64,000 nt of DNA, from assembly GCA_965219445.1 (NCBI GenBank), contig CBDCNQ010000003.1, forward strand, positions 256,001 through 320,000, written 5' to 3'. This DNA comes from Longimicrobiales bacterium. Its GTDB lineage: Bacteria; Gemmatimonadota; Gemmatimonadetes; Longimicrobiales; Gaopeijiaceae. Each line of letters begins with the position of its first letter. The stretch's first letter is position 1. The notes under the pieces were generated by a model. The model did not search any database. It saw nothing but the letters and a program-made list of their open reading frames with translations, and had not been told where the DNA came from. This document shows, one piece after another, positions 1-64,000 of this stretch. The translations under genes were made by a program, and so were the position numbers.

Positions 1-146
1 TCCCCGGCATCCGCCGAGAAACATCGGAAGGGTTGCGACGGAAAACGCCCCGGTCAAGGGCCCGTCACCATGGAATCCATCCATACTCCACCGCGTCATC
101 GGAAATCACAGGGAACAAAGCGGTTGTGAAGACTCTCACTATTGTC

Positions 147-166
147 TTGACAGTTATTCCTGTCAA
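147..166. promoter_or_regulatory. Palindromic operator overlapping a -35 box upstream of the ArsR-like gene
   Basis: TTGACAG-N6-CTGTCAA perfect 7-bp inverted repeat containing TTGACA, 42 bp before the TTG start at 209; likely autoregulatory site. Confidence 0.6.
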
Positions 167-208
167 TTATGTTGGTGCAATCGTTCGCTTCGAAAATCGG
201 GAGGCACA

Positions 209-820
209 TTGACCACAGCCGTACATGTCATCGATAAGGGCGGAGCGGCGACGGCCGCTCTCCATCCCCTTCGGCTCGAGATACTCAGCGAGCTCGCTGA
301 GCCTGAGTCGGCGGCCGGTCTCGCGCGGCGGATCGGGATGCCTCGGCAGCGAGTCAACTACCATATCCGCCAGCTTGAGGTTCAAGGGCTCGTCAAGCCT
401 GTTGGAGAACGAAGGGTGAGAAACTGCATGGAACGACTCGTCCAGGCGGTGGGTCGTTTCTACGTAATCAGCCCCGCGGCACTCGGCGAGCTCGCGGCAG
501 ACCCGGAGCAAATCGAAGACAAGGGCTCTGCCGGCTACCTGATGGCTGTCGCCTCGCAGATGATTCAGGACATCGCCGGCCTTCGGGACGGATCCGACCA
601 TCCGGACGAGAACGCCCCGACACTGACACTTCAGGCCGATCTACACTTCAAGTCTCAGAAAGCCCAGAACGCATTCACCGCAGAGCTAACCGAAGAGATG
701 GCACGGCTGGTGGCGAAATATCAGGTCACGAGGCAATCCAAAGGGCCGCTACTCCGGCTCCTGGCCAGTACCTATCCCGTTCGGATGAATGAGCGTACTC
801 CGGTCAAAAGAGGGCAGTGA
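209..820 (+). CDS. ArsR-like winged-helix transcriptional regulator
   Basis: ALHPLRLEILSELAEPESAAGLARRIGMPRQRVNYHIRQLE HTH; GGAGG RBS before TTG. Confidence 0.8.
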   Translation: MTTAVHVIDKGGAATAALHPLRLEILSELAEPESAAGLARRIGMPRQRVNYHIRQLEVQGLVKPVGERRVRNCMERLVQAVGRFYVISPAALGELAADPEQIEDKGSAGYLMAVASQMIQDIAGLRDGSDHPDENAPTLTLQADLHFKSQKAQNAFTAELTEEMARLVAKYQVTRQSKGPLLRLLASTYPVRMNERTPVKRGQ

Positions 821-830
821 CCGTCCCTCC

Positions 831-1286
831 TCACGGCCGCCGCTTCCGAATCGCATGGATCATTTGATCCAGAGCTTGAAGGAACTGTGACCGGTCCCGC
901 TTCTCGAAGGGCGCTGGTCCTCCAGCCACCTCCCCCATTTCGCGGAGTTGCGACATCAATTCTCGCGTGGCGAGCGCATTACCGATCGAATCCTCGGTAA
1001 AGGGACACCCTCTAGGTCCGAGGACGCCTGCGCCCTTCTCCAGGCACAGGGCCGCCAATGGAATATCGGCCGAGACCACGATGTCGTCCGCGGTGATGTG
1101 TTCTACGATCCATGCGTCAGCGGCGTCGAGCTCGGCGCCGACGACGACAAGCTCGAGCCACTCCTCGTCCGGAGTTCGCAGCCACTTGTTCGACACCAAC
1201 AAGACCCTGAGCCCATAACGCCGGGCAACGCGATAGACCTCTTCCTTGACCGGGCAGGCGTCCGCATCGACAAAGATGTCCGTCAT
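831..1286 (-). CDS. YaiI/YqxD (UPF0178) family protein
   Basis: IFVDADACPVK, DAAD, DIPLA, GGPAPF motifs; start overlaps the mmuM stop. Confidence 0.9.
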   Translation of the reverse strand: MTDIFVDADACPVKEEVYRVARRYGLRVLLVSNKWLRTPDEEWLELVVVGAELDAADAWIVEHITADDIVVSADIPLAALCLEKGAGVLGPRGCPFTEDSIGNALATRELMSQLREMGEVAGGPAPFEKRDRSQFLQALDQMIHAIRKRRP

Positions 1287-2281
1287 GGCGGGTCGGAGCG
1301 GAGGAGGCGGTCCCGCATCCCACGGATGTCCTCCGGGCCGACACGGCAGCAGCCGCCAATGACCGAGGCTCCCAGATCGAGCCAGTCCGCCACCAATGCC
1401 GGCCAGTCGTGCCGAGGGGCATCGCCCGCCCACGTTTTGTGCTTCGTGTCGTATCGACCCCCCGCGTTGGGATAGACGATGATCGGCTTCTCGGTCGCGC
1501 CTCGGACCACTGTAATCAACTCCGAGATATGCTCGGGCCGTGTGCAGTTGACTCCAACCGCAGCGACTCGGGGCACGGAATCGCAGATCCTTGCCGCCAC
1601 CTCAAGGGGGCTACCGTCGCTCAGGTGCACTCCGTCACGGCAGATGAAGCTCATCCAAGCCCATCGATCGGAGGTTCGCCGCAACAGTTCAAGGAGCAAC
1701 TCCGCTTCTCGCAGCGATGGAATGGTCTCACAGCCCAGGAGATCGGCCGCGCTCTCCGACAGGATCTGCCAACGCCCTTCGTGGAATTCCAAGAGCTCAT
1801 CGTCGGCCAGACCGTACTCACCCGTGTACTCCGACCCATCGGCCCGAAATGCGCCGTACGGTCCCACGCTCGCAGCTACCAACGGACGTAGCCGCTGGTC
1901 ACGATTTTCAGCATCGCTCCAAAACACGTCGCGCGCTTCTACAGCAAGGCTGACGGCTCCGCTCAGAACCTTCGCTGCACCGTCGTGGGTCAGCCCTCGA
2001 GCCACCAATCCGGGGATGGACGCCTGGTAGGTGTTAGAGGTGATGCAATCGGCTCCCGCCTGAAGAAAGTCGGTGTGCACGCGGCGAACGGCGTCGGGGT
2101 CCTCGAGAAGAACCTTGGCCGACCACAGGTCGTCAGCAAGGTCGTACCCAGACGCCTCCAAGCACGTGGCAAGCCCCCCATCGAGGACCGTCGCCCCTTG
2201 TTCATCGCGGAACGCTTCGAAAGGACCTCTCGCAAGCGGAATCGCACATCCGTCCATGCCCATGCATGCTTCAGGTTTCAA
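1283..2281 (-). CDS. mmuM: Homocysteine S-methyltransferase (true start may be slightly downstream)
   Basis: LDGGLAT, ASVGPYGA..DGSEY, ETIP, GVNC, YPN, IGGCC zinc motif. Confidence 0.9.
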   Translation of the reverse strand: MKPEACMGMDGCAIPLARGPFEAFRDEQGATVLDGGLATCLEASGYDLADDLWSAKVLLEDPDAVRRVHTDFLQAGADCITSNTYQASIPGLVARGLTHDGAAKVLSGAVSLAVEARDVFWSDAENRDQRLRPLVAASVGPYGAFRADGSEYTGEYGLADDELLEFHEGRWQILSESAADLLGCETIPSLREAELLLELLRRTSDRWAWMSFICRDGVHLSDGSPLEVAARICDSVPRVAAVGVNCTRPEHISELITVVRGATEKPIIVYPNAGGRYDTKHKTWAGDAPRHDWPALVADWLDLGASVIGGCCRVGPEDIRGMRDRLLRSDPP

Positions 2282-2315
2282 AGAGAAAGGGCCGCCCCCG
2301 TGACAGGGGCGGCCC
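2281..2315 (-). terminator. Rho-independent terminator of cspA
   Basis: Minus strand GGGCCGCCCC-loop-GGGGCGGCCC followed by TTTCTCTT. Confidence 0.75.
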
Positions 2316-2345
2316 AGCTTTCAGTGACGGCTCTCCGGCCGGGAG

Positions 2346-2555
2346 CTACGAAAGCTTCACGACGTTCTCAGCTGCGGGACCCTTGGCACCCTCCACCACG
2401 TCGAACTCAACGCTCTCCCCCTCGGCGAGGGACTTGAAGCCCTCGGCCTGGATCGCGCTATGGTGGACGAACAAATCCTTGGTCCCGTCTTCAGGGGTGA
2501 TGAATCCAAAGCCCTTCTGATCGTTGAACCACTTCACGGTTCCTTTGCTACGCAT
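2346..2555 (-). CDS. cspA: Cold-shock protein
   Basis: GTVKWFN.KGFGFI (RNP1), LFVHHSAI (RNP2), KGPAAENV. Confidence 0.95.
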
Positions 2556-2836
2556 CTTCTACTCCATCGTTTTGTCGTGGTCGGAACTACGGACGATCCG
2601 TAGGTCGCGACCTCCTGGCACTCGCGGCCGAAAGTCATGCTGGGATCGTGGTTCTCACCACGAAAGAAGCGGGCAGTCGCGATTATTCTGAGAATAGGCG
2701 GTAAAGATTGTCCAAGCCAACTCCCCCGTCAAGTTTTCCGGCAAGGCGCAAGGCTGCCGGCAAAGCGGTATCTTGACACGGTCACGCGCCCGGCTAAGTA
2801 TCGCCGCATGCGCCGTACATTCCGGAAAAGGTGGCG

Positions 2837-3706
2837 ATGACCAAGGTCGCCATACAGGGCGAAGCCGGGGCGTTCAGCCACGAAGCGGCTCACAAGTTGC
2901 TGGGGCCCGACATCGAGCTGGTACCCTGCAGGACGTTCTCCGAGGCCTTCCACACAGTCTTGAGCGGTGATGCGGACCGAGCCGTCATGCCGGTTGAAAA
3001 CGCCCTGGCGGGACCGGTTGTGGAGAGCCTCGACCTTTTGTGGTCATCCGGTTTGACGGTTCGGGGAGAGACGCGTGTTCGCATCCGACTCTGCCTTTCC
3101 GTCCCACCCGCTATGGTGCTGGAGGACGTTCGGTCCGTCGCGTCCCACCCCGTCGCCCTGAAACAGTGCCGCAACTTGTTCGAGAAGAACCCGCAGATGG
3201 AACCCGTCGTGGTCTACGATACGGCTGGAAGCGTGAGGGACATGATGGAGGGCTCCGTCGAATACGATGCGGCGATCAGCTCGCGGCTCGCCACCGAGCT
3301 TTATGGGGCGCACTTGCTCCGGGCCGACGTCGAGGACGACCACCGTAACTACACGCGCTTTTTCGAACTGGCGGCCCGGGGTACGCTTCCCGAGTCCAGC
3401 GGGGTATGCGGCGCCGTGGCCGTGGGCATCCCCAATGAGCCCGGGGCACTGTACAACCTCCTCGGTGTCTTCAATCAGTACGGTGTAGACATGAGCCAAA
3501 TCGTTGCTCGTCCCATCCGTGGGGAACCGTGGAAGTATCGGTTTTACATGGAGATCGTGGCCCCCGCAGCGGAGACTCTACAAGAATGTCTCAAGGCGCT
3601 CGACGAAGCCTCCGACGAGATGCGCTTATTCGGGACCTACGCACCATACGAAGGCCCTGAAATGGACGAGGGACCGGACGTCAATTTGGAGGACGTGGGC
3701 AGCTAG
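2837..3706 (+). CDS. pheA: Prephenate dehydratase with ACT domain
   Basis: VAIQGEAGAFSH, PVEN, SHPVALKQC, NYTRF, NEPGAL ACT domain. Confidence 0.85.
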   Translation: MTKVAIQGEAGAFSHEAAHKLLGPDIELVPCRTFSEAFHTVLSGDADRAVMPVENALAGPVVESLDLLWSSGLTVRGETRVRIRLCLSVPPAMVLEDVRSVASHPVALKQCRNLFEKNPQMEPVVVYDTAGSVRDMMEGSVEYDAAISSRLATELYGAHLLRADVEDDHRNYTRFFELAARGTLPESSGVCGAVAVGIPNEPGALYNLLGVFNQYGVDMSQIVARPIRGEPWKYRFYMEIVAPAAETLQECLKALDEASDEMRLFGTYAPYEGPEMDEGPDVNLEDVGS

Positions 3707-3845
3707 TGTCACTGTCGGGGAGGCACTCCGATCGCGACACCTGATGCTTACGGCCTGCCGGGGCCTTACCTTGGAACGCCGACGCGGCCGAACGAGTTTA
3801 AACGGGCATCGATTCCCACTGACGCTGGAATTGGAGAGATTCACC

Positions 3846-4386
3846 ATGCGACGAGTCTTGTTGATTCCCACTATAGTCACATTAGCCTCGGCAATGAGCG
3901 TCGCCTCAGGATCCTCGCAGAGCACGGCGCCGCAGGCCAGCCAGCACGGGATGGTGGCGCAGACGGTCAACCGGACGGTGATCACCCTGGAGTACGATCG
4001 TCCCGTGGCCCGGGGGCGTGAGCTCTTCGGGGCTCTGGTCGAGTGGGACGCGATCTGGACGCCAGGAGCGAACCGAGCGACCTGGATCGACTTTTCCGAG
4101 CCCGTTACGCTCGAGGATCGCGCTCTCGACGCCGGCCGATACGCGATCTGGATGGTGCCGAAGGAGAACCAGCCCCGCGGAGATTGTTGTCGTCCGTGAT
4201 TGGGACACGGATCACGGCATGTTCCCCTTCGGGGAAGAGGTCTTCCGGACGATGGTCAGGCCCGAGACCGGATCCCACATGGAGGTCCTGGCCTACTACT
4301 TTCCTGTGGTCGGGCCCTACCGCGCGACGCTCCGCTTCCATTGGGGCTCTACGGTCATCCCACTCAGGATCGAGGTCGGACGGTAG
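3846..4386 (+). pseudogene. DUF2911-family exported protein split by a +1 frameshift at the C4 run 4173-4176
   Basis: Signal peptide plus YDRPVARGRELFG..WTPGANRAT..AGRYAIW in one frame; the C-terminal half (EIVVVRDW..LRFHWGST) continues in the next frame. Confidence 0.7.
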
Positions 4387-4509
4387 ATCGGGGCTGTCAG
4401 CCCGTCCGGAAGTGGGATCAAGGATACTCACGAGGTACCGGGCATCACGCAAAATGCTTGTCCTTCGTCCACAATCGCCGTAACATAAGCACCTGATCCT
4501 CAGCAGGGA

Positions 4510-5238
4510 GTGGTGCCCATGTCCGAGAGGAAAACCGTCGCCGTCGGTCTCGCGGGACCAAACGTGGACTCTTCCCCCCCCCAACCCGCGGGGTCACAGG
4601 ACCCGACGTGCGGTCACTATTTCGGTGGCACGCCGTTCGGGTGGCAGGAGGGCCGGGGTAGTTGGTCCCGGAGGAACTTCATCAAGGGAATCATCGCCTC
4701 GGGGGTGGCAGTATCTGGGGTGCCATATCTGGCCTCCGCTGCTTCCAGGCCGGCCATTCAGGCGGGTGCGGTAGAGCGCTTGATCTCGTTGAACGTCAAC
4801 GGGCAGACCCGCCGCGTCGACGTGCTCCCCAATGAGACGCTCGCGATGACCCTACGCTACAAGCTGGGGCTAACGGGTACCAAGCTCGGCTGCGACCGCG
4901 CAGAGTGCGGGGCGTGCACGGTGTTGATCGACGACGTGACGCACTACTCGTGCTCCACGCTGACGCAGCGCGTTCGCGGGAAGGAGATCACGACGGTCGA
5001 GGGGTTGGAGAGTCCGACTGGAGAGCTACACCCGGTCCAACAGGCATTCATGGACGAGTTGGGTCCGCAGTGCGGCTTTTGCACGCCGGGCCAGGTGATG
5101 GCCGCCGTAGGTCTCCTGACGGCGAACCCGAACCCGACTCGGGCCGAAGCGCGTCAGGCGATGTCAGGTAATCTGTGCCGATGCGGATCCTACGACCATT
5201 ATCTGAACGGAATCATGCGTGCAGCGGGGGAGGTGTGA
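4510..5238 (+). CDS. Xanthine dehydrogenase family 2Fe-2S subunit with Tat signal (PaoA/YagT-like)
   Basis: SRRNFIK twin-arginine motif; GTKLGCDRAECGAC, QCGFCTPG, NLCRC. Confidence 0.9.
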   Translation: MVPMSERKTVAVGLAGPNVDSSPPQPAGSQDPTCGHYFGGTPFGWQEGRGSWSRRNFIKGIIASGVAVSGVPYLASAASRPAIQAGAVERLISLNVNGQTRRVDVLPNETLAMTLRYKLGLTGTKLGCDRAECGACTVLIDDVTHYSCSTLTQRVRGKEITTVEGLESPTGELHPVQQAFMDELGPQCGFCTPGQVMAAVGLLTANPNPTRAEARQAMSGNLCRCGSYDHYLNGIMRAAGEV

Positions 5239-5239
5239 C

Positions 5240-7666
5240 ATGGCACATCTGATTGGCCAAGACCATACGCCACCGGATGTTCGTGCCAAGGTGACGGGTC
5301 GAGCAAAGTACGCCGAGGATATTCGCGCGGACGGCATGTTGTTCTGCCGGCTGCTGACCAGCCCCATGCCGCATGCGCGCGTCTTGAACATCGACGCGTC
5401 CGAGGCGCTCGCGATGGAGGGCGTCGTTGCGATTCTAACTGCCGACGAGCTGCCCGACGTGGACGCGCCCGGCAATACGATCCTCACGAACGAGCCACTC
5501 TACGTGGGCGCGCCGATCCTCGCGGTGGCGGCAGTCGATGAGACCACCGCGCAGAACGCCATCGCCGCCATCAATCTGGATCTGGAGCCGCTTCCGTTCT
5601 GCGTGGATCCGCTCGAGAGCCTGCGTCCCGGTGGACCGAACGCCAGGGCTACGGGAAACGTGCCGAGCCGGCGCGTGACCGCAGTGGAGCTCGACGCGAG
5701 CGACGGCGTAGCGGAGGTCAAGTGGACGGCGGAGGACTTCGCGGCCGCCGGGGAGGGCCAGATGCCCACGGGCATGGCCACAACGGACTGGTCGTACGGC
5801 GACGTCGAAGCAGGCTTCGCAAACGCAGCGCTCGTGCTCGACGAATCCTTCGTGACCGCCGGCCACCCGCACCACTCCATGGAGCCCCGCACTGCCATGG
5901 CGTACTGGCAGAACGGGACGTGCTACGTATACGGCTCGAGCCAGAGCCAGGCCTACGTGGTGCCAGGGCTGGCGGCACTCCTCCAGATCGAGCCAGAGGA
6001 CCTCGTCTATGTCGCGGAGTTCTGTGGTGGTGGGTTCGGGTCGAAGGGGAGCGCCTACCCCGTGATGGCGATTCCAGCTTATATGGCAAGGAAGACCGGC
6101 CGGCCCGTGCTGATGCGCATCAGCCGGGCGGAGGAGAACTTCATCGGTGTATGCCGACCCGGGTTCCAGGGCCGGATCAAGATCGGGTTCCAGTCGGACG
6201 GACGCATCACGGCGGTCGATCTGTACATCGTCCAGAACAACGGACCCAACTCCGGTGGGGGTGACTATAATTCCGCCGGAAGTGCGATGTCACTCGTCTA
6301 CACGCCGCCCGCCATGCGCTTCCGAGGGATTCCGATCCTGACCAACACACCGCCCACGGGTGCCCAAAGGGGGCCGGGGCAGAACCAGCTCGCCACGGCC
6401 GTCGAGCCGATTCTAGACAAGGCTGCCCGACAGTTGGGCCTGGACCTCGTCGCCATTCGGCGGATCAACGCACCCGACAATAGTGCCGGGTACGGTGAAA
6501 GTCAGGGTCCTGTAACTAGCGCTTATCAACGTGAAGCGCTCGACATGGGCGCGGAGCAGTTCGGCTGGGAAGCCAGGCGCGTACGCAGTGGGCAGCGTAG
6601 GGGCTCAAAGGTCACCGGTGTTGGTGTCGGCCAGGCGTTCCACGGGGCCGGAAACAACGGATTCGACGGACTCTTACGCATTGCACCCGACGGAAAGCTG
6701 TACGTCCACACCGGCGTGGGGAATCTGGGTACATATTCGTATGCCAGCACGTCCCTGGTCGCGGCGGAGGTGCTCGATTACGAGTGGGAGAACGTCGAGA
6801 TCGTCCGCGGCGACTCCAGCCGCAATCTTCCCTGGACTCTGGGTCAGTTCGGGAGCAACACGTCCTTCACGGAGTCCCGCGCCAATTACGCCTCGGGCAT
6901 GGACGCCGTCCAGAAGCTCAAGGAGATCGCGGCGCGGGACCTTGGAGGCTCGCCCGGAGACTACGATATCGGTAGCGAAACAGTCTTCTCGCGGGCAAAT
7001 CCCTCTCGACGTCTTACCTACGCAGCCGCGGCCCAGAGGGCTATCGAACTCGGCGGACGCTTCAGCGGCGAGGAGGTGCCCGACGACATCAACGAGATGA
7101 CGGCGCGTGCGGTGGAGGGTCTCGCGGGTATGGGCTTGATCGGGGTGGCGCGGGATAATATGCCGAAAAACGGCACCGTTCCCGCCTTGGCAACCGGGTT
7201 CATCGAGATTGAGTTGGACGTTGAGACCGGCCAGTTCGAGATCATCGACTACCTGGGCGTCGCGGACTGCGGAAAGGTGCTCCATCCGCTAGGGCTGTCG
7301 GGGCAAATCAAGGGCGGCGCCGTGATGGGTTTCGGTATGGCATCCCTCGAGCGCCATATCTACGACACACACTACGGTCTGCCGGGGGCCGTCGGATTTC
7401 ACCAGGCCAAGCCCCCGACGTATCTGGACGTTCCTGCCGAGATGTCGTGGAGCGCCGTGGACATAGCCGACCCCCAGAACCCGGTGGGTGCGAAGGGAAT
7501 CGGTGAGCCAACCATGGGATGCGCCGCGGCCGCACTGTTGTGTGCGATCTCCGACGCTCTGGGAGGACACTACTTCAATCGATCGCCAATCGTGCCTGAC
7601 ATGATCGTAAATGCCGCTTCGGGGCGGCCCCAATCCCACAGTGCGCTAGCGGTTCACACGCCATGA
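5240..7666 (+). CDS. Xanthine dehydrogenase family molybdopterin-binding subunit
   Basis: KVTGRAKY, MEPR, GGGFGSK, RGPG, GAKGIGEP catalytic Glu motif. Confidence 0.9.
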   Translation: MAHLIGQDHTPPDVRAKVTGRAKYAEDIRADGMLFCRLLTSPMPHARVLNIDASEALAMEGVVAILTADELPDVDAPGNTILTNEPLYVGAPILAVAAVDETTAQNAIAAINLDLEPLPFCVDPLESLRPGGPNARATGNVPSRRVTAVELDASDGVAEVKWTAEDFAAAGEGQMPTGMATTDWSYGDVEAGFANAALVLDESFVTAGHPHHSMEPRTAMAYWQNGTCYVYGSSQSQAYVVPGLAALLQIEPEDLVYVAEFCGGGFGSKGSAYPVMAIPAYMARKTGRPVLMRISRAEENFIGVCRPGFQGRIKIGFQSDGRITAVDLYIVQNNGPNSGGGDYNSAGSAMSLVYTPPAMRFRGIPILTNTPPTGAQRGPGQNQLATAVEPILDKAARQLGLDLVAIRRINAPDNSAGYGESQGPVTSAYQREALDMGAEQFGWEARRVRSGQRRGSKVTGVGVGQAFHGAGNNGFDGLLRIAPDGKLYVHTGVGNLGTYSYASTSLVAAEVLDYEWENVEIVRGDSSRNLPWTLGQFGSNTSFTESRANYASGMDAVQKLKEIAARDLGGSPGDYDIGSETVFSRANPSRRLTYAAAAQRAIELGGRFSGEEVPDDINEMTARAVEGLAGMGLIGVARDNMPKNGTVPALATGFIEIELDVETGQFEIIDYLGVADCGKVLHPLGLSGQIKGGAVMGFGMASLERHIYDTHYGLPGAVGFHQAKPPTYLDVPAEMSWSAVDIADPQNPVGAKGIGEPTMGCAAAALLCAISDALGGHYFNRSPIVPDMIVNAASGRPQSHSALAVHTP

Positions 7667-7727
7667 GTAACAGACCCATGAGTGAGAGCCCACTGACAGG
7701 CACCCGCATGTTGAAGGAGATCCGCGC

Positions 7728-8717
7728 ATGCTGAACGACATGATGCCGCACTTCGAGCTGTTCCAACCCGTCGATGTAGACAATGCATTCGAACTCCTGG
7801 ATCGGTTCGGGGAGGATTGCTGGACCATTGCCGGAGGACACGACAGTCTGGGCTGGTTCAAGGATCGGGGGAAACAGCCTTCGGCCGTAATCGACCTCGC
7901 GGGGATCGCCGAGCTTCATGGCATCCGAGAGTCGGCTGGGGGCCTCGAGCTGGGGGCAATGACTACCCTCACCGAAGTCGAGCGCCACCCTGTCATCCAA
8001 GAGAGATTCGGTTTGCTCGCGGAGGCGGCCCGCATGGTTGCGAGCCCCCAGATCCGTAACTCGGGCACCTTGGGTGGCAACGTCGTACAGGACACACGAT
8101 GCTGGTACTACCGCTTCGGGCTCGCATGCTATCGAGCCGGCGGTAACACGTGCTACGCCAGCGCGCCGGAGGCCATGAATCGGGAGCACGCCATCTTCGG
8201 AGCCAACCGGTGCGTGGCCGTTACTCCGTCCGATCCCGCACCCGCCTTGGTGGCGCTCGAAGCGGAGATGGTGATTCGCAACTCCCGCGGTGAGCGGGTG
8301 GTGTCTGCGGAGGACTTCTTCATGACACCCGCCGTCGACATCCAACGCATGACGGTCCTCGAGCCCGAGGATCTGCTGACGACCATCCGCATTCCCAACA
8401 CCTGGGCTGGAGCCAACTTCTACTTCGAGAAGGTGGCGGACCGGGGTGCCTGGGACTTCCCGCTCGTGAACGTAGCCGCTGCGCTCCGGCTCGAGGGAGG
8501 CCGAATCGCCGACGCCCGCATCGTCGTGGGTGCCGTCGAGTGCATCCCTCGGCGCCTTACGGACGTCGAGGACCTCGTGAGGGGCCGTGTCAAGAACGAA
8601 GAGACCGCCGTCCTGGCGGGTGCGCTCGCGGTAGAGGGTGCGGAGCCCTTGCGGTACAATCACTTCAAGGTGCCGCTCATGGAGAACCTCGTGAAGAGGG
8701 CCGTGCGCGACGCCTGA
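7728..8717 (+). CDS. Xanthine dehydrogenase family FAD subunit (PaoB/YagS-like, Cys cluster)
   Basis: AGGHD, VASPQIRNSGTLGGN, RCWYYR..CYRAGGNTC..C, PSD. Confidence 0.9.
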   Translation: MLNDMMPHFELFQPVDVDNAFELLDRFGEDCWTIAGGHDSLGWFKDRGKQPSAVIDLAGIAELHGIRESAGGLELGAMTTLTEVERHPVIQERFGLLAEAARMVASPQIRNSGTLGGNVVQDTRCWYYRFGLACYRAGGNTCYASAPEAMNREHAIFGANRCVAVTPSDPAPALVALEAEMVIRNSRGERVVSAEDFFMTPAVDIQRMTVLEPEDLLTTIRIPNTWAGANFYFEKVADRGAWDFPLVNVAAALRLEGGRIADARIVVGAVECIPRRLTDVEDLVRGRVKNEETAVLAGALAVEGAEPLRYNHFKVPLMENLVKRAVRDA

Positions 8718-8733
8718 GGCGCCCCTGGATACT

Positions 8734-8780
8734 GCTGGAGGCCCCGGCGTAGCTACGGCTAGCTCGCCGGGGGCTCCAGC
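8734..8780. terminator. Long GC-rich hairpin between convergent genes
   Basis: GCTGGAG.CCCCGGCG.AGCTA / TAGCT-CGCCGGGGG-CTCCAGC inverted repeat. Confidence 0.6.
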
Positions 8781-8805
8781 TAGCTAGGCTGGGAAACCCA
8801 GCTAA

Positions 8806-9174
8806 CTAGGCCGAGGACTCCAGCCAGGTCGTCTCCTCCCCCGTGTTGATCGCGAGGTGTTCGCCCACCGTACCGGGGGCCGCCCCGTGCCAGTGCTCCT
8901 CGTCGGGACCGATCACGACCATGTCCCCCGTGTGCAGCGGGAGTTCTGTCCCCATGCGGTCCACCACGACGCAAGTACCGCTCAGCCCGTAGAGCACCTG
9001 GACGTCGTCGTGCTTGTGCCAGTTGGTCCGGGCACCCTCGCCAAAGGTGACGCGGTAGACCCGTATGGGCAGCCCGTCCGTAGGGCCCAGTAGAGGCTGC
9101 ATCAGGGCGGGGAGAACAAAATTCTTTTCGTCGGCTGCATCGTGCGGCCGATTTGCGTGGTCGATGGCTCTCAT
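8806..9174 (-). CDS. Cupin domain protein
   Basis: VTFGEGARTNWHKH..Q.L, GD.V.I...EEHWHGA. Confidence 0.85.
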   Translation of the reverse strand: MRAIDHANRPHDAADEKNFVLPALMQPLLGPTDGLPIRVYRVTFGEGARTNWHKHDDVQVLYGLSGTCVVVDRMGTELPLHTGDMVVIGPDEEHWHGAAPGTVGEHLAINTGEETTWLESSA

Positions 9175-9305
9175 GTTCGGTCACCTCCCTTCCTATGTCT
9201 GTAAAGCTCTTCTACGTTATAATGCCCCCCGAGGCGCCCCTGACCAGCGGTCAACACAGCCCAGGGACGGAGCTGGTCAGCGCTATCAGAGACATTTTCT
9301 AGCCA

Positions 9306-9377
9306 ATGGAATTCGCCAGTCTCGTAGAGAAAGCCACCAAAATGGAATTCGCCAATCTCGCAGAAAAAGCCATCAAA
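9306..9377 (+). repeat. 36-bp tandem duplication of the bioB N-terminus
   Basis: ATGGAATTCGCCAGTCTCGTAGAGAAAGCCACCAAA / ATGGAATTCGCCAATCTCGCAGAAAAAGCCATCAAA. Confidence 0.9.
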
Positions 9378-10313
9378 GAGGACCGTCTTACTGCGGAGGA
9401 GTGTCGGGCAGTCCTATACACTCCAGACGAGGAGATCTTGGCGTTGCTCTCGGCCGCCTACAGCGTGAGGAAGACCTTCTGTGGCAACAAGGTGCATATT
9501 CACGTCTTGATGAACGCCAAGAGCGGCCTTTGTCCTGAGGATTGCAACTACTGCTCCCAATCCAGGCTTTCCACGGCTGATATCTCCAAGTATCCGATGG
9601 TGAGCGGAGATCGGCTCCTGGAAGCAGCAAGGGCCGCGAAGGAAGCGAGAGCCAAACGTTTTTGCATCGTGACGAGCGGGAGAGGTGCCACGTGGGGAGA
9701 AATCGAATACCTCAGTGAGGCCGTCCGTACGATTCGGGATGAGGTTGGGATCAAAGTCTGCTGTAGCGTCGGGCTACTGGATGAACCGAAGGCCAAGGCC
9801 CTCAAAGACGCCGGCGTGGACCAGCTCAACCATAACCTCAATACCAGCGAAGAGTTCTATTCGGAGATCTGCACCTCGCACACGTACCAAGACCGGTTGG
9901 ATACCTTACGAGCAGCCCGCTCCGCGGGATTAAACCTATGTACCGGTGCCATCTTCGGGATGGGCGAGTCGGACGACGACGTGATTGACACCCTCATGGC
10001 GCTACGGGACCTTTCTCCGCAATCGATCCCCATCAATTTCCTCATCCCCATCGAGGGCACGCCCTTACAGGACGTGCATCGCTTAACCCCATATCAGTGC
10101 CTGAGGATTCTGTGCTTGGCAAGATTCCTGAACCCGAGGCAAGAGATTAGGATCTCGGGCGGCAGGGAATTCCACCTGAGGTCTCTCCAGGCCATGGCGC
10201 TCTATCCGGCCAACTCCCTTTTCGTGGAAGGGTATCTGACCACACCGGGACAGTCGACGAAAGATGCCTGGCGGCTGATCGAGGACATGGGTTTCGAAAT
10301 CCAGCTAGATTGA
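9306..10313 (+). CDS. bioB: Biotin synthase (radical SAM)
   Basis: CPEDCNYCSQS, NHNLNTS, GMGE, IPINFL, RISGGRE, ANSLF; TATAAT at 9218-9223. Confidence 0.95.
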   Translation: MEFASLVEKATKMEFANLAEKAIKEDRLTAEECRAVLYTPDEEILALLSAAYSVRKTFCGNKVHIHVLMNAKSGLCPEDCNYCSQSRLSTADISKYPMVSGDRLLEAARAAKEARAKRFCIVTSGRGATWGEIEYLSEAVRTIRDEVGIKVCCSVGLLDEPKAKALKDAGVDQLNHNLNTSEEFYSEICTSHTYQDRLDTLRAARSAGLNLCTGAIFGMGESDDDVIDTLMALRDLSPQSIPINFLIPIEGTPLQDVHRLTPYQCLRILCLARFLNPRQEIRISGGREFHLRSLQAMALYPANSLFVEGYLTTPGQSTKDAWRLIEDMGFEIQLD

Positions 10314-10348
10314 CCGTTCCTGGAGAAAGGCCTTAAGCCGGCTGCATC

Positions 10349-11695
10349 ATGGCTCACCCCTATCGGATATGGCATCCCTTTACGCAGATGGCCCGCTTCG
10401 ACGCGGAGCCGAAGCTCGTCGTGGAGCGCGCTGAAGGAAACCGTCTGATCGACCGCGACGGTCGGAAATACATAGACGCTGTGGCATCGCTGTGGTCCAA
10501 TATCCACGGCCATGGGCATCCTCAAATCGTCGAAGCCATTCAGGCGCAGGCTGCGAAGCTTCAGCACAGTACGCTGCTGGGCATCAGCCACCCCTCGGCC
10601 ATCGAATTCGCTGACTGCCTCATCCGCCATCTACCTCAGGGCCTCTCGCGGGTCTACTACAGCTCAGACGGCGCTAGTGCCGTCGAAGTGGCCCTGAAAA
10701 TGGCGATCCAATACTGGGTCAATCGCGGTAGCCCTGAACGGAAGCGGATCGTCGCTTTGGACATGGCCTATCATGGAGATACCCTCGGAGCCAACAGCCT
10801 GGGCGGAGACGGACCCTTTCGGGACCCGTATGAGCCGCTGCTTTTCGAGCCGCTGCGGATTCCGAATGGGTATCGGTACCGTTGCCAGTGGTGCGCGGAC
10901 GACCTCGAGTGCGACTCCTCGTGCGTCAACGCACTGCGCGACCTCCTCGAGACCCGGGGGAGCGAAATCGCGGCGGTGATCGTCGAGCCCCGGGTGCAAG
11001 GAGCGGCCGGGATGATCGTCGCGCCCGACGGCACCCTTTCGGGCATCCGACAGCTATGCAACAACCATGATGTATTGCTCATCGCGGATGAGGTGGCAAC
11101 CGGATTCGGGAGGACAGGCGAAATGTTCGCCTGTGACCTAGAAGGCGTCGTGCCCGACATCATGGCGCTGGGGAAAGGCATCACCGGCGGGTACCTTCCG
11201 CTGTCGGCTACGGTCACTACCGACCGGGTCTATGATGCTTTTTACGACGTTTCCGATCGTCATAAGACGCTCTTTCACGGCCATACCTTCGCCGGGAACC
11301 CCATCTGTTGCGCCGCCGCCATGGCGAGCGTGAGGATCTTTGAAGCGGAGCCGGTCTTGGAGCGCGTGCGCCGGCGAGCCACTTTTCTTGAAGAGCTCCT
11401 GAACGAGTCTTTCGCTGACCATCCTTGGGTTGGGGAAATCCGGCAGCAGGGCCTAATGGTCGGCATCGAGTTGGTACGAGACCGAACGACACGAGAATCG
11501 TTTCCTCCAGCCGACGCCGTCGGTTGGCGAGTCTGCATGGCCGCCCGTGATCGAGGCGTCTTCATTCGTCCTTTGGGTGACGTCGTTGTCATCATGCCGC
11601 CTCTCTCCATAGAAGAGGACGAGCTTGCTCAGGTCGCCGAGGCCGTCCGATATGGTCTTCGCGAAGTTGGGAGAGACCATGACGTCGTGGACTGA
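10349..11695 (+). CDS. bioA: Adenosylmethionine-8-amino-7-oxononanoate aminotransferase
   Basis: IWHPFTQM, AVEVALKMA, YHGDT, LIADEVATGFGRTG, GKGITGGYLP. Confidence 0.95.
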   Translation: MAHPYRIWHPFTQMARFDAEPKLVVERAEGNRLIDRDGRKYIDAVASLWSNIHGHGHPQIVEAIQAQAAKLQHSTLLGISHPSAIEFADCLIRHLPQGLSRVYYSSDGASAVEVALKMAIQYWVNRGSPERKRIVALDMAYHGDTLGANSLGGDGPFRDPYEPLLFEPLRIPNGYRYRCQWCADDLECDSSCVNALRDLLETRGSEIAAVIVEPRVQGAAGMIVAPDGTLSGIRQLCNNHDVLLIADEVATGFGRTGEMFACDLEGVVPDIMALGKGITGGYLPLSATVTTDRVYDAFYDVSDRHKTLFHGHTFAGNPICCAAAMASVRIFEAEPVLERVRRRATFLEELLNESFADHPWVGEIRQQGLMVGIELVRDRTTRESFPPADAVGWRVCMAARDRGVFIRPLGDVVVIMPPLSIEEDELAQVAEAVRYGLREVGRDHDVVD

Positions 11696-12827
11696 GGATC
11701 TGGAAAACGACCTGCGGCGCCTGGACGAGCTGTCCCTCAGGCGCAGTATCATCACGCCGGAGACTGGACCGGAGCCTCACGTTGTCATGGAGGGGCGCCG
11801 ATACACGCTCTTTACGTCCAACAACTACCTCGGATTGAGTACCCACCCGGAGGTCATCGAAGCATCCATCGAGGCGACCCGCACCTTTGGAACCAGCGTC
11901 TCGTCCTCCCGGCTCCTGTGCGGGTCCACCCCGCTCCACGAAGAGCTCGAAACCCGGTTGGCTGTGTTGAAATCGAGGGAGGCGTGTCTGCTTTTCAGCT
12001 CCGGATATTTGGCAAACCTGGGATTGATGACCGCCTTCTTAGATTCCGAGGACGTGATCTTTAGCGACCGTCTGAATCACGCCTCCATCATCGATGGCTG
12101 TCGCTTGTCAGCAGCGAAAGTGGCGCTCTACGACCATTGCGACCCAGGCCACCTCGAGGCTCTTTTGGGCGAAACACCCGCGAAGCGGCGGCTCATCGTG
12201 ACGGAGTCGGTGTTCAGCATGGACGGAAACCTGGCCCCCGTCCCGGAGTTGCTCACGCTAGCCGAGCGTTTCGAAGCGCTAATGGTCTTGGATGAGGCAC
12301 ATGCTACTGGATTATTGGGCGAAGACGGCGCCGGAGTCCTCAGTCTCTTCGGCATCTCCGACGGCCCCATCGTTATCGTCGGCACCCTCTCGAAGGCCCT
12401 CGGTTCCGTCGGCGGATTCGTGGCCGCGGACCAGACTTTGATCTCAGTGCTGCTGAATCGGTCCCGCTCCTTTATTTTTAACACCGCGCTCCACGCTGGC
12501 GCGGTGGCAGCCGCCCTTACCTCCATAAAGCTGCTAGAGACCGAGCCATGGCGTAGAGAGCGATCACTCTCTCTGGCGCGTACTCTCCGCGATGGAATCG
12601 TCCAACAGGGGTTTCCCCCCTCCAAGTCCGTCACGCCAATCGTCCCTCTGATGATCGGCGATGCCGAGGCGGCCCTAGCCCTCGACTTACGACTTCGCGA
12701 GGCCGGTGTACTCGCTCGAGCAATACGACCGCCAACGGTACCGAAGGGAACCTCGCGCATCAGGTTCAACGTGATGGCAACCCACGAGGAGGAGGACATC
12801 AGTCACGTGTTGGGCCTGCTCTCCTGA
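11679..12827 (+). CDS. bioF: 8-amino-7-oxononanoate synthase
   Basis: SNNYLGL, NHASIIDG, VFSMDG, DEAHATG, GTLSKALG, IRPPTVP. Confidence 0.95.
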   Translation: MTSWTEDLENDLRRLDELSLRRSIITPETGPEPHVVMEGRRYTLFTSNNYLGLSTHPEVIEASIEATRTFGTSVSSSRLLCGSTPLHEELETRLAVLKSREACLLFSSGYLANLGLMTAFLDSEDVIFSDRLNHASIIDGCRLSAAKVALYDHCDPGHLEALLGETPAKRRLIVTESVFSMDGNLAPVPELLTLAERFEALMVLDEAHATGLLGEDGAGVLSLFGISDGPIVIVGTLSKALGSVGGFVAADQTLISVLLNRSRSFIFNTALHAGAVAAALTSIKLLETEPWRRERSLSLARTLRDGIVQQGFPPSKSVTPIVPLMIGDAEAALALDLRLREAGVLARAIRPPTVPKGTSRIRFNVMATHEEEDISHVLGLLS

Positions 12828-12833
12828 TCGGAT

Positions 12834-13556
12834 ATGGGTCGCATCGTACTGGTGACTGGCACGGATACGGGCGTCGGCAAAACCATCGTCGCTGCCTGGT
12901 TGGCCTGGCTCACACGCCGGTCGCAACGAGTAGCGTTGGTGAAGGCCGCTCAAACCGGGGCAGACCCCCGCGTGGACGGCGACGAGGCGTTCTATCGTGC
13001 GGCCCTCACCGACCATCCCGTTACGATGACCACATTGGCCACATTCCCCGAGCCCCTGGCCCCATCGATTGCCGCCCGGAGGGCAGGGAAAAGCGTTCAA
13101 GCGAGCGACCTCGCGCGGTCTTGCATGGAGATCGCCCAGGATCACGACTTGACCATCGTCGAAGGCTCCGGGGGCCTAATGGTGCCTATCGATGAAGACA
13201 CGAACTTCGCGGATTTTGCAGGGGCCCTGGGTGCCACCCTGGTTCTGGTGATCCGGCCTGGGCTCGGGACGTTGAATCACACGATGCTCACGCTGGAGGC
13301 TGCAGCGAGGCGAAACATTTCCATCGAGATGTTGGTGTGCAACGGATTAGTGGCGAAGCCTCGGACCGTGGAAATCGAAAATCTGCGATTCTTTCGCGGC
13401 CACTATCCAGAGATACCGTTGATCTCGCTCCGCCGCCTGCGCCGGGCTGATCTACATCGTCTGTCTCTCCTCCGACCGCGCCTCCTAGGCGACCCGCCAC
13501 CCATGATCCAGGGCTCGATGTTGGAGCGCATGGAGCTTCCACCGCTGGGCTCATAG
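12834..13556 (+). CDS. bioD: Dethiobiotin synthase
   Basis: VTGTDTGVGKT, K.AQTG, VEGSGGL, LGTLNHT. Confidence 0.95.
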   Translation: MGRIVLVTGTDTGVGKTIVAAWLAWLTRRSQRVALVKAAQTGADPRVDGDEAFYRAALTDHPVTMTTLATFPEPLAPSIAARRAGKSVQASDLARSCMEIAQDHDLTIVEGSGGLMVPIDEDTNFADFAGALGATLVLVIRPGLGTLNHTMLTLEAAARRNISIEMLVCNGLVAKPRTVEIENLRFFRGHYPEIPLISLRRLRRADLHRLSLLRPRLLGDPPPMIQGSMLERMELPPLGS

Positions 13557-13835
13557 CTCTCGGGTACATCCACCCCCCGCTTAAGGCGAAACAACCAGTC
13601 CCATGATCCGTCCTAGTGCCCTAGCAGGACGCGGCACGGCCGCAGGCGCCCCGGTTACCTCGCCTCGACTAGAACCAAAGTCACCGATTCGGGTGGGCGA
13701 GCGAACCGTGGTGAGCACCCTCCGAGCGCGGTGCGTCAGCATGCGAACTTTCAGTCCGAAGAGAATCATTGCACAACCGGTCCGCTATACCACAGGATTG
13801 AGCATGGAATACATTCGCCCAACCATCTCAGAGCC

Positions 13836-15020
13836 ATGAACCACACCCAAAAAAACGAATCCTCTGAAGGCGCGTTTATCCATCGAGTGCTACACGAGGG
13901 GATTACGCAAGGCGCCTCCCACATCCATGTCGAACCCGTGGACGACGATGTCGCCGTGCGATATCGGGTAGGGCGTGAGTATCGAGAATTCGCGAAGGAG
14001 ACGAGGGACATCTCGGGGGTCATGACACAGCTTCGGACGTTAGCGGGCCTCAGTGTAGTACCGCCCTTCGGTCCGGAGTGGGGCGTCATCAAATTCGAGA
14101 ACGAGGAAAAGGTGCACCGGTTCGCCGCTCAGATGTTGCCGAGCCTCACGGGCGAAAAGGCCGTACTTCAGTTGCTCCGAGAGACCTATATGGACCCCCG
14201 CCGTCTCGACGAGTTGGGCCTGATGGACGACCAGTCGGCCACGCTGAAGTCCACCCTCGAACAGAGGTCTGGCCTCATCGTGTTGTGTGGCCCGACCGGC
14301 AGCGGACTGGACACGACCGCGTACGCCTCACTGCTGCGACTCGACCGGAGTGCTCGCAGCGTGGCGACGATCGAAATGGTCGCCCAGGGGGAGGTTCCCG
14401 GCGTGCACCGGATGGAGGCCGGAGACGTGGACGAAAAAAATGCCATGCTGAGAGCCCTCATCCGGACAGATACCGATGTCGTGTATGTACAGGACCTCTC
14501 CGGAGGTGAATCCGCCACGCTCGCGCTGAGCGCGGCGATCGAGCACCAAAAGCTCGTGATCGCCTCCCTCCATAGCTCCAGTGCCGCCGCGGCCGTCACG
14601 CATTTCGTGAATCTCGGGATCGAGCCCTGGCTCGTGGGGAGCGGAATCAGGCTGATTCAGGCGCAGCGGCTACTTCGGCGGCTCTGCCCCGTATGCCGGG
14701 AGCATGCGGTGGTTCTCGGAGGACCCCCGCCCGAGGAGGCATCCGAGCAAACGACACCCGAGTCCTTCGCTTCCCATCGGGCGGTCGGGTGTGACGCGTG
14801 TCAGGGTGTTGGCTACACAGACGAAAGAGTGCTCGTATGTGAGTCCATGCCTTTCTCAGAGCACCTGCAACAACTGGTCATCGAAAAGGCCTCGGAAAGC
14901 GATATTCAGGCTGAGGCGGTACAGGAGGGCATGACCACCCTGCGCTCGATGGCCCTCGAACTCGCCCGAGAAGGAGTGACTACACTGGATGAGGTCTACC
15001 TCCACACACCGCCCGAATGA
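13836..15020 (+). CDS. GspE/PilB-family secretion ATPase-like protein with degenerate Walker motifs
   Basis: ASHIHVEP, GEKAVL, GPTGSGLDT, SLH, AQRLLRRLCPVC..GCDACQGVGY, GMTTL..G.TTLDEV. Confidence 0.8.
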   Translation: MNHTQKNESSEGAFIHRVLHEGITQGASHIHVEPVDDDVAVRYRVGREYREFAKETRDISGVMTQLRTLAGLSVVPPFGPEWGVIKFENEEKVHRFAAQMLPSLTGEKAVLQLLRETYMDPRRLDELGLMDDQSATLKSTLEQRSGLIVLCGPTGSGLDTTAYASLLRLDRSARSVATIEMVAQGEVPGVHRMEAGDVDEKNAMLRALIRTDTDVVYVQDLSGGESATLALSAAIEHQKLVIASLHSSSAAAAVTHFVNLGIEPWLVGSGIRLIQAQRLLRRLCPVCREHAVVLGGPPPEEASEQTTPESFASHRAVGCDACQGVGYTDERVLVCESMPFSEHLQQLVIEKASESDIQAEAVQEGMTTLRSMALELAREGVTTLDEVYLHTPPE

Positions 15021-15088
15021 GAGCACCACCCAACCGATCAGCTCCGTCTAAGTAGGCACGTCGCAGGGAGAAGCCGATCGCCCAGTGG

Positions 15089-16288
15089 TCAACGCACGCG
15101 GAGCCTGAACTGGCCGACTTCTCCGCCAAGAGACGAAGCGACCACATGATACACGCCGTCGGCCGGGAAGGAGATTTCAAGACGCGAGTTTAGGCCCTCA
15201 CCGCCGTCGTCGTCCGACAGCGGCTCTTCCAGATCTGGTCCGGCTATAAACAGGTAGCTGTCGAAGTCATCGGAAATCAGATCGATCCTCACCGAGTCCC
15301 CGGCGCGCACCTCGAGGGCCCATGCTTGCATAGGCTTACCCCCAATCACCGGATCCTCCCCGGTGAGCGTCCCCCTGGCGTTCGATCCTACCTCAAGCAG
15401 CCGGCCATCGGTTGAGAGGCTGTTCATATCGATCGGATCCGCGACGGTCAGCGAGTACGACCCGGTCGAACCGGAACTCAGCGCCCCCGCCCCGATGATG
15501 TAAGTGCCCGTCTCGGGAAACAAAACCGTCAGCTCGGAGTTCAGGCCCACGCCGCTGTCGTCGTCTGTCATGGTCTCGATCATGCCCGGACCGTAGGCGA
15601 AGAGATACGCATCGAAGTCGTCGGACTCGAGCCGGATCGTTGCGGTCTCGCCCGCTAACGCCTCTAGAGCCCACGCCTGCGCCGGTTTGCCGTCAGCGAG
15701 CGTAGCCTCGGTGCCCAATAGGCGGCCCCGTGCCGGTTCACCCCAGGTCAACTCCCTTCCATCGGTCGGCAGCGCAGCCAGCGCAGATCCGTCGATCCCG
15801 CCACAGGACCGCTCCGCCACCGGGCCGGGCTCGCGGGACATAAGGAGTTGATAGGTGCCGGTCTGCCGCGACGACGAGGAACTCGCGACGACGTGAAAAA
15901 GGCCTCGGTCGAGGACCGTCAAGTTGATCCGCGAATGACAGGCGCCACCACTGTCATCGTCCGCAAGGGTTTCCTCGAGACCCGGACCCGCCACGTACAG
16001 GTAACTATCGAAATCGTCGGAGACGAGATCGATCGTTACCTCTTGGCCCGGCTTTCCCTGAAAAGCCCACGCCTCAACATAGCTGTCGTCCGTCGTAATG
16101 AAGTCGGCCACAGAAAGCGCGCCTCGGACCTCGTCGTCGATCTTCAACTCTCGTCCATCGGTGTCGAGGAGCATCAGGACCGAAGTCTCCTGCGCCCGTG
16201 CATCCGCGGGCGACAAGAGGACGAAGAACGCGAAGCAGACGGCCGCCTGCCGCGCCCAAACAGAGTATTGGAGCAAGAAATTAGACAC
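15089..16288 (-). CDS. Exported protein with three PPC-like (pre-peptidase C-terminal) beta-sandwich repeats
   Basis: Signal peptide (ARA-Q) and 3x AW....G..V.I.L.SDDFD.YL...GP......DDD.G repeats. Confidence 0.7.
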   Translation of the reverse strand: MSNFLLQYSVWARQAAVCFAFFVLLSPADARAQETSVLMLLDTDGRELKIDDEVRGALSVADFITTDDSYVEAWAFQGKPGQEVTIDLVSDDFDSYLYVAGPGLEETLADDDSGGACHSRINLTVLDRGLFHVVASSSSSRQTGTYQLLMSREPGPVAERSCGGIDGSALAALPTDGRELTWGEPARGRLLGTEATLADGKPAQAWALEALAGETATIRLESDDFDAYLFAYGPGMIETMTDDDSGVGLNSELTVLFPETGTYIIGAGALSSGSTGSYSLTVADPIDMNSLSTDGRLLEVGSNARGTLTGEDPVIGGKPMQAWALEVRAGDSVRIDLISDDFDSYLFIAGPDLEEPLSDDDGGEGLNSRLEISFPADGVYHVVASSLGGEVGQFRLRVR

Positions 16289-16395
16289 GAGTCACCTCGG
16301 AAAGATGTGACGAGGGTCGATCCGGCGCGATCGACACCGTTTCGTCGAGACCGTTCATATGATTAAAGCTAGGAAGGCCCTCCCGCCGCACTCAA

Positions 16396-16480
16396 CACAT
16401 TTCTCGCCGCGACTCGCCCACATTTCTCGCCGCGGCTCGTCACAAGAGTCGCCGCGGCCCGCCACAAGAGTTACCGTGGG
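16396..16480. repeat. Four degenerate ~22-bp tandem repeats in a divergent intergenic region
   Basis: CACATTTCTCGCCGCGACTCGCC / CACATTTCTCGCCGCGGCTCGT / CACAAGAGTCGCCGCGGCCCGC / CACAAGAGTTACCGTGGG. Confidence 0.7.
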
Positions 16481-16482
16481 GC

Positions 16483-16875
16483 ATGACCCCCCAGATTCCA
16501 GTTGTTGCGGCGATCATCCGGAGGGAGAACATGGTTCTATTGGGCCGGAGGCCCGACCACAAACGTCATGGAGGCTTGTGGGAGTTTCCCGGTGGGAAGA
16601 TCGACGAGGGGGAGACGGAGGCCGACGCGGTGACGCGTGAGCTGCTCGAGGAGTTCGGCGTTGAGACGATATTGGTCGGGAGCGTCGTGTACGAGTGTCG
16701 AGACCCCGATTCATCATTCATCGTTCGGTTTCTGGATGTTGGCATCCGTGGCGAGCCCGACCCGACCGAGCATGCCGAGATCGGTTGGTTCGAGCCCGAT
16801 TCGCTACCGACGCTCGGTCTCGCTCCTTGTGACGCCCGTTTCGTCGCGGAGCATTTCCTCCGGGTTCCCGGCTGA
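16483..16875 (+). CDS. NUDIX hydrolase (MutT/NudG-like)
   Basis: WEFPGGKIDEGETEADAVTRELLEEFG Nudix box. Confidence 0.9.
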   Translation: MTPQIPVVAAIIRRENMVLLGRRPDHKRHGGLWEFPGGKIDEGETEADAVTRELLEEFGVETILVGSVVYECRDPDSSFIVRFLDVGIRGEPDPTEHAEIGWFEPDSLPTLGLAPCDARFVAEHFLRVPG

Positions 16876-18399
16876 TCCTTCTCCGAAGCCCGACGTCGAG
16901 CGGTTCGAAGCCAACTCCAAGATTTTCGCGAGCCAGCGCGCCGGCACTTTCGGAATCTCGTGTCGCACGGTTTCTCCACGCACGAGGCCTCGGCCCGCGA
17001 CGTGCCCCTGAAGTCCCAAGGGCACGAACCCGGATTCGACGCCTGGGACCTCGACATCTTCGCCATTGAGGAGCTGCGTCCACTGATCGAGTGAGAGCGA
17101 GATCAGTTTGGGCAGGATCGCGCCTTCGAGGAGCCGAAACAGATCATTGGTGGGCCTGGGGCGATTCCGGTAATCCGGCACCATGGCCCGTAGGCCGACC
17201 GAGACCACTCGCCAACGGTCGCTCTCACCCCAGCTCTCCAACGGCCAGCCTTCGCAACGATGGACCCAAAGATCCTCGCCTCGTACGATCCACCCGAAGT
17301 CGCTCCGGACGTCCGCTCCGATCCCGAACAACGACTCCAGACGATCGAACCCGGCCTCGATCGTGTCAGCTGCGGCCTGGGGATCCGTGCGCCCATCCGG
17401 AAAGGCGGCCGGCACGGGACTCCACCCGGGCAGCTTCGGTACCGCGTTCACGACTGACCCGGCGGGTTCGTTCCCGCCTAACCGCTTGAGACATGCCAGG
17501 AACAGTCCCCCAGAATCGAAGTGGTGAGGATATATCCGGCAGGCTCCCTCGAGACTGGAGTCGAACGTCTGACCCTCGAAGGACGTGAGGCCGGGGGCGT
17601 GTGGAGCGTCGATCGTGATCGGGTCGAGTACAACGGGAGCGTCTTCGAGAACACGATCTACGATGGCCTCGTTCTCCTCGGGGGCGAAGGTGCAGGTCGA
17701 GTAAAGGACGGTACCGCCAGGGCGTGTAAGGGCGATGGCTCTCCGGAGCAGCGCCTCCTGCCGCCGCGGCGCCTGCCTACGGAACTTGGCCGTCTGCCCC
17801 CTCGGCTTGCCGCGCTTTCTCCGCAGCGTCCCTTCGGCCGAGCAAGGGGCATCTACAAGCACCCGGTCGAAGAGCGCTCCGTCCGGCAGTGACCTGCCGT
17901 CCCCTGCCACGACGAGCACGTTCGGGTGTGCCGTGCGGTACATATTTCCGAGGAGAGCCCGGATGCGATCCTCGTTCCGGTCGACGGCCACGATGCAGCC
18001 GCGGTCCTGCATGAGGTCGGCAGCGTGGGTGGTCTTCCCTCCCGGAGCGGCGCAAAGATCCAGGATCCGCTCACCCGGACGGGGCGCCAGGAGGGGTGTG
18101 GCCACCCCTGTGGAGGCTTGCTGGATGTAAAACAGGCCCAGCCAGTTCTCGAGCGTGTCGGCTACGGCGTGGGGGCCATCATCAACGCGTAAGAAGTCCG
18201 GCAACCCCTCCACCTCCGAGAGGACGAAGCCCTGAGCCTGGAGCCGGTCTTTGAGGCTCACCGAGGAGATCCGTCCCGTGCGAACCCGGAGCGTGGGAGG
18301 ATCGCGACGAAGCATGGCGTCCCGAAAACCCTCCCAATCGGGGATGATCGTCCGGTATCGCTCGAGCGGATTCATGGAATCAGCCAGCGGCAACGTCAC
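16804..18399 (-). CDS. RsmB/RsmF/NOP2-family RNA m5C methyltransferase
   Basis: LDLCAAPGGKT, DRVLVDAPCS, YSTCT, EENE. Confidence 0.9.
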   Translation of the reverse strand: MTLPLADSMNPLERYRTIIPDWEGFRDAMLRRDPPTLRVRTGRISSVSLKDRLQAQGFVLSEVEGLPDFLRVDDGPHAVADTLENWLGLFYIQQASTGVATPLLAPRPGERILDLCAAPGGKTTHAADLMQDRGCIVAVDRNEDRIRALLGNMYRTAHPNVLVVAGDGRSLPDGALFDRVLVDAPCSAEGTLRRKRGKPRGQTAKFRRQAPRRQEALLRRAIALTRPGGTVLYSTCTFAPEENEAIVDRVLEDAPVVLDPITIDAPHAPGLTSFEGQTFDSSLEGACRIYPHHFDSGGLFLACLKRLGGNEPAGSVVNAVPKLPGWSPVPAAFPDGRTDPQAAADTIEAGFDRLESLFGIGADVRSDFGWIVRGEDLWVHRCEGWPLESWGESDRWRVVSVGLRAMVPDYRNRPRPTNDLFRLLEGAILPKLISLSLDQWTQLLNGEDVEVPGVESGFVPLGLQGHVAGRGLVRGETVRHEIPKVPARWLAKILELASNRSTSGFGEGSAGNPEEMLRDETGVTRSETERR

Positions 18400-19021
18400 C
18401 CACAGGAACGCGGTCGGCGCTACGCGACGCTTGGCTGTGTCTCCTCCGCCGACGAATACGAAGGAGCATCAATACGGCCAGCACGGTCGTGGCCACGATC
18501 GGCCAGTACGTATCCGCCTTGACCTGCCAGTAGAAATGCAGCACACCCAAACTGGTCGACAGGTATACCAATCGATGGAGCCTCTGCCAGTTCTTCTTGA
18601 GTCTTCGGATCCATCCTTTGGTCGAGGTGATGGCTAGGGGTATCAGCAGCAGCCAAGCCGTGAAGCCCGCCAGGATATAGGGGCGCTCCATGACGTCCTC
18701 GATGACGAACTCCAAGTCGAGGGTCTGATCCACGACGGCATACCAAAGGAAGTGCATCGTCAGGTAGAAGAATGCGAAGAGCCCTACGGGGCGCCGGAGA
18801 GGAGCGATGCTGTTCCAACCGGTGAGGCGCCGAACGGGGGTGATGGACAGTGTGACCAGGAGGAAGATCAGGGCGGTGTCGCCAAACCAATGCAGTACCT
18901 CCTCGATCGGGTTGGCACCGAGGCGATCCGTAAACCCGAGCCATAGGAGCCACACGGCGGGTGCGAGTCCCAAGAACCAAACCAGACCCTTGAGGAAGAG
19001 GAGACGACGCTTCTTGTTCAC
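18380..19021 (-). CDS. msrQ: Methionine sulfoxide reductase heme membrane subunit
   Basis: LGANPIE, TLSITP, RRPVGLFAFFY..H, PLAITS, WQRLHRLVY, LHFYW; directly downstream of msrP. Confidence 0.9.
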   Translation of the reverse strand: MNKKRRLLFLKGLVWFLGLAPAVWLLWLGFTDRLGANPIEEVLHWFGDTALIFLLVTLSITPVRRLTGWNSIAPLRRPVGLFAFFYLTMHFLWYAVVDQTLDLEFVIEDVMERPYILAGFTAWLLLIPLAITSTKGWIRRLKKNWQRLHRLVYLSTSLGVLHFYWQVKADTYWPIVATTVLAVLMLLRIRRRRRHSQASRSADRVPVGDVAAG

Positions 19022-19064
19022 ACCCCACCCCCGATTCGACTCAAGCGATCCGGTCCGGTTCCGC

Positions 19065-20051
19065 TCAGTAGTAGACCCGGAGATCCATCCCCGCGTAGAG
19101 GCCGGCCACTTGATCGACGTATCCGTTGAAGAGCAGGGTCTCACGTCTGCGTAACTCACCGAGCCGCCGCTCCCGAGCCTGGCTCCAGCGTGGGTGGTCG
19201 ACCTCCGGATTCACGTTGGCGTAAAAGCCATACTCGTTCGAAGCCGCCCTCTTCCATGAGTTATACGGCTCTTGCTCCGTGAACGTCATGCTCACGATGG
19301 ACTTGATGCCCTTGAACCCATATTTCCACGGTATTACAAGCCGGATGGGCGCACCGTTCTGGTTAGGAATATCCCGACCGTAGACACCGGTCACCAGAAT
19401 GGTGAGCGGGTGGCGCGCCTCGTCCAGGCGCAGACCCTCCACGTAGGGCCAGTCCAGGACTCTGCTCCGCTGACCGGGCATCTGCGCGGGATCGTGGAGC
19501 GTCTTGAATTCCACATAACGAGCGCTGCCGAGCGGCTCGGCGCGGTCGATCACGTCCTTGAGCGCGAAGCCATACCAGGGAATCACCATGGACCACGCCT
19601 CTACGCACCGCATCCGGTAGACCCGATCCTCCATCCTCCCGGGCCGAATGAAGTCCTCCAGCCCGTACACGCCCGGATTGGCACACATGCCTCCCACTTC
19701 GATCGTCCAAGGTCGGGGTCTAAGCGTATGCGCGTTTTTGACCGGGTCGTCCTTCTCGGTTCCGAACTCGTAATAGTTGTTGTACGAGGTCACGTCCTCA
19801 TAGGGCGTCAACTCCTCGTCCATTTCGGAGCGCACGTTGCTCCAGTCCCTCTGGCCACCCGAGGTCTGAGCCGCCACCCGACCGGGCCCGCCCGCGAGCG
19901 CGCCCCCCACGGCGCCGCCGATCAGCGCACCCCCGGCAGCTCCCCCGAGCGCGATCCCCGCACTCTTCCCAATGAACTGGCGGCGATTGATATAGACTCG
20001 CTCTGGTGTGATGTGGGACGACGGGATGTCGTCAGGCTTTCGGATCAACAT
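19065..20051 (-). CDS. msrP: Periplasmic Mo-dependent methionine sulfoxide reductase catalytic subunit
   Basis: Tat NRRQFI; YNNYYEFG, RCVEAWSMVIPW, QNGAPIRL.PWKYGFK, EYGFYANVNP. Confidence 0.95.
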   Translation of the reverse strand: MLIRKPDDIPSSHITPERVYINRRQFIGKSAGIALGGAAGGALIGGAVGGALAGGPGRVAAQTSGGQRDWSNVRSEMDEELTPYEDVTSYNNYYEFGTEKDDPVKNAHTLRPRPWTIEVGGMCANPGVYGLEDFIRPGRMEDRVYRMRCVEAWSMVIPWYGFALKDVIDRAEPLGSARYVEFKTLHDPAQMPGQRSRVLDWPYVEGLRLDEARHPLTILVTGVYGRDIPNQNGAPIRLVIPWKYGFKGIKSIVSMTFTEQEPYNSWKRAASNEYGFYANVNPEVDHPRWSQARERRLGELRRRETLLFNGYVDQVAGLYAGMDLRVYY

Positions 20052-20371
20052 GGTCGCTCTCTCCAGTCGGGTGGGCCGCGGTTACAACCCTCTGTAGCGT
20101 GATGGCCGCGCTTCGCTTACCGTCCCAGGTTGGTGGGGCTATTCCATTCTCTTTCATTCTCTCTCGGTGTCTCAGCATCCTCGGTTTCTCTGCCTTCGCC
20201 CTACTCTAATTCCTTAGCTGCTCCGTGTCTCACGTAAGTTGGCAGAGAGGGTTAATCCCTACAACAGGCTCGTAAGTTCCAATCTTACTCGTTGGATAAT
20301 TACTCGTCCACAAAGGCGAAATGAGTGACCAGCGCTTCCTCTTCGCTTGGGCAAGAGAGTGTTCGTCAGCT

Positions 20372-21193
20372 TCAAGGTTGCAGGACCGAACCTGGGCGCA
20401 TGCCCACAACGAACCGAATCAGCAGTCCGATCACAACAGCCAGCCCGAACGTGCATACCAGGAGAGGACCGGTGGGGATGTCCGAACGAAAAGACGCCAC
20501 GACGCCGGTCACGAGCGCGACCGCACCAACGCCCCATGCGATCCAGAGCGCCACGCCGAACCGGCTCGTGAAGAGGAACGCCACCACCCCGGGAATGACG
20601 AGTGAGCTGAACACCATGAGGACTCCCGCTACCGGCACCGAGAACGAGATGACGATTCCGAAGAGTAAATAGAAGAGAAAGTCCCACGCACGGGCCCGTG
20701 GACGTTCGGCCTCTCCCAGCGATATCGACAGGAAGGGCTTCCTGAATATGAAGTAGATCACGCCGAGGACGGTGTAGACGATGGCCATGCGAATGATCTC
20801 AGGCCACCCGACCCAGATCAACGTCCCTGTCAAGGTTTCAGCGATGTGCTCGGCACCCTCCGCCGTGAACCCGGCGATCAGGATCACGGCAGCGGAGGCC
20901 ACCACGAAGGTGATGCCGATCACGGCCTCCTGGGGAACGACGGTCTCCTCGAAACGGCTGAAGGAGAAGATGAGCGCTCCTATTAGGGTAAAGCCCAGCG
21001 AAAAAGCCAGGGATAACGGCGTTTCATGGCCGACGCCCATGAGAAATCCCACCGTGGCACCGAGCGCTGCGATCTGTGCGAACGCGAGGTCGACAAAAAT
21101 CACCCCACGCGCGATGACGTGGAGGCCCAGATACGTGTGGATGGAGAGGATCACGAGGCCGGCCGCGATCGGCGGGATCATGAGATCGAGCAT
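20372..21193 (-). CDS. Metal (Zn/Mn/Fe) ABC-3 family permease
   Basis: HTYLGLHVIARGVIFVDLAFAQIAALG, EAVIGI, many TM helices. Confidence 0.85.
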   Translation of the reverse strand: MLDLMIPPIAAGLVILSIHTYLGLHVIARGVIFVDLAFAQIAALGATVGFLMGVGHETPLSLAFSLGFTLIGALIFSFSRFEETVVPQEAVIGITFVVASAAVILIAGFTAEGAEHIAETLTGTLIWVGWPEIIRMAIVYTVLGVIYFIFRKPFLSISLGEAERPRARAWDFLFYLLFGIVISFSVPVAGVLMVFSSLVIPGVVAFLFTSRFGVALWIAWGVGAVALVTGVVASFRSDIPTGPLLVCTFGLAVVIGLLIRFVVGMRPGSVLQP

Positions 21194-21197
21194 GGCC

Positions 21198-22238
21198 TCA
21201 GCCTCCGGGCCCGGCAAACGCCTGCGCCAAACCCTCAACCCAGGTGTCCACGAGCGCGAAGTAGTCGTCGACACCGGCCCTCCCCCCGGGGTTCATCGGG
21301 ACCACGACCGAGCGAGCCATCCCACGCTCGGCGACCGTCTCGACCTTTCGTTCGTCGTAATGGGAAGCGGCGAGGATCACCCGGATTCCCTCACTCGCCA
21401 TCCTTTCGAGAAGCGAGGCCACGTGTCCCGGAGTTGGAGGGATCCCGGGCCTTGCCTCGACGAACTCGGCGCAACGCACGCCGAACCGATCCTCCAAGTA
21501 TGCCCAGTTCTTGTGGTAGCAAATGATGTCACGGCCTCGGAATGCTTCCGCCACGCCGAGCCAACCACCCAACTCGGAGATGAGCGGACGGCCCTCGAAC
21601 TCTTCACCTTCCAGGAAGGAATGAAGGCTCCCTTGGAGCGCGAGCTGCTCGAGCAGCTCAGCACCCAGGAGCTCCACGAGCTGATCTCCGAACAGCCGCC
21701 GATGGATCTCCGCCGACACGCGGGCCAGTCCCGCATTCCAGACGCCCGTCCGGTCCGGCGCCACCCGCCCGAGACCCACGCTGATGTTGCGAGCTACCTG
21801 GAGGGCTCGGAGGGGGTCGGTGGTGAGGTGCGGGTTACCGAAAATATGCACGTCTCCTCCGCTCCGGTCCGCCGTTACCGGGATGTCGAGCAATTCGATT
21901 CCCGCGTAGGCCGTCACGTACCCCCTGCCCCCTTCGGCCACATCGGCGTTTCTGGCCCGGTCCAGCACGGTCGGAGCCCAGAGCTCGAGGTCGAGTCCCG
22001 TCGTGATGAACAGATCGGCTCGCCGGAGCGACAGCGCGAAGCTCGGCTTCGGACGCACGAAGTGGGCGTCCTCATTCGGTGCCGCAATGGCGCTCACGTC
22101 GACCCCCGCACCTCCGATCTTCTCGACAAGGTCTGCATAGACCGGAAGCGTCGTCACCACCCGGACGGGATCCGCTTGCGCGGCCCCCTCTCCCGCCAGC
22201 AACCCCAAGACCGTTACCGCCGCGATGATTCTGAGCAT
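21198..22238 (-). CDS. Metal ABC transporter substrate-binding protein (TroA/ZnuA family)
   Basis: Signal peptide; DAHFVRPKPS, GLDLE.W, DVH..GNPH, YHKNW. Confidence 0.9.
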   Translation of the reverse strand: MLRIIAAVTVLGLLAGEGAAQADPVRVVTTLPVYADLVEKIGGAGVDVSAIAAPNEDAHFVRPKPSFALSLRRADLFITTGLDLELWAPTVLDRARNADVAEGGRGYVTAYAGIELLDIPVTADRSGGDVHIFGNPHLTTDPLRALQVARNISVGLGRVAPDRTGVWNAGLARVSAEIHRRLFGDQLVELLGAELLEQLALQGSLHSFLEGEEFEGRPLISELGGWLGVAEAFRGRDIICYHKNWAYLEDRFGVRCAEFVEARPGIPPTPGHVASLLERMASEGIRVILAASHYDERKVETVAERGMARSVVVPMNPGGRAGVDDYFALVDTWVEGLAQAFAGPGG

Positions 22239-22251
22239 CGTGTCATCCCCC

Positions 22252-23595
22252 TCAATAAGTTTCGTGTCTATGCGGACCCATCGCGAACGTGATTCGTAGC
22301 GTGAACTGCCCCGTCGTGTTTCCAGGATTTCCCAGGACATCGTACTCCGCCCTCAGCCGCACGTACTCGCTCTGCCAATACGTCAGGGCCGGGGAGACAA
22401 GCCAAGCCGACTCGGTGGGATCCTGCGGATTTTCTACCCACTCATACCGCCCGCCTGCAATCCACTGCTGAGAAAGTTTGACCTCGGCGAGTGACCAGAC
22501 ACCCAACACGGCCTCCGGCTCGGTGAGCCCCGGAACGGCTCCTGGATCCGAGAGCATGACTCCCCCCCGCACAACGACCCCGCTGTAGAGCGATCGCTCC
22601 GGCGGAGCCCAATTGAACGACATTTCAGCTCCGAACAGGCGATTACCGTACCGTCCGGCGAGATCCTCATAATCGCCAAACAGAGCACTCACGCCCACGT
22701 CCAGATCCGTTGATGCAGAGAGCTGCCAGAACGCGTTCATATGGCCCAGATAACTGAGTCCGTGGGACTCCCCGAACAGGATCTCATTACGACTCCGGGT
22801 GACCTCCACGGTGGCCTCATACGCTCCGGATCCCCCGGTCGGAAGCAGCCAATGAACCGAAGCCCCGTCTTGGGCCAAGGACTCCTCTCCAATAAAGGTG
22901 AGGTGCGGGAGTGACCGGCTCTGAAACTGAATCGCATGCGAGTGCCAACGGTTGAGCTGCCCGAATTGCTGGAAGAACCGCCCGACTTTGAGGCCGACAC
23001 CGCCCGGTAATGCGACCCACTCGACGTACCCCTCCTCCACCGCAACGCCGCCCCCTTCGCCTTCCTCTCCTCCGTCGGGAAACACTTCGATCCGACCCCC
23101 CTCCTCTTCTGCGGCAAGGAACACCCTGGCCCGGGTGAAGGGGTCGAGCGCCGATATGAACGCCAACTCGAACTCGCGAGGAATGAAGTTGTTGGTGCCT
23201 GGGTTCTCACTCTGGATGGACGCATAGACGTCCCCATTCAGGCTGATCTCCGGGTTCAATGCCTGCAGCGACCGCGAGCGACCAACGAACTCCTGGTCGC
23301 CCTGTGCCTGGGCCGTCGTGTCGGCTGCAGCACCTCCCGCGGCGGCCCGGGCCGCCGCCCGGAGCCGGGCGAGCTCGTCCGTCGTCTCCAACTGATCCCC
23401 TACCTCCGGCGCCGCCGGCCCACTCGCCACGACGGCCCCGAGGCTGTCGAACTGCGCCCGCAACAGCTCCAGTTCAGCCCGGAGAGAATCGAGCTGCGCG
23501 GACGGCACGTCCTGCGCATGCGCCCGGCCCGGGCCCACTGCGAGAGCCCCCATCAGGGCGAAAGCGCCGAAGCTTCCGGGTAATTTTTTTCGCAT
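22252..23595 (-). CDS. Outer-membrane beta-barrel of the metal-uptake operon
   Basis: Signal peptide, coiled segment, LNPEIS, E.EL...DP, N.WHSH, C-terminal GPHRHETY. Confidence 0.65.
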   Translation of the reverse strand: MRKKLPGSFGAFALMGALAVGPGRAHAQDVPSAQLDSLRAELELLRAQFDSLGAVVASGPAAPEVGDQLETTDELARLRAAARAAAGGAAADTTAQAQGDQEFVGRSRSLQALNPEISLNGDVYASIQSENPGTNNFIPREFELAFISALDPFTRARVFLAAEEEGGRIEVFPDGGEEGEGGGVAVEEGYVEWVALPGGVGLKVGRFFQQFGQLNRWHSHAIQFQSRSLPHLTFIGEESLAQDGASVHWLLPTGGSGAYEATVEVTRSRNEILFGESHGLSYLGHMNAFWQLSASTDLDVGVSALFGDYEDLAGRYGNRLFGAEMSFNWAPPERSLYSGVVVRGGVMLSDPGAVPGLTEPEAVLGVWSLAEVKLSQQWIAGGRYEWVENPQDPTESAWLVSPALTYWQSEYVRLRAEYDVLGNPGNTTGQFTLRITFAMGPHRHETY

Positions 23596-23738
23596 GGTAC
23601 TCCTGAGAATCCATGTCCTCGGGCGTGTTCAACCAGAAGACACGAGCGGGAGAGCCCTGGAGCGATCCTTGGGTTAACCACCGAAATCGCTGGGCTCAAC
23701 GTGAAAGAGTGGCCCTCTCTGTTACGCGGAGGGCGTTC

Positions 23739-24074
23739 TCAGGGGGTGTGTGGTGGGGCCCTGGATTTCGTGCGGACGATACGGCGGAACTCGACCGGGA
23801 TATCGTGAGGGATCGAGACGGCCTCGCCCGGCGTAGGCGGAAACACCTGCAACGGAATCGATGAGTCCGTGGACCAGCCTTGTTTTCCGAACTGGATACA
23901 GAGGGTGTGGTCGTGGTGGGCGTGTGTGCACGCCTCGTGGTGCCCAGAGGCGATTACGGTTTCCGACCCCAGCAGTTCTCGATCCAGTGACGGGATGATC
24001 GCGCCCAGAGCGACCATCCAGACCGCCAAACCGGCATTGAAACGATCGCTCATGCGCCTTCTCATCCACAGCAT
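23739..24074 (-). CDS. His/Cys-rich upstream ORF with C-terminal RAPP motif (putative metal-responsive arrest peptide; alternative starts 24065/24053)
   Basis: Hydrophobic N-terminus, GHHEACTHAHHDHTLC, ends KSRAPPHTP*; first gene of the metal operon. Confidence 0.65.
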   Translation of the reverse strand: MLWMRRRMSDRFNAGLAVWMVALGAIIPSLDRELLGSETVIASGHHEACTHAHHDHTLCIQFGKQGWSTDSSIPLQVFPPTPGEAVSIPHDIPVEFRRIVRTKSRAPPHTP

Positions 24075-24081
24075 GCGTACA

Positions 24082-24110
24082 ACCTTAGGCTCAGCCCTAC
24101 AGGGTGTCAA
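24082..24110 (-). promoter_or_regulatory. Sigma70-type promoter for the RAPP uORF and metal operon
   Basis: Minus strand TTGACA (24110-24105)-N17-TAAGGT (24087-24082); predicted +1 close to the ATG at 24074. Confidence 0.55.
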
Positions 24111-24300
24111 TCGGCCTCGTCCCCCAGCGAGGGCTTGCGGAGCTAGGATCAAAGGCATCATAGGGGCATGGCGACCGCTACCGGTACCGATCAGCAGCTA
24201 AGCAGCCCGAAGACGAAGAGGCGTTCTCCTCCGGGAGCGGGTGCGCGTTCATCATTATTCGCGCAAGCAAGCAACCCAACCCGTCCTACCCAAGAGGAGG

Positions 24301-25362
24301 ATGCCCATGGAGAGGTATATCGGACTCGACGCACACGCGTCGAGCTGCACGCTGGGGATTGTAGGCCCCAGCGGCAAGCGCTTGGGCTCGCAGGTGGTGG
24401 AGACGAACGCGCGGGCGCTGATCGAGGTGCTGCGAGGGATTCCGAGGAACCGGCACTTATGCCTGGAAGAAGGGACGCTGTCGGGGTGGCTGTACGAGGT
24501 GCTGAAGCCGCACGTGGAGGAGCTGACGGTGGCGGGGGTCGGCAAGAGCCGGGGCCCGAAGACCGACAAGCTGGACGCGTTTGCCCTGGCGGAGAAGCTG
24601 CGGATCGGATCACTGGAGACGACGGTCTACAAGAACCGGGGCCAGTTCAGGCGGCTGGGGGAACGGGCGAAGAGCTACGACTTCTTGGTCGGCGACACGG
24701 TGCGGGTGAAGAACCGGCTCAAGAGCGTGCTGCGCTCGAGAGGAGTGGCCTACGGCGCGGGGCGCTCGGTCTACTTAAAGCGCGACCGGGAGGAGTGGTT
24801 GGCCAAGCTGCCGGAAGCGAGCAGGACGACGGCCGGGTTGCTGTACGAGGAGCACGACGCACTCGTGGCATTGAGGGCGAAGGCCGAGAAGGCGTTGCTG
24901 GCGGAAGCACGCAAGCATCGAGAGTGGCATGTGCTGAAGACGTGCCCGGGTCTGGGTCCGATCCGGACGGCGGAGCTCCTGCCGGTGGTGGTGACGCCGT
25001 ACCGGTTCCAGAGCCGGAGCAGGTTCTGGGCGTACTGCGGACTGGGCGTCGTGATGCGGAGCTCGTCGGACTGGGTGCGGGGTCCGGGTGGGCGGTGGGT
25101 AAGGGAACCGGTACAGCAGACGCGGGGGCTGAATCGGAACTTCAACCACACGCTGAAGCGTGTGTTCAAGGGCGCAGCGACGACGGTGATCGGTCGGGCC
25201 GAGGACGAGCCCTTGTACCGCCACTACGAGCGACTCCTGGAGGGGGGCACGAAGCCGAATCTGGCGAAGCTGACGATCGCGCGTCAGCTCGCCTCGATCG
25301 TGCTAGCGGTGTGGCGCACGGGCGAAGCGTACGACCCCAAGAGACTGGAAGCGACGGAGTAA
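24301..25362 (+). CDS. IS110-family DEDD transposase/recombinase
   Basis: YIGLDAH, CLEEG, KTDKLDA (DEDD), PGLGP, YCGL....RSS serine region, ARQL; AGGAGG RBS. Confidence 0.92.
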   Translation: MPMERYIGLDAHASSCTLGIVGPSGKRLGSQVVETNARALIEVLRGIPRNRHLCLEEGTLSGWLYEVLKPHVEELTVAGVGKSRGPKTDKLDAFALAEKLRIGSLETTVYKNRGQFRRLGERAKSYDFLVGDTVRVKNRLKSVLRSRGVAYGAGRSVYLKRDREEWLAKLPEASRTTAGLLYEEHDALVALRAKAEKALLAEARKHREWHVLKTCPGLGPIRTAELLPVVVTPYRFQSRSRFWAYCGLGVVMRSSSDWVRGPGGRWVREPVQQTRGLNRNFNHTLKRVFKGAATTVIGRAEDEPLYRHYERLLEGGTKPNLAKLTIARQLASIVLAVWRTGEAYDPKRLEATE

Positions 25363-25439
25363 ACCGGGCCGGGATCGGCGAGCGTGGGGTCGAAAGCGGT
25401 CACAACATGGGGTCCGACGAAACGGAAGCGAACCGGTTA

Positions 25440-25575
25440 CAGGGGACAGCATCCATACACACCGTGGGCCGGGGCAGAGAGCCCAAGCCCCCACTCAAAG
25501 GCTATGCACCCCTGGAGAGCCGAACGAAGCGATGGGCCACAGAGTCCCAGATAGAAGGATGGTTCCCGCTCCAGA
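25440..25575 (+). ncRNA. Putative bridge/seekRNA core of the IS110-family element (true ends unknown)
   Basis: Two stem-internal loop-stem modules; loops contain TACACACC and TCAAAGG (target matches) and ATAGAAGG (donor match). Confidence 0.75.
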
Positions 25576-25847
25576 GCGGAGAACGCGACGGCTGTGAACG
25601 TCTTCCGGACTGCGATGCGGACCCTGCGAGCGCACCCCTCCCCACCCTGAGTCGTCGACCGGGCAATCCAAACCATGCGGACGCCGACGGTCAAAAAATG
25701 AGCCGACGGCGCGTGGGGAAGGTGCGTCTTGACCGCCAGCCCCATAGAAGGGTGTGTAAAAAAAGAGGCGACGTACCTTTCCGCTAGGTAGTAAGAAGTT
25801 AACCAGCGAATCCCGGGTGAGCGCCCGGGGGAAAGGAACGATGCCTC

Positions 25848-27092
25848 GTGAGGAAGAATATGGTGGGACCCGAGAGTGAGTCCAGCACGCCGACGTGGGA
25901 GTGCTTGGAAGCGCTGGTTCGTGAGAAGGCCCAGGAGATGGTCCAGCGGATTCTGGAGGAGGAAGTGACGGAGTTGCTCGGCCGGGAGAAGTCGGAGCGG
26001 AAGACGGTCGTAGACCCGGCGCCAGGCTACCGCAACGGCTACGGCAAGGCTCGGCGGCTGGCGATGAGCTCGGGCACGATCATGCTCCGACGGCCCCGGG
26101 TTCGAGGCATTGAGGAGCGGTTCGAGAGTCGGGTGTTGCCGTTGTTCGCACGACGGACGAAGGAGGTGGGTGCTCTGCTTCCGGAGCTGTATCTGCACGG
26201 GCTGGCGGAGGGAGACTTCGAGCTGGCGATGCGGGGCCTGCTGGGCGAGGGGGCCCCGTTGTCGAAGTCTTCGATTTGGCGGCTGCGGGCGGGATGGACA
26301 AGGAAATTCGAGGAATGGTCGAAGCGCTCGCTGGCCGACCGTGAGGTCGTCTACGTCTGGGCGGACGGGATCTACGTGAAGGCGGGGCTCGAGCGGGACA
26401 AGGCAGCGCTGCTGGTGGTTCTCGGTGCGATGCGAGATGGTACGAAGGAGGTGTTGGCCCTGAGATCGGGCTACCGAGAGTCGGTCGAGTCCTGGTCCGA
26501 GGTGTTGCGGGATCTGAAGGCACGCGGCATCGAGGCGCCCCGGCTTTTGATGGCGGACGGCAACGCGGCGATCTGGGGCGCAGTACGGCAGGTATGGCCT
26601 GAGGCGGGCGAGCAACGGTGCTGGAACCACAAGATGAGGAACGTGCTGGACCGGCTGCCTCAGCGGGAGCAGAGCGAGGCGAAGGACCTTCTCAGGACCG
26701 TGGTCTACGCACCGAGGCGGTCCGAGGCGCTGAAGGCCCGTGAGGCGTTCGCCAGGCGCTACAGACCGTGGTATCCGAAGGCGGTGGATGTACTCGAGGA
26801 CGACTGGGAGCGGATGGTGGCGTTCTACGACTTCCCCGAGGACCACTGGAAGCATCTACGCACGACGAACGTGGTCGAGAGCCCCTTTGCCGCAGTACGG
26901 CTCAGGACAACGGCGGCGAAGCGCTTCAAGCGGGTCGAGAGCGCTACGGCGCTGATCTGGAAGCTGCTCTTGGTGGCGGAGAAGCGCTTCAGAAGGCTCG
27001 ACGCTCCTCACCTCCTCAAGGACGTATTTGAAGGAAGAAAGTTCGAAGACGGAAAGCCCGTCTCAACCCAACAGCGGAAAAACGCCGCCTGA
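25848..27092 (+). CDS. IS256-family (mutator) DDE transposase
   Basis: YRNGY, LYLHGL, VWADGIY, ESVESW, ADG, QRCWNHKMRN, RTTNVVES. Confidence 0.95.
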   Translation: MRKNMVGPESESSTPTWECLEALVREKAQEMVQRILEEEVTELLGREKSERKTVVDPAPGYRNGYGKARRLAMSSGTIMLRRPRVRGIEERFESRVLPLFARRTKEVGALLPELYLHGLAEGDFELAMRGLLGEGAPLSKSSIWRLRAGWTRKFEEWSKRSLADREVVYVWADGIYVKAGLERDKAALLVVLGAMRDGTKEVLALRSGYRESVESWSEVLRDLKARGIEAPRLLMADGNAAIWGAVRQVWPEAGEQRCWNHKMRNVLDRLPQREQSEAKDLLRTVVYAPRRSEALKAREAFARRYRPWYPKAVDVLEDDWERMVAFYDFPEDHWKHLRTTNVVESPFAAVRLRTTAAKRFKRVESATALIWKLLLVAEKRFRRLDAPHLLKDVFEGRKFEDGKPVSTQQRKNAA

Positions 27093-27198
27093 AACATTTA
27101 CACACCTATTGACCCAACCTCGGGCTTGCGAACGCGATGGGTCTGCACAGAGGTTGTGTTCCCTCACGAGCAGGCTACCGAGAACCAGGAGTCGATCG

Positions 27199-28452
27199 AT
27201 GGACAACATCTCAAGACGTGCGATGTTAGGAGCCGCGGGAGGGCTGATCGCAGGGGGCCTGCTGAAGACTCAGGCCGATGCACTCACAGTGGGGGAGGCA
27301 GCCACCGGCCTGCAAACCGCACCGGCGGATCCCACGAAGATGCTCGGTGCGCCAACCAGCGTCCTCGGCCAACGGGCACCGGCGGAACAGCCCCGTCGCG
27401 TCATGGGCAGCCCGGCGACGACAGCATCCTCCAGAACCCCGATCGAGCAACTTCGGGGCATCATCACTCCGGCGGATCTCCACTTTGAGCGACACCACGC
27501 CGGCGTTCCAGCCATCGATCGGGATCGTTACGAACTCTTGATCCATGGGATGGTGGATCGGCCGATGACATTCACGCTCGACGACCTGATGCGCTTTCCC
27601 TCCGAGTCTCGGATTTGTTTCGTGGAATGCTCCGGGAACGGCGGCGCCGCCTATAACCGGAACGCCGCTCGGGAACGCACGCCCAGCCAGATCGATGGCC
27701 TGTTCAGTACGAGCGAATGGACCGGTGTGGCTCTGACCACTCTTCTGCGTGAAGTGGGCGTCAGCCGGGAGGCGAGTTGGTTGCTGGCGGAGGGTGGGGA
27801 TGCGGCACTCATGTCCCGCAGCATCCCGGTAGAGAAGGCTCTCGACGACGCCATGATCGCGTACGGACAGAACGGCGAGGCGATCCGTCCGGAGCAGGGC
27901 TTTCCCGCGCGGCTGCTGCTTCCCGGCTGGGAGGGCAACTCCCAAGTCAAATGGATCCGCCGCCTCGAGGCGTCCGACCGGCCCTCGATGACGCGCGACG
28001 AAACCTCCAAGTACACGGACCCCCTCGCCGACGGGACGGCGCGACAGTTCAGCCTGGTTATGGATGCGAAGTCGACCATCACGTTTCCCGCCTTCCCATT
28101 TGTACTTCCGGAGCGGGGCTGGTGGGAGATCAGCGGACTCGCGTGGAGCGGACGGGGCCGCATCGCTCGTGTGGAGGTGACGACGGACGGAGGGCGCACG
28201 TGGGTGCCCGCTCAACTTCAGGATCCGGTGCTCTCGAAGTGCGCCACGCGCTTCCGGCACATCTGGAACTGGGACGGCGGAGAGGCTCTTCTCATGAGCC
28301 GCGCGATCGACGAGACCGGCTACGTGCAGCCGGATCTGGAGACACAGATAGCGGCCCGAGGTGAGGGCAGCTCGTACCACTACAACACGATCCGGCCGTG
28401 GAAGATCGAAGCCGATGGGCGCGTGTTCTTCGCACAAGGAGGGGCGCAATGA
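27199..28452 (+). CDS. soxC: Sulfite oxidase-family molybdoprotein, SoxC-like, Tat-exported
   Basis: SRRAML Tat; GIITP..LHFERHH.G, ECSGN, YGQNGE.IRPEQGFP.RL..PGWEG, GLAWSGRG, SRAIDETGYVQP. Confidence 0.85.
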   Translation: MDNISRRAMLGAAGGLIAGGLLKTQADALTVGEAATGLQTAPADPTKMLGAPTSVLGQRAPAEQPRRVMGSPATTASSRTPIEQLRGIITPADLHFERHHAGVPAIDRDRYELLIHGMVDRPMTFTLDDLMRFPSESRICFVECSGNGGAAYNRNAARERTPSQIDGLFSTSEWTGVALTTLLREVGVSREASWLLAEGGDAALMSRSIPVEKALDDAMIAYGQNGEAIRPEQGFPARLLLPGWEGNSQVKWIRRLEASDRPSMTRDETSKYTDPLADGTARQFSLVMDAKSTITFPAFPFVLPERGWWEISGLAWSGRGRIARVEVTTDGGRTWVPAQLQDPVLSKCATRFRHIWNWDGGEALLMSRAIDETGYVQPDLETQIAARGEGSSYHYNTIRPWKIEADGRVFFAQGGAQ

Positions 28453-29066
28453 GCCGGCGGAGCCGTGCCGGGGCCTTTTCCGGCCTGTTGGCGACAACCC
28501 TCTCGTTATACGGATGCGTGCCGGACGCGCCGAGCGGAGAGACCAGCACCGTGGTGTCAGGTACCACGGAGTGGCCAGGCTCTTTCGCCATCGGCCGAGA
28601 CGCCACCCCAGCCGAGATCGCAGAGCTGAACATCGACTTCGGACCGGATGGAGCAGACGCTCCACCGGGGAGTGGCTCAGTCGCCGAGGGCAAGGTGGTC
28701 TACGACAGAAACTGCATCGTCTGCCACGGCCTCACGGGGCGAGAGGGTCCGAACGCTCAGCTCGTCGGCCGCGAGCCTCGTGACGGGTTTCCGTTCGGCG
28801 AAACCCGAGGCATCGTCAAGACGGTCGGAAACTACTGGCCCTACGCCACGACCGTGTTCGATTACGTGAACCGCACGATGCCACTCTCGTCCCCCGGGTC
28901 GCTCACGGCCGATGAAGTGTACGCGGTCTCGGCGTATATCCTCTTTCTCAATGAGATCATCCCGGAGAACGCGGTCATGAATGCCGAGACCCTACCAGCG
29001 GTGGTCATGCCCGCCCGGGACCGATTCGTGCCGGACGATCGCGTGGGTGGGCCGGAGGTCAGGTAA
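28449..29066 (+). CDS. soxD: SoxD-like monoheme cytochrome c (possible lipoprotein)
   Basis: PPGSGSVAEG, CIVCHG, TVGNYWPYATT.FDY..R.MP, EVYAV; overlaps the soxC stop. Confidence 0.85.
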   Translation: MSRRSRAGAFSGLLATTLSLYGCVPDAPSGETSTVVSGTTEWPGSFAIGRDATPAEIAELNIDFGPDGADAPPGSGSVAEGKVVYDRNCIVCHGLTGREGPNAQLVGREPRDGFPFGETRGIVKTVGNYWPYATTVFDYVNRTMPLSSPGSLTADEVYAVSAYILFLNEIIPENAVMNAETLPAVVMPARDRFVPDDRVGGPEVR

Positions 29067-29198
29067 GACCCGCTTCACCTTGACGGCCTCGAACCTGCAA
29101 CCTACGGTAGCGTTCACGTTTCCGTCCTCCCCGATGACGATCCTTCGGGCATATGCGGACGGGACGATCCATGAAGTTCCCCACAGGAGATCATTTTC

Positions 29199-30026
29199 AT
29201 GAGGGTTGTTTCGACTTTGCTCATGCTCGGCGTCATCACGGCGGCGGCAGTTACGGACGCAGCCGACGCCCAGACGAGATATGTGCGCTACGAGCAGGCT
29301 GGAGACATTTCGTGGGGCGAATTGGACGGCTCCACGATTCGCCAACTCAGCGAGGCTCCCTACCTCGGGGGCGTACGTACAGGACGGACGACTACGGAGT
29401 CCGCCGTGACGATGAAAGCCCCGGTCGATCCGAACCTCGTCTTCATGACCGCCTTCAACTTCCGCAGCCACATCACTGGCGATCCGGCGGAGTATCCGGG
29501 TCTGTTCATCGTGCCCCCGGGCTCGATCATCGGTCCTGGTGAAAACATCGTGCGGCCTGCGGCATCTCAGAATCTTCACTATGAAGCAGAGATGGTGGTC
29601 GTGATCGGCAAGCGTGCCGAGAACGTGAATCCGGAGGAGGCGCCGGAGTATGTTTTCGGCGTGGCGGCTGGGAACGACGTCAGCGAGCGCGACTGGCAGG
29701 CGAATGACATCCAGTGGGTCCGTGCAAAGGGCAGCCGGTCGTTCAACGCCGTGGGCCCCGTCTTGGTGGAGGGGTTGGACTACTCCAACCTCCAGATCGA
29801 GGGACGCCTCAACGGCGAGGTACGTCAGGGGGAGAATAGCGCCGACCTGATTTTCAACATGCACCATATGGTCAGCTACATCTCGAAATACTTCACGCTC
29901 GAGCCCGGCGATCTGATCTGGTCCGGTACTATGGGCACCACCCAGGCGATGGAGCCAGGTGATGTCTACGAGGTGGAAATTGAAGGCGTCGGTGTCCTGC
30001 GGAACCAGCTCGTTCAAGGCCACTGA
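29199..30026 (+). CDS. Fumarylacetoacetate hydrolase family protein with signal peptide
   Basis: HYEAE..VVIGK, NDVSERDWQ, RAKG, TLEPGDLI.SGT; N-terminal ADA-Q signal. Confidence 0.85.
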   Translation: MRVVSTLLMLGVITAAAVTDAADAQTRYVRYEQAGDISWGELDGSTIRQLSEAPYLGGVRTGRTTTESAVTMKAPVDPNLVFMTAFNFRSHITGDPAEYPGLFIVPPGSIIGPGENIVRPAASQNLHYEAEMVVVIGKRAENVNPEEAPEYVFGVAAGNDVSERDWQANDIQWVRAKGSRSFNAVGPVLVEGLDYSNLQIEGRLNGEVRQGENSADLIFNMHHMVSYISKYFTLEPGDLIWSGTMGTTQAMEPGDVYEVEIEGVGVLRNQLVQGH

Positions 30027-30061
30027 ATGCGACGCGGGTCAGCGTCATTCTAGAGGAGGGG

Positions 30062-30814
30062 GTGACCCGCCAGCCCAACTTCCTGCTCCTTCAGGTCCGC
30101 AATCCGGACGACCCGATGAGGAAGCACGAAATTCAGTGCTTTTCCCGTTCGTTCCGCTGCGATGAAGATCGGATTCGCGTCTTCGATCTCCTGAGCGGGG
30201 TGCCCTCCCAGCGCGAACTAACCGAAGCCGACGCGGTCCTCCTGGGTGGAAGCGGCAGTTACTCTGTCGCCAGAGGCGGCCCGTGGCTTCCCGCGGCGCT
30301 CGAAACCATGCGTCAGCTATACGAAACGTCCAAACCGACGTTCGCTTCTTGCTGGGGGTTTCAAGCCATGGCCAGAGCCATGGGTGGGGAGGTGGTCACG
30401 GACCGCAGTCGAGCGGAAGTCGGAACGCTCTGGATGAAGCTGACGCCCGATGGTAAGAAGGACCCCGTGTTCGGCCCTCTCGGCGACCGTTTCCAGGTCC
30501 AGATCGGCCACGAGGATATCGTTACCAGGCTCCCTGAGGGAGCGAGGCTTCTGGCCTCGAGCCCCAGCGTGGAGATCGAAGCGTATTGTTTCCATGGCAA
30601 GCCCATCTACTGCACACAGTTCCATCCGGAGCTGGACCGTGCCGGCATCATCACGCGAATCGCACAGTACCCGGATTATCTGCCCCTCACCGGGCACGCC
30701 ACGCTCGAAGATTTTTCGGCCGCCACACCGGAGACGCCAAAAGCCGAGGCGATTCTCCGGAGGTTCGTAACGGTGGCGCTGCAGAGTAGCTCTCTTGACC
30801 CTGATAGCGTGTAG
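30062..30814 (+). CDS. Class I glutamine amidotransferase-like protein
   Basis: GGSG, SCWGFQ nucleophile, H.D.V, QFHPE. Confidence 0.85.
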   Translation: MTRQPNFLLLQVRNPDDPMRKHEIQCFSRSFRCDEDRIRVFDLLSGVPSQRELTEADAVLLGGSGSYSVARGGPWLPAALETMRQLYETSKPTFASCWGFQAMARAMGGEVVTDRSRAEVGTLWMKLTPDGKKDPVFGPLGDRFQVQIGHEDIVTRLPEGARLLASSPSVEIEAYCFHGKPIYCTQFHPELDRAGIITRIAQYPDYLPLTGHATLEDFSAATPETPKAEAILRRFVTVALQSSSLDPDSV

Positions 30815-30866
30815 GCCGCTAGAGCGAGTTATGGCCTGGCGCTCGAATGACTGCCGCGTAGCCGAG

Positions 30867-32876
30867 TCAGTAGGCTCGTGCGGCAGCGATTTTTCGGATG
30901 TCCTTCAAGGCGTAGGCGACGACGAATAGGGCTCCCAGCCCCCCCACCAGAAAGGACGGGTAGAACGCGGTGGCGGCTCCTGCCAGAAGCAGGATTCGAC
31001 CTCCTGCGCTCAGATGACGGCTCAGCGACTGGCCCTCCAGCACCGCGGCGAACGCTGCTAGCGCAACCATGGACATCGTCGCCTTCCCGAGCACCACCGG
31101 CCAGGCACCCCCCAAGGCGAGCTCGGGATGCACCACCATGAGGATGGGAATGAGATAGAGGCCCTTGGCGTACTTCCACGCCTGAAGGCCAGTGCGCATG
31201 GGATCGGCTCCGGCTACGCCTGCGGCTGCGTACGCAGCGAGGCAGACGGGGGGCGTGACGTTGGAGTCCTGGGAGTACCAGAACACGAGCAAGTGGGCGA
31301 TCAAGACAGGAAGACCGAAATCATTGATCAGTACCGGGCCGGCGAGGACGATGAGAACGACGTAGCTGGCGGTCACGGGAAGTCCCATCCCAAGGACGAG
31401 ACTCGCCAGAAGCAGCAGTATCAGGACAAGAAAGAGATTCCCTTGGGAAAGAGAAAGCATGAGACCCGAAAATTTGAGGCCCAGACCCGTGAGGCCGACG
31501 ATGCCCACGATGATTCCCGCCACGGCGCAGGCCAGGCTCACTGGAAGGGTATTTCGGCCCGCGAGGACGAAGGCATCCACACCGCGGACGATCCCACCGC
31601 CGACCCAGCCCGCCAGGGGGCCCTGAGCCGCCACTTCCGGGTTCGAGGCCCTTGGATTTCCCGGCATGGTCCGGTTCCATGCGGCTCGCGAGGCCGCCAG
31701 TGCCGCCACTGCCATACACGAAAGAAAGCCGACCCGGGCAACCGAAAAATCCATGAGCAGAGCGGCCACCAGAGCCACTAGAGCCATAAGGAAGTGCCAG
31801 CCCTTGGCCAGCGTGGTCCCGAACCGGGGGAGCTCGGAAGCGGGCAGGCCCTCGAGGTTCCTCGCGACCGCCACCAGGTGCACGAAGACGAACACTGTTC
31901 CCATGTAGAGAATCGCCGGAATGAGCGCCGCCTTGACGACGTCGAGATAAGCCAGACCGGTATATTCGGCAATCAAGAACGCTCCCGCCCCCATGATCGG
32001 GGGAAGGATCTGACCCCCGGTACTTGCAGCCGCTTCGATACCGCCGGCCTCCTCAGCGCGGTAGCCGACCTTCTTCATGAGGGGAATGGTGAACGCCCCG
32101 CTGGTCACGACGTTGGCGATGGCGCTCCCCGACACGGATCCCAGTGCGGAAGACGCCAGAACCGCAGCTTTCGCGGGCCCTCCGCGCTGTCTTCCGGTAA
32201 GCGCATACGCGAGATCGATAAAGAACTGGCCCGCGCCCGTGACCTCCAGGAGCGCCCCGAATAAGATGAAGACGAAAACGAACGAGGCGGCCACACCCAG
32301 AGGGATCCCGTATATCCCCTCCTGACCCAGATAAAGCTGTCCCACGAGCCGTCCGGTGCTGTACCCTCCATGCCGAAGAACTCCCGGGAGGAACGGACCC
32401 GCGTAACCGTAGCCGATGAAACAGGCCGCGATGAACGAAATAGGCCACCCCAACGCCCTGCGGCTCGCCTCGAGGAGCGTGACCACCGCTACCGTGCCTG
32501 CGAGAACGTCGGTGCCGCTCGGGGCCCCTGCCCGGCTCACGATGGCGTCTAGGTTGAGCGTGAGATAGAGGGCTGCGAAGATGGAGCCAGCAATGAGAAC
32601 GGTGTCCACCGTCCATGCCATGCCACTTGGGATTCTCGGCTCCCTACGACGCTTTGTCGAAAAGATGCGACCCTTCGTCGGAAACAGGAGAAAGGCCAAG
32701 ACCTGAACAACCGCGAGATGGAACGCCCTCTCATAGAAGAGTCCGATGGGCCGGACGCCGGATATGTAGAGTTGGAATAACGAGAGGGCGATCGCAAGAA
32801 CGACGAAGGTCGTTGCGGAAAAGGTAGGGAGACCCAGGTTCCTCCTCGGGATCGAGGGCTCACCAGTGGGGCTCAC
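30867..32876 (-). CDS. TRAP transporter fused 4TM/12TM permease
   Basis: GGPAKAAV, SGSAIANV, EAAASTGGQILPPIMGAGAF, LGMGLP, VTPPV. Confidence 0.92.
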   Translation of the reverse strand: MSPTGEPSIPRRNLGLPTFSATTFVVLAIALSLFQLYISGVRPIGLFYERAFHLAVVQVLAFLLFPTKGRIFSTKRRREPRIPSGMAWTVDTVLIAGSIFAALYLTLNLDAIVSRAGAPSGTDVLAGTVAVVTLLEASRRALGWPISFIAACFIGYGYAGPFLPGVLRHGGYSTGRLVGQLYLGQEGIYGIPLGVAASFVFVFILFGALLEVTGAGQFFIDLAYALTGRQRGGPAKAAVLASSALGSVSGSAIANVVTSGAFTIPLMKKVGYRAEEAGGIEAAASTGGQILPPIMGAGAFLIAEYTGLAYLDVVKAALIPAILYMGTVFVFVHLVAVARNLEGLPASELPRFGTTLAKGWHFLMALVALVAALLMDFSVARVGFLSCMAVAALAASRAAWNRTMPGNPRASNPEVAAQGPLAGWVGGGIVRGVDAFVLAGRNTLPVSLACAVAGIIVGIVGLTGLGLKFSGLMLSLSQGNLFLVLILLLLASLVLGMGLPVTASYVVLIVLAGPVLINDFGLPVLIAHLLVFWYSQDSNVTPPVCLAAYAAAGVAGADPMRTGLQAWKYAKGLYLIPILMVVHPELALGGAWPVVLGKATMSMVALAAFAAVLEGQSLSRHLSAGGRILLLAGAATAFYPSFLVGGLGALFVVAYALKDIRKIAAARAY

Positions 32877-32919
32877 CGTTCTAGAGGCCTGTCGAGGAAG
32901 TGGGGCGAGCCGTATCGCC

Positions 32920-33924
32920 TCACGGGGAATGGATCAGGTGATCGGGCACCTCGTATCCAGCTTCCTCAAAATAACGAACGGCGCCGGGATGGAGTGGTAT
33001 GGGAGAGACTCCCAGGGTGTACTCCGCCGAGATGTGGCTTGCCGCAGGATGCACGCCGGCCAACTCCGACCGTACCGCAAATAGCACGTGAACCAGATCG
33101 TAGACGAGTTCCTCCGACATGTCGGCGCGAACCACGAGGACGTTGGGCGTACTCAGCGTCTCCACCGCGCTTTCCTGGCCCGGGTAGGTACCCGGAAGGA
33201 AGGAATCTCGAATCACGGTCGGGTCCAGTACCAAAGTGTTCTCAACTTCAGTCACCCCGATGGGGACGAGTCGCACGGGCCGCGCCGTAGCCAAGTCCAC
33301 GATTGCACTTGTGGGAGCGCCGGCACTCACGAATCCGGCGTCTATGTTTCCGTCTCTGAGCGCAGACGCGGTCTCGTTGAAGTTGAGACGCTGGGGCTGG
33401 AAATCGTCATAGCCGATGCCGTTCCCCTCCAGTAGGGTTCGGGCGGCCACTTCGGTCCCGCTCCCCGGTGCTCCTACGGAGACTCGTCGGCCCACGAGGT
33501 CAACCAGGCTCTCCACTCCGGTTCCGTCCACGGTGACCAGGTGAAGGACGTTTGGGTAGAGCGTCGTGAGAGCGAGAACCTGCGCCGGCTCCCTCTCTGA
33601 GAAAGATCCCGTCCCGTAAAACACCTCGTGTGCGCTCGTACCCATGGAGAAGGCAACCTCGACATCGCCGCCCAGGAGTAGGCTGAGGTTCTCGACCGAG
33701 CCGCCCGTGACCTCGGCCACGAAATCTTGCTCGGGCAACTCACGGCTCCAGAGCTCCGCAATCGATCCCCCCAGCACATAGTAGACACCCCCGGTGCCTG
33801 CCGTGGCTAGGGCGAGGACGTCGGGACGATCCCCCGGGGCGCATCCGGATGAAGTCAGGCCGCCAAGGAGAAGGAGGATCGACGGGACGAATGACATCCC
33901 TTCCCATCTACGAATCATCTTCAT
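32920..33924 (-). CDS. TAXI-family TRAP solute-binding lipoprotein
   Basis: ATAGTGGVYY, TGGSVEN, VSVGAPGSGT, DGNIDA, PLHPGAVRYF. Confidence 0.92.
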   Translation of the reverse strand: MKMIRRWEGMSFVPSILLLLGGLTSSGCAPGDRPDVLALATAGTGGVYYVLGGSIAELWSRELPEQDFVAEVTGGSVENLSLLLGGDVEVAFSMGTSAHEVFYGTGSFSEREPAQVLALTTLYPNVLHLVTVDGTGVESLVDLVGRRVSVGAPGSGTEVAARTLLEGNGIGYDDFQPQRLNFNETASALRDGNIDAGFVSAGAPTSAIVDLATARPVRLVPIGVTEVENTLVLDPTVIRDSFLPGTYPGQESAVETLSTPNVLVVRADMSEELVYDLVHVLFAVRSELAGVHPAASHISAEYTLGVSPIPLHPGAVRYFEEAGYEVPDHLIHSP

Positions 33925-34742
33925 CCTCTTGGTCTATCAACTGGGAATGGGCACAGCGGTCGACTCAGCGGTGACTGAATCTTGAGAAGTATCGGCTGTC
34001 AGAGACCGTAGCGCGAGGTGCCTTCGGAACCGCTAGGCACGGCAGCAACGTATGAGCGAGGTGACAGCAGGGCAAGGAACTTGAGAGGAAGAACTCACGC
34101 TTCCGGAGACCGTCACTTCCCTCCCCCGACAGCGATGGGCACGCCAGAACACGGAAGAGCCAGCAAGGCTTTGCAACTGTACCGCTGCGTGAAAAATTCT
34201 GTGCTGAGATTCTGTGTTTACGTGACATTGAGGCAGGAACGTCCCACTCCGAAGTTTTGTAAACTATGCGTCTTGCCCCAATGTCTGTCTTGATCCAGGA
34301 TGACGTTTGGATTACTTCATTCGTCACCTCTTCCGTCATCCCCTCCGTTTGAGCGACTCAGTGAAATGACCAAGCTTACGACACGATGCGCGGCCCTGCC
34401 CTCGGCGATCGTTCTTCTCCCGTCGGGGTGCGGCAGTTGCACCCCTTGAGGACCGGCTTCGTCGCAGCCGGGGTGCTCGCTTTCCTCACCGCGGCAATCT
34501 TCTCCGACCTCTTCCGCATCGAGCCGATGCCCCCAGTCTTCGACGGCGCCCCCCCCCCCCTCCCGTCGGGGGGGAGGAGATTCGAATTCCACTCTTCAAC
34601 CGCTCGCGTTAGAATCCCGGCGATTCTAGATGCTCAGTTACCCACATTCGCAGACCCCCCTTCCGGAGGCGGGGTCTACGTGTCGCCAGGCCTTCTCGCA
34701 CCTCGCACCCTGATCGCCGATGCTTCCCGACGCGCCATCTCG

Positions 34743-37511
34743 GTGAACGCAGCCGGCGTTTTTCGCCTCCTACTCCTGTCTCTCCTGATCCCCGGAGGCG
34801 CATCCGCCGAGGACACGGAAGCCGGCGGGCGTGACCAAGTCCTGCCGCTCCACCGACAGGAGACACGGCAGGAACCCCAGAGTGAGCGGGACTCGCACAC
34901 GACCTCCGCCCCGCAGACCGTGGCCGTCCGGCTCACCAGTTCAATGCGTATGGACGGCATGCCGGACGAGGAGGCGTGGGCCTCGGCGCCCCCCGTTACC
35001 GAGTACTGGCAGACGCAGCCTGTCGAAGGAGAGCCTGCCTCGCAGCGCATGGAGGCGCGTTTCCTTTATGACGACGACGCGCTCTACGTGGGTGCGATGC
35101 TCTACACTAACGGCCCTGTCGCGGCCCGCCTCAAGAGACGCGACTCGAACTTTGCGGACACCGACCTCTTTGCGGTCTTCATCGACGGCTACCACGATCA
35201 TCAGTTGGCATACCGCTTCGTCGTCAACGCCGCGGGAGTGAGGAAGGATTCCCGTGCCAACCCGGACGGGTCGAACGGTGACACGTCCTGGGATCCGGTG
35301 TGGGAGGCGACCACCCAGGTCAGCGACGAGGGCTGGTCGGCAGAGATGCGGATCCCGTTCAGCCAGCTCCGCTTCAGCCCGGCCGACCGCCAGGTCTGGG
35401 GCATTCAGATCGAACGCCGGGACCGCTTTACCAACGAGTGGTCGTATTCGGCTTTCACGCCGCTCCTGGAGCGGGGTGGCGTAGCCCGATACGGGCACCT
35501 CGTGGGTATCGAGGGCATCGAGCCGACGCGTCCGTTGGAGCTGCTCCCCTACGTCACGGGGCGCGCCGAGAGGGTCCATGTTCCCGCGAGCACCGGCGCC
35601 GATTTCGACAACCCCTTCCGGTCGGGTTCCGACTACTACGGCGGCGCCGGCCTCGACCTCAAGTACCGGATGAGCACGAACCTGACGCTCGACGCCGCGA
35701 TCAACCCCGACTTTGGGCAAGTCGAGGTCGACCCCGCCATCATCAACCTCACGGCCTTCGAGACCCGCTACCAGGAGCGACGACCGTTCTTCGTCGAGGG
35801 ACAGGAGCTCTTCACCTTCCAGGAAGGAGGACCCGCGGGCAGCACGGGTCGGGTGCCCCAGCTCGTGTACTCACGGCGGATCGGCCGCCCCCCGCAGGGC
35901 AGAGTCCCTTCGGAGGCCGTTTTCGCCGCCTCGCCCACGGCGGCCACGATCCTCGGTGCCGCAAAGCTGACGGGCCGCACCGACAGCGGGTGGTCGCTGG
36001 GCCTGCTCGAGGCCGTCACTGAGCGTGAAGTCACACCCTGGCTCGACGCGGCGGGCGCCCCGTCCGAAACCGTCGTCGAGCCGGCGACGAACTACCTGGT
36101 GGGGCGCCTACGTCGGGACCTGAGGGCCGGGGAGATCCGGATCGGTGTCCTCGGCAGCGCCGTGAACCGGAGCTTGGAAGGTTCGTCAATTGGGCTCCCT
36201 TCGGCCGCATACACCGGTGGGTTCGACTTCACCAACGAGTGGGCGGACCGGAGCTGGAGGTTCAGCGCCGCGTTCGCGGGAAGTCACCTGCGGGGCTCGG
36301 AAGAGGCGATGATCGCTACCCAGCGTTCCTCGTCCCGTTACTTCCAGCGTCCGGACATGGACTACTTGAGCATCGACACGACGGCCACGTCGCTGAGTGG
36401 CTACTACGCGATGGCCGACCTGACGAAGCAGGCCGGCAGCGTCCAGATGAGGCTTGCCGGGGCAGCGATCAGCCCTGGCTACGAGGTCAACGATCTCGGC
36501 TTCCAGAGTCGGGCGGACCGCTTCATCATCGATACCCAACTCAAGTATCGGGAGACCGTCCCCGGACGGATCTTTCGGAGCTGGGAGGTCCGAGGCGGGC
36601 CAGACGCGATCTGGAACTACGGAGGCGACCGCGTCTTTGCCCAGTTCAACGTCTTGACGGCCTGGGTCCTCACGAACTATTGGTCGGGGAGCACCCAGAT
36701 GCGCTACGACCCCAGGACGGATAACGACCGACTCACCCGGGGCGGTCCCCTCGCCATCAATCCCGAAAAATTTTCGGCTCGCATCAACATCCAGACGGAC
36801 CGAACCAAGCCTTATGTCGTCACGGCTTCGTACGACTGGAATCGCGACGACGCCGGCTCGTGGCGCAAGGCCGGGGACCTTAATCTCCATGTCGCCGTCC
36901 AGAGTAATTGGGAGGTCAGCTTCGGGCCTAGTATCTCTAAGGAGCGCGTGGCGGCGCATTACGTGACGGCCGTTTCGGACCCGCTCGCGACCGAGACGTT
37001 CGGCCAGCGCTACATCTTCGCGAACCTCAACCAGATCACCGTTTCCCTCGACACCCGCTTCAACATCACCTTCACGCCCAACCTCTCCTTCGAACTCTAC
37101 GCCCAGCCTTTCGTCTCGACCGGTAACTACGGCGCCCTCAAGGAGTTCCGAGCTCCCGGCACCTTCGACTTCCTCCGTTACGGCACCGACAAAGGAACAC
37201 TCACCAACCAGGGCGACGGTACCTTCCTGGTCGACCCCGACGCAGCCGGTCCTGCCGCCGGATTTAGCGTGGACAACCGAGACTTCACCTATCGTAGCCT
37301 ACTCGGCAACGCTGTGCTGCGCTGGGAGTGGCGACCCGGCTCGACCCTCTACCTCGTGTGGCAGCAGAGCCGCGTACAGGACCTCGAGGCGTCCGACCCC
37401 ACCCTGTCCCGCATCGGGGAGTCCAGGATCGGCCATGATACCGCCGAGATCTTCAGGATCCAGCCCGACAACATCTTCCAGCTCAAGATCAGCTACTGGC
37501 TCAACCCCTGA
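34743..37511 (+). CDS. DUF5916 / CBM9-like outer-membrane protein (frame open from 34386)
   Basis: Signal peptide at GTG 34743; DG..DE..W, GWSAEMRIPFSQLRF, INPDFGQVE.D, E.RPFF.EG, YSRRIG, C-terminal KISYWLNP. Confidence 0.8.
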   Translation: MNAAGVFRLLLLSLLIPGGASAEDTEAGGRDQVLPLHRQETRQEPQSERDSHTTSAPQTVAVRLTSSMRMDGMPDEEAWASAPPVTEYWQTQPVEGEPASQRMEARFLYDDDALYVGAMLYTNGPVAARLKRRDSNFADTDLFAVFIDGYHDHQLAYRFVVNAAGVRKDSRANPDGSNGDTSWDPVWEATTQVSDEGWSAEMRIPFSQLRFSPADRQVWGIQIERRDRFTNEWSYSAFTPLLERGGVARYGHLVGIEGIEPTRPLELLPYVTGRAERVHVPASTGADFDNPFRSGSDYYGGAGLDLKYRMSTNLTLDAAINPDFGQVEVDPAIINLTAFETRYQERRPFFVEGQELFTFQEGGPAGSTGRVPQLVYSRRIGRPPQGRVPSEAVFAASPTAATILGAAKLTGRTDSGWSLGLLEAVTEREVTPWLDAAGAPSETVVEPATNYLVGRLRRDLRAGEIRIGVLGSAVNRSLEGSSIGLPSAAYTGGFDFTNEWADRSWRFSAAFAGSHLRGSEEAMIATQRSSSRYFQRPDMDYLSIDTTATSLSGYYAMADLTKQAGSVQMRLAGAAISPGYEVNDLGFQSRADRFIIDTQLKYRETVPGRIFRSWEVRGGPDAIWNYGGDRVFAQFNVLTAWVLTNYWSGSTQMRYDPRTDNDRLTRGGPLAINPEKFSARINIQTDRTKPYVVTASYDWNRDDAGSWRKAGDLNLHVAVQSNWEVSFGPSISKERVAAHYVTAVSDPLATETFGQRYIFANLNQITVSLDTRFNITFTPNLSFELYAQPFVSTGNYGALKEFRAPGTFDFLRYGTDKGTLTNQGDGTFLVDPDAAGPAAGFSVDNRDFTYRSLLGNAVLRWEWRPGSTLYLVWQQSRVQDLEASDPTLSRIGESRIGHDTAEIFRIQPDNIFQLKISYWLNP

Positions 37512-37529
37512 GCTCCAGGGTCGAAAAGG

Positions 37530-38633
37530 CTACTCGCCTCCGCCGCCGGCAGCGGTCGCCCTCGACGGATTCAGAATCAGCTTCTGCACCCGTGAGTTTG
37601 AGCTCTCCGCCACAAAGAGGACGTCTTCCGAGGGGCAGGCGAGTCCGTGAGCCCCGGAGAACTCTCCAAGATTCCGCCCAGAGTTGCCGATGACCCCGAG
37701 CACCTCGCCCTGGAGCGTCGCCTTGATGATCCGTCCGGGGAACGTGGTCTCGCCCACGTAGATGACGTCGCTTCCAGGCGGGATGCAGAGCGAGTTCGGC
37801 GCGCCGTTTGCGCTCACGTTCGTGAGGTCCGTCGGGGTAGCACCGTTCACCGCCTTGGAGCCGGGGGCGATCGGCGTGGCCACGCTGAAGATCCGCTGCA
37901 GGTTGCCGTCCGTGTCGAAGACCTGAATCCGAGCGTTCGAGCGATCGCCGACGTAGACGTTGTCGTCCCGGTCGATCGCGATGCTGTGCGGGGTGCGTAA
38001 CTGGCCCGGCCCCGTGCCGGGCTCACCAAAAGACATCACCCAATCGCCGTTCATGTCGTATTTGGCGACTCGGGAGTTGATGTATCCGTCGGAGATGTAG
38101 ATGTTGCCTCGCGAGTCGAAAGCCACGTCCGTGGGCTCTCGGAAACGCCCCTCTTGAGGGGGAAGCGGGGGATTTTGACGCTCGATCGGGCGAGCATTCT
38201 CGGAGCTCGACTCCGCCTTGCGGCCGAAAACCCAGACGACCCGGCCTTCGGGGTTCATACGGACGACCATGTTCGAGCCCTTGTCCACCGTCCATATGTT
38301 GTCGTTCGCATCGATCCTGAGCCCGTGCGCGAACGCCCATGCGTAGAGCCCCCTGCCGTGCTCTCGGATGAATTCGCCCGACGGGCTGAACTCGAACAGC
38401 TGGGCCGCGTGAATGCTGTACGCAGGACCACCTCCGGTTGGATTGGAGCGGCTGAACACGAAGATGTGACCCTGAGAGTTGACGGCCACGGCCGGTACCT
38501 CACCGAAGTTCACTCCAGTGGGTAGCCGGAAGAAGTCCGGCACGGATTCCAAGGGAATCTGGGATACGTTTTGCGCGTTTGCCGGCGATACAACCACGAT
38601 CAGGGCCACCAGCGCGGTAACGAGCTTCTTCAT
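37530..38633 (-). CDS. Exported NHL-repeat beta-propeller (peptidyl-alpha-hydroxyglycine amidating lyase-like)
   Basis: Signal peptide; AHGLRID, PTDVAFD..GNIYISDGY.NSRV, PHSIAID, DRSNARIQVF. Confidence 0.85.
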   Translation of the reverse strand: MKKLVTALVALIVVVSPANAQNVSQIPLESVPDFFRLPTGVNFGEVPAVAVNSQGHIFVFSRSNPTGGGPAYSIHAAQLFEFSPSGEFIREHGRGLYAWAFAHGLRIDANDNIWTVDKGSNMVVRMNPEGRVVWVFGRKAESSSENARPIERQNPPLPPQEGRFREPTDVAFDSRGNIYISDGYINSRVAKYDMNGDWVMSFGEPGTGPGQLRTPHSIAIDRDDNVYVGDRSNARIQVFDTDGNLQRIFSVATPIAPGSKAVNGATPTDLTNVSANGAPNSLCIPPGSDVIYVGETTFPGRIIKATLQGEVLGVIGNSGRNLGEFSGAHGLACPSEDVLFVAESSNSRVQKLILNPSRATAAGGGGE

Positions 38634-38900
38634 TGCTGTTCTCCCGGCGTGTCACTGACATGAAGATCCTACAGCAGGCCGGCGAGCGTACTCGCCGCGG
38701 CCACCCCCTGTCAAGCTCGCCGCCGCCGGTCTGGCCCGGCCATCCCCGAACCCGGAAAACCACCTTTTCCGATCAGTCCCTCTGGGGCGGCATGAGGTCG
38801 CTCATTCCCGACTCGGCGGCGCGTGCCAACTCGCGTCGGCGCACGTATGTTCCCATCCGATTTCACGGGTATTTGCTGGCCGCGAAAAGGAGATGGCGCG

Positions 38901-39866
38901 ATGAGCAGATCGACCGACGCTTCGTTCCCGCAGACGTGCGACCGGATTCCACGGGCCCGAAGAAGCTGGTGCGTCGCCTCATGGACCGCGCTTCTCCTGC
39001 TTCCGCGGGCTGTGCAGGCACAAGAGGGAGTCCACCTGAACCCGGTGATCGCCAGGCTCGAGGCGGGAGAGACAGTGTACGGCCTCAGCACGCAGGACCT
39101 TTCCCTCTCTTACGCGCGCCAGGTCGCGCGGGCACCGGCAGACTTCATATATGTGGACATGGAGCACAGTCCTATGGATTTTCCTGCCTTGAGGATGTTC
39201 CTCCTGGCGATGGCCGATAAGCAGATGGTCCTCAGGAAGGGGAACGTGCAGCCCAACGTCAGTCTCTTTGCGCGCTTCGCGCCGCCGCCCCACGAATCCG
39301 AATGGGTCGTGAAGCAGGCTTTGGACCTCGGGCTGTACGGAATCATCTTCAACGGCGTGGACATTCCGGAGCAGGCAGCGTTCGCGGTCAGCACCATGCG
39401 TTATCCCCAGCTTCGGGATTCGCGTTATCCCGAGCCGAAGGGGATCCGGGGCTCCTCCGCGGGTAACGCGGCGTGGGCGTGGGGGGTGAGCTCGCAAGAG
39501 TATTTTCGGCGAGCCGACCTGTGGCCGCTCAATCCCGACGGGGACCTACTGGCCGTGATGATGATCGAGTCGGTCGAAGGCCTGCAGAATCTCGATGCGA
39601 TCGCTTCCACTCCGGGCGTCGGGGCTCTTTTCCCGGGCGCCGGCGGCGACCTGAGTCGCTCCCTGGGTGTCACTCAAGGGTCGCCCGAGCTCGAGGAAGC
39701 CTTCCAACAGATCCTTGCGGCCTGCAACAGACACGACGTAGCCTGCGCCATCTCGGCGAACACGGGTGAGGATGTCGCAAGGCGGGTACGGGAGGGCTGG
39801 CAGATCATCCGCACCTCGGTCACGGCGGCGAATGAGGGCCGCGCGATCCTCGGCGACGGTCTCTAG
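38901..39866 (+). CDS. HpcH/HpaI aldolase family protein, probable signal peptide
   Basis: DMEH, ALDLG..GI, MRYP, GIRG, MIES..G..NLDAI, DL..SLG. Confidence 0.8.
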   Translation: MSRSTDASFPQTCDRIPRARRSWCVASWTALLLLPRAVQAQEGVHLNPVIARLEAGETVYGLSTQDLSLSYARQVARAPADFIYVDMEHSPMDFPALRMFLLAMADKQMVLRKGNVQPNVSLFARFAPPPHESEWVVKQALDLGLYGIIFNGVDIPEQAAFAVSTMRYPQLRDSRYPEPKGIRGSSAGNAAWAWGVSSQEYFRRADLWPLNPDGDLLAVMMIESVEGLQNLDAIASTPGVGALFPGAGGDLSRSLGVTQGSPELEEAFQQILAACNRHDVACAISANTGEDVARRVREGWQIIRTSVTAANEGRAILGDGL

Positions 39867-39949
39867 CCCTGAGGATCGAGACAAGCGCCATTCATCGCAC
39901 CGGCCTCCGCGAATCGCACCGGCCTCCATTGAAGCATTCGCAGCAAGAC

Positions 39950-39985
39950 GATACCGGCCCACAGACAGATACCGGCCCACAGACA
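39950..39985 (+). repeat. 18-bp perfect tandem duplication
   Basis: GATACCGGCCCACAGACA twice, just upstream of the POT transporter start. Confidence 0.9.
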
Positions 39986-39990
39986 TTGGA

Positions 39991-41514
39991 GTGGTTTTGA
40001 GTACGACTTCCGAGTACGCGACAACTCTGACTCAAGGGTCGGGCGGAAAAACGTTTTTCGGACAGCCGAGAGGGCTTTCCACCCTGTTCTTCACCGAGAT
40101 GTGGGAGCGCTTCTCGTACTACGGAATGCGGGCGCTCCTGATCCTTTTCATGACGGCGGCCTCGACCGGCGAGAATCCCGGCCTCGGTCTCGACGTGGGT
40201 ACGGCGGCGGCCATCTACGGGTTATACACGGGCCTCGTCTACTTGATGTCCCTGCCTGGCGGCTGGGTGGCCGACAACTTATGGGGGCAACGTAAGGCCG
40301 TATACGTCGGTGGATGGATCATCGCGGCGGGCCACTTCAGCATGGCCGTTCCGACGACCATGACCTTCTATGCCGGCCTGGTGCTCATCGTTCTGGGGAC
40401 TGGCCTCCTGAAGCCCAATGTCAGCACGGTCGTCGGAGATCTCTACCCCGAAGGCGGAGCGGCTCGCGACGCCGGGTTCTCGATCTTCTACATGGGGATC
40501 AACCTAGGCGCGCTCGTCGGCCCCCTCCTGTGCTCATTTCTCGGTGAGGGCTACAACTGGCACTGGGGATTTTCCGCCGCCGGATTCGGCATGGTATTGG
40601 GGCTCATCCAGTACAAGCTTGGTTCGGGCCTGCTGGGCGACGCCGGACACCTCAAGACCAACGACACCGAGGCCGAGCTCGCCGCGAAGACCCGGAAGTT
40701 CTTCGGTGGATTTTTCGCGATCGCCGCCACGATCGCGTTTTTCGGCTGGCTCGTCGCTCAAGGGATCATACCACTGACGCTGACGCAGATCGCTACTGTG
40801 CTCGGCAGCAGCATCCTGATCATCGTGGGACTCTACTTCGCGTACATCCTCACCCTGGGCGGCCATACCGGCGACGAGAAGAAGCGTTTGATCGTCATCC
40901 TCTGGCTCTTCATTCTCGCTGCGATCTTCTGGTCCGGCTTCGAGCAGGCCGGCTCGTCACTGAACTTGTTCGCGCAGGATCTCACGGACCGAAATATCTT
41001 CGGCTGGCTCATGCCGGCGGGTTTCCTCCAATCCGTGAACGCGGGCTTCATCATCATCTTCGCCCCTGTTTTCGCATCCCTTTGGGTGTGGCTCTCATCC
41101 CGAAACGCGAACCCGTCGATTCCGCTAAAGTTCGCCTTTGGCCTGCTCGGCCTCGCGGCAGGATTCTTCGTCATCGCTTGGGGAGCGTCGAACGCCACGG
41201 CCACGAACCCGGTCTCTCCAGCCTGGTTGATCGTGATGTACTTCCTCCACACCATGGGAGAACTCGCCCTGTCGCCAGTAGGCCTGTCGTCCATTACCAA
41301 GTTGGCCCCCGAGGGTCGAGTGGGTCAGATGATGGGCATCTGGTTCGTCGCGACCGCCCTGGGGACCCTGGTCGCAGGACTCGTCGCGGGCAGCCTGGAA
41401 ACCCTCGCTCCCTTCGCCCTCTTCCGTACAGTCGCGATGCTCCTCGCGGCGACCGGCATTGTCGCGTTACTCTTGAGCCCAAGGGTGAATAAGCTGATGG
41501 TTCACGTGGAGTAG
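39991..41514 (+). CDS. POT-family proton-dependent oligopeptide transporter
   Basis: FFTEMWERFSYYGMRALL (ExxERF), GLLKPNVS, FSIFYMGINLG, GEL.LSPVGLS. Confidence 0.92.
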   Translation: MVLSTTSEYATTLTQGSGGKTFFGQPRGLSTLFFTEMWERFSYYGMRALLILFMTAASTGENPGLGLDVGTAAAIYGLYTGLVYLMSLPGGWVADNLWGQRKAVYVGGWIIAAGHFSMAVPTTMTFYAGLVLIVLGTGLLKPNVSTVVGDLYPEGGAARDAGFSIFYMGINLGALVGPLLCSFLGEGYNWHWGFSAAGFGMVLGLIQYKLGSGLLGDAGHLKTNDTEAELAAKTRKFFGGFFAIAATIAFFGWLVAQGIIPLTLTQIATVLGSSILIIVGLYFAYILTLGGHTGDEKKRLIVILWLFILAAIFWSGFEQAGSSLNLFAQDLTDRNIFGWLMPAGFLQSVNAGFIIIFAPVFASLWVWLSSRNANPSIPLKFAFGLLGLAAGFFVIAWGASNATATNPVSPAWLIVMYFLHTMGELALSPVGLSSITKLAPEGRVGQMMGIWFVATALGTLVAGLVAGSLETLAPFALFRTVAMLLAATGIVALLLSPRVNKLMVHVE

Positions 41515-41523
41515 CAGCGGCCG

Positions 41524-42153
41524 GTGAGTGAGTCGCGCTACCCGATTCCCGCCCAGATTCATCGAGTCGAAGAGACGATCAAGCGAAGCCGGTTCATCAC
41601 GACCCTGTCACACGCTCCGGGATCGCCCGTGGCTCATGAGTTCGTGAAGAAGATCAAAGAGGAGTTCCCCGACGCCACCCATAACTGCTGGGCATTTGCA
41701 GCAGGCCCACCGGGATCGACTTCTCAGGTCGGGCTCAGCGACGATGGCGAACCGCACAATACAGCGGGCAAACCCATGCTCAACGTGCTTCTCCACGGCG
41801 GAGTCGGTGAGATCGTGGCCGTGTGCACCCGATATTACGGGGGCGTAAAGCTGGGTACGGGCGGGCTGAGCCGGGCGTATTCGTCGGGAGTGAAGCTGGC
41901 GCTGGACGCCCTTCCCACCGAGCCCAAGATCGACAGGGTTCCCGTCACAATCGTGATCGGATACCAAAACGTCACCGAACTCCACCGCATCATTGCCGAG
42001 ATGGAGGTCGTCTTGGAGGCCGAGGAATATGGTGAACTGGTGCAGTTCCGGTGCGCCGTCCCGACCGTTACGTTCGAAGCGTTCGCCGCGGCCGTGGCCG
42101 ATGGCACCGGTGGGACGGGATCGGTGACGAAGCGATCGGGAAGCTCAGCCTAG
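41524..42153 (+). CDS. YigZ/IMPACT family protein
   Basis: IKRSRF, ATHNCWA, SDDGEP..TAG.P, RYYGGVKLGTGGL.RAY. Confidence 0.9.
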   Translation: MSESRYPIPAQIHRVEETIKRSRFITTLSHAPGSPVAHEFVKKIKEEFPDATHNCWAFAAGPPGSTSQVGLSDDGEPHNTAGKPMLNVLLHGGVGEIVAVCTRYYGGVKLGTGGLSRAYSSGVKLALDALPTEPKIDRVPVTIVIGYQNVTELHRIIAEMEVVLEAEEYGELVQFRCAVPTVTFEAFAAAVADGTGGTGSVTKRSGSSA

Positions 42154-42230
42154 TGTCTTTGGCTGGACATACACCTCTTCCACGGTAGATTCGACGTTCC
42201 CGAAAGTAGGACCCACCATAAGGATGGCAC

Positions 42231-42929
42231 ATGCGATTCTGCGGCAAATGGACGGCGATCTTCGCCGTAACGACTCTGACCGCCTGCCAGGCCGGTGATA
42301 CGGCTTCCCTCGAGACCGATGACGAAATCGCCAGCTACGGCTTCGGACTGGACATCGGCCGCTCCCTCGAGCCCACCCGGTCTCATCTCGAGCGGGATGC
42401 CCTCTTCCGCGGCATCGAGGACATCCTCGACGGGCGTGACCCGGTGATTCCCCTAGAGCGACTCACTGAAGTGACGCAGCGTGTGGGGTCAATGATCCGA
42501 ATGGAACAAAATGCGGTGCGTGAGGCCATGACAGAAAGCAATAGGGTGGAGGGCGAGGCCTACCTCGCAACGAATGCCGATAAGGAGGGCGTGACCATTA
42601 CCGACAGCGGACTTCAGTACGAAGTCCTCCGAGAAGGTGAGGTAGGTGGCGCTCAGCCCTCACCGACGAATCAGGTGACGATCCACTACAGGGGGACCCT
42701 CATCGACGGAACGGAATTCGACAGTTCCTATTCGCGAGGGCAGCCTGCCACCTTCGGCGTGACCGGCGTCATTCCAGGCTTCAGTGAGGGCCTTCAGTTG
42801 ATGACAGTGGGGAGCCAATACCGTCTGGTCATTCCCTCGGATATAGCATATGGGCTGCAGGGCGCCGGAAGTGACATCGGACCCAACGCTGCGCTGATCT
42901 TCGAGATCGAACTCATCGAGATCATCTGA
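42231..42929 (+). CDS. FKBP-type peptidyl-prolyl isomerase (FkpA/FklB-like lipoprotein)
   Basis: LTAC lipobox; SGLQYEVL, HYRGTLIDGTEFDSSY, VIPG..EGL, FEIELI. Confidence 0.92.
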   Translation: MRFCGKWTAIFAVTTLTACQAGDTASLETDDEIASYGFGLDIGRSLEPTRSHLERDALFRGIEDILDGRDPVIPLERLTEVTQRVGSMIRMEQNAVREAMTESNRVEGEAYLATNADKEGVTITDSGLQYEVLREGEVGGAQPSPTNQVTIHYRGTLIDGTEFDSSYSRGQPATFGVTGVIPGFSEGLQLMTVGSQYRLVIPSDIAYGLQGAGSDIGPNAALIFEIELIEII

Positions 42930-42953
42930 CGCCCTCCTGGCCCGCCCTGGCGT

Positions 42954-43478
42954 CTACCAGCCGAACCGCGCCAGCACGGACTCGATGAACTCGGTCTTCG
43001 CCCGCAAGTATCCGGCGGCGTCGGCGTGCGGGGCGAGATCGATTTTGATCTTCGCGTAGGCGGTCCTGTCACCGGAGTCGTGCTTGAGCTGGTCGCGGAA
43101 AGCGAGGTGTCGACCAAGGTCGGGAGAACCCGCGACCGCAGCGTACAGGTGATGCGGCGAGAAGTCCCTCTTGTGCGCGAGAAACGGCACATCCGGCCCC
43201 TTTCGCCGGAAGGTCTCTAACCCCGGCACGCCTTGATCCCGTTCGTAGATGTAGCCCAACCGGTCGAGTCCACCCAAGAGGGCGGGCAAACCGGACTCTT
43301 CTGGAACGACGACGCACAGGTCGAGTAACGGCCTCGCCACGAGTCCCGGGACGGCGGTGCTCCCGAAATGTTCCACCTCGAAGGCCCCGCCCTCACCCTC
43401 CAGCTCGGAGCGGAGACAGTCACGGATTTCTCCAAAACGCTTTGGCCAATCCTCGTTGTAACCGGTTATCGTGATCAT
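42954..43478 (-). CDS. GrpB family protein
   Basis: Y...WP..F, EHFGSTAVPGL.A.P..D, HHL, FRD.L, Y...K. Confidence 0.8.
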   Translation of the reverse strand: MITITGYNEDWPKRFGEIRDCLRSELEGEGGAFEVEHFGSTAVPGLVARPLLDLCVVVPEESGLPALLGGLDRLGYIYERDQGVPGLETFRRKGPDVPFLAHKRDFSPHHLYAAVAGSPDLGRHLAFRDQLKHDSGDRTAYAKIKIDLAPHADAAGYLRAKTEFIESVLARFGW

Positions 43479-44977
43479 CCCACGGTAGCCTCCGCTTCGA
43501 TCCCGACCAGGTACTCGTCTCCGATGAGACCCGCCTGGATCATTGTATTGGCAGGCCGTATGTGACCAAACCGCTCTCCATGCACCCGAGCCACGGCTTT
43601 CCACATGGAAGCATCTCGAATATACACCCGAGTGCGGACCACATCCTCGAGATTTGCTCCAAGAGACTTGAGCGCACCCTCGATCTTGTCGATCGCAAAA
43701 TGTGCCTGGGCTTCCGGGTCCGCTCCCCCGATCACGCGTGACCTGTGGGTCGCCGTCGTGCCCGAAATCCACACGTCACCGTGTGACCGAACTGCACGGC
43801 TGAACCCAGCGGTCTCCTCCCACGCCGTCCCGGTGAGAACCATGCTCCGACGATCAGCGCCCCGTTTCGTCTCATACGGGCGAGGAAAGGCCTCGAGGTC
43901 TCGGTCCGGATCACCGGTGGCCGTGAGGAACGGGGCCCTTCGATACTCATCCCCGCAGTCGCCGGGAAGGGGATCGAGTCTCGTCATCGCGTACTCGATG
44001 TCCGATCGATCCTTCTTCGTGAGCGACAACCCGAAAACTCTCAGGTTGTCCTGTATGTGCTCCTTCTCCCCGACTCGGGCTCCAATGATGATCGCGCCGA
44101 CGGCAGGCAGATCGAGCATGTAGCGACATGCGACGTTGGCGATGGAGGCTTTGCGCTTCTTCGCGACACCGTCCAGAGTTTGGAGGATGTGCTGAAAGGC
44201 GTCCCATCCCCCCGCCGCTTGGATGAGACGCCAGTACTTCGCCTCCGACCACGTCTTCAAGTCCTCGAGCTCTGGCTCAGCCGCCCCCAGCCAACGCTTC
44301 GTGAGCAGGCCTCCGGCCAGGGTCCCGTATACCAAGAGTTTGATATCGTGCCTGAGGCAAAGATCCGTCATGCCGATTCGAGCTCTTTGGTCGAAAATGG
44401 AATACGAAACCTGGTTGGACACGACATCGATTCCACTGGTCAGCGCGATGCGGAGATGGGCGGTATCGAAGTTCGTGAGTCCGAGCTGGCCGATGAGTCC
44501 CTCCTCCTTCAGGTCCTGAAGCCAAAAGAGGCAATCGAGCCAAGCCGGGTCAGCGTAGCTCCAAGCGTCGAACTGAAGAATGTCGATTTGTTCGGCCCCC
44601 ATCCGGCGCAGCGACCGTTGCACCGCCCCACGGACATCCTCGAAGTTGATGGGGCCGGGCTCAGGCACCCACGTCGTAATCAGTTGCGCCTCGGAACCCC
44701 GTGGGTGCCGCGCATGGAGGCGTCCGGCGATCACTTCCGCGGATCCATAGCCGTCCGCCATCGCGAAGGTCGTGAGGCCCGCTTCGAGATAGGGAACCAG
44801 AGCATCGGACGTAACGTCGGGATCGAGCGCATCACCGTCGCGCTCCATGTCCGCGATCTGCCAGAGTCCGGTTGATATCCTCGATACAGTGAATCCCGGC
44901 GCTAACCCGACGCGCTCCACAGCATCATCCATCGGCCCGCTTATCGGCCTTCGCATCGGCCTACCCATCGGCGTCAT
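43475..44977 (-). CDS. Aldo/keto reductase domain fused to a C-terminal RidA/YjgF domain
   Basis: GLWQ, LGLTNFD, SNQVSYS.FD, YGTLAGGLL; C-terminal WEETAGFSRAVR..ISGTTA..VVRTRVY..HGERF..IRPANT. Confidence 0.8.
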   Translation of the reverse strand: MTPMGRPMRRPISGPMDDAVERVGLAPGFTVSRISTGLWQIADMERDGDALDPDVTSDALVPYLEAGLTTFAMADGYGSAEVIAGRLHARHPRGSEAQLITTWVPEPGPINFEDVRGAVQRSLRRMGAEQIDILQFDAWSYADPAWLDCLFWLQDLKEEGLIGQLGLTNFDTAHLRIALTSGIDVVSNQVSYSIFDQRARIGMTDLCLRHDIKLLVYGTLAGGLLTKRWLGAAEPELEDLKTWSEAKYWRLIQAAGGWDAFQHILQTLDGVAKKRKASIANVACRYMLDLPAVGAIIIGARVGEKEHIQDNLRVFGLSLTKKDRSDIEYAMTRLDPLPGDCGDEYRRAPFLTATGDPDRDLEAFPRPYETKRGADRRSMVLTGTAWEETAGFSRAVRSHGDVWISGTTATHRSRVIGGADPEAQAHFAIDKIEGALKSLGANLEDVVRTRVYIRDASMWKAVARVHGERFGHIRPANTMIQAGLIGDEYLVGIEAEATVG

Positions 44978-45220
44978 CCTCCGGTGTCATCATCCTCTGA
45001 ACAGTCCCGATCCGAAGAAGGGACGGTGACGGTTGTCCATTCCGACACGCTCGAAGTGGATTCGAGGTGGGACCGTGTGCATGAGGTTGGCGATGGTTCG
45101 AGAAAAAATCCAGTACCGGGGAGCCCCGTCCTCGGCGAGCATCGGCCATTCGACGGGCCTCTTGTGCTTGAGCCCCGCGCAAGAAACTATGGGAGGAACT
45201 CGAGACACCTAAAACGCAAC

Positions 45221-48200
45221 ATGACGAACACCATCCCACCACGACCCCTCGTGGGCCGCACCCACGAGCTCGACGTCCTCGGCCGAGCCCTCACTTCGGC
45301 ACAGGGTGGATCGGGAGCAGCGATCTTCCTCAAGGGCGATACGGGCACCGGCAAGTCACGTCTCGCATCCGCGGTGGTCGAAGAGGCCACACGCGTCGGC
45401 TTCGAGACCATAAGCGGTCAGGCGTATCGCATGGACACCGGCGTTCCCTATGGGCTCTGGTCCAACGCGTTTTTTCCGAGGTTGCGGGAGATGGACGACG
45501 CCACGTTGACGGTGTTGACCCGCGGAGGCGCAGAAGAACTCTCGATCGTGGTGCCGGGGCTACGTTCCGGTGGTGCCGCTGAGCCCGTCTTTTCGTCGGC
45601 GGGTCCCGGCGAGCTTCGAACACGCATTCAGTGGAATTTCACCGAATTGCTGCGAGGGCTGAGCAGGAAGAGTCCGCTTCTGGTCGTGCTCGACGACCTC
45701 CATTGGAGCGATCCCTCGGGCCTGGACCTGTTTCACTTCGTTTCACGCCAAGTCACCGAGGTTCCCCTCGTTCTCCTAGGTGTGTACAACACGAAGGAGC
45801 TCGTCCACAATCCGGCTTTCCAAACGATGGAGCGACCGCTGCTGTCCGTTTCGGGCTCAGAGGCGCTGGACATCGGACCGCTCTCGGTCGACGAATCGGT
45901 GGACTTGGTTCTCGGCACGTTTCAAGCCGACGCCGGCATTGCGGAACCGCTGGCGCGGCGTGTCCATGAACGCGCGGCAGGGAATCCCTACTTCGTGGAG
46001 GAGATTCTCAAATCACTCGTGGACTCGGGAAGGCTCTTTCTACAGGACGGACGGTGGTTGGGTTGGGAGGTGGCGGATCTGGACCTCCCGGCGTCGGTCA
46101 CGGAGGCGGTTTCTGCCCGATTCGGCGAGTTGACCTCCGCGGCACGAGAGGTCGCGAATGTCCTGGCGGTGGCAGACACCCGGGTAGACCACGGGCTCCT
46201 CAGCACGGTGACCGATCAGGCCGAGGTCGACGTTCTTGCGGGCCTGGATCAACTGCGGACAGAGCAGCTCATCGAAGAGGCAACCGAGGGAGCGCACATC
46301 GTATACCGGTTCGTACATCCCTTGGTGCAGGAAGTCATCTACACCGAGATGGGGCTCGCCCGTGCTCGAGCCCTCCATCAGGGAATGGGCGAGGCATTGG
46401 AGCACGGAGAGGCATCGGTGATCGACGATCCGGCCCATGCCCTGGCCTATCACTTCTCCCGCGCCGGGGGTGATGACCCTCGGGTCGTACGGTACCTGGC
46501 GGCCGCGGGACGAGACGCGCTGGAAAGCCGGGCAAACCGCGAGGCCGAACGGTTCTTGAGGGAGGCGACGGAGCGGGTCGAGGCCGGAGCATTCACGGAA
46601 GAAGATACGGGCGTTGAGATACTCCGGCTGGAAGAGGATCTCGCGGGAGTGCTCCAACGACTCGGCGAGTACGGCCGAGCCGCAGACCATTGGAAGGCAG
46701 CCTTGAAGATCACCGTCGAGCGCAAGGACGACGCGCGCGCGGCCGCCCTCCACCGCCGGATTGGGCAGGCTGCATATTTCCGCGGCCTGTACCAGGAGGC
46801 AGTGAGCTCGTACACCGAGGGGCTGGAGTACGCTAAGGCGGCGGGTGATCGGTCCATCGAAGCCCACCTCCGTTTGTACATGGGGATCGCTCTTCAAGAC
46901 CAGGGGAATGCCGACGAAGCGCGGGAAGAGATGGAGACCGCACTGGCTGTCGCCGAAGCTGTGGCGGACCCGGGTCTGTTGGCCAGGGTCCGGCGTGGGC
47001 TGATGACCCATCACACCTGGCTTGGAAATATCGAGGAGGTGCGCGAGCACGGGCGCGAGGCCATCACCCTGTCCCAGCAGGCCGGAGACCGGCAGATCAC
47101 GTTCTGGGTCTATTGGCAGCTGGCGGTTCTCGAGGGCTTCCTGGGCGAAACCGAAGTGATGGACCGCCGCATTCAGCAATGTCGTGAAATCGCGAAGGGG
47201 CTGCGGTCTCCGGTTTTGGATCTCTGGACCTCGGACGTTTTGCTCGAACACGCGATGGCCGCAGGGGAGTGGGAGAACGGCATCGCCCTCGGAGAGCAGG
47301 CGGTGGCCCGGGCACGGTCTCTCGGGCAGGACGCACTCCTTCCGCGGCTTCTGGTGTTCCTTTCGCTGATCTACCTCGGGCGCGGAGAGATCGAGCGCGG
47401 CCGAGCTTGCGTGGACGAAGCGTGGACGATGTCCGGCGCCTCCTCCGGCGACCACTCCCGAGTGCACCTGGTGGTGCCAGCTCATATCGGGATGGCCGCT
47501 TACCATGTAGCTGCTGGAGAGTATGAGGAAGCGATTCGCGTCGGTGAAGCGGGGTTGGCCATCGCAGAGAACACCGGGTTCATCATCTGGGCGGCACATC
47601 GTCTTCTGCCGTTGATCGGCGAGGCATACCTGCAGATCCATGACGCGGCGGCCGGCAGCCACATCGAGCAGCGCATGCGGCGTTATGGCAAAAAGATCGG
47701 CACCCGAACCGGCTTGGCTTGGCTCAGCGCTTTCGAGGCAGTCAAGATCTGGTACAGTGGCGATATCGAACGAGCCACCGTGTTGCTACGCAAGGCCGCC
47801 GAAAGCCTCGAGGAGGTGCCCATGATCTACGACGCGGCTCGCCTGAGGAGACAACTGGCCGGCAGGCTCGCGGATCTCGGCAAGAAAGACGCCGCCCTTC
47901 AGGAGCTCCGTCGGGTGCATGACGTCTTCCAAAAAATCGGCGCGCAGCCGGAACTGAAGAAGACGCGCGGGATGTTCAGTGAGTTGAACACCCGGCCCCC
48001 GAGCATATCCAAGGGCACCGGAGCGGCGGCCCTGTCACAGCGGGAATTGGAGATCGCACGCCTGGTGGCTCGACGAAAGTCGAACAAGGCCATCGCCAAG
48101 GAGTTGGGGATCTCACCGCGAACGGTGAGTACGCACCTTTCCAACGTGTTTCAGAAGCTCGAGATCGGATCCCGCGGAGAGCTGGCCGACTACGCCAGGG

Positions 48201-48235
48201 AGCACAGTCTACTCTCCGGCGAAGCGGGGGGGTAG
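45221..48235 (+). CDS. Large AAA-ATPase/TPR/LuxR-HTH regulator (MalT/LAL-like)
   Basis: LVGR..EL, GDTGTGKSRL, LDDLHWSD, GNPYF, F.HPL, TPRs, LSQRE..SNKAIAKELGISPRTVSTHL. Confidence 0.88.
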   Translation: MTNTIPPRPLVGRTHELDVLGRALTSAQGGSGAAIFLKGDTGTGKSRLASAVVEEATRVGFETISGQAYRMDTGVPYGLWSNAFFPRLREMDDATLTVLTRGGAEELSIVVPGLRSGGAAEPVFSSAGPGELRTRIQWNFTELLRGLSRKSPLLVVLDDLHWSDPSGLDLFHFVSRQVTEVPLVLLGVYNTKELVHNPAFQTMERPLLSVSGSEALDIGPLSVDESVDLVLGTFQADAGIAEPLARRVHERAAGNPYFVEEILKSLVDSGRLFLQDGRWLGWEVADLDLPASVTEAVSARFGELTSAAREVANVLAVADTRVDHGLLSTVTDQAEVDVLAGLDQLRTEQLIEEATEGAHIVYRFVHPLVQEVIYTEMGLARARALHQGMGEALEHGEASVIDDPAHALAYHFSRAGGDDPRVVRYLAAAGRDALESRANREAERFLREATERVEAGAFTEEDTGVEILRLEEDLAGVLQRLGEYGRAADHWKAALKITVERKDDARAAALHRRIGQAAYFRGLYQEAVSSYTEGLEYAKAAGDRSIEAHLRLYMGIALQDQGNADEAREEMETALAVAEAVADPGLLARVRRGLMTHHTWLGNIEEVREHGREAITLSQQAGDRQITFWVYWQLAVLEGFLGETEVMDRRIQQCREIAKGLRSPVLDLWTSDVLLEHAMAAGEWENGIALGEQAVARARSLGQDALLPRLLVFLSLIYLGRGEIERGRACVDEAWTMSGASSGDHSRVHLVVPAHIGMAAYHVAAGEYEEAIRVGEAGLAIAENTGFIIWAAHRLLPLIGEAYLQIHDAAAGSHIEQRMRRYGKKIGTRTGLAWLSAFEAVKIWYSGDIERATVLLRKAAESLEEVPMIYDAARLRRQLAGRLADLGKKDAALQELRRVHDVFQKIGAQPELKKTRGMFSELNTRPPSISKGTGAAALSQRELEIARLVARRKSNKAIAKELGISPRTVSTHLSNVFQKLEIGSRGELADYAREHSLLSGEAGG

Positions 48236-48286
48236 GTTCAAAGCCAAAAGACGCCCTCTTCACCGATGATCAGAGGCATCAATAGG

Positions 48287-48991
48287 ATGCGACACCCCCT
48301 GTGTACTCTCCTGGCCGTCTCCATCCTTGCGTGCGGTGGCGGAAACGGCCTGTCCGAATCTACAGAGTCCGATCGGGTCCTTTCGCCGGAGGAGTTGGCC
48401 GCCATCGCGCACCAGGCGGTCTGGGAGCCCTCGGCCGCGGACCTCGCAGCCCAGGCACCGGATTCGTTCATGGCGACGTTCGAGACGAGCGCCGGAGATT
48501 TCGTCGTGGAGTTCTATCGTGATTGGGCGCCCCTGGGGGTCGATCGCGTCTACCACCTCACCCGCTACAACTTCTACGCGGGAAGCCGGTTCTTTCGCGT
48601 AAACCCCGGGTTGGTCCAGTTCGGCCTGACCGGCCAGCCCCCACTCGACTCCATATGGGTGAACCTCACGATCCCGGACGATCCGCTCGTTCGAAGCAAC
48701 ACACGAGGGATGGTCTCGTTCGCAAAGGCCGGTCCCGGCTCGCGAAATACCCAGTTGTTCATAAATCGGCAGGACAATCCCATCTATGATACATGTTGCT
48801 CGGGCGGATTCCCGCCAGTAGGCAGAGTGGTGAGCGGCATGGAGATCATCGATTCTTTCTACGCCGGCCACGGCGAGGCGCCGGTGAGGTACCAAGACTC
48901 GATCATGATCGCGGGCAACGAGTTCCTGGATCAACGTTTTCCCCAGCTCGATACGATCACAGCGACCCGGGCGGTAGAGCCGAGAGAGTAG
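48287..48991 (+). CDS. Cyclophilin-type peptidyl-prolyl isomerase lipoprotein
   Basis: ILAC lipobox; WAPLGVDR, FFRV..QFG, SNTRG.VSFA, TQLFIN, GRVVSGM. Confidence 0.88.
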   Translation: MRHPLCTLLAVSILACGGGNGLSESTESDRVLSPEELAAIAHQAVWEPSAADLAAQAPDSFMATFETSAGDFVVEFYRDWAPLGVDRVYHLTRYNFYAGSRFFRVNPGLVQFGLTGQPPLDSIWVNLTIPDDPLVRSNTRGMVSFAKAGPGSRNTQLFINRQDNPIYDTCCSGGFPPVGRVVSGMEIIDSFYAGHGEAPVRYQDSIMIAGNEFLDQRFPQLDTITATRAVEPRE

Positions 48992-49001
48992 CCGGTACGG
49001 G

Positions 49002-50954
49002 CTACCCGATCTCCCCCTCCGCATCCTCCCACTCTGCCATCAGGTCGGCGACCTCATTTTGAAGCGAGCTGCGCTCGGTCTCCAACGCCTTCACCTCGTC
49101 CGGCGGAGTTCGTTCGTAATACTTGGGTTCGCAGAACACTTCATCGATCTCGGCCACGCGAGCTTCTGCTTCTTCTATGGAGGCCGTCAGCTCTTCCTGG
49201 CGCGTCAAGAGCTGTGTCCTTCGGGCCTTCGAGATACCATCCGCGGGTTTCACCTTCCGCCCGTTACCCCTCTCGACCTGCCCATCTCCGGCGCCATCCT
49301 TCCTCTTCTTCGTCCGCTTCTCTGTCTTCGCCTTGAGGATCACACGATCGGCGTCGAGGTGATCGTCCCCGCAGAAGTGCACGTACTCCTCATAGGTCCC
49401 GTGATAGTCTTGGACCTCTTCCGGCTTGATCTCTACGATACGGGTCGCCAAACGGCTGATGAACCAGCGGTCGTGCGACACCAGGATGAGGGTCCCGGGG
49501 AACGCCTTGAGACCCTCGACGAGCGCCTCGATCGACTCGAGATCCAGGTGGTTGGTGGGCTCATCCAACACCAACACGTTCGGTCGTGCGATCGACAATC
49601 GAGTGAACACCAGCCGTGCGGCTTCACCGCCTGAAAGCGCGCTCAGGCGCTTCTTGGAATCGTCCCCGGAAAAGAGCATGAGCGCCAGCCGCGCTCGCAC
49701 ATAGCCAATATCCCTCTCCGGGCAAGAATCCCAAACCCAGCCCTCGGCCGTATTGTGGAGAGGATCGAACTGCTCCTGGTGATCCTGTGCGAAATACGCA
49801 GGGTGAGTCTCGTATCCCCACTCGACCTCGCCCTGGTCCGCATCGAGCTCACCCATGATGATCTTGAGGAGTGTGGATTTTCCGATGCCGTTCGGCCCCA
49901 TGACGGCTAGCCGCTCCCCGCGCTGCACCAGGAGATCCACCCCATGGAGCACGTGGTTGTCGCCGAAGGCCTTTTCCACGCCTTTGATCTTGAGGACGTC
50001 GCGGCCGCTATCTCTAACTTGCTCGAATCGAAAAGTCGGATAGCGGCGGGAGCTGGGAGCGAGCTCGCTCAACCCCTCCGCTTTCTTCTCGATCATGCGC
50101 ACCTTGCTCTGTGCCTGACGTGCCTTGCTCGCCTTCGCACGGAAGCGATCCACAAACTTTTGGTGATGCGCGATCTCGCGTTCTCTAGCGGCGATCCCCT
50201 TCTCCCGGCGTTCCCGCTCGGCCTGCTTCGCCTGGAGAAACGTCGTGTAATCGCCGTGATACAGGAGTATGGACTCGTAGTCGACATCGAGGATGTGCGT
50301 GCAGACATTGTCGAGAAAGCGGTGATCGTGGGAGATCACGACCACGGGCCCAGCGAAGTCGCGCAGGAACATCTCCAGCCACCGGATCGAGAGGATGTCG
50401 AGGTGGTTCGTCGGCTCGTCGAGGAGCAGCACATCGGGAGCGCCGGCTAGAACCTGCGCGAGTAACACACGGAGCTTGAACCCACCGGAGAGCGTGGACA
50501 GTGGATCCCGGTGAATGTGGCCCGGAAGACCGAGGCCCTCCAGGATCTTCGTTGCCCTGGCCTCCGCCGTGTAGCCATCGTAACGCTGCACGGTCTCTTC
50601 CAACTCCGAGAAGCGATCTGCGTCGAAGTAGTCCTCGGCCTTCGCCAGGAGGCCCTCCTTTTCCATCATGGCCTCCCAGAGCTCGGCGTTGCCCATCATA
50701 GTAACCACGAGGATCTCCTCGTCCTCGTACAAGAACTGATCCTGGCGCAAGACACCGAGCCGGAGTCGCTTGGGAATGGTTACCGCACCCTCACTGGCCT
50801 CCAACTCACCGCTCACGATGTCCAGGAAGGTCGTTTTACCGGAGCCGTTGGCACCCACGAGTCCGTAGCGCTCCCCCGCCTTGAGCTGAAGGGATGCGGC
50901 GGAAAAGAGCGTGCGATCGCCGTAGAACTTGGCGAGGTTCGAGATGGAGATCAT
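49002..50954 (-). CDS. ABC-F family ribosome-associated ATPase
   Basis: Two ABC cassettes (GANGSGKT, GPNGIGKS; LSGG; LDEPTNHLD), no TM domain, C-terminal coiled coil. Confidence 0.92.
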   Translation of the reverse strand: MISISNLAKFYGDRTLFSAASLQLKAGERYGLVGANGSGKTTFLDIVSGELEASEGAVTIPKRLRLGVLRQDQFLYEDEEILVVTMMGNAELWEAMMEKEGLLAKAEDYFDADRFSELEETVQRYDGYTAEARATKILEGLGLPGHIHRDPLSTLSGGFKLRVLLAQVLAGAPDVLLLDEPTNHLDILSIRWLEMFLRDFAGPVVVISHDHRFLDNVCTHILDVDYESILLYHGDYTTFLQAKQAERERREKGIAAREREIAHHQKFVDRFRAKASKARQAQSKVRMIEKKAEGLSELAPSSRRYPTFRFEQVRDSGRDVLKIKGVEKAFGDNHVLHGVDLLVQRGERLAVMGPNGIGKSTLLKIIMGELDADQGEVEWGYETHPAYFAQDHQEQFDPLHNTAEGWVWDSCPERDIGYVRARLALMLFSGDDSKKRLSALSGGEAARLVFTRLSIARPNVLVLDEPTNHLDLESIEALVEGLKAFPGTLILVSHDRWFISRLATRIVEIKPEEVQDYHGTYEEYVHFCGDDHLDADRVILKAKTEKRTKKRKDGAGDGQVERGNGRKVKPADGISKARRTQLLTRQEELTASIEEAEARVAEIDEVFCEPKYYERTPPDEVKALETERSSLQNEVADLMAEWEDAEGEIG

Positions 50955-50974
50955 GGGGGAAGAAGGATAGCGGC

Positions 50975-51463
50975 TCAGTTTCGGATGCAGCAGCCGGCAT
51001 CCGTCGAAACGCCAGCGCACGCGGCACCGGAGAGACGGGCGATCGACTCTATGACCACCTTACGCTCTTCCGGACTCAGGTCGGCGAGGACCTGTGCACG
51101 CTCCTCGAGCAAATCTCGCTCGATGCGGTCATACAGCGCATTGCCGCGTTTCGTGATCTCCAGCTGGACGTAGCGGGCATCCTCCACCCGGGGCTTTCTC
51201 TTGATGTATCCTTTTCGTTCGAGGCCATCTGCGAGCCTGCTGGCGCTGCTCTTTTCCAAGAATAGAGAGGCGGCGAACTCATTGAGGGTCATTGGACCAC
51301 CCTTCGCCAGGCGTTCCAGTCCGTGACTCTGGCCCGTCGAAACGTCGTAGCAGCACATCGCGTCCCGATCCCGGAACTGGTATACGCGAAACAGATCTGT
51401 CAGCACCAGCTGGAGTGCTGCAGCATCTCGTTCGAGATCCTCACGACCCCCAAGATTTGGCAT
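50975..51463 (-). CDS. MarR-family regulator with vicinal Cys pairs
   Basis: LEKSSASRLADGLERKGYI.R...EDAR; CC near both termini. Confidence 0.85.
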   Translation of the reverse strand: MPNLGGREDLERDAAALQLVLTDLFRVYQFRDRDAMCCYDVSTGQSHGLERLAKGGPMTLNEFAASLFLEKSSASRLADGLERKGYIKRKPRVEDARYVQLEITKRGNALYDRIERDLLEERAQVLADLSPEERKVVIESIARLSGAACAGVSTDAGCCIRN

Positions 51464-51536
51464 CGAGACCCTCTTATTCCCGGTTGAGCCGCGCCGAGGA
51501 TATCTCACCGCACGTCAAAACAGGAGTCAAACCATA

Positions 51537-51553
51537 AGTTGCAAGACTCAACT
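51537..51553. promoter_or_regulatory. Candidate MarR operator
   Basis: AGTTG-N7-CAACT palindrome in the AT-richer region upstream of the marR-like gene. Confidence 0.45.
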
Positions 51554-51618
51554 GTATACGGGACGACGGCTCGAATCAAGAAGAAACCAGCGCGTGGGGT
51601 TGGGAAATCCCTGAAGAA

Positions 51619-53160
51619 TCAGGTGAAGTAGTCCGATACGTTGATCATGTACTTCTCCGGCTCCGTCACCTTGATAACGGATCGGGCGAAGGACCCGTTG
51701 GGCGCGGCGTCGGACAAATCCACGAGGGGTGGCTCATCGAGCCACACACCATCGGAATCGCAGATCAGACGGATGATCGGCCTGTGAATGAAGGCGGCGT
51801 CAGAATTCGCAGCGTGAACGATGCCTATTTCGTGTGTATCGAGAATCACGCATGTCCCCACCGGATAGATGCCCAAGAGATTGATCAGGGCCTTGACGAG
51901 CACCGCGTCGTGACCGCCGTCGGGGTCCTCTCGGAGCTCACGAAGCACGATGTCAGGCGCCTTTCGCGCAGCGTAGCTACGCGTACTCGTTGCGGCGTCG
52001 AACGCGGCAGCCAAGCCCACGATCTTGGAAAACACCGAGAGCTTTCTGGGTCGCAGGACCTTGGGATACCCAGAGAAATCCATCTTCATGTGGTGCTCGT
52101 AGGCCGTGATCATTCCTCGGTAGGGGATGTCGCCATAATCCCGAAATTGGTATGCGCTGAGGGCTCCGAGCCAAGTGTGGGACCTGAGGGTCTCCTGCTC
52201 CTCTTCCTCGAGTTCGCCCTCTTTCATGATGAGTTCCAGCGGGACCCGGCTCTTTCCTACATTATGGAGCAAAGCGGCCATTCCCAGGTCGAAAAGCCGA
52301 TTCTTGCTCAGGCCCAGCCGGCGACCGATGGCGACGCTGAAGATGCACACGTTGACGGTGTGGGCGAAGCTGTATTGGTCAAAGTCGTTCAACGTGGCGA
52401 GGCCCACCGAGGCCACCTCGTGGTTCAGCACCTGGTCGACGATGCTGCGAACGGCCTGTTTCATCTCTTTGAGATGAGCGCTTCGTCCCATCCGGGAGCC
52501 CTCCAAGAGATCCTTCGTGACGGCTACCGAGTTCTCATAGGTCTGCTTAGCTACCCTCCTGCGTTCCTCTTCATTCGAGAATGGTGTTTCTCCTTCCCCG
52601 GGAACACCAACCTTGATGTTTAGAACCCCACGCTCAACAAGCGCGCGCCGCAGCCGCTCCAATCCCTCTTGTCCCTCGGGCTCGGGTTCGGGCGCACCGA
52701 AACGGAGAACTTCTGAAATGAAGGTCTCCCACTCTCCACCACCCGCCGGTTTTTCCATTCGCACCCAGGCCACGCCCGCGTCGGATAGCGCGGCCACCAC
52801 GAGGCCGAACGAGGCAAAGTTGTCCAGATCCAGGTACAACCGTGAAGCGTTCAGGTAGAGCAGGCGCCCACGGATGCGTATCTCGAAGGCTCCGTCGAGG
52901 ACGAAAATGACCGACGCCGCCTCGGCCAGATCCTCGAGGTTTTGCCTTAAGTCGGCTGTGGCGACGGGGTGGAGCTTGACGGTCCGGATGGCCTCGTAGA
53001 GGGCGGGGAGGAAGCTCCCCCGCAGCTTGTACGCAGCGGCATCCGATTGAGCAGTCGTCTCGGAGGCTGAGACGGAACCATCCTTATCGAAGTCATGGAC
53101 CGGCGTCTCGGAAGGGACGGTCACGCTTGCCTGGTCAGGACCGGCCGTCTGCCCGCTCAT
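51619..53160 (-). CDS. HD-GYP domain protein (degenerate HD motif)
   Basis: HTVNV, LLHNVGK, EHH....SGYP, AAAFDA, LGIYPVG. Confidence 0.8.
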   Translation of the reverse strand: MSGQTAGPDQASVTVPSETPVHDFDKDGSVSASETTAQSDAAAYKLRGSFLPALYEAIRTVKLHPVATADLRQNLEDLAEAASVIFVLDGAFEIRIRGRLLYLNASRLYLDLDNFASFGLVVAALSDAGVAWVRMEKPAGGGEWETFISEVLRFGAPEPEPEGQEGLERLRRALVERGVLNIKVGVPGEGETPFSNEEERRRVAKQTYENSVAVTKDLLEGSRMGRSAHLKEMKQAVRSIVDQVLNHEVASVGLATLNDFDQYSFAHTVNVCIFSVAIGRRLGLSKNRLFDLGMAALLHNVGKSRVPLELIMKEGELEEEEQETLRSHTWLGALSAYQFRDYGDIPYRGMITAYEHHMKMDFSGYPKVLRPRKLSVFSKIVGLAAAFDAATSTRSYAARKAPDIVLRELREDPDGGHDAVLVKALINLLGIYPVGTCVILDTHEIGIVHAANSDAAFIHRPIIRLICDSDGVWLDEPPLVDLSDAAPNGSFARSVIKVTEPEKYMINVSDYFT

Positions 53161-54866
53161 GCGACCTCCTGGCGGAGTGCTTGTGCCGCCGCCGTGCGCA
53201 CAAGCACGTCACGATCCACGATCACCTCTTGAAGGATGAGCCTCGCCGAACGTGTTCCCACGTGGCCTAGAGCGAGCGTCGCGCATGCTCTCGTATCCGG
53301 ATCGCCCCGGCCCCTTCCCAGGCTCCCCCCAAGAATGAGGGTTTTGAGAGTCGGGACCGCAGCCTCGCCGGCGATGCTCCCGTACGCCTCGAAGAAGGCC
53401 CTCTTCTCCGTAAGGTCCAACTTACCCTTTCGATGATTCCGGACTACCGCTTCGATCTCTTCGAGAGCGCCGCTGTATGTGTGTGCCGACAATCCTTGTA
53501 CGGCCGCGATTCTGATATCTGGATCGGAATCCTGAAGGAGTGAGGCCAGCACCCTCAGGCCCTGTGCCGTCGGGACGCGCAGCAGTACGGGAACGAGCGC
53601 CGAGCGAATACGTACCTCGGCGTGGCCGGCCAACCCCTCCAGCTGCTCGCTCAGCCCATTCAACCCCTTCTCCCCGATGAACCGCAGAGCCTCCATGACC
53701 ACGACATCTTCGCTGGAATCGAGGGCGGTCATGATCACACCCGGTCGGGCCTCCGCCACCCGCCCGACGGCTTGACTTAGTAGCTCGTGGGTGTCCGGCC
53801 TCGAGAATCGATGAAGCCACTTGAGCGTGGTCGCGAACCCGTCGGGACGTAGCTCTCCGAGCACCTCCTCGAGGTCCTCCACGGACGGCTCCACTCCTGC
53901 CTGGTCGAGCGCGTGCATAAGCTGTGTCACCGCGCCCGGAGCTGACATCGCTCCGGCAAGTTGGTTCAACTGCGTGAGGTGGTCGGAATCAATCTCAGGA
54001 GCCCTCTTCAGAATCAGGCGGGCCTCCGAGAGGAGGTAGGCGACCGACCGGAAATCGCCACCGATGAGCAGCTGGGGCAGCAGATCCGTTAGGATGGCGA
54101 TGATCTCCGAGCGGACCTCGGGGTCCGTCTGTAGTTCGAAGGTGTCGAAGAGGAGCGAAAGCACGTTCCGACCGAGGTCCTGGGCGTATTCGCGCTCGAC
54201 CTCCTCCCTCAGATATCGAATCTCGGTGGTATCGAGGAAGTAGAGGGTGGACTCGTACGCATCTAGATCGACGATGCTCGGGTTGGCTCCCCCCGTATCC
54301 ACCTCCTCCTCGACCCGCTTCCGGACCTCGTCGGCTTTCGGACCCGTGGCTGAGGCTGAGGCTGAGGCTACGGGCCGGGCTCTCTCCGCCGCGGGCCGCG
54401 CTTTTTCCGCGGTGGCCCGACTCTCCGGCCCGCTGTCCGATGATTTCCATCGGATGTACTGAAAATCGGCAGTCCAGAGCAGCGTCTGGAGGTCATCGAC
54501 ATCCTCATGGGTCAGCGAACGCGAGCGGTGGATTGCTGCCAGGAACGTCCTGGCCTCTTCTTCCTCTACCCCAGGAGAGAAAGCGAGGAACCGGAGCCCG
54601 GCCTCGGATAGGGCCCAGGCCAATCCGTCCTGCTTGTCGACCGGCAAGACGTCGTCCGCTTCCCATTGGAGTCCGCAGTCCGTGACCGTGAGTGGCAAAC
54701 CACTCAGCCGTTCCCAGAGTCCAGCAAACCCAACCCTGACCTTCTCCATCGCTTGCTCGTGGATGGGGTGCCCCGGGCCGTGCACCGGTATCGTGCGGAG
54801 GCCCGCCTCGAGAAGTGTCAGAACTGCCCGGACACGAGAGATGTCATTCGGCTTGGTCGGGGGCAT
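53157..54866 (-). CDS. HEAT-repeat protein translationally coupled to the HD-GYP gene
   Basis: C-terminal helical repeats (D.DIRIAAVQGL, DTRACATLALG, LVRTAAAQAL); 4-bp overlap. Confidence 0.75.
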   Translation of the reverse strand: MPPTKPNDISRVRAVLTLLEAGLRTIPVHGPGHPIHEQAMEKVRVGFAGLWERLSGLPLTVTDCGLQWEADDVLPVDKQDGLAWALSEAGLRFLAFSPGVEEEEARTFLAAIHRSRSLTHEDVDDLQTLLWTADFQYIRWKSSDSGPESRATAEKARPAAERARPVASASASATGPKADEVRKRVEEEVDTGGANPSIVDLDAYESTLYFLDTTEIRYLREEVEREYAQDLGRNVLSLLFDTFELQTDPEVRSEIIAILTDLLPQLLIGGDFRSVAYLLSEARLILKRAPEIDSDHLTQLNQLAGAMSAPGAVTQLMHALDQAGVEPSVEDLEEVLGELRPDGFATTLKWLHRFSRPDTHELLSQAVGRVAEARPGVIMTALDSSEDVVVMEALRFIGEKGLNGLSEQLEGLAGHAEVRIRSALVPVLLRVPTAQGLRVLASLLQDSDPDIRIAAVQGLSAHTYSGALEEIEAVVRNHRKGKLDLTEKRAFFEAYGSIAGEAAVPTLKTLILGGSLGRGRGDPDTRACATLALGHVGTRSARLILQEVIVDRDVLVRTAAAQALRQEVA

Positions 54867-54987
54867 GGCTCGGCAGTTGCGGGGGCGTACTTGAAAGGTA
54901 TGCCCAATGACCGAGAAGACGGAAGCAAATTCGTGGCTCGGATCCGAAGGCGTACCGCCAAGATCCCTCGGCCCACCCGCCGCGACC

Positions 54988-56268
54988 TCAACCTTCCTGT
55001 TCACCCTCCGCCGCATAGGGGGCATCCAGACGAAACTCGGGATGTAGCGCGAGAAACGCTTGGACTCGGGCCTCCCGACTCAACGCTGTCGGAATGAAAT
55101 CAAGCGCCTGCTGCAGCCGCTCGTCGGACGCCGCACAGCTGAACCTCAGGAAGCCGGCCCCCGCGTCGCCGAAGCATTCCCCGCCCAGGCAGGCTACGCC
55201 GAACTGGTCGTCGGCCCCCTCCAGCAGATAGACCGCCAGACCGTGGCTGGTGATGCCCATCCGATTGCAGACGCTCGACACGTCCGAAAAGACATAGAAC
55301 GTGGCACGGGGCTCGAGCGTGCGGAAGCCATCGAGGCGGTTGAGGCCCTCGGTCAGCAAGCTCACCTTTCGGCCGAACTTTTCCATCGCCGTACCCCGCT
55401 CGGAGGAGTCCGTCTCCAACGCGGCCTTGCCGGCGATCTGCACCAAGGGTGGCGTGCACGAGAGCGTCGTGTTGATCATCGTGCCCACGGACTCGGCCGT
55501 GGTGGGCGATGACACGGCGAACCCGAGTCGCCACCCGCTCATGCTGTAGGATTTGCTGAACGTGTACGCGGCAAGCCCATGGTCCAGCATATCGGGCTGA
55601 GCCATCAAGGAATGGTGGCGACCCTTCCACACCATATGGCAGTACGGTTCATCACTGAAGACGGCGATCTGCTCGCCTCGAATCAGGTCGGCGATGCCCC
55701 GGAGGTCCTCCTCGGTCGCCACGCCCCCGGTCGGGTTGTGCGGCGAGTTGAGGAAGATCGCCTTCGGTGAAGGATCCTCCGCCAGGAAGTGCTCGATCTC
55801 CGCAGTGTCCGGCCGAAAGTCGTTCGTCTGCTTGAGGGGTGCGAACACCGGCCGACCGCCTCGTCGCTCGATGTTCGGCACATACGTCGGAAAATAGGGG
55901 CTGAAGACCAACACCCCATCACCCGGATTCAAGAACGCCTCGCAGAAGAACTGCTCGAAGACCTTGGCACCTGGGGCCACGACCACGTTCTCCCGCTCGG
56001 CGGGGATCCCGAATTCGTCGCGAACGAGTCGAGCCGCCGCGTCGCGGAATTCCGGCAGACCGGGTGACGGGCAGTAGTGGGACTGGTTCTGTTCGATGGC
56101 TTCGATGCCGGCGGTCTTGGCCGAATCCGGAGTGTCGAACGGGCTGTCACCGATCTCCAGCTCGACTACATCCTTCCCCGAGGCCTGCAGCTGCTTGGCT
56201 GTAGCCAGAACGGTGAACGCGGTTTCGGCCGTCAGGGACTTCGCGAAGGTACTGAGCTCAACGGTCAC
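54988..56268 (-). CDS. PLP-dependent class I/II aminotransferase (AspB-like)
   Basis: LEIGD, Y....GL...R, NSPHNPTG, SDEPY, FSKSYSMSGWRLG, FLRFS. Confidence 0.9.
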   Translation of the reverse strand: MTVELSTFAKSLTAETAFTVLATAKQLQASGKDVVELEIGDSPFDTPDSAKTAGIEAIEQNQSHYCPSPGLPEFRDAAARLVRDEFGIPAERENVVVAPGAKVFEQFFCEAFLNPGDGVLVFSPYFPTYVPNIERRGGRPVFAPLKQTNDFRPDTAEIEHFLAEDPSPKAIFLNSPHNPTGGVATEEDLRGIADLIRGEQIAVFSDEPYCHMVWKGRHHSLMAQPDMLDHGLAAYTFSKSYSMSGWRLGFAVSSPTTAESVGTMINTTLSCTPPLVQIAGKAALETDSSERGTAMEKFGRKVSLLTEGLNRLDGFRTLEPRATFYVFSDVSSVCNRMGITSHGLAVYLLEGADDQFGVACLGGECFGDAGAGFLRFSCAASDERLQQALDFIPTALSREARVQAFLALHPEFRLDAPYAAEGEQEG

Positions 56269-56449
56269 GGGATCTCGGTGTTGCGAGGGGCGAGCGCATC
56301 GGGGGGCAATCCACCCTCCGACGAGGGCACACAAGATGTGGCCGACTCCTGCGGTGCCACAAGCAGCTTGCAGCGATCGGCACTTGCGAAATGGCAGACA
56401 CCCACTCATGTCGTACCGTGCGACTTACTTGCTTGCGATCCAGGGGGAA

Positions 56450-57325
56450 ATGGTGGCGGACATCGGTGGTCAAAAATCGTCGGAGCAGAGAGTGCGACGG
56501 GTCCTACGGGAAATCCGTTCCGGATCGAGAATGGGTTGGGACGAATTTGCCGAGCGGGTGGGTCACGCCGGCTTTCAGGTATCCCCCGCGGCCGTGCGTG
56601 GGTACGAAGAGGGACGAACGAAAAAAGTCCCCATCGCTTACGTCGATGCGGTGTGCCGCGCTTTTGGTGCGTCGCCGGCAAGCTTCTTCGCGGAGGATCT
56701 CGACGGAGCTCGGGACTCGCCTGATGAAGCCGAACGGCAACTCTCGGCCATCAGACAGATTCTCCGGGAATCTAATCCGGTCGCCCAGAGTCGACCGGAG
56801 GCTCCCCACGAGCCCGGGTCTCTACGGCGCCGTTTCCTTTCCGCAATTTCCGAGTACAGCGATCTCGAGGTGGAGCGGATCTGCGACCTGAACCATGAGA
56901 CGGTTCGGCAGTACCGCCAAGGGCAATGGCCGACCCGCGGCCCCAACGCATCGACCGAAGGCAAGATCGAGCGATTCCTGGAGCTCCACGAGCAGCGGCG
57001 AACGGCTGCGGCCACCCACGAGGGCGAGCTTCCCGCTCTGGTCGAGGGACTGATCGCCTTCGCCGAGGAATGGGAGAATGACCAGGAGTTCCGTGAACGT
57101 TACCCGAAGCACGGATGGATATCGATCACCGAGGACGCGATCCGGCAACTGAGGCGACTCCAGCTGGTGCGCTACGACGATGAGATCGCCTGGCTGGCTT
57201 ATAAACGGGCCGTTGGGTACACCCCGGAAAGTGCCGATGACGTCGGGCTCGCCGACCTAGGTATGAGCATCGACCCGTTTCTATCACGAGCATCGCAACG
57301 CAAAGCCGGAGAAGAGTCAAACTAA
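56450..57325 (+). CDS. XRE/Cro-type HTH regulator with a second HTH-like region
   Basis: LREIR...MGWDEFAERV..SPAAVRGYEEG..VP..AVCRAFG; second region SDLEVERICDLNHETVRQYRQG. Confidence 0.7.
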   Translation: MVADIGGQKSSEQRVRRVLREIRSGSRMGWDEFAERVGHAGFQVSPAAVRGYEEGRTKKVPIAYVDAVCRAFGASPASFFAEDLDGARDSPDEAERQLSAIRQILRESNPVAQSRPEAPHEPGSLRRRFLSAISEYSDLEVERICDLNHETVRQYRQGQWPTRGPNASTEGKIERFLELHEQRRTAAATHEGELPALVEGLIAFAEEWENDQEFRERYPKHGWISITEDAIRQLRRLQLVRYDDEIAWLAYKRAVGYTPESADDVGLADLGMSIDPFLSRASQRKAGEESN

Positions 57326-57432
57326 AATAACCCTAATTATTGCGCTTTTGTACTTTATCAGCTTGATTCCTGTGCAGGGGCATCGTGGCTTCCCCATGAC
57401 CGCCCCCCGGATCAGATCACAGGAGGCACGAG

Positions 57433-57576
57433 ATGAGCAAGCTGATGAGGATGTGGGTGTTCTTGGCGGTCACGGGATTCATGACGGCGTGTGGGGGATC
57501 GCCGGTCGATCTAGCGGGCGGTTGCGGCGGTGTGCCGTCCCCGAACAGCTACTGTGACGACGATGACGACGATTGA
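57433..57576 (+). CDS. 47-aa lipoprotein-signal peptide MSKLMRMWVFLAVTGFMTACGGSPVDLAGGCGGVPSPNSYCDDDDDD (below the ORF-track cutoff)
   Basis: Perfect AGGAGG RBS at 57421-57426; basic N-region, hydrophobic core, MTA-C lipobox. Confidence 0.7.
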   Translation: MSKLMRMWVFLAVTGFMTACGGSPVDLAGGCGGVPSPNSYCDDDDDD

Positions 57577-58961
57577 GCTCCGCTAGCTAACAGTTCGAGC
57601 TGGGTCCGGATCTCTTCTTCTTCGGTATCGCGAACCACCGGGTCCGGGTCCAGCAAGGGCTGCCAAGGTCTTTCGAGGTCGAGCGCCGCTTCGATGTCGA
57701 ACACGAGCTTACCGAGCTTCGCCTCCTCGGCGTAGCGGAGCGCCGCCTCGAGGGCGTCTTGCCCCTCCGGCCGGTCGAGGGCGAGTAGGGCCTGACCTCG
57801 CTCAAAGAGGATCTGTCCTTTCCCCATCGCTGATAGTTCGGCGTCGTCGACTTTCGACGAAAAAAAATCGAAGGACGCCTCGTCTCCTCTGAAGGCGGAC
57901 ATCACGGCGAGGTTCTGGGCGGCGTGGTGTCGAGTCTCGGTAAGCGGCGAGCCATTCATCGTCATGAGGTTACAACACCAGGCCTCCTCTGATCTTCCCA
58001 GTCTACGAAAGCAGTCACCGAGCGTAACGAGAATATCCCATTCGTCGTCGAGCCCACGCGCCTCCGTGAAGGCGCGCCATCCGACTCGAACCGCTTCGGT
58101 CCAGGCTTCGGCGTCGCGATGGATCAGCATGAGCCCGAAATAGCCCTGTGCGACCGCCTGCCGGGCTCCGGCAGTCTGGCCCTCTTCGATCGCCGAGCGG
58201 AAGAGAGTCTCGGCCGCGGCGATCGCGCCCTTTTCCCGACGGACGTTCGCGAGACCGATAGCCACGTGGGCCGCCGCATCGAGCCTCCCAAACGCAAGCG
58301 CCGTGTCCCGGGCCTGCTGATACCAAGTGACGGCTTCGTCCCATCGCCCGAGTTTGCGAAGCGCTCTACCTAAAAAGCGCGCTGCGCGGATCGCCGCAGC
58401 TTTATTCGCCGTGGAAAGAGCGGCCTCGTGGGCCTGGCTGTAGGTGGTGATCGCCGACTCGAAGTCGGAAGCGTCCTCCGTGGCCTCGCCCTCGGCGATC
58501 AGTTCCGTTACGGAAAGGTTCGCAGTCGGCTCGACCCCTTCAATCCGCCCGATCGCCCAGGTCGCCACCCAGGCGGCGATCTCAGCCGCACGGCCCAAGT
58601 TCCTGCCGACCTCCAAGCGGCGATCCCCCTGAAGGACGAGAAACCAGGATCGGCCGTGACGCTCAGCCAGGAACAGGCCTGCCCACGTATTGGCTCTGGT
58701 TTGGCCACTGTGGAGCCGTCCAACCACGGACTCCCTTCGGCTGTTCCTGATGAATTCCTCCGGGACGCTCTCGAACCCGCATCCGTGCTCCGCCTCCGGG
58801 GGGCAGAGCGTCAGGTAGGGGTGCAGCACCCCGCCATTCTCCGTGTAAGACCAAACCAAGCCGGCGCTCGCGGCCCCCGACTCCTGCTTGAGCGTCGCCA
58901 GTTTCGGTGCCAGGCGGCTCCGAATCGGATCGTAGGAGTAAAGCTGGAATTTGCGTGTCAT
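57549..58961 (-). CDS. TPR-repeat protein with an uncharacterised N-terminal domain
   Basis: Tandem TPRs (LGRALRKLGRWDEAVTWYQQA; GLANVRREKGAIAAAETLF; LGDCFRRLGRSEEA); no signal peptide. Confidence 0.75.
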   Translation of the reverse strand: MTRKFQLYSYDPIRSRLAPKLATLKQESGAASAGLVWSYTENGGVLHPYLTLCPPEAEHGCGFESVPEEFIRNSRRESVVGRLHSGQTRANTWAGLFLAERHGRSWFLVLQGDRRLEVGRNLGRAAEIAAWVATWAIGRIEGVEPTANLSVTELIAEGEATEDASDFESAITTYSQAHEAALSTANKAAAIRAARFLGRALRKLGRWDEAVTWYQQARDTALAFGRLDAAAHVAIGLANVRREKGAIAAAETLFRSAIEEGQTAGARQAVAQGYFGLMLIHRDAEAWTEAVRVGWRAFTEARGLDDEWDILVTLGDCFRRLGRSEEAWCCNLMTMNGSPLTETRHHAAQNLAVMSAFRGDEASFDFFSSKVDDAELSAMGKGQILFERGQALLALDRPEGQDALEAALRYAEEAKLGKLVFDIEAALDLERPWQPLLDPDPVVRDTEEEEIRTQLELLASGAQSSSSSSQ

Positions 58962-59377
58962 GGCATTAATTTTATGAGTGATGGCAGGCGTTAATATGGC
59001 ATTGCTAATATAGTCAGCGCTCACCCCGGGAGAAAAGGCGCATGAATGGATAATACAACGAATTTTGCGCAACTATTGCTTAGTGTGCCCCGCATGTTTA
59101 GACTGGTGTTAAGGCACGTGCGGGCAGGTGCCCTGGCTTCTATGACCCTGGGGGGGGCTCTTGAGTCAGAACTGTTGCGCGGTGGAGGGTTGCCGCGGAC
59201 CGACTGCCCGCACCTTTTTCCCTTCCTGATTGGTATGATCCCTCCAATGGCCAGCCCCTTTTCGTCGAGGGTTGGTGTCCGTCGATGGGTGACGCTCCGC
59301 TGAGGGAGAAAAGTGGCCGTTCTCGACCTGAGGTCCCCTGGACTCAGCGTGTACATCGGCATGGGAAGGTTCACCGG

Positions 59378-59995
59378 ATGACTCCTGCCACCGAAAGGAT
59401 CTTCGGCGTCATCCTGGCCGGAGGCCAGAGCCGCCGGTTCGGCCGGGCGAAGCCGTTCGCAGTACTTGGCGGAGCTCCCATGGCAAGCTGGGGAGTGCGG
59501 GCGCTTAAGGCGGCGGGCTTGGCCGTCGGCGTCGTATCGGACGACGATGGTATGGAGGCAGCGCTCGGTGTCCCGGCTCGACCCGATCTGGAGGCCGGAC
59601 TCGGCCCGATCGGCGGGCTATGGACGGCACTCCGATGGGCCCAGGAAAGAGGAGACGACGGCGTGCTGCTTCTCGGGTGCGACATGCCCCTCGTGAGTGA
59701 GGCGATGCTTCGGGCCGTCCTCGGCTGGAGCGACACTGCGCCAGCGGTGGTCCCCATGGGCCCGGAGGGTCCCGAGCCGCTGTGCGCCCTCTACCGAGCC
59801 GCGTGTGCGTCGGTGATCCAGCACAGGCTCCGCTCCAAAGACCTGTCGATGCGTGGGCTGGCACAAGCTCTCGGGGCAGCGCTGATCGGTGAGGAGGACG
59901 TCGCCGCGGTCACGGACCCACAGATCGACTTCCTAAACGTGAATACTGTGACGGATCGGGATCGGGCCGAGCATTTTCTCACCACGCGTCGCTAG
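59378..59995 (+). CDS. mobA: Molybdenum cofactor guanylyltransferase
   Basis: ILAGGQSRRFG..K, GPIGGL, GCDMP, EPLCALY, FLNVNT. Confidence 0.88.
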   Translation: MTPATERIFGVILAGGQSRRFGRAKPFAVLGGAPMASWGVRALKAAGLAVGVVSDDDGMEAALGVPARPDLEAGLGPIGGLWTALRWAQERGDDGVLLLGCDMPLVSEAMLRAVLGWSDTAPAVVPMGPEGPEPLCALYRAACASVIQHRLRSKDLSMRGLAQALGAALIGEEDVAAVTDPQIDFLNVNTVTDRDRAEHFLTTRR

Positions 59996-60024
59996 CGGGA
60001 CGAGTGCCAGCGAGTACCGCAATA

Positions 60025-60414
60025 CTAACCACCCGCGCCGCCGGACCCTCCGGCGCGTGGCTCATATTCCAACTCGAACTCTACGCGCACGATGCCGGGT
60101 ATCGCTCGGACGACGGCGCCGAGACTCTGCTGAACCGTTCCGAAGCCGCCAGGCGTGAAGCGGCCTCCACAGCCCTCACAGACAACCGACCCCCTCAGCG
60201 TCACTACCCCGTTGCTCACGTCCACGGTAATCGAATCCGCCGGAACGTCGGACGCACTTTCGAGGGCCGCCTCGACCCGCGCCCTGAGCACTTCGTCGGG
60301 CACACTCTGGGTGGCTTCCGACCCGCAGGCGCCAAGGGATAGGGCGGCACCGAAGGAGATGGCGACTGCGGAACGGAACGTGGACGCCCTCCATCTCACT
60401 GTTCTCACGGTCAC
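60025..60414 (-). CDS. BON-domain lipoprotein with a CxxC motif
   Basis: LGAC lipobox; D..L.ARVEAAL..I.V.VSNGVVTLRG..CEGC..IPGIVRV. Confidence 0.7.
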   Translation of the reverse strand: MTVRTVRWRASTFRSAVAISFGAALSLGACGSEATQSVPDEVLRARVEAALESASDVPADSITVDVSNGVVTLRGSVVCEGCGGRFTPGGFGTVQQSLGAVVRAIPGIVRVEFELEYEPRAGGSGGAGG

Positions 60415-60428
60415 TTCCCGTAACGGTC

Positions 60429-61439
60429 TCAGGCGGACGTTGCCAGTGTCAGAACCGTGCGCTCCACCACCTCTCGGGTAAGCGGGACCTTGTAGGCGTT
60501 CTTCGAGAGGGGCCTCGCTCCTGCCACGGCGGCTGCCGCGGCCTCTCGCGCGAGCTCCGGCGTGACGCGTTGACCCACCAGCACGCTCTCCGCCTCCTGG
60601 ACCCGCCATGGAATAGGAGCCACGCCTCCTAGCACGATCCGCGCTCCCCGGCAGACGTCTCCGTTCATCTCGAGCACGACGGCTGCACTCACCAAGGAGT
60701 GCGTCCACGCCTCGCGATCCATGACCTTGTGATACGTACTCCGCACGCCGTTGCCAGGCGTTGGAAGGTCGACTGATATCAGCACCTCTTCGTCACCCAG
60801 AACGTTCTCGTGTTCTGCATCCTGGCGCGGAAGCACGAAGAAGTCCGATCCCGACAAGGTCCGCTCACCCCCGGGCCCGACGATTCGGAAGCTCGCGTCG
60901 AGGGCGACGAGCGCGGGCGCGACGTCCGAGGGATGGACTATATAGCTGGGTCCCCCGCCGAAGATCGCATGGAGCTGGTTCTCGCCGATGACGGAGAAAC
61001 ATTGGTTGCCCCCGGCCTTGTAGCACGGGAACCCGTTGCGGTAGTACCAGCACCAGGGCCGCTGACAGACGTTGCCCGCCACGGTGCCGGCTTTGCGGAT
61101 CTGGGGAGTGGCGACGCTCTCGGCCGCCTCAGCCAACACCGTGAACCGGTCGCGGATGAGCGCATGTTCGCTGAGCGCGTCGAGCGTGACCAATCCGCCG
61201 ACAGTCACGCCGTCCTGCCCCCTCGACGCCACTTGATCGAGCCCCTCCACGGTCTTGAGGTTCACGAGGACGTCCGGCTCCCCGGATCCCGGCCGATTTA
61301 CCACGCCATCCTTCACCAGTTGGAGCAAATCGGTACCTCCAGAGGCGAACGAGACCGCCCGGCCGTTCGAGAGCGCCTCCTGCGCTAGCGCCACCGCCTC
61401 TTCCGGAGTACGTGCGTTCTGGTTGGCAAAAGCTTTCAT
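60429..61439 (-). CDS. Xanthine dehydrogenase family FAD subunit (YagS/PaoB-like)
   Basis: GGTDL, VATPQIR..GTVAGN.CQRPWCWYYR..CYKAGG..C, HPSD, LGGVAPIPWR. Confidence 0.9.
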   Translation of the reverse strand: MKAFANQNARTPEEAVALAQEALSNGRAVSFASGGTDLLQLVKDGVVNRPGSGEPDVLVNLKTVEGLDQVASRGQDGVTVGGLVTLDALSEHALIRDRFTVLAEAAESVATPQIRKAGTVAGNVCQRPWCWYYRNGFPCYKAGGNQCFSVIGENQLHAIFGGGPSYIVHPSDVAPALVALDASFRIVGPGGERTLSGSDFFVLPRQDAEHENVLGDEEVLISVDLPTPGNGVRSTYHKVMDREAWTHSLVSAAVVLEMNGDVCRGARIVLGGVAPIPWRVQEAESVLVGQRVTPELAREAAAAAVAGARPLSKNAYKVPLTREVVERTVLTLATSA

Positions 61440-63607
61440 GCCAGCGCTCCCAAGATCTTTTCTCGCGTGATAGGCAGGTCCTTCATACGGTGCCCGATGG
61501 CGTTGAAGATCGCGTTGGCCACCGCGGCCGGACCCAGAATGATGCCCGCCTCCCCGACCGTCTTCGCACCGTAGGGACCGTAGCCGTCGTCGGTCTGGAT
61601 GAAGGTCACCTCGATTTCCGGCACATCCATGTGCGTCAGGTGTCGCGCCCCGTAGTATCCGGCCGTAAGCGGATGGCCGTTCCGAGCGTCATACAGGAGA
61701 TCCTCGTGCAAGGCCTGTCCGATGCCCTGTATGGCCGCACCCCGGATCTGGTCCCTCGCCGGCAGCGGATTGAGGATGCGACCCGACTCGTGGACGGCAA
61801 CGTACTTGGTGATCCACACATGGCCGAGCTGAACATCCGCCTCCACCTCGACGAAGTGCGCGCCGAAGCACATGCGCCGCCTTCCCTGGGTGCTGGGAGT
61901 TGGGGTCGCCGATGCGATCAGCACGTCTTCTCCCCGCGGCATCCCCCTCTCCGCGATTTGGCTCTTGAGGTCCTGGGCAGCCTGAACGACCGCGTACCCC
62001 GTCATCGTCGTGGTCCGGCTCCCCGACTCGCCCACCGAATACGGGCAGCGATCGGTATCGCCCCAGACGACTTCCACCTGTGATAACGGTACGCCCAGCT
62101 CCTCGGCGGCGATCATGGCCATCGTGGTCTTCGCGCCGGGGCCGATGTCTGTGACGCCTACAAACAGCGTGTACAGCTCCTCGGAATTCACCCGGAGGAT
62201 CGCGCTGCTCGGGCCGACACCTGATCGGAACATCATGAACGCCATGCCGGCACCACGCTTGATCGGCCCGGGGTCCGAACCCGGCTCCGGACGCCAGCGG
62301 CTCTCCCAGTCGAAGAGCTCTCGACCCTGTGCGATGCACTCCTCGAGCGAGTAGTTGGTGAACTGCACTTGTTCCGTCGGCCTCCGCATGTTCTTCAGTG
62401 CGAATTCCACCGGGTCCATGCCCACTTTGTACGCGATGTCGTCCATCATCGACTGGACCGCGAAATAGCCCTGGGGGTCCGACGGTGCCCGGAAATTCCC
62501 CGACACCATCCGGTTCGTGTGCACCGGGTAAATTACGCGCTCGACGTTGGGACACCCGTATGCGTCGATCCCGCCGATGCCCCCGGATCTCCTCAGATAC
62601 GGACCCATCCCACTGTAACCGTGCATCTGAATCGCCGTCACGGTTCCGTCCTGCGTCACACCCACCTTGAAGTCCTGCACGGTGTGCCAGCGGCCGTGTG
62701 TGCCGAGCCAGTCGTCCTTGCGCGTGAGCTCGAGCAGCACGGGCGCGTCCGTCTCCCTCGCCAGCATCGCCGCGATCAGATCGAAGTAATAACTCCCGTT
62801 CTTGTCGCCGAATCCCCCGCCCATGTACTTGCAGATGACCTGAACCTGATGGTCGTCCAGACCCAGATCCCGTGCGTTGTCGTGGCGGCAGTTGGAGATA
62901 CCCTGGGTCGGCGTATAGAGGGTGAGCTTGTCGCCTTCCCATTGCGCCAGCGCGCAGCGCGGCTCCATCTGGCCGTCCTGCACGAAGGCCGTCGTATACC
63001 GATCCTCGAACACCTGATCGGCCTCCCGGAATCCCGCCTCGGGGCCCCCGGTCCGTCCCCCCGCCGGTCTCGGTTCGTTCTCAGCATTCAGCGCGAGGTT
63101 GCCCTCGGGCCAGATGGGAGGAGCCCCCGGCTCCAGCGCCTCCTCAGGATCGAGCACGAACGGCAGCTCCTCGTAATCGATCTCGATGAGCTCGAGCGCC
63201 TCCTCGGCCACGTGCCGGTTGACCGCGGCCACCGCCGCCACCGGCTGGCCAACGAAGCGCACCGGGTTGTCGAACATGTACCGGACGTGTCTCGTGATAT
63301 CTTTGGCCGCGTCGTTGTACTGCCGTCCCCCGGCGATCGAGCCCGAGCCGTACACTACTCGGTGCGTCTCGTGCGTGATGACCGCCCTCACGCCCGGCAG
63401 GGCCTCGGCCCTCGATACGTCGATACCGCGGATGCGGGCGTGCGGATGCGGGCTCCGCAAGACCCGGGCGTACAACATCCCCGGGAGCCGAACGTCGCGT
63501 GTATAGGTGGCTTTCCCCGTCACGCGCTCGTAGGCATCGATGCGCGGGACGTTGTGCCCAACCGTGTTCATCGGCCCGACGGGCCCGGCCGCTCGCTGTT
63601 GGCTCAT
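61436..63607 (-). CDS. Xanthine dehydrogenase family molybdopterin-binding subunit
   Basis: RVTGKATY, MEPR, MGGGFGDK, FRAP, GSRTT, GAKTVGEA. Confidence 0.9.
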   Translation of the reverse strand: MSQQRAAGPVGPMNTVGHNVPRIDAYERVTGKATYTRDVRLPGMLYARVLRSPHPHARIRGIDVSRAEALPGVRAVITHETHRVVYGSGSIAGGRQYNDAAKDITRHVRYMFDNPVRFVGQPVAAVAAVNRHVAEEALELIEIDYEELPFVLDPEEALEPGAPPIWPEGNLALNAENEPRPAGGRTGGPEAGFREADQVFEDRYTTAFVQDGQMEPRCALAQWEGDKLTLYTPTQGISNCRHDNARDLGLDDHQVQVICKYMGGGFGDKNGSYYFDLIAAMLARETDAPVLLELTRKDDWLGTHGRWHTVQDFKVGVTQDGTVTAIQMHGYSGMGPYLRRSGGIGGIDAYGCPNVERVIYPVHTNRMVSGNFRAPSDPQGYFAVQSMMDDIAYKVGMDPVEFALKNMRRPTEQVQFTNYSLEECIAQGRELFDWESRWRPEPGSDPGPIKRGAGMAFMMFRSGVGPSSAILRVNSEELYTLFVGVTDIGPGAKTTMAMIAAEELGVPLSQVEVVWGDTDRCPYSVGESGSRTTTMTGYAVVQAAQDLKSQIAERGMPRGEDVLIASATPTPSTQGRRRMCFGAHFVEVEADVQLGHVWITKYVAVHESGRILNPLPARDQIRGAAIQGIGQALHEDLLYDARNGHPLTAGYYGARHLTHMDVPEIEVTFIQTDDGYGPYGAKTVGEAGIILGPAAVANAIFNAIGHRMKDLPITREKILGALA

Positions 63608-64000
63608 GGTGTGCCTCCCGATTCCGGAGTCCCAGCAGCCGCCACCACGGCCTCCACGATCGCGTTGTAATTCGAACACCGACAAAGATTGCCGACCATC
63701 GCCTGACGCACCTCCCCCGCCGTCGGGCGCGGGTTGCGCCCCAGCAGCGCGGTCGCCGTCATCAGCTGACCCGGCGTGCAAAATCCACATTGCGGCGCAT
63801 TGTGATCCATGAAAGCCTGCTGCAACGAAGAAAGCTCGCCGTCGTGCTCGAGCCCCTCCACGGTCGAAACCGCCCGACCATCCGCCCACACTGCAAGCGT
63901 GCTGCACGAATACACGGGCTCGCCGTCAAGCAGTACCGTGCACGCGCCACATTCACCGCGGTTGCAGCCGATCTTGGAGCCCGTGAGCCCGATGTGGTCC
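63604..64000 (-). CDS. Xanthine dehydrogenase family 2Fe-2S subunit (5' end outside the window)
   Basis: GSKIGCNRGECGACTV, QCGFCTPG, NLCRC. Confidence 0.88.
   Translation of the reverse strand, partial: DHIGLTGSKIGCNRGECGACTVLLDGEPVYSCSTLAVWADGRAVSTVEGLEHDGELSSLQQAFMDHNAPQCGFCTPGQLMTATALLGRNPRPTAGEVRQAMVGNLCRCSNYNAIVEAVVAAAGTPESGGTP

Follow-up and report, generated by a model that had tools for sequence, protein, structure and literature searches.

A probable RNA-guided IS110/IS1111-type element in the left ends of IS256 elements of a Longimicrobiales bacterium

Here, an insertion sequence of the IS110/IS1111 type is described whose recombinase and predicted bridge RNA very probably place it at a single base within the left inverted repeat (IR) carried by IS256-family elements, which would disable that end of its host. 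The window, i.e. the whole stretch of 64,000 nucleotides that was analysed, comes from a 4.56-Mb genome in five contigs (G000), and in it the left IR of an IS256 element is interrupted by an IS110/IS1111-type element of 1,596 bp. The preliminary description of this locus had proposed such a nesting, and its two structural observations hold: a 9-bp direct repeat, GGGCTTGCG, stands at 24131-24139 and again at 27122-27130, bracketing both transposase genes (per-position chance about 1e-5), and deletion of 24156-25751 restores GAGCTAGGATCAAAGGGTGTGTAAA, which matches the reverse complement of the right end (27097-27121) at 20 of 25 bases. In three of four public runs, contigs pass straight from 24130 to 27122 across nine shared letters, which is the site as it was before IS256 arrived. 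IS256 inserted first, making the 9-bp duplication, and the IS110 element second. The composite is intergenic and interrupts no identifiable gene. Uninterrupted IS256 copies start with the left end predicted from the window, as anticipated, and were found 45 times in the related genome G062, five times in G064 and once in G007.

The shared sequence at the junctions is shorter than first described. A 4-bp AAGG duplication was ruled out by the junctions of relatives, which narrow the core to the dinucleotide AG: right junctions read AAG/AGTGTG at four loci (L037, L038, L040 and L042; the slash marks the boundary), and left junctions read AAT-AG/GCATC at L039 and GGAT-AG/GCATC in many relatives. 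The element therefore occupies 24153-25748 (equivalently 24155-25750). Its sub-terminal repeats pair over 12 bases with two single-base bulges and leave extensions of 7 bp on the left and 3 bp on the right. The recombinase had been given a start at 24301, but the likely start codon is 24307, because a T>C change at 24302 destroys the upstream ATG in 12 of 22 copies. The features of the locus, all on the plus strand, are as follows.

24131..24139, plus strand: left copy of the 9-bp IS256 target duplication (from sequence, and from the empty site in three of four runs)
24140..24152, plus strand: outer 13 bp of the IS256 left IR, severed from the remainder by the IS110 element; it ends in TCAA, the stretch that the 3' target guide matches
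24153..25748, plus strand: IS110-family, IS1111-type element, 1,596 bp including the AG core (24153-24154) at its left (from junctions and 22 full copies in the genome)
24160..24173, plus strand: left sub-terminal inverted repeat, 7 bp inside the end (from sequence)
24307..25362, plus strand: DEDD recombinase, 351 aa
25438..25580, plus strand: predicted bridge/seek RNA core with two internal loops, in the 3' non-coding region
25456..25463, plus strand: predicted 5' target guide TACACACC, complementary at 8/8 bases to the IR right of the core
25493..25502, plus strand: predicted 3' target guide ACTCAA-AG-GC (TCAA match 4/6, the AG core, then GC, the donor bases past the core)
25531..25534, plus strand: candidate 5' donor guide GATG, complementary to CATC at the left end of the element; short and weakly supported
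25551..25557, plus strand: predicted 3' donor guide ATAGA-AG, equal to the right end of the element plus core; covaries with the right end in relatives
25729..25734, plus strand: TTGACC, predicted -35 box (sequence; putative function)
25734..25745, plus strand: right sub-terminal inverted repeat, 3 bp inside the end
25749..25760, plus strand: AG core and inner part of the IS256 left IR
25848..27092, plus strand: IS256-family DDE transposase, 414 aa, intact
27097..27121, plus strand: IS256 right IR, uninterrupted
27122..27130, plus strand: right copy of the 9-bp target duplication (from sequence and runs)

In G000 the IS110 element is present 22 times in full length (98-100% identity) and twice more with an intact left junction, and 23 of these 24 insertions share both their orientation and their position, a single base of the IS256 left IR; the lone off-target insertion is at ACTCAA-AG-GTGTG. 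Counted from the host, 23 of 28 IS256 left ends are filled, while none of the 30 right-end matches in this genome carries an IS110 insertion in the right IR, which differs from the left by two bases in a 14-base window. Some flanks are swapped between copies, which may reflect real rearrangements or assembly joins. In one IS256 copy a group II intron lies 3 bp from the insertion site; as a second IS256 specialist the intron was ruled out, with one of its 13 copies in an IR and the other 12 outside IS256 ends.

Among 60 related genomes searched, six gave matches at E 1e-40, in one case at 99%, and five genomes (G007 and G061-G064) carry the element at 95% identity or more. In those five, 14 of 16 left junctions lie in the IS256 left IR, the remaining two being L039, in the tip of the right IR and with changed guides, and L179, off target at TCAAG-AG-GTGTG. 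Further out, at 55-85% identity, the sites used by most relatives are unrelated and have the form GGAT-AG-GAAATCCAA, and an IS256 gene adjoins only one of 80 metagenome loci, L214, where the recombinase is 69% identical, the IS256 73%, and the insertion point unchanged. The suggestion that the element specialises in IS256 ends is supported by the insertions in G000 and its close relatives and by guides that match the site, and is refined in two respects: the lineage of the window uses the left IR alone, and most of the wider family goes elsewhere.

The site appears to be written into the element itself. The 3' non-coding region has a predicted fold with two internal loops, one of which holds both target matches, and the consensus fold of 29 relatives has the same shape with conserved stems, but only 2 of 31 pairs are changed on both sides. 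The target in the IS256 left IR reads GATCAA-AG-GGTGTGTA; in the first loop, 25456-25463 is complementary to the bases right of the core and ACTCAA-AG (25493-25500) matches TCAA plus core. The GC that follows the core in this guide equals the donor bases past the core and is present in 40 of 43 distinct guide sets, and by analogy with the IS621 model these are predicted to be handshake bases. In the second loop, ATAGA-AG equals the right end of the element, and the two change together in L045 and in the L071-L095 group. Covariation between guides and flanks was assessed across 158 loci, 102 of which have a parsable target loop (42 of these with a left and 55 with a right junction), using one locus per distinct guide. 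Guides match their own left flanks at 67 of 90 bases (15 distinct guides; shuffled mean 38) and their own right flanks at 165 of 232 (29 guides; shuffled mean 105; the better of two registers taken for both figures), and none of 20,000 shuffles scored as high, a result that counts as support rather than as an exact probability because related elements are not independent. Across relatives the right-hand guide fits two registers, 13 of 20 good matches being shifted by one base and seven unshifted. Both off-target insertions, in G000 and at L179, also match the guides, each without one G right of the core, i.e. with a one-base slip. It is likely that a two-loop bridge RNA, itself predicted from sequence, spells out the insertion site.

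By analogy with IS621, ISEc11 and CazIS110-1, the element would leave its site as a circle, and the circle junction would join TTGACC to CATCAT as a promoter that drives expression of recombinase and RNA. With the ends joined, TTGACC, a predicted -35 box, would stand 17 bp from CATCAT (24156-24161); no such donor circle junction is present in the G000 assembly. The recombinase would then exchange strands at the AG core and insert the element into the IS256 left IR, whose outer 13 bp would be separated from the inner part by 1.6 kb, disabling that host end. Insertion would be favoured over excision. On the scale of a genome, IS256 would multiply first and the IS110 element would then fill every matching left end, with the copies still empty being those with a changed site, some of them by imprecise loss of the element. 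In the accessible text of the sources, ISEc11 (PMC11187229) and CazIS110-1 are described as forming circles without regenerating the target, and IS621 as doing both, with excision much weaker than insertion (PMC11208160, PMC11208158, PMC13626964).

The preliminary description had also proposed that the host is held immobile until the element excises precisely. IS256 transposase needs both of its ends intact, and the insertion would accordingly immobilise the host, a proposal with indirect support. Release by precise excision is not supported by what G000 contains. Neither strand of its 4.56 Mb holds an exact empty target, and all five empty left ends are altered in guide-read bases. Three of the five belong to IS256 copies that are identical over 1,370 bp and differ only within the 2-3 bases left of the core, where one has lost a base, one has gained a base and one has a base replaced, and each lesion can be read as a fusion between the left part of the target and the terminal 1-2 bases at the right of the element. 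The gained-base lesion is also present in contigs of two of four runs of one study, which show no other difference and end 28 letters past the lesion. These three ends look like scars of imprecise element loss, and loss that is rare and at least sometimes imprecise fits better than routine precise release.

The other genomes differ in how far the ends have been filled. In G061 all five AG-core ends are filled and all ten core-changed ends are empty, the changes being eight AT and two TA, the latter the sequence of the right IR. Leaving out a divergent copy that is probably interrupted, no more than 36 bases separate the IS256 bodies in this genome, and the AT variant likely still transposes because five of its seven scorable copies have their own 8-9 bp duplication. 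G007 has six filled ends and three empty (one exact), and G063 has two filled and one changed. In G062, 45 exact empty ends lie beside one IS110 copy with an intact frame and unchanged guides, and filling is therefore not automatic; the IS256 copies there stem from a recent burst, 12 of 13 scored bodies being within one base of the commonest form (16 of the 45 copies were fetched and 13 scored). Intact left ends are furthermore present in 4-6 contigs of each of three public runs. A Fisher comparison of exact empty sites (1/19 vs 50/52) is not counted as evidence, given the clonality of the copies and a grouping that hinges on copy number.

The alternative that survives best accepts the targeting and takes the altered empty sites to be neutral IS256 polymorphisms or assembly errors, with neither selection nor a link to element loss. 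This is unlikely, although several observations lend themselves to it: the GGTGAGTA variant is also seen in G064, where the only element carries different guides; the variant copies are clonal and their counts hence not independent; one of the lesions consists of a single base missing from an A run; and at an orthologous flank where G000 is filled, with an irregular junction, the G007 end has an AA core and no insertion. Against it stand three otherwise identical copies that are each altered differently left of the core and each in a junction-readable manner, and the inserted base, which recurs in contigs of two runs without any other difference; in G061, moreover, the line between filled and empty ends falls exactly between AG and changed cores. 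Escape of host copies by a changed site is what we infer from these patterns. A wider scheme is offered tentatively, as a possibility: an arms race in which an RNA-guided element, after two or more independent reprogrammings towards one and the same IS256 end, would sweep through and freeze each IS256 burst, while the host would escape through one-base core changes, through right-end sequence copied to the left or through scars of imprecise loss, as variants that still transpose.

A further reading explains the specificity by inheritance, with a single insertion having occurred once and the 3-kb composite having then spread as a unit by IS256 transposition. Seven filled copies in G000 do have their own 8-9 bp duplication round both genes, the outer 13 bp of the IR are still at the tip, and filled copies exceed empty ones by 23 to 5; yet the IS110 haplotype differs in each of those seven. 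The 22 IS110 copies differ from one another by a median of 11 and a maximum of 26 substitutions (231 pairs), while the identity of their IS256 hosts to the IS256 of the window spans about 80% to 100%, and the only identical IS110 pair lies in hosts that are 88.9% and 100% identical, i.e. 11% apart. The IS110 copies inside the 16 IS256 copies of 100% identity are not alike. With differing IS110 copies, an identical pair in divergent hosts and seven distinct haplotypes, the insertions in G000 are independent events into divergent hosts rather than one composite multiplied. The 69%-identical L214 recombinase at the same base of a divergent IS256, and guides that spell out the site, also speak against spread as a unit, which is accordingly given very little credence. 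Haplotypes in G000 are mosaic, indicating recombination among copies that could blur them, and occasional moves of a composite could have occurred.

On a tree of 57 recombinases the IS256 guide occurs in the clade of the window and again in L213/L214, both of which fall within groups of relatives whose guides are different, and a single origin on the protein tree was rejected (p-AU 4.5e-46, on a quick tree of 25 of the 57 proteins, 6 rows against 19, with the IS256-guide group defined by guide sequence). L214 and L215 have 94.5% identical proteins, and most of the difference between their RNA cores lies in the two guides and the intervening hairpin. The simplest reading is that two recombinase lineages were independently reprogrammed onto the IS256 end; exchange of short guide tracts between lineages is the alternative. 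Choice of the site by protein-DNA contacts or by docking on end-bound IS256 transposase, with an incidental non-coding match, is hardly credible: the target is by nature a protein-binding site and the group II intron also comes within 3 bp of it in one copy, but the other intron copies lie elsewhere, a right IR that is so nearly the same goes unused in G000, and relatives whose proteins are 94% identical but whose guides differ occupy unrelated sites, in agreement with the guides that each carries (L214 vs L215, L219).

The recombinase belongs to the IS110 family by PF01548 (39.7 bits, cut-off 29) and PF02371 (32.4 bits, cut-off 21.3), and NF033542 aligns over its full length (E 2.8e-32) at 112 bits, below its cut-off of 140. 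It has acidic residues at D8, E54/E55, D87 and D90, and S253 aligns with the catalytic serine loop of IS621. For the recombinase, a sequence search of the PDB gave nothing beyond IS621 (E 0.023) and a single further chain (E 0.13), and Rfam gave no match up to E 1 within 24000-27300. Insertion into one target in one orientation, with duplication limited to the AG core (23 of 24 insertions), is as in the IS110 family, as is, at the level of sequence, a non-coding RNA with target and donor matches. Features of the IS1111 group are a non-coding region of about 390 bp 3' of the gene, as against about 150 bp 5', and a top-strand complement (25456-25463) placed 5' of the bottom-strand match (25493-25502). 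Sub-terminal repeats in that group are 11-13 bp and perfect or near-perfect; here the extensions of 7 and 3 bp fit and the 12-base pairing is bulged. The C-terminal IS1111 motif GL-P----S(t)G is absent from the recombinase, which has GLGVVMRSSS at 245-254, with the serine kept and the proline and glycine replaced. The element is best called IS1111-type rather than a proven member of the group, given its deviating C-terminal motif and given that some IS110-group elements also have a downstream non-coding region, according to the accessible part of PMC11187229.

The host transposase is assigned to IS256 (PF00872 E 8e-59; NF033543 295 bits, cut-off 150). Imperfect terminal inverted repeats and target duplications of 8-9 bp are typical of that family, and the element in the window has both (20/25 and 9 bp); duplications of 8-9 bp also flank 10 of 13 scored IS256 copies in G062.

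The habit of inserting into another transposon's end is already known. IS4321 and IS5075, of the IS1111 group, reportedly lie in the inverted repeats that Tn21-family transposons carry (attributed to Partridge and Hall, 2003), and like the present element they are IS1111-type and use one position in a terminal inverted repeat of another transposon; their host, unlike this one, is a Tn21-family (Tn3) transposon with a 38-bp repeat, whereas here it is an IS256-family insertion sequence, in its left repeat only. The seekRNA elements ISEc11, ISKpn4 and ISPa11, as described in the accessible text of PMC11187229, share with it a long 3' non-coding region, extensions of 7 bp on the left and 3 bp on the right, and a top-strand complement 5' of the bottom-strand match, but their targets are a short linear site, attC and REP, and they differ from it in its bulged sub-terminal repeats and in having GL-P----S(t)G where it has GLGVVMRSSS. 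The same text reports natural reprogramming between close relatives, ISEc11 and ISXne4, as here. It also describes ISEc21, of the IS110 group, which likewise targets a conserved sequence of another IS family; ISEc21, in contrast, hits the transposase coding region of IS3-family elements and has its non-coding region upstream. IS621 is alike in its two-loop RNA, 2-base core and DEDD plus serine, with candidate handshake bases here, the AG core being CT on the other strand, and unlike in having its RNA at the left end and a REP target, with slight sequence likeness, in what could be consulted of PMC11208160, PMC11208158 and PMC13626964. The IS110 literature compared, likewise in its accessible parts, also includes 10.1101/2025.10.25.684509 and 10.64898/2026.08.14.744561. 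IS256 is not mentioned in the accessible text of PMC11187229 and its readable supplements, nor in the main text, so far as accessible, of PMC11208160 and 10.64898/2026.08.14.744561, and no publication naming IS256 ends as an IS110/IS1111 target was found in a search that lay outside ISfinder and most subscription journals. What the element adds is IS256 ends as a target class, together with a well-defined natural guide-target pair.

The related genomes show the system in three states: before filling, with 45 empty sites and one copy; after it, with 23 filled sites and no exact empty one; and resistant, with ten core-changed empty sites. Relatives with 94% identical proteins in which both target guides have been replaced bear on how IS110 guides are reprogrammed in nature. 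If insertion freezes IS256, an RNA-guided insertion sequence would act as a brake on the bursts of another IS family, and the escape routes of the host would be testable by single-base changes. The added value of this family is as a test system for both guide reprogramming and host escape.

The window's IS110 element (24153-25748), like its 21 sister copies, has a mosaic make-up drawn from two haplotypes that lie about 2% apart, and in five of the 22 copies a one-base loss near 25335 alters the last residues of the protein. At two loci, G000:C5:1611138-1613245 in the window's own genome and L035:3918-4838, the last 490-510 bp of the element, including the bridge-RNA region, is tandemly duplicated. 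In both duplications the right end of the element is joined to an internal AG, suggesting that they are products made by the recombinase.

Guides and sites were also noted in two relatives. One belongs to the related genome G064, in which five exact empty IS256 left ends are also present:

L039:2345-3950 (G064), IS110 relative, 95% identical, both guides changed, in the tip of an IS256 right inverted repeat

The right side of this element borders unrelated DNA. The second relative, at L213, has IS256-type guides and a left flank of the GGAT type on which its relatives sit, as if the element had been moved by the RNA of another copy or reprogrammed in place.

One IS256 left inverted repeat in G000 holds both an IS110 copy and, 3 bp to the right of it, a second mobile element:

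G000:C4:1169767-1171666, minus strand, group II intron of 1,900 bp containing a reverse-transcriptase frame

There are 13 near-identical copies of this intron across G000, and the remaining copies occupy unrelated sites preceded by GTG or GTT, with hairpins ahead of several.

In the window, about 70 bp separate the IS256 from the first of two genes that follow it:

Window 27202-29066, downstream of IS256, molybdopterin oxidoreductase (PF00174, PF03404) and likely cytochrome c genes

We take these to be a SoxCD-like pair.

Target duplications of IS256 are often exchanged between loci across G000, where the 28 left ends matched their own right flank in nine cases, that of another locus in 10 (including one three-way cycle) and none in nine; in the related genome G062, 10 of 13 copies match their own flank. 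The exchanges reflect either rearrangement between copies or assembly joins. One filled insertion site is common to G000 (C2:603203) and G062 (L036), and AAACCCGG-type flanks are found repeatedly at IS256 ends in several genomes, pointing to IS256 hot spots.

Follow-up and report, generated by a model that had tools for sequence, protein, structure and literature searches.

That insertion sequences can be directed by a bridge RNA or seekRNA, and that the ends of other mobile elements can serve as targets, is already known. IS4321 and IS5075 reportedly target the inverted repeats (IRs) of Tn21-family transposons, as Partridge and Hall are said to have described in 2003. RNA-guided targeting of another insertion sequence is described for ISEc21, which is aimed at a conserved region of IS3-family transposase genes (PMC11187229, from the part of the paper available to us). 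For IS621, the core belongs to every guide pairing according to the available part of PMC11208160.

Here we examine a 64,000-nucleotide stretch of a bacterial genome (the window; the genome is denoted G000), for which an earlier note had proposed an RNA guide aimed at another mobile element. Guide-flank covariation, structure covariation and uninterrupted IS256 IRs all support that proposal. The segment 25440-25514 is very probably the target-binding loop of a two-loop bridge/seekRNA located behind a DEDD gene of IS110/IS1111 type; its guides match both halves of an IS256 left IR, and it likely steers the recombinase by base pairing. As far as its sequence tells, the window element most likely adds one more member to a known class of RNA-guided recombinases. 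What the sequence itself shows are the ends of the element, its AG core and target, the matches of the guides to target and donor, the covariation and the conserved stems.

Results

A nested pair of insertion sequences

An IS256 element spans 24140-27121 and is flanked by 9-bp duplications. Its 25-bp left IR is interrupted after base 15 by a 1596-bp element. The features of the nested pair are as follows.

24131-24139, + strand: IS256 target-site duplication, left copy, 9 bp (right copy 27122-27130)
24140-24154, + strand: outer 15 bp of the IS256 left IR, comprising the left target and the AG core (24153-24154); the IR is uninterrupted in relatives
24155-25750, + strand: IS110-superfamily insertion sequence, 1596 bp with one copy of the AG core (25749-25750)
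24160-24173, + strand: imperfect subterminal inverted repeat, left arm, 7 nt inside the end with the core counted
25734-25745: right arm of the subterminal inverted repeat, 3 nt in from the end
25751-25760, + strand: inner 10 bp of the IS256 left IR, the right target
25848-27092, + strand: IS256-family transposase, 414 aa (NF033543, 295 bits against a cut-off of 150; PF00872)
27097-27121, + strand: IS256 right IR, 25 bp, not a target of the window element

In a pattern search of 151 family genomes, the uninterrupted IR GAGCTAGGATCAAAGGGTGTGTAAAAA was the commonest form among the matches listed; 16 of 150 family genomes had a match to the search, or 17 with G000 included. The presence of this uninterrupted IR in relatives fixes the target as TCAA-AG-GGTGTGTA. 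Both window junctions have AAG in common; some relatives show TAG at the left, AAG at the right, or (L007) an A following the right junction, and these narrow the core to AG. The terminal extensions are 7 nt on the left (core counted) and 3 nt on the right, or 6 nt in the L059 subclade. The subterminal repeat reaches 12 matches at the cost of two 1-nt gaps, and some relatives have 7 perfect nt at best. Terminal IRs are absent, a short core is common to both junctions, and site and orientation are fixed, a combination that marks the IS110 superfamily. The non-coding region 3' of the tnp stop measures 388 nt, against 152 nt 5' of the start. On one side of the nested pair (20372-23595) lies what we take, from the translations by eye, to be a metal ABC-transporter-like cluster; the other side (27199-29066) presumably holds a molybdopterin sulfite-oxidase/SoxC-type subunit-like gene and a c-type cytochrome, again judged by eye.

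The recombinase

The interrupting element carries a single transposase gene of the following description.

24307-25362, + strand: DEDD recombinase/transposase, 351 aa (PF01548, the N-terminal DEDD domain, and PF02371, the C-terminal Transposase_20 domain, both above cut-off; conservation; profile match to the IS621 and ISCro4 structures)

The key residues are D8, E54/E55, D87, D90 and S253. Among homologs, conservation is 103/103 for each of D8, E54 and E55, 102/103 for D87 and 102/102 for D90. S253 is kept in 100 of 103; it aligns with the serine of the IS621 catalytic motif and is followed by S, not the usual G, the family consensus of this C-terminal motif being GLGIVMRSSSD. The NCBIfam IS110 model NF033542 scores 112 bits, below its cut-off of 140. 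A PDB search with the single protein sequence gave no match, and only a profile reached IS621 and ISCro4 (PDB 8wt6 and 9t56; IS621 at E 1.8e-14). The best annotated plasmid matches are 23-27% identical, and the clade comprises 3579 proteins at E <= 1e-20 among 8000 scored. A TIGR-Tas system was considered and rejected, with NF052498 at 57 bits against a cut-off of 100 and no array among the repeats of 20000-31000. By these sequence marks, the window element is a member of the IS110 superfamily.

Two tandem loops and a junction promoter

The non-coding region downstream of the gene contains the loop that the earlier note had singled out, and within it the two guides.

25440-25514, + strand: predicted target-binding loop of the bridge/seekRNA (fold, family consensus, compensatory changes)
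25456-25464, + strand: right target guide (25456-63 complementary to GGTGTGTA, 25751-58)
25493-25501, + strand: left target guide (matches at 7 of 9 nt in the IS256 site and at 9 of 9 in the off-target site)

The loop begins 78 nt 3' of the stop of the 351-aa ORF, with the IS256 transposase gene downstream. It had been drawn with outer stems CAGGGG (25440-45)/CCCCTG (25509-14) and GCAT/ATGC and an inner stem GTGGG/CCCAC, and all of these strings are present. Across 50 homologs both outer stems are right, being paired in 94.0% and 99.5% of cells. The inner helix exists as well, but in a register off by two from GTGGG/CCCAC (63.6% of cells paired); the family consensus is GGGC 25466-69/GCCC 25487-90, where the helix reaches 88.5% and 6 of 8 pairs show a compensatory change. 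A fold of 25430-25525 (96 nt) gave a z of -2.94, with 3 of 200 shuffles equally good.

As had been noted, TACACACC (25456-63) is the exact reverse complement of the right flank (25751-58). TCAAAGG at 25495-501 is likewise identical to 24149-55, but the core at its end had been drawn too wide: the core is AG, so the word comprises the left target, the core and one extra G. The guides are best defined as the variable 9-mers 25456-64 and 25493-501, the guide columns being the variable ones within an invariant scaffold. The right guide lies upstream (25456-63 before 25495-501), an order that the parser imposes on all 106 loops it recovered and that covariation validates.

A second loop and a candidate promoter, neither of which the earlier note contained, complete the layout.

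25519-25563, + strand: predicted donor-binding loop (stems 25519-22/25560-63 and 25534-37/25544-47)
25729-25734, + strand: predicted -35 hexamer TTGACC of a circle-junction promoter
24156-24161, + strand: predicted -10 hexamer CATCAT of the circle-junction promoter, 17 nt from the TTGA hexamer once the ends are joined

RNAalifold on 50 non-redundant sequences yields two internal loops in tandem, with 96.1% of cells paired (slid controls 35-52%) and a compensatory change in 12 of 25 pairs; the stems stay paired via G-U and compensatory changes. The left donor guide ATAGAAG (25551-57) repeats the right end of the element together with the core, an identity that the donor guide keeps in 56 of 59 loci, covering five sequence types. 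For a right donor guide, the 5' strand of the second loop pairs with the left end at only 4 of 5 positions, and this strand is unchanged where the left end has changed (L206).

Among 31 distinct end pairs, the spacing from the TTG hexamer to CATCAT is 17 in 25, 16 in five and 15 in one. A promoter scan of the linear locus found no site, as expected if the promoter arises only upon circularisation. A hybrid promoter running from the right-end -35 into IS256 was rejected on the sequence, which has no -10 at 17 nt. Rfam returned nothing at E <= 1 within 24000-27200. In one RNA run (share 0.05), contigs cover tnp 24390-24675 and 34 nt of IS256.

Copies in the genome

The element ends have 25 left-end and 24 right-end matches in G000. 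At one base and in one orientation, 23 of the 25 left junctions follow an IS256 left-IR half; of the other two, one is off-target and one is a short remnant of a relative that has a different target. None of the 25 lies in a right IR, although 28 right IRs are intact, and the right IR mismatches the left guide adjacent to the core. The earlier statement that the guides match the IS256 IR needs to be limited to the left IR, the only one targeted here. After the right end, 21 of 23 two-ended copies continue with GGTGTGTA; all 23 carry the same guides, in 22 element haplotypes.

Could these copies stem from one old insertion into an IS256 end, multiplied by composite movement of IS256 or by recombination among copies, with no targeting? 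Of the 19 occupied loci for which both flanks are available, 7 have composite units surrounded by 8-9 bp IS256-type duplications, and some flanks match those of other loci, which implies recombination among copies. Yet 12 identical IS256 bodies carry 12 different guest haplotypes, which argues for separate insertions and not composite spread; one guest haplotype is present in two different hosts, and hosts lie from 0 to 278 nt differences apart. Further afield, L136, a relative with 69% identity, occupies the same base in the left IR of another IS256, and its guides match; the off-target copy agrees with the guides at a site where there is no IS256. Multiplication of a single insertion would also leave the guide-flank covariation described below unexplained. 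We regard this explanation as largely refuted and improbable, while recombination among copies could contribute to the haplotype diversity.

RNA-guided insertion, the reading that we prefer, extends to the off-target copy (G000:C2:336726), which lies in a non-IS gene. There the left guide matches at 9 of 9 positions, against 7 of 9 in IS256, and the right guide at six consecutive nt; the fit to both guides means that guide sequence, not IS256 context, predicts the site. The copy interrupts a minus-strand ORF in frame; removal of the insert (1590 nt) restores the reading frame here, as it restores the 25-bp IR in IS256. The ORF has a weak SIR2_2 match, below cut-off. At this locus (L207:1045-3681; G000:C2:336244-338880) a phage-type integrase adjoins the SIR2-like gene, which from its sequence is possibly an inactivated defence gene.

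Several further arrangements were seen. The remnant (L208:985-1010; G000:C2:661602) is a short left end of a relative, with a left flank of the GGATAG type that prevails in the clade. Ten flank cross-matches between G000 loci point to extensive rearrangement between IS256 copies, or to misassembly. Directly behind one copy, a further insert of ~1.9 kb (G000:C4:1173265 to 1169753) splits the right target half (GGTG/TGTA) and is a third element nested in the same IR. A 3' module consisting of the tnp end, guide RNA and right end is tandemly repeated, with two copies at G000:C5:1611142-1613294 and three at 458-nt spacing in G069 (L005/L212). The joint of each module falls on an AG inside tnp (window positions 25243 and 25270), which suggests mini-circles made by the recombinase.

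Covariation and natural reprogramming

The homolog set comprises 158 loci at 29-99% identity from Gemmatimonadota, Myxococcota, Acidobacteriota and metagenomes. The parser yielded 106 loops, 82 left junctions and 81 right junctions; unparsed loci (shortened or too diverged) were left out before the covariation tests. The earlier note had named covariation as the check to be made, and both guides do track their own flanks across homologs. The left guide scores 4.49 matches to its own flank over 6 variable positions and 2.97 +/- 0.14 when shuffled (45 distinct guide pairs, 61 loci), or 4.24 against 2.10 over 21 distinct guide cores. The right guide matches at 5.44 of 7, against 3.16 +/- 0.17 (43 distinct guides, 72 loci), scored as the best of three registers in own and shuffled pairings alike. 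For the left guide, the guide cores and the right guide, none of 10,000 permutations reached the own-flank score, nulls that overstate significance since the homologs are kin. A GGATAG-type guide is common to many homologs in this set. Misfits are L135, L167 and L029 on the left, and on the right L046, L065 and others, at 2-4 of 7.

Individual relatives illustrate natural changes of target. L009 (95% identical in amino acids) has an altered left guide and sits in a right IR, and all five left IRs of its genome are vacant and intact. L203 and L206 (77%, outside the test set) match their own flanks at 9 of 9 and 8 of 9. Their left guide, CATCATAGG, equals the left-end sequence of the window element, and both copies (G131) were seen in other DNA; judged by this guide, sister elements are conceivable targets. 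Many relatives at 53-85% identity have in common a guide pair of the GGATAG/GAAATCCAA-like kind (L011, L121, L123, L133, L147, L185, L200 and others), and by eye the flanks listed for GGATAG-type relatives contain no common element.

Forcing L136 and L135 together with the window's clade was rejected (p-AU 4.8e-07) in a careful tree of 28 proteins, whose rows were picked after a first tree; an 87-protein tree is a quick version in which the frameshifted L015 and L036 give long branches. Relatives between L136 and the window's clade carry other guides. These sequences indicate that targeting of the IS256 IR originated at least twice in the clade. Guide transfer may be the source of the L136 guides; against this, the L136 scaffold resembles that of its own neighbours.

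The register of the right guide varies. Of the 43 distinct right guides, 20 fit unambiguously (>= 8/9, next best <= 6): four start at the first core base, seven at the second and eight just past the core, and one (L053) is a parsing offset. The register of the off-target copy differs from that of the on-target copies. A literature search on guide register turned up a preprint (10.64898/2026.03.19.712850) in whose available part 'register' concerns a target hairpin.

The matches might instead act via DNA or protein contacts, with the recombinase reading the IR or being recruited by the IS256 transposase and the RNA fold being incidental. Target DNA structure adds specificity for ISPpu10 (same preprint, available part), so that extra determinants are conceivable. 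Such a reading is nonetheless hard to reconcile with stems that keep pairing through G-U and compensatory changes, with near-identical proteins that switch target when only the guides differ (L009 and the window element), or with the finding that RNA originating in the non-coding region is essential in every relative tested in the available part of PMC11187229, and we consider it highly improbable. A chance match in a GC-rich non-coding region has a negligible probability and is refuted by covariation: the words are short (7 and 8 nt) and TCAAAGG alone occurs 299 times in the genome, but both words appeared in just 12 of 200,000 first-order Markov simulations of the 3' non-coding region, taken as 386 nt (a post hoc, indicative count that demanded neither order nor loop position), and they keep a fixed loop position and the right order, with covariation in dozens of differently targeted homologs.

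Vacant IS256 ends

The perfect 14-nt target has no vacant occurrence in G000, and all five vacant left IRs of this genome are altered in guide-matched bases. Three of them match the dominant IS256 apart from a 1-nt lesion next to the AG core, which differs among the three (G000:C4:199262, C4:1221680 and C5:267938; L094, L105). Each lesion reads as a left-junction prefix plus a right-junction suffix, and contigs from two runs of one study (X1, X3) confirmed one of them to the letter. A polishing artefact was rejected as the cause at the one of the three sites checked. Judged by their letters, the lesions are possible scars of imprecise guest loss. At the right junction of L002 an additional AAG forms another imprecise joint at the core.

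In another genome, G159, AG is absent at the core position in 10 of 10 vacant IRs, and in G156 one of three vacant sites is intact. In G158 the element is present once, with an open frame and identical guides, and of 45 vacant IS256 left IRs 44 offer a perfect target, so a guide match does not guarantee occupation. In some genomes the IR variants may be ordinary divergence.

Tentatively, and with considerable doubt, these observations can be drawn together as an RNA-guided contest of two insertion sequences. The clade of the window element would form a separate branch among bridge recombinases, marked by a two-loop RNA in the right end, an AG core and an SS motif. Its right guide, fixed at 9 nt, would pair in three registers relative to the core, and at least two reprogrammings onto IS256 ends would have taken place; every intact IS256 left end in G000 would be occupied, and imprecise loss would leave 1-nt core scars that render IS256 ends immune to re-insertion.

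Discussion

Proposed mechanism

The mechanism that we propose is modelled on ISEc11, ISKpn4 and ISPa11 (PMC11187229) and on IS621 (PMC11208160, PMC13626964), as presented in the available parts of these papers. By analogy with characterised relatives, the element would leave by a cut-out or copy-out route (10.1101/2025.10.25.684509, available part) and circularise, and its joined ends would form the promoter TTGACC-17-CATCAT. The transcript would be trimmed to a short RNA and bound by the recombinase. On the left of the core the 3' guide would pair to the bottom strand, and on its right the 5' guide to the top strand; the element's own junction would occupy the second loop, and strand exchange at AG would insert the circle. 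An IS256 copy whose left IR is split into 15 + 10 bp by 1.6 kb would likely be immobilised, and the guest would gain a multi-copy, non-essential landing site. An RNA-guided element would thereby parasitise, and probably silence, the dominant IS256 of its host genome.

With its divergent, widespread and naturally much-reprogrammed members (at least 43 distinct right guides in the loci studied), the clade would enlarge the set of programmable recombinases. Because both loops, the core and the ends are mapped, it is directly testable. If confirmed, the AG core and the freedom of the right guide from covering the core would offer more options for design.

Comparison with known systems

Our literature search found no paper on an IS110 element targeting IS256 ends, and PMC13604230 does not mention IS256; ISfinder, TnPedia, subscription journals and the supplementary target tables of PMC11208160 and PMC11187229 lay outside the search and may list such a target. 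Where IS4321 and IS5075 have Tn21-family IRs as targets, the target of the window element is the IS256 IR. ISEc21 differs from it in an upstream non-coding region, the opposite guide order and a coding-sequence target (PMC11187229). As far as the available part of PMC12288879 goes, ISPpu9 shares the AG dinucleotide at its boundaries, and its chromosomal modules of a tnp 3' fragment plus small-RNA region are like the tandem 3' modules found here; it differs in its REP targets, in having no junction promoter and in a downstream Ssr9 that is a separate small RNA.

With IS621 and ISCro4 (Durrant et al. 2024, PMC11208160, available part; PDB 8wt6, 9t56) the window element shares two simple internal loops, predicted here, for target and donor, a 2-nt core, and a DEDD domain plus a putative catalytic-serine domain. 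Sequence similarity is remote, and a single-sequence search finds nothing. The window RNA, unlike theirs, sits in the right end and has its guides in the opposite order, and the core is AG, not CT; and whereas the IS621 pairings include the core, the right guide of the window clade usually starts after the core or half-way through it, in three registers.

In layout, with a 3' non-coding region in which the top-strand complement lies 5' of the bottom-strand match, the window element agrees with the IS1111-type seekRNA elements ISEc11, ISKpn4, ISPa11 and ISPst6 (Siddiquee et al. 2024, PMC11187229, available part). In these elements, as in ours, the non-coding region is downstream of tnp, the guides follow that order, the extensions are 7 nt on the left and 3 nt on the right, a junction promoter is present (predicted in ours), relatives are naturally reprogrammed and the DEDD protein has ~350 aa. 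The differences are an imperfect subterminal repeat with two gaps in 14 nt, where IS1111 elements have 11-13 bp perfect or near-perfect; the clade motif GLG-----SS in place of GL-P----S(T)G; a clear second loop whose donor guide covaries with the right end; and the IS256 IR as target. Since it departs from the subterminal-repeat and GL-P----S(T)G marks, we do not file the element in the IS1111 group, a placement judged from marks and not from a reference tree. In its 3' RNA, guide order and 7+3 ends, the window element, as read from its sequence, is one that works like the IS1111 group.

Follow-up and report, generated by a model that had tools for sequence, protein, structure and literature searches.

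Rap-Phr systems occur in Bacillus, its plasmids and its phages, and constitute a branch of RRNPPA in which the receptor lacks a helix-turn-helix (HTH) domain and acts via a three-helix bundle. Signalling by peptides that act on TPR receptors in the cytoplasm has been described in Bacillota and in their mobile elements, and the criteria given for RRNPP(A) systems comprise a Sec-secreted propeptide of 10-100 aa, a receptor of 250-500 aa with TPRs and adjacency of the two genes (PMC10075063). Tandem copies of the pheromone are known from Phr propeptides (PMC11343458). About 8% of RRNPPA propeptides (211/2,734) are predicted to be lipoprotein-type, and AimR itself is DNA-binding (PMC9765709).

The locus analysed here is part of a stretch of 64,000 nucleotides (the window) and comprises the gene of an XRE-family regulator (56450-57325, + strand, 291 aa; ORF listing and Pfam), a small lipopeptide gene (57433-57576, + strand, 47 aa; ORF listing and lipobox pattern) and the gene of a TPR protein (57549-58961, - strand, 470 aa; Pfam and structure prediction). 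A public contig, possibly from the source sample, covers the whole stretch and shows 0 differences in the 56450-58961 piece. The original prediction placed this block between an aminotransferase gene and mobA, and both the ORFs and the Pfam assignments of the flanks (an Aminotran_1_2 protein and a MobA-like NTP transferase) agree; the spacers are AT-richer, as had been stated, with a GC content of 0.55 and 0.54 in 300-nt windows vs 0.60-0.66 in most adjacent windows. The perfect ribosome binding site ascribed to the 47-aa ORF is the Shine-Dalgarno sequence AGGAGG (57421-57426, + strand) 6 bases 5' of the ATG, and the GGAGGCAC stretch around it is invariant across 12 aligned loci. The small ORF is under coding constraint, with an intact frame in 16/16 aligned orthologues and a pN of 0.27 vs a pS of 0.48. 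The reported overlap of 28 nt between the 3' end of the TPR gene and the peptide gene is correct and due to a local 3' extension at the window locus; across the family, the junction seen most often is a stop overlap of 4 nt (31/123, range -28 to +187). A profile search against NCBIfam gave no match above the cut-off. All three are genuine genes and make up a conserved cassette.

A small lipobox ORF, convergent with the TPR gene, is found 3' of it at 123/127 evaluable loci in the class Gemmatimonadetes, so that the expected association of TPR homologues with a small signal-peptide ORF holds. The own-genome background is 14 of 3227 ORFs, and the same-strand control gives 1/127. A separate transcription factor gene, the third component foreseen, is encoded beyond the peptide gene, on the side opposite to the TPR gene, at most homologous loci (114/123 by clustering). 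Its usual representative is a divergent AraC regulator (100/123 loci). The XRE gene precedes the peptide gene in the same orientation, in contrast to the divergent AraC gene; both forms share the TPR family, the convergent lipopeptide and the core register. In the XRE branch, the peptide gene is present at 19/20 loci and XRE lies upstream at 18 of those 19, and the distribution of the XRE regulator is patchy (7/301 family genomes). The window cassette consists of a family TPR gene, a convergent lipopeptide gene whose product has a 7-mer core and, on the far side of it, a regulator gene, the features that define the family, and its relatives belong to Gemmatimonadota/Longimicrobiales. It is placed in a single derived clade with XRE, the minority partner, replacing AraC; this branch appears to have swapped its regulator.

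Two genomes hold both cassette types with different cores (G093, loci L053 and L123; G103, loci L052 and L125), and the whole peptide gene is duplicated in one genome. XRE-form loci are often decayed, and the decay alleles and IS insertions seen point to an accessory locus undergoing loss. Several related strains coexist in one sample. Neither a recurrent protease or transporter was found among the neighbouring gene families examined, nor an integrase or recurrent mobile gene among the neighbours; because of the latter, a prophage or island reading was dropped. A search for relatives in IMG/VR viral contigs returned 47 pattern matches, 0 of which were confirmed. No description of the cassette was found in a literature search that was short on subscription journals and RRNPP survey supplements.

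The prolipopeptide is composed of a 19-aa type II signal, the lipobox MTAC (Cys20), a short linker, a Cys31-Cys41 loop and an acidic tail, the lipobox being called by pattern (basic N-terminus, hydrophobic core, lipobox) and not by SignalP. The register of the family's tandem heptapeptides predicts a 7-residue core GVPSPNS (aa 33-39, 57529-57549, + strand), within which Pro37 and Asn38 do not vary among the 13 Cys-loop peptides aligned from the XRE branch. A lipobox is present in all 123 family peptides, with Asp at position +2 in 0/123, and the mature part measures 10-67 aa. At their C-terminal end, the peptides have a variable core of 7 residues, in tandem repeats in 37/123 and flanked by Cys residues in 50/123, the window peptide included. 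This core reaches the C-terminal residue in 59/100 peptides, and 17-35 changes per position are reconstructed on the tree. Being mostly terminal and often tandem, the peptide tails look like pheromone cores. The genome also encodes LspA and family-5 peptide-binding proteins.

The TPR protein has neither a signal nor a membrane segment (maximum hydropathy 1.20) and is predicted to be cytoplasmic, as originally proposed. Its superhelix (aa 151-413, 57723-58511, - strand; TPR_12 in Pfam, E 1.7e-14) is modelled with 7 TPR-type helix pairs (pLDDT > 85) followed by capping helices and forms a predicted peptide-binding groove; Arg202 is invariant in 112 family members. No DNA-binding domain or HTH was detected in the protein by Pfam scan. 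The N-terminal domain (aa 1-143, 58533-58961, - strand), which had been left unrecognised, is likely GAF-like. Its AF2 model (pLDDT 82) has the element order alpha-beta-beta-alpha-alpha-beta-beta-alpha, compatible with the GAF topology of an antiparallel sheet between helices. Weak GAF_2 matches (Pfam) are found in 4/51 aligned members (best E 0.003), ESM leads score 0.78-0.79, and searching PDB sequences with the alignment of this domain reached E 0.44 at best. A helical 'mid' domain is present in 98/99 AraC-linked and 0/6 XRE-linked receptors. In the window branch, the GAF-like domain directly abuts TPR1, about 100 residues, including the mid domain of about 72 aa, being absent from between them. 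Gemmatimonadales receptors lack the GAF-like domain and retain the peptide gene.

The closest folds to the TPR model are those of the eukaryotic proteins LGN (Z 23.2) and Pins (Z 22.4), which bind extended peptides and are also among the best sequence matches listed (E about 1e-21); at 16-17% identity this is a generic repeat resemblance that implies no homology of function. RapI (Z 17.5) and NprR (Z 15.7) score below LGN/Pins and level with unrelated TPR proteins, RapH and the pLS20 Rap are also among the fold matches, and the best 60 of 104 PDB sequence matches contain no Rap or NprR chain. A comparison with RRNPP folds thus bears out the TPR superhelix but not homology to RRNPP receptors, since Rap and NprR rank among many unrelated TPRs. 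As modelled, the fold is a generic peptide-binding superhelix and not specifically RRNPP.

Compared with RRNPP(A) systems, the window propeptide (47 aa) lies within the size range and carries a Sec signal by pattern, of type II instead of the usual type I. The receptor (470 aa with TPRs) is also within range, which long family relatives (580-620 aa) exceed, and the genes are adjacent, in convergent orientation, at the 123/127 loci. In contrast, the N-terminal HTH or three-helix bundle that serves as the RRNPP(A) effector domain is replaced by a GAF-like alpha/beta N-terminus, and the relatives are found in Gemmatimonadota, not in Bacillota or their mobile elements. As in Rap-Phr, a TPR protein of 400-600 aa, located in the cytoplasm and lacking a DNA-binding domain, is encoded next to a small propeptide with predicted Sec export and a short, terminal, sometimes tandem core, and the AraC form has a helical domain before the TPRs that co-occurs with a receiver-like partner. 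Unlike Rap-Phr, the cassette belongs to a diderm phylum, every one of the 123 propeptides is of the lipoprotein type, receptor and propeptide genes converge, and a third gene, for a transcription factor, is a fixed part of it. Longimicrobiales receptors furthermore add the GAF-like domain, the window branch lacks the helical domain, and 50/123 cores are Cys-flanked. A receptor, a propeptide and a neighbouring non-coding element are shared with AimR-AimP-AimX, the element being a regulated transcript in arbitrium and putative here. Unlike in AimR, DNA binding is assigned to a separate protein, the XRE regulator, and no relative was confirmed in the IMG/VR viral contigs.

The N-terminal HTH of this regulator (aa 17-77) matches Pfam HTH_31 with E 2.4e-6 and 28.2 bits (cut-off 27). 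It is the only one of the two proposed HTHs to pass Pfam. The putative second HTH-like block (aa ~135-166) is the best-conserved part of the alignment and yields ESM-atlas leads of 0.87-0.90, but its profile does not match that of the first HTH significantly (hhalign probability 0.5%). The C-terminal domain is helical and without a family match. Weak matches of the XRE protein are C.BclI and a prophage protein, and 12/14 XRE members fall into PHROGs regulator families.

The predicted covariation of peptide and TPR protein is borderline. For this analysis, 12/112 rows without a confident register were left out. Groove-facing TPR columns are the most informative on the core (residual 0.25 vs -0.12 for outer positions) and supply 8 of the top 20 informative positions vs 3.1 expected. 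However, the controls are groove-enriched as well (signal peptide 0.09 vs -0.02, linker 0.14 vs -0.07; p about 0.002-0.003). Across 49 branch-disjoint pairs, core change correlates with groove change at rho 0.28 (p 0.054), with control values of -0.01 for the signal peptide and 0.12 for the linker. One post hoc register fix gives rho 0.32 (p 0.027), a score reached by 4.6% of random column sets. Core positions 4-7 alone are not significantly related to the groove (rho 0.15, p 0.32), and five single-site independent-pair tests were all non-significant. A predicted complex of TPR aa 143-463 with peptide aa 18-47 scored 0.01 with an uncertain fold of the partner and is evidence neither way.

We favour, with a probability of roughly 55%, the view that the cassette is a peptide signalling module resembling Rap-Phr and operating in a diderm; of the RRNPP-like sensing module originally suggested, the adjacent lipopeptide gene and the regulator are retained. 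Established lipoprotein biology and the consistent lack of Asp at +2 suggest that the lipopeptide would be exported by Sec, processed by Lgt/LspA and sorted to the outer membrane. By analogy to RRNPP, and in line with the weak covariation, the short C-terminal core would then be cut free, re-enter cells and bind the TPR groove, which would alter the activity of the neighbouring regulator. In the AraC form, the co-loss pattern suggests that the helical domain of about 72 aa plays the role of Rap's three-helix bundle by contacting the AraC pseudo-receiver. Since the window branch has lost this domain and gained XRE, its output probably runs via the GAF-like or TPR domain to XRE, which may act at a CAACTATTG box located between the TPR gene and a putative divergent non-coding transcript. 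Loss of the mid domain and the swap from AraC to XRE form a single event on the tree, and the correlation therefore has n = 1. The lipid anchor and the disulphide loop, which both need cutting or reduction before the peptide reaches a cytoplasmic receptor, count against signalling.

A cell-autonomous export checkpoint, in which the TPR protein binds the prolipopeptide tail only when it remains unexported in the cytoplasm and so reports Sec/Lgt/LspA or envelope stress, would remove the two-membrane problem and any need for re-import. It accounts for the tight peptide-TPR linkage and the groove covariation signal and fits the absence of a dedicated protease or importer among the neighbours examined. 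It has a small chance of being correct, as it leaves the diversification of the core (17-35 changes per position) and the paralogous cassettes with different cores in one genome without a reason, and the Cys-flanked loops (50/123) suggest selection on an oxidised, exported form. The borderline covariation after control for phylogeny, the GAF-like domain as an alternative input and a gene linkage that co-regulation could maintain would equally suit a lipopeptide that is output only, namely an outer-membrane lipoprotein induced by the regulator while the TPR protein, without contacting it, senses something else such as a GAF-like ligand. This is unlikely, however, given that Gemmatimonadales receptors without the GAF-like domain keep the peptide gene and that the tail-to-tail link outlasted the replacement of the regulator. 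Exact heptapeptide repeats ending at the stop codon are also unusual for a structural lipoprotein.

The universal lipobox without Asp at +2, the variable tails and repeat numbers, and the related strains sharing a sample could also reflect a lipid-anchored surface tag, displayed or passed on by contact or vesicles as a short-range kin label, with the TPR protein acting after uptake or after a different sensor. However, the candidate receptor encoded in the cassette is located in the cytoplasm, and no cassette-linked membrane sensor occurs among the neighbours examined, which makes such a label distinctly improbable. A leader followed by repeated cores resembles some RiPP precursors, whose modifying enzymes would have to be encoded elsewhere; since the leader is a lipoprotein signal and no modifying enzyme was found in the 26 neighbours scanned or the recurrent flanking clusters, this origin of the small ORF is very hard to credit.

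If the signalling reading is true, a diderm phylum uses a peptide language comprising dozens of cognate pairs that are predictable and accessible to tests with synthetic 7-mers, which poses the problem of how a precursor anchored by lipid could give rise to a signal returning to the cytoplasm. In the XRE branch, nature would have carried out a domain deletion that indicates where on the receptor the effector binds. With somewhat less than even odds, the interpretation may be extended to a class-wide ribosomal-peptide communication in Gemmatimonadota with cytoplasmic TPR receptors, either independent of RRNPP or diverged beyond recognition, and with heptapeptide pheromones, tandem or disulphide-closed, that are cleaved from lipoproteins of the outer membrane. 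In this modular system, one branch would have deleted the effector domain, exchanged AraC for XRE and come to control a divergent non-coding RNA, creating a second channel, orthogonal to the first, which some genomes have alongside it and which deletion has removed repeatedly.

The putative non-coding element of this branch is a conserved region of about 100 nt (59112-59218, + strand), defined by alignment and foldable as a three-way junction. It has no credible match in Rfam, its folding energy is no better than that of shuffles (MFE z 0.08), and the fold contains no double-sided, compensatory-type change. Coding by a small ORF spanning the element was rejected, its frame being disrupted by single-base indels. 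The element stays with the TPR gene in close relatives that have a different other flank and is absent upstream of mobA in 8/12 genus genomes, which weakens its interpretation as a mobA leader. The conserved CAACTATTG box (59070-59078 within 59059-59104, + strand; alignment), a candidate XRE operator, is part of an imperfect inverted repeat and is found with at most 1 mismatch in 12/14 loci. It is overlapped by TTGCTT-17-TAGACT, a weak promoter of sigma70-like type that is directed away from the TPR gene and scores below the threshold of a consensus scanner; its -35/-10 spacing is retained in 9/14 loci.

The cassette in the window is real, highly conserved and, at this locus, present in a rewired form. 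It comprises an XRE protein of 291 aa (56450-57325, plus strand), a small ORF of 47 aa with a strong Shine-Dalgarno sequence (57433-57576, plus strand) and a convergent TPR protein of 470 aa (57549-58961, minus strand). All three ORFs, as well as the 28-nt overlap between the TPR gene and the small ORF, agree with the original prediction, and a domain scan recovered the expected flanking genes, a class I/II aminotransferase and a MobA-like protein. The double HTH assigned to the XRE protein was retained for the first HTH only; the second is a conserved block weakly supported as such. Close relatives are recorded as Gemmatimonadota and Longimicrobiales. At the TPR gene start (58962-58975, minus strand), the ATG lacks a Shine-Dalgarno sequence and an AT-rich TAAAAT hexamer is located 7 nt upstream, so that the TPR message could be leaderless; relatives do not conserve this feature. 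Upstream of the aminotransferase, genes for an HD-domain protein (513 aa) and a HEAT-repeat protein (622 aa) are adjacent to each other (51622-55025). A 1109-codon frame at 44906-48235 (G000:C3:300906-304235 in the window's genome, plus strand) contains a TPR-like stretch with a weak match to the family profile (E 3.6e-14) and is probably an unrelated multidomain TPR protein.

A protein search yielded 44 homologues, 42 of them at 50-95% identity. Genomes with matches numbered 53 of 151 in the family (single-protein search) and 115 of 301 in the phylum (profile search; this tally includes the unpublished genome G293, used nowhere else). All of these genome matches fall within the window's class, Gemmatimonadetes, and no match was found in 46 genomes from six sampled families. 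From all 58 single-protein match rows, the best 68 of 135 profile rows and additional loci, 127 evaluable loci remained after removal of duplicates, one unrelated locus, truncated genes and 12 contig-end loci. At 123 of these 127 loci, a small ORF with a lipobox runs on the other strand and stops at most 200 nt from the TPR stop; among the 66 weakest phylum matches, which lie beyond this count, the rate may be lower. The same-strand control gave such an ORF at 1/127 loci, and in the window's own genome the background is 14 of 3227 long ORFs. The expectation that homologous TPR genes keep an adjacent small signal-peptide ORF was thus borne out. The four loci without it include L050, which is IS-disrupted, and L110, whose TPR gene is interrupted by an internal stop. 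Within the XRE branch, the clade of the window, 19 of 20 loci carry the peptide gene; two of these (L036 and L037) have identical peptides and may represent one organism.

The peptide encoded by the small ORF starts with a basic N-terminus and continues through a hydrophobic core to the lipobox MTAC and a Cys31-Cys41 loop. The ORF's frame is intact in 16/16 aligned orthologues (pN 0.27 vs pS 0.48). Asp is found at position +2 in none of the 123 peptides; under the rule for lipoprotein sorting in E. coli, this predicts the outer membrane. The tails of the family share a 7-residue register, referred to as the core, with G/N/D at position 4, S/P at 5, N/G at 6 and mostly N/T/S/G at 7. The register is confident in 100 of 112 aligned rows, and in 59 of these 100 peptides the core forms the C-terminal end. 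Tandem core repeats, up to eight, are found in 37/123 peptides and a Cys-flanked core in 50/123. The peptide in the window has its core at aa 33-39, flanked by cysteines, and Pro37 and Asn38 are invariant across 13 aligned Cys-loop peptides of its branch. Two other branch members carry tandem PNG repeats without cysteines, and the deep-branching member L054 (G032) has one terminal core, no Cys loop and a tandemly duplicated lipopeptide gene (L054:495-836), the copies being two residues apart. A further variant of the cassette is represented by the order-level relatives L081 and L082, whose acidic lipopeptides end in ANNN or TNNN and have no AraC gene beyond them.

The third gene is variable. 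Clustering placed a divergent AraC-type regulator beyond the peptide gene at 100/123 loci and an XRE gene at 14/123, with three more partial at contig ends. In the window's branch, XRE is located upstream at 18 of 19 peptide-bearing loci, and at the remaining one the contig ends too early; overall, XRE occurs in 7 of 301 family genomes. The AraC protein carries an HTH_18 domain and a receiver-like N-terminus in which the beta-3 Asp is kept and, by eye, the acidic pocket and Lys are absent. An AraC-type protein elsewhere in the window's genome (G000:C5:1493335-1494270) matches only the C-terminal half of the AraC profile and may be a distant orphan partner. The long AraC form at L056-L075 occupies one conserved site with SH3, Ig-like lipoprotein, zinc-ribbon, EamA, peptidase S13-LysM and Fur genes as neighbors. 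Close to two copies of the cassette (L033:5749-6462 and L050:6507-7235), XRE-PAS fusion proteins and tandem receiver proteins are encoded repeatedly.

An iterated profile detected a helical mid domain of ~72 positions in 98/99 AraC-linked vs 0/6 XRE-linked receptors, and TPR1 follows the last beta-strand motif after 54 residues in the window and after ~150 in the long form. The N-terminal 143 residues gave a confident fold with a deeper alignment (pLDDT 82) and a GAF-compatible element order; Pfam GAF matches weakly in 4/51 members, and ESM leads agree with a GAF-like N-terminus. Architectures are mid plus TPR in Gemmatimonadales, GAF-like plus mid plus TPR in Longimicrobiales, and GAF-like plus TPR in the window. 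A receptor tree was built from 60 of the 112 rows, picked to span the groups, with Gemmatimonadales as root; in it, the XRE branch forms a single clade (98*) whose sister group is the GAF-plus-mid clade. Mid-domain loss and regulator change are thus a single derived event, which is suggestive of contact between mid domain and AraC, though with n = 1.

AlphaFold2 predicts seven TPR-type helix pairs plus capping helices with high confidence. In structure comparison, LGN (Z 23.2, rmsd 3.7, 285 aligned) and Pins (Z 22.4) score highest. RapI (Z 17.5), RapH (16.9), pLS20 Rap (16.6) and NprR (15.7) are found amid many unrelated TPRs, so the predicted fold is compatible with peptide binding and does not assign the protein to RRNPP.

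Covariation of core and receptor was assessed at helix-A positions 2, 5, 6, 9, 12 and 13 of each repeat, assigned as groove-facing from the usual layout of TPRs. Information on the core was higher in the groove (residual 0.25) than at outer positions (-0.12), and groove columns made up 8 of the top 20 vs 3.1 expected. The controls followed a weaker like trend (signal peptide 0.09, linker 0.14; 5 of top 20), hence shared ancestry accounts for part of the groove signal. Across 49 branch-disjoint pairs, core and groove changes correlated with rho 0.28 (p 0.054) after control for overall divergence; signal (-0.01) and linker (0.12) instead track the divergence as a whole. Restricting the core to positions 4-7 gave 0.15 in these pairs, and five single-site tests gave no signal. 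One post hoc register fix resulted in rho 0.32 (p 0.027), a value as high being seen in 4.6% of 1000 random column sets. The anticipated covariation is therefore borderline, and it weakly supports pairing of peptide and TPR groove.

A CAACTATTG box is conserved ahead of the TPR gene start in 12/14 branch loci. Its last three bases open a promoter-like TTGnnn-17-TAnnnT spacing in 9/14 loci, directed away from the TPR gene. Downstream of the box lies a conserved non-coding element of ~100 nt with a promoter-like signal (59112-59218), 86% conserved across seven loci with differing flanks. It can be folded as a three-way junction (197/203 cells paired) with several one-sided and no double-sided changes found. 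Its folding stability is not unusual, an Rfam search gave no match, and it was undetected in 50%-identity relatives; the element is a candidate only for a regulated RNA.

We consider a Rap-Phr-like switch, with a probability of roughly 0.55, as the most likely function of the cassette. The lipopeptide would be exported and lipidated (LspA is encoded in the genome), a protease would free the core, and the core would re-enter through a peptide transporter, family-5 peptide-binding proteins being encoded as well. It would then bind the TPR groove and alter XRE, which may act at the CAACTATTG box. The cassette might instead be a cell-autonomous export checkpoint, which we regard as unlikely, or the lipopeptide might be a regulated output only, an idea viewed with no less doubt. 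Still less probable is a lipid-anchored identity tag, and a RiPP precursor encoded by the small ORF is very improbable. The TPR-lipopeptide pair agrees with the RRNPP signature (PMC10075063) on all five of its genomic criteria. The cassette differs from the systems described there in host range and, in the XRE branch, in the N-terminal effector domain. On these grounds, the pair is proposed to work like Rap-Phr and is not classed as RRNPP. Lipoprotein-type propeptides are a known minority (211/2,734; PMC9765709), and tandem pheromone copies are already described (PMC11343458). No account of the cassette in Gemmatimonadota was found by full-text searches, most subscription journals lying outside them; it is apparently unpublished.

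Of 12 genomes in the genus, three have an intact cassette next to mobA. Two retain deletion remnants: G473 has a fragment of the 5' part of XRE, and in G479 the start of XRE is joined to the non-coding element, which survives deletion of the remaining cassette; the other seven have no cassette trace within 1.5 kb upstream of mobA. Two further copies are broken by IS insertions. The window's genome has the XRE form only, and G093 and G103 carry both XRE and AraC cassettes with different cores. G454 (L173:1236-2520) encodes a second, divergent XRE (~43% identity) accompanied by a Cys-loop lipopeptide of its own, and an IS transposase occupies the expected TPR gene position there. In G032 (L177:986-2263, contig C149), a 426-codon frame is divergent from XRE, with a C-terminus that we take by eye to be LanC-like. 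At a site other than the window's, a cassette or truncated TPR remnant (L052:5635-14299 in G103; L051 in G129) is located between mnmG/gidA-like and parA/parB-like genes, named by eye, near the dnaA region.
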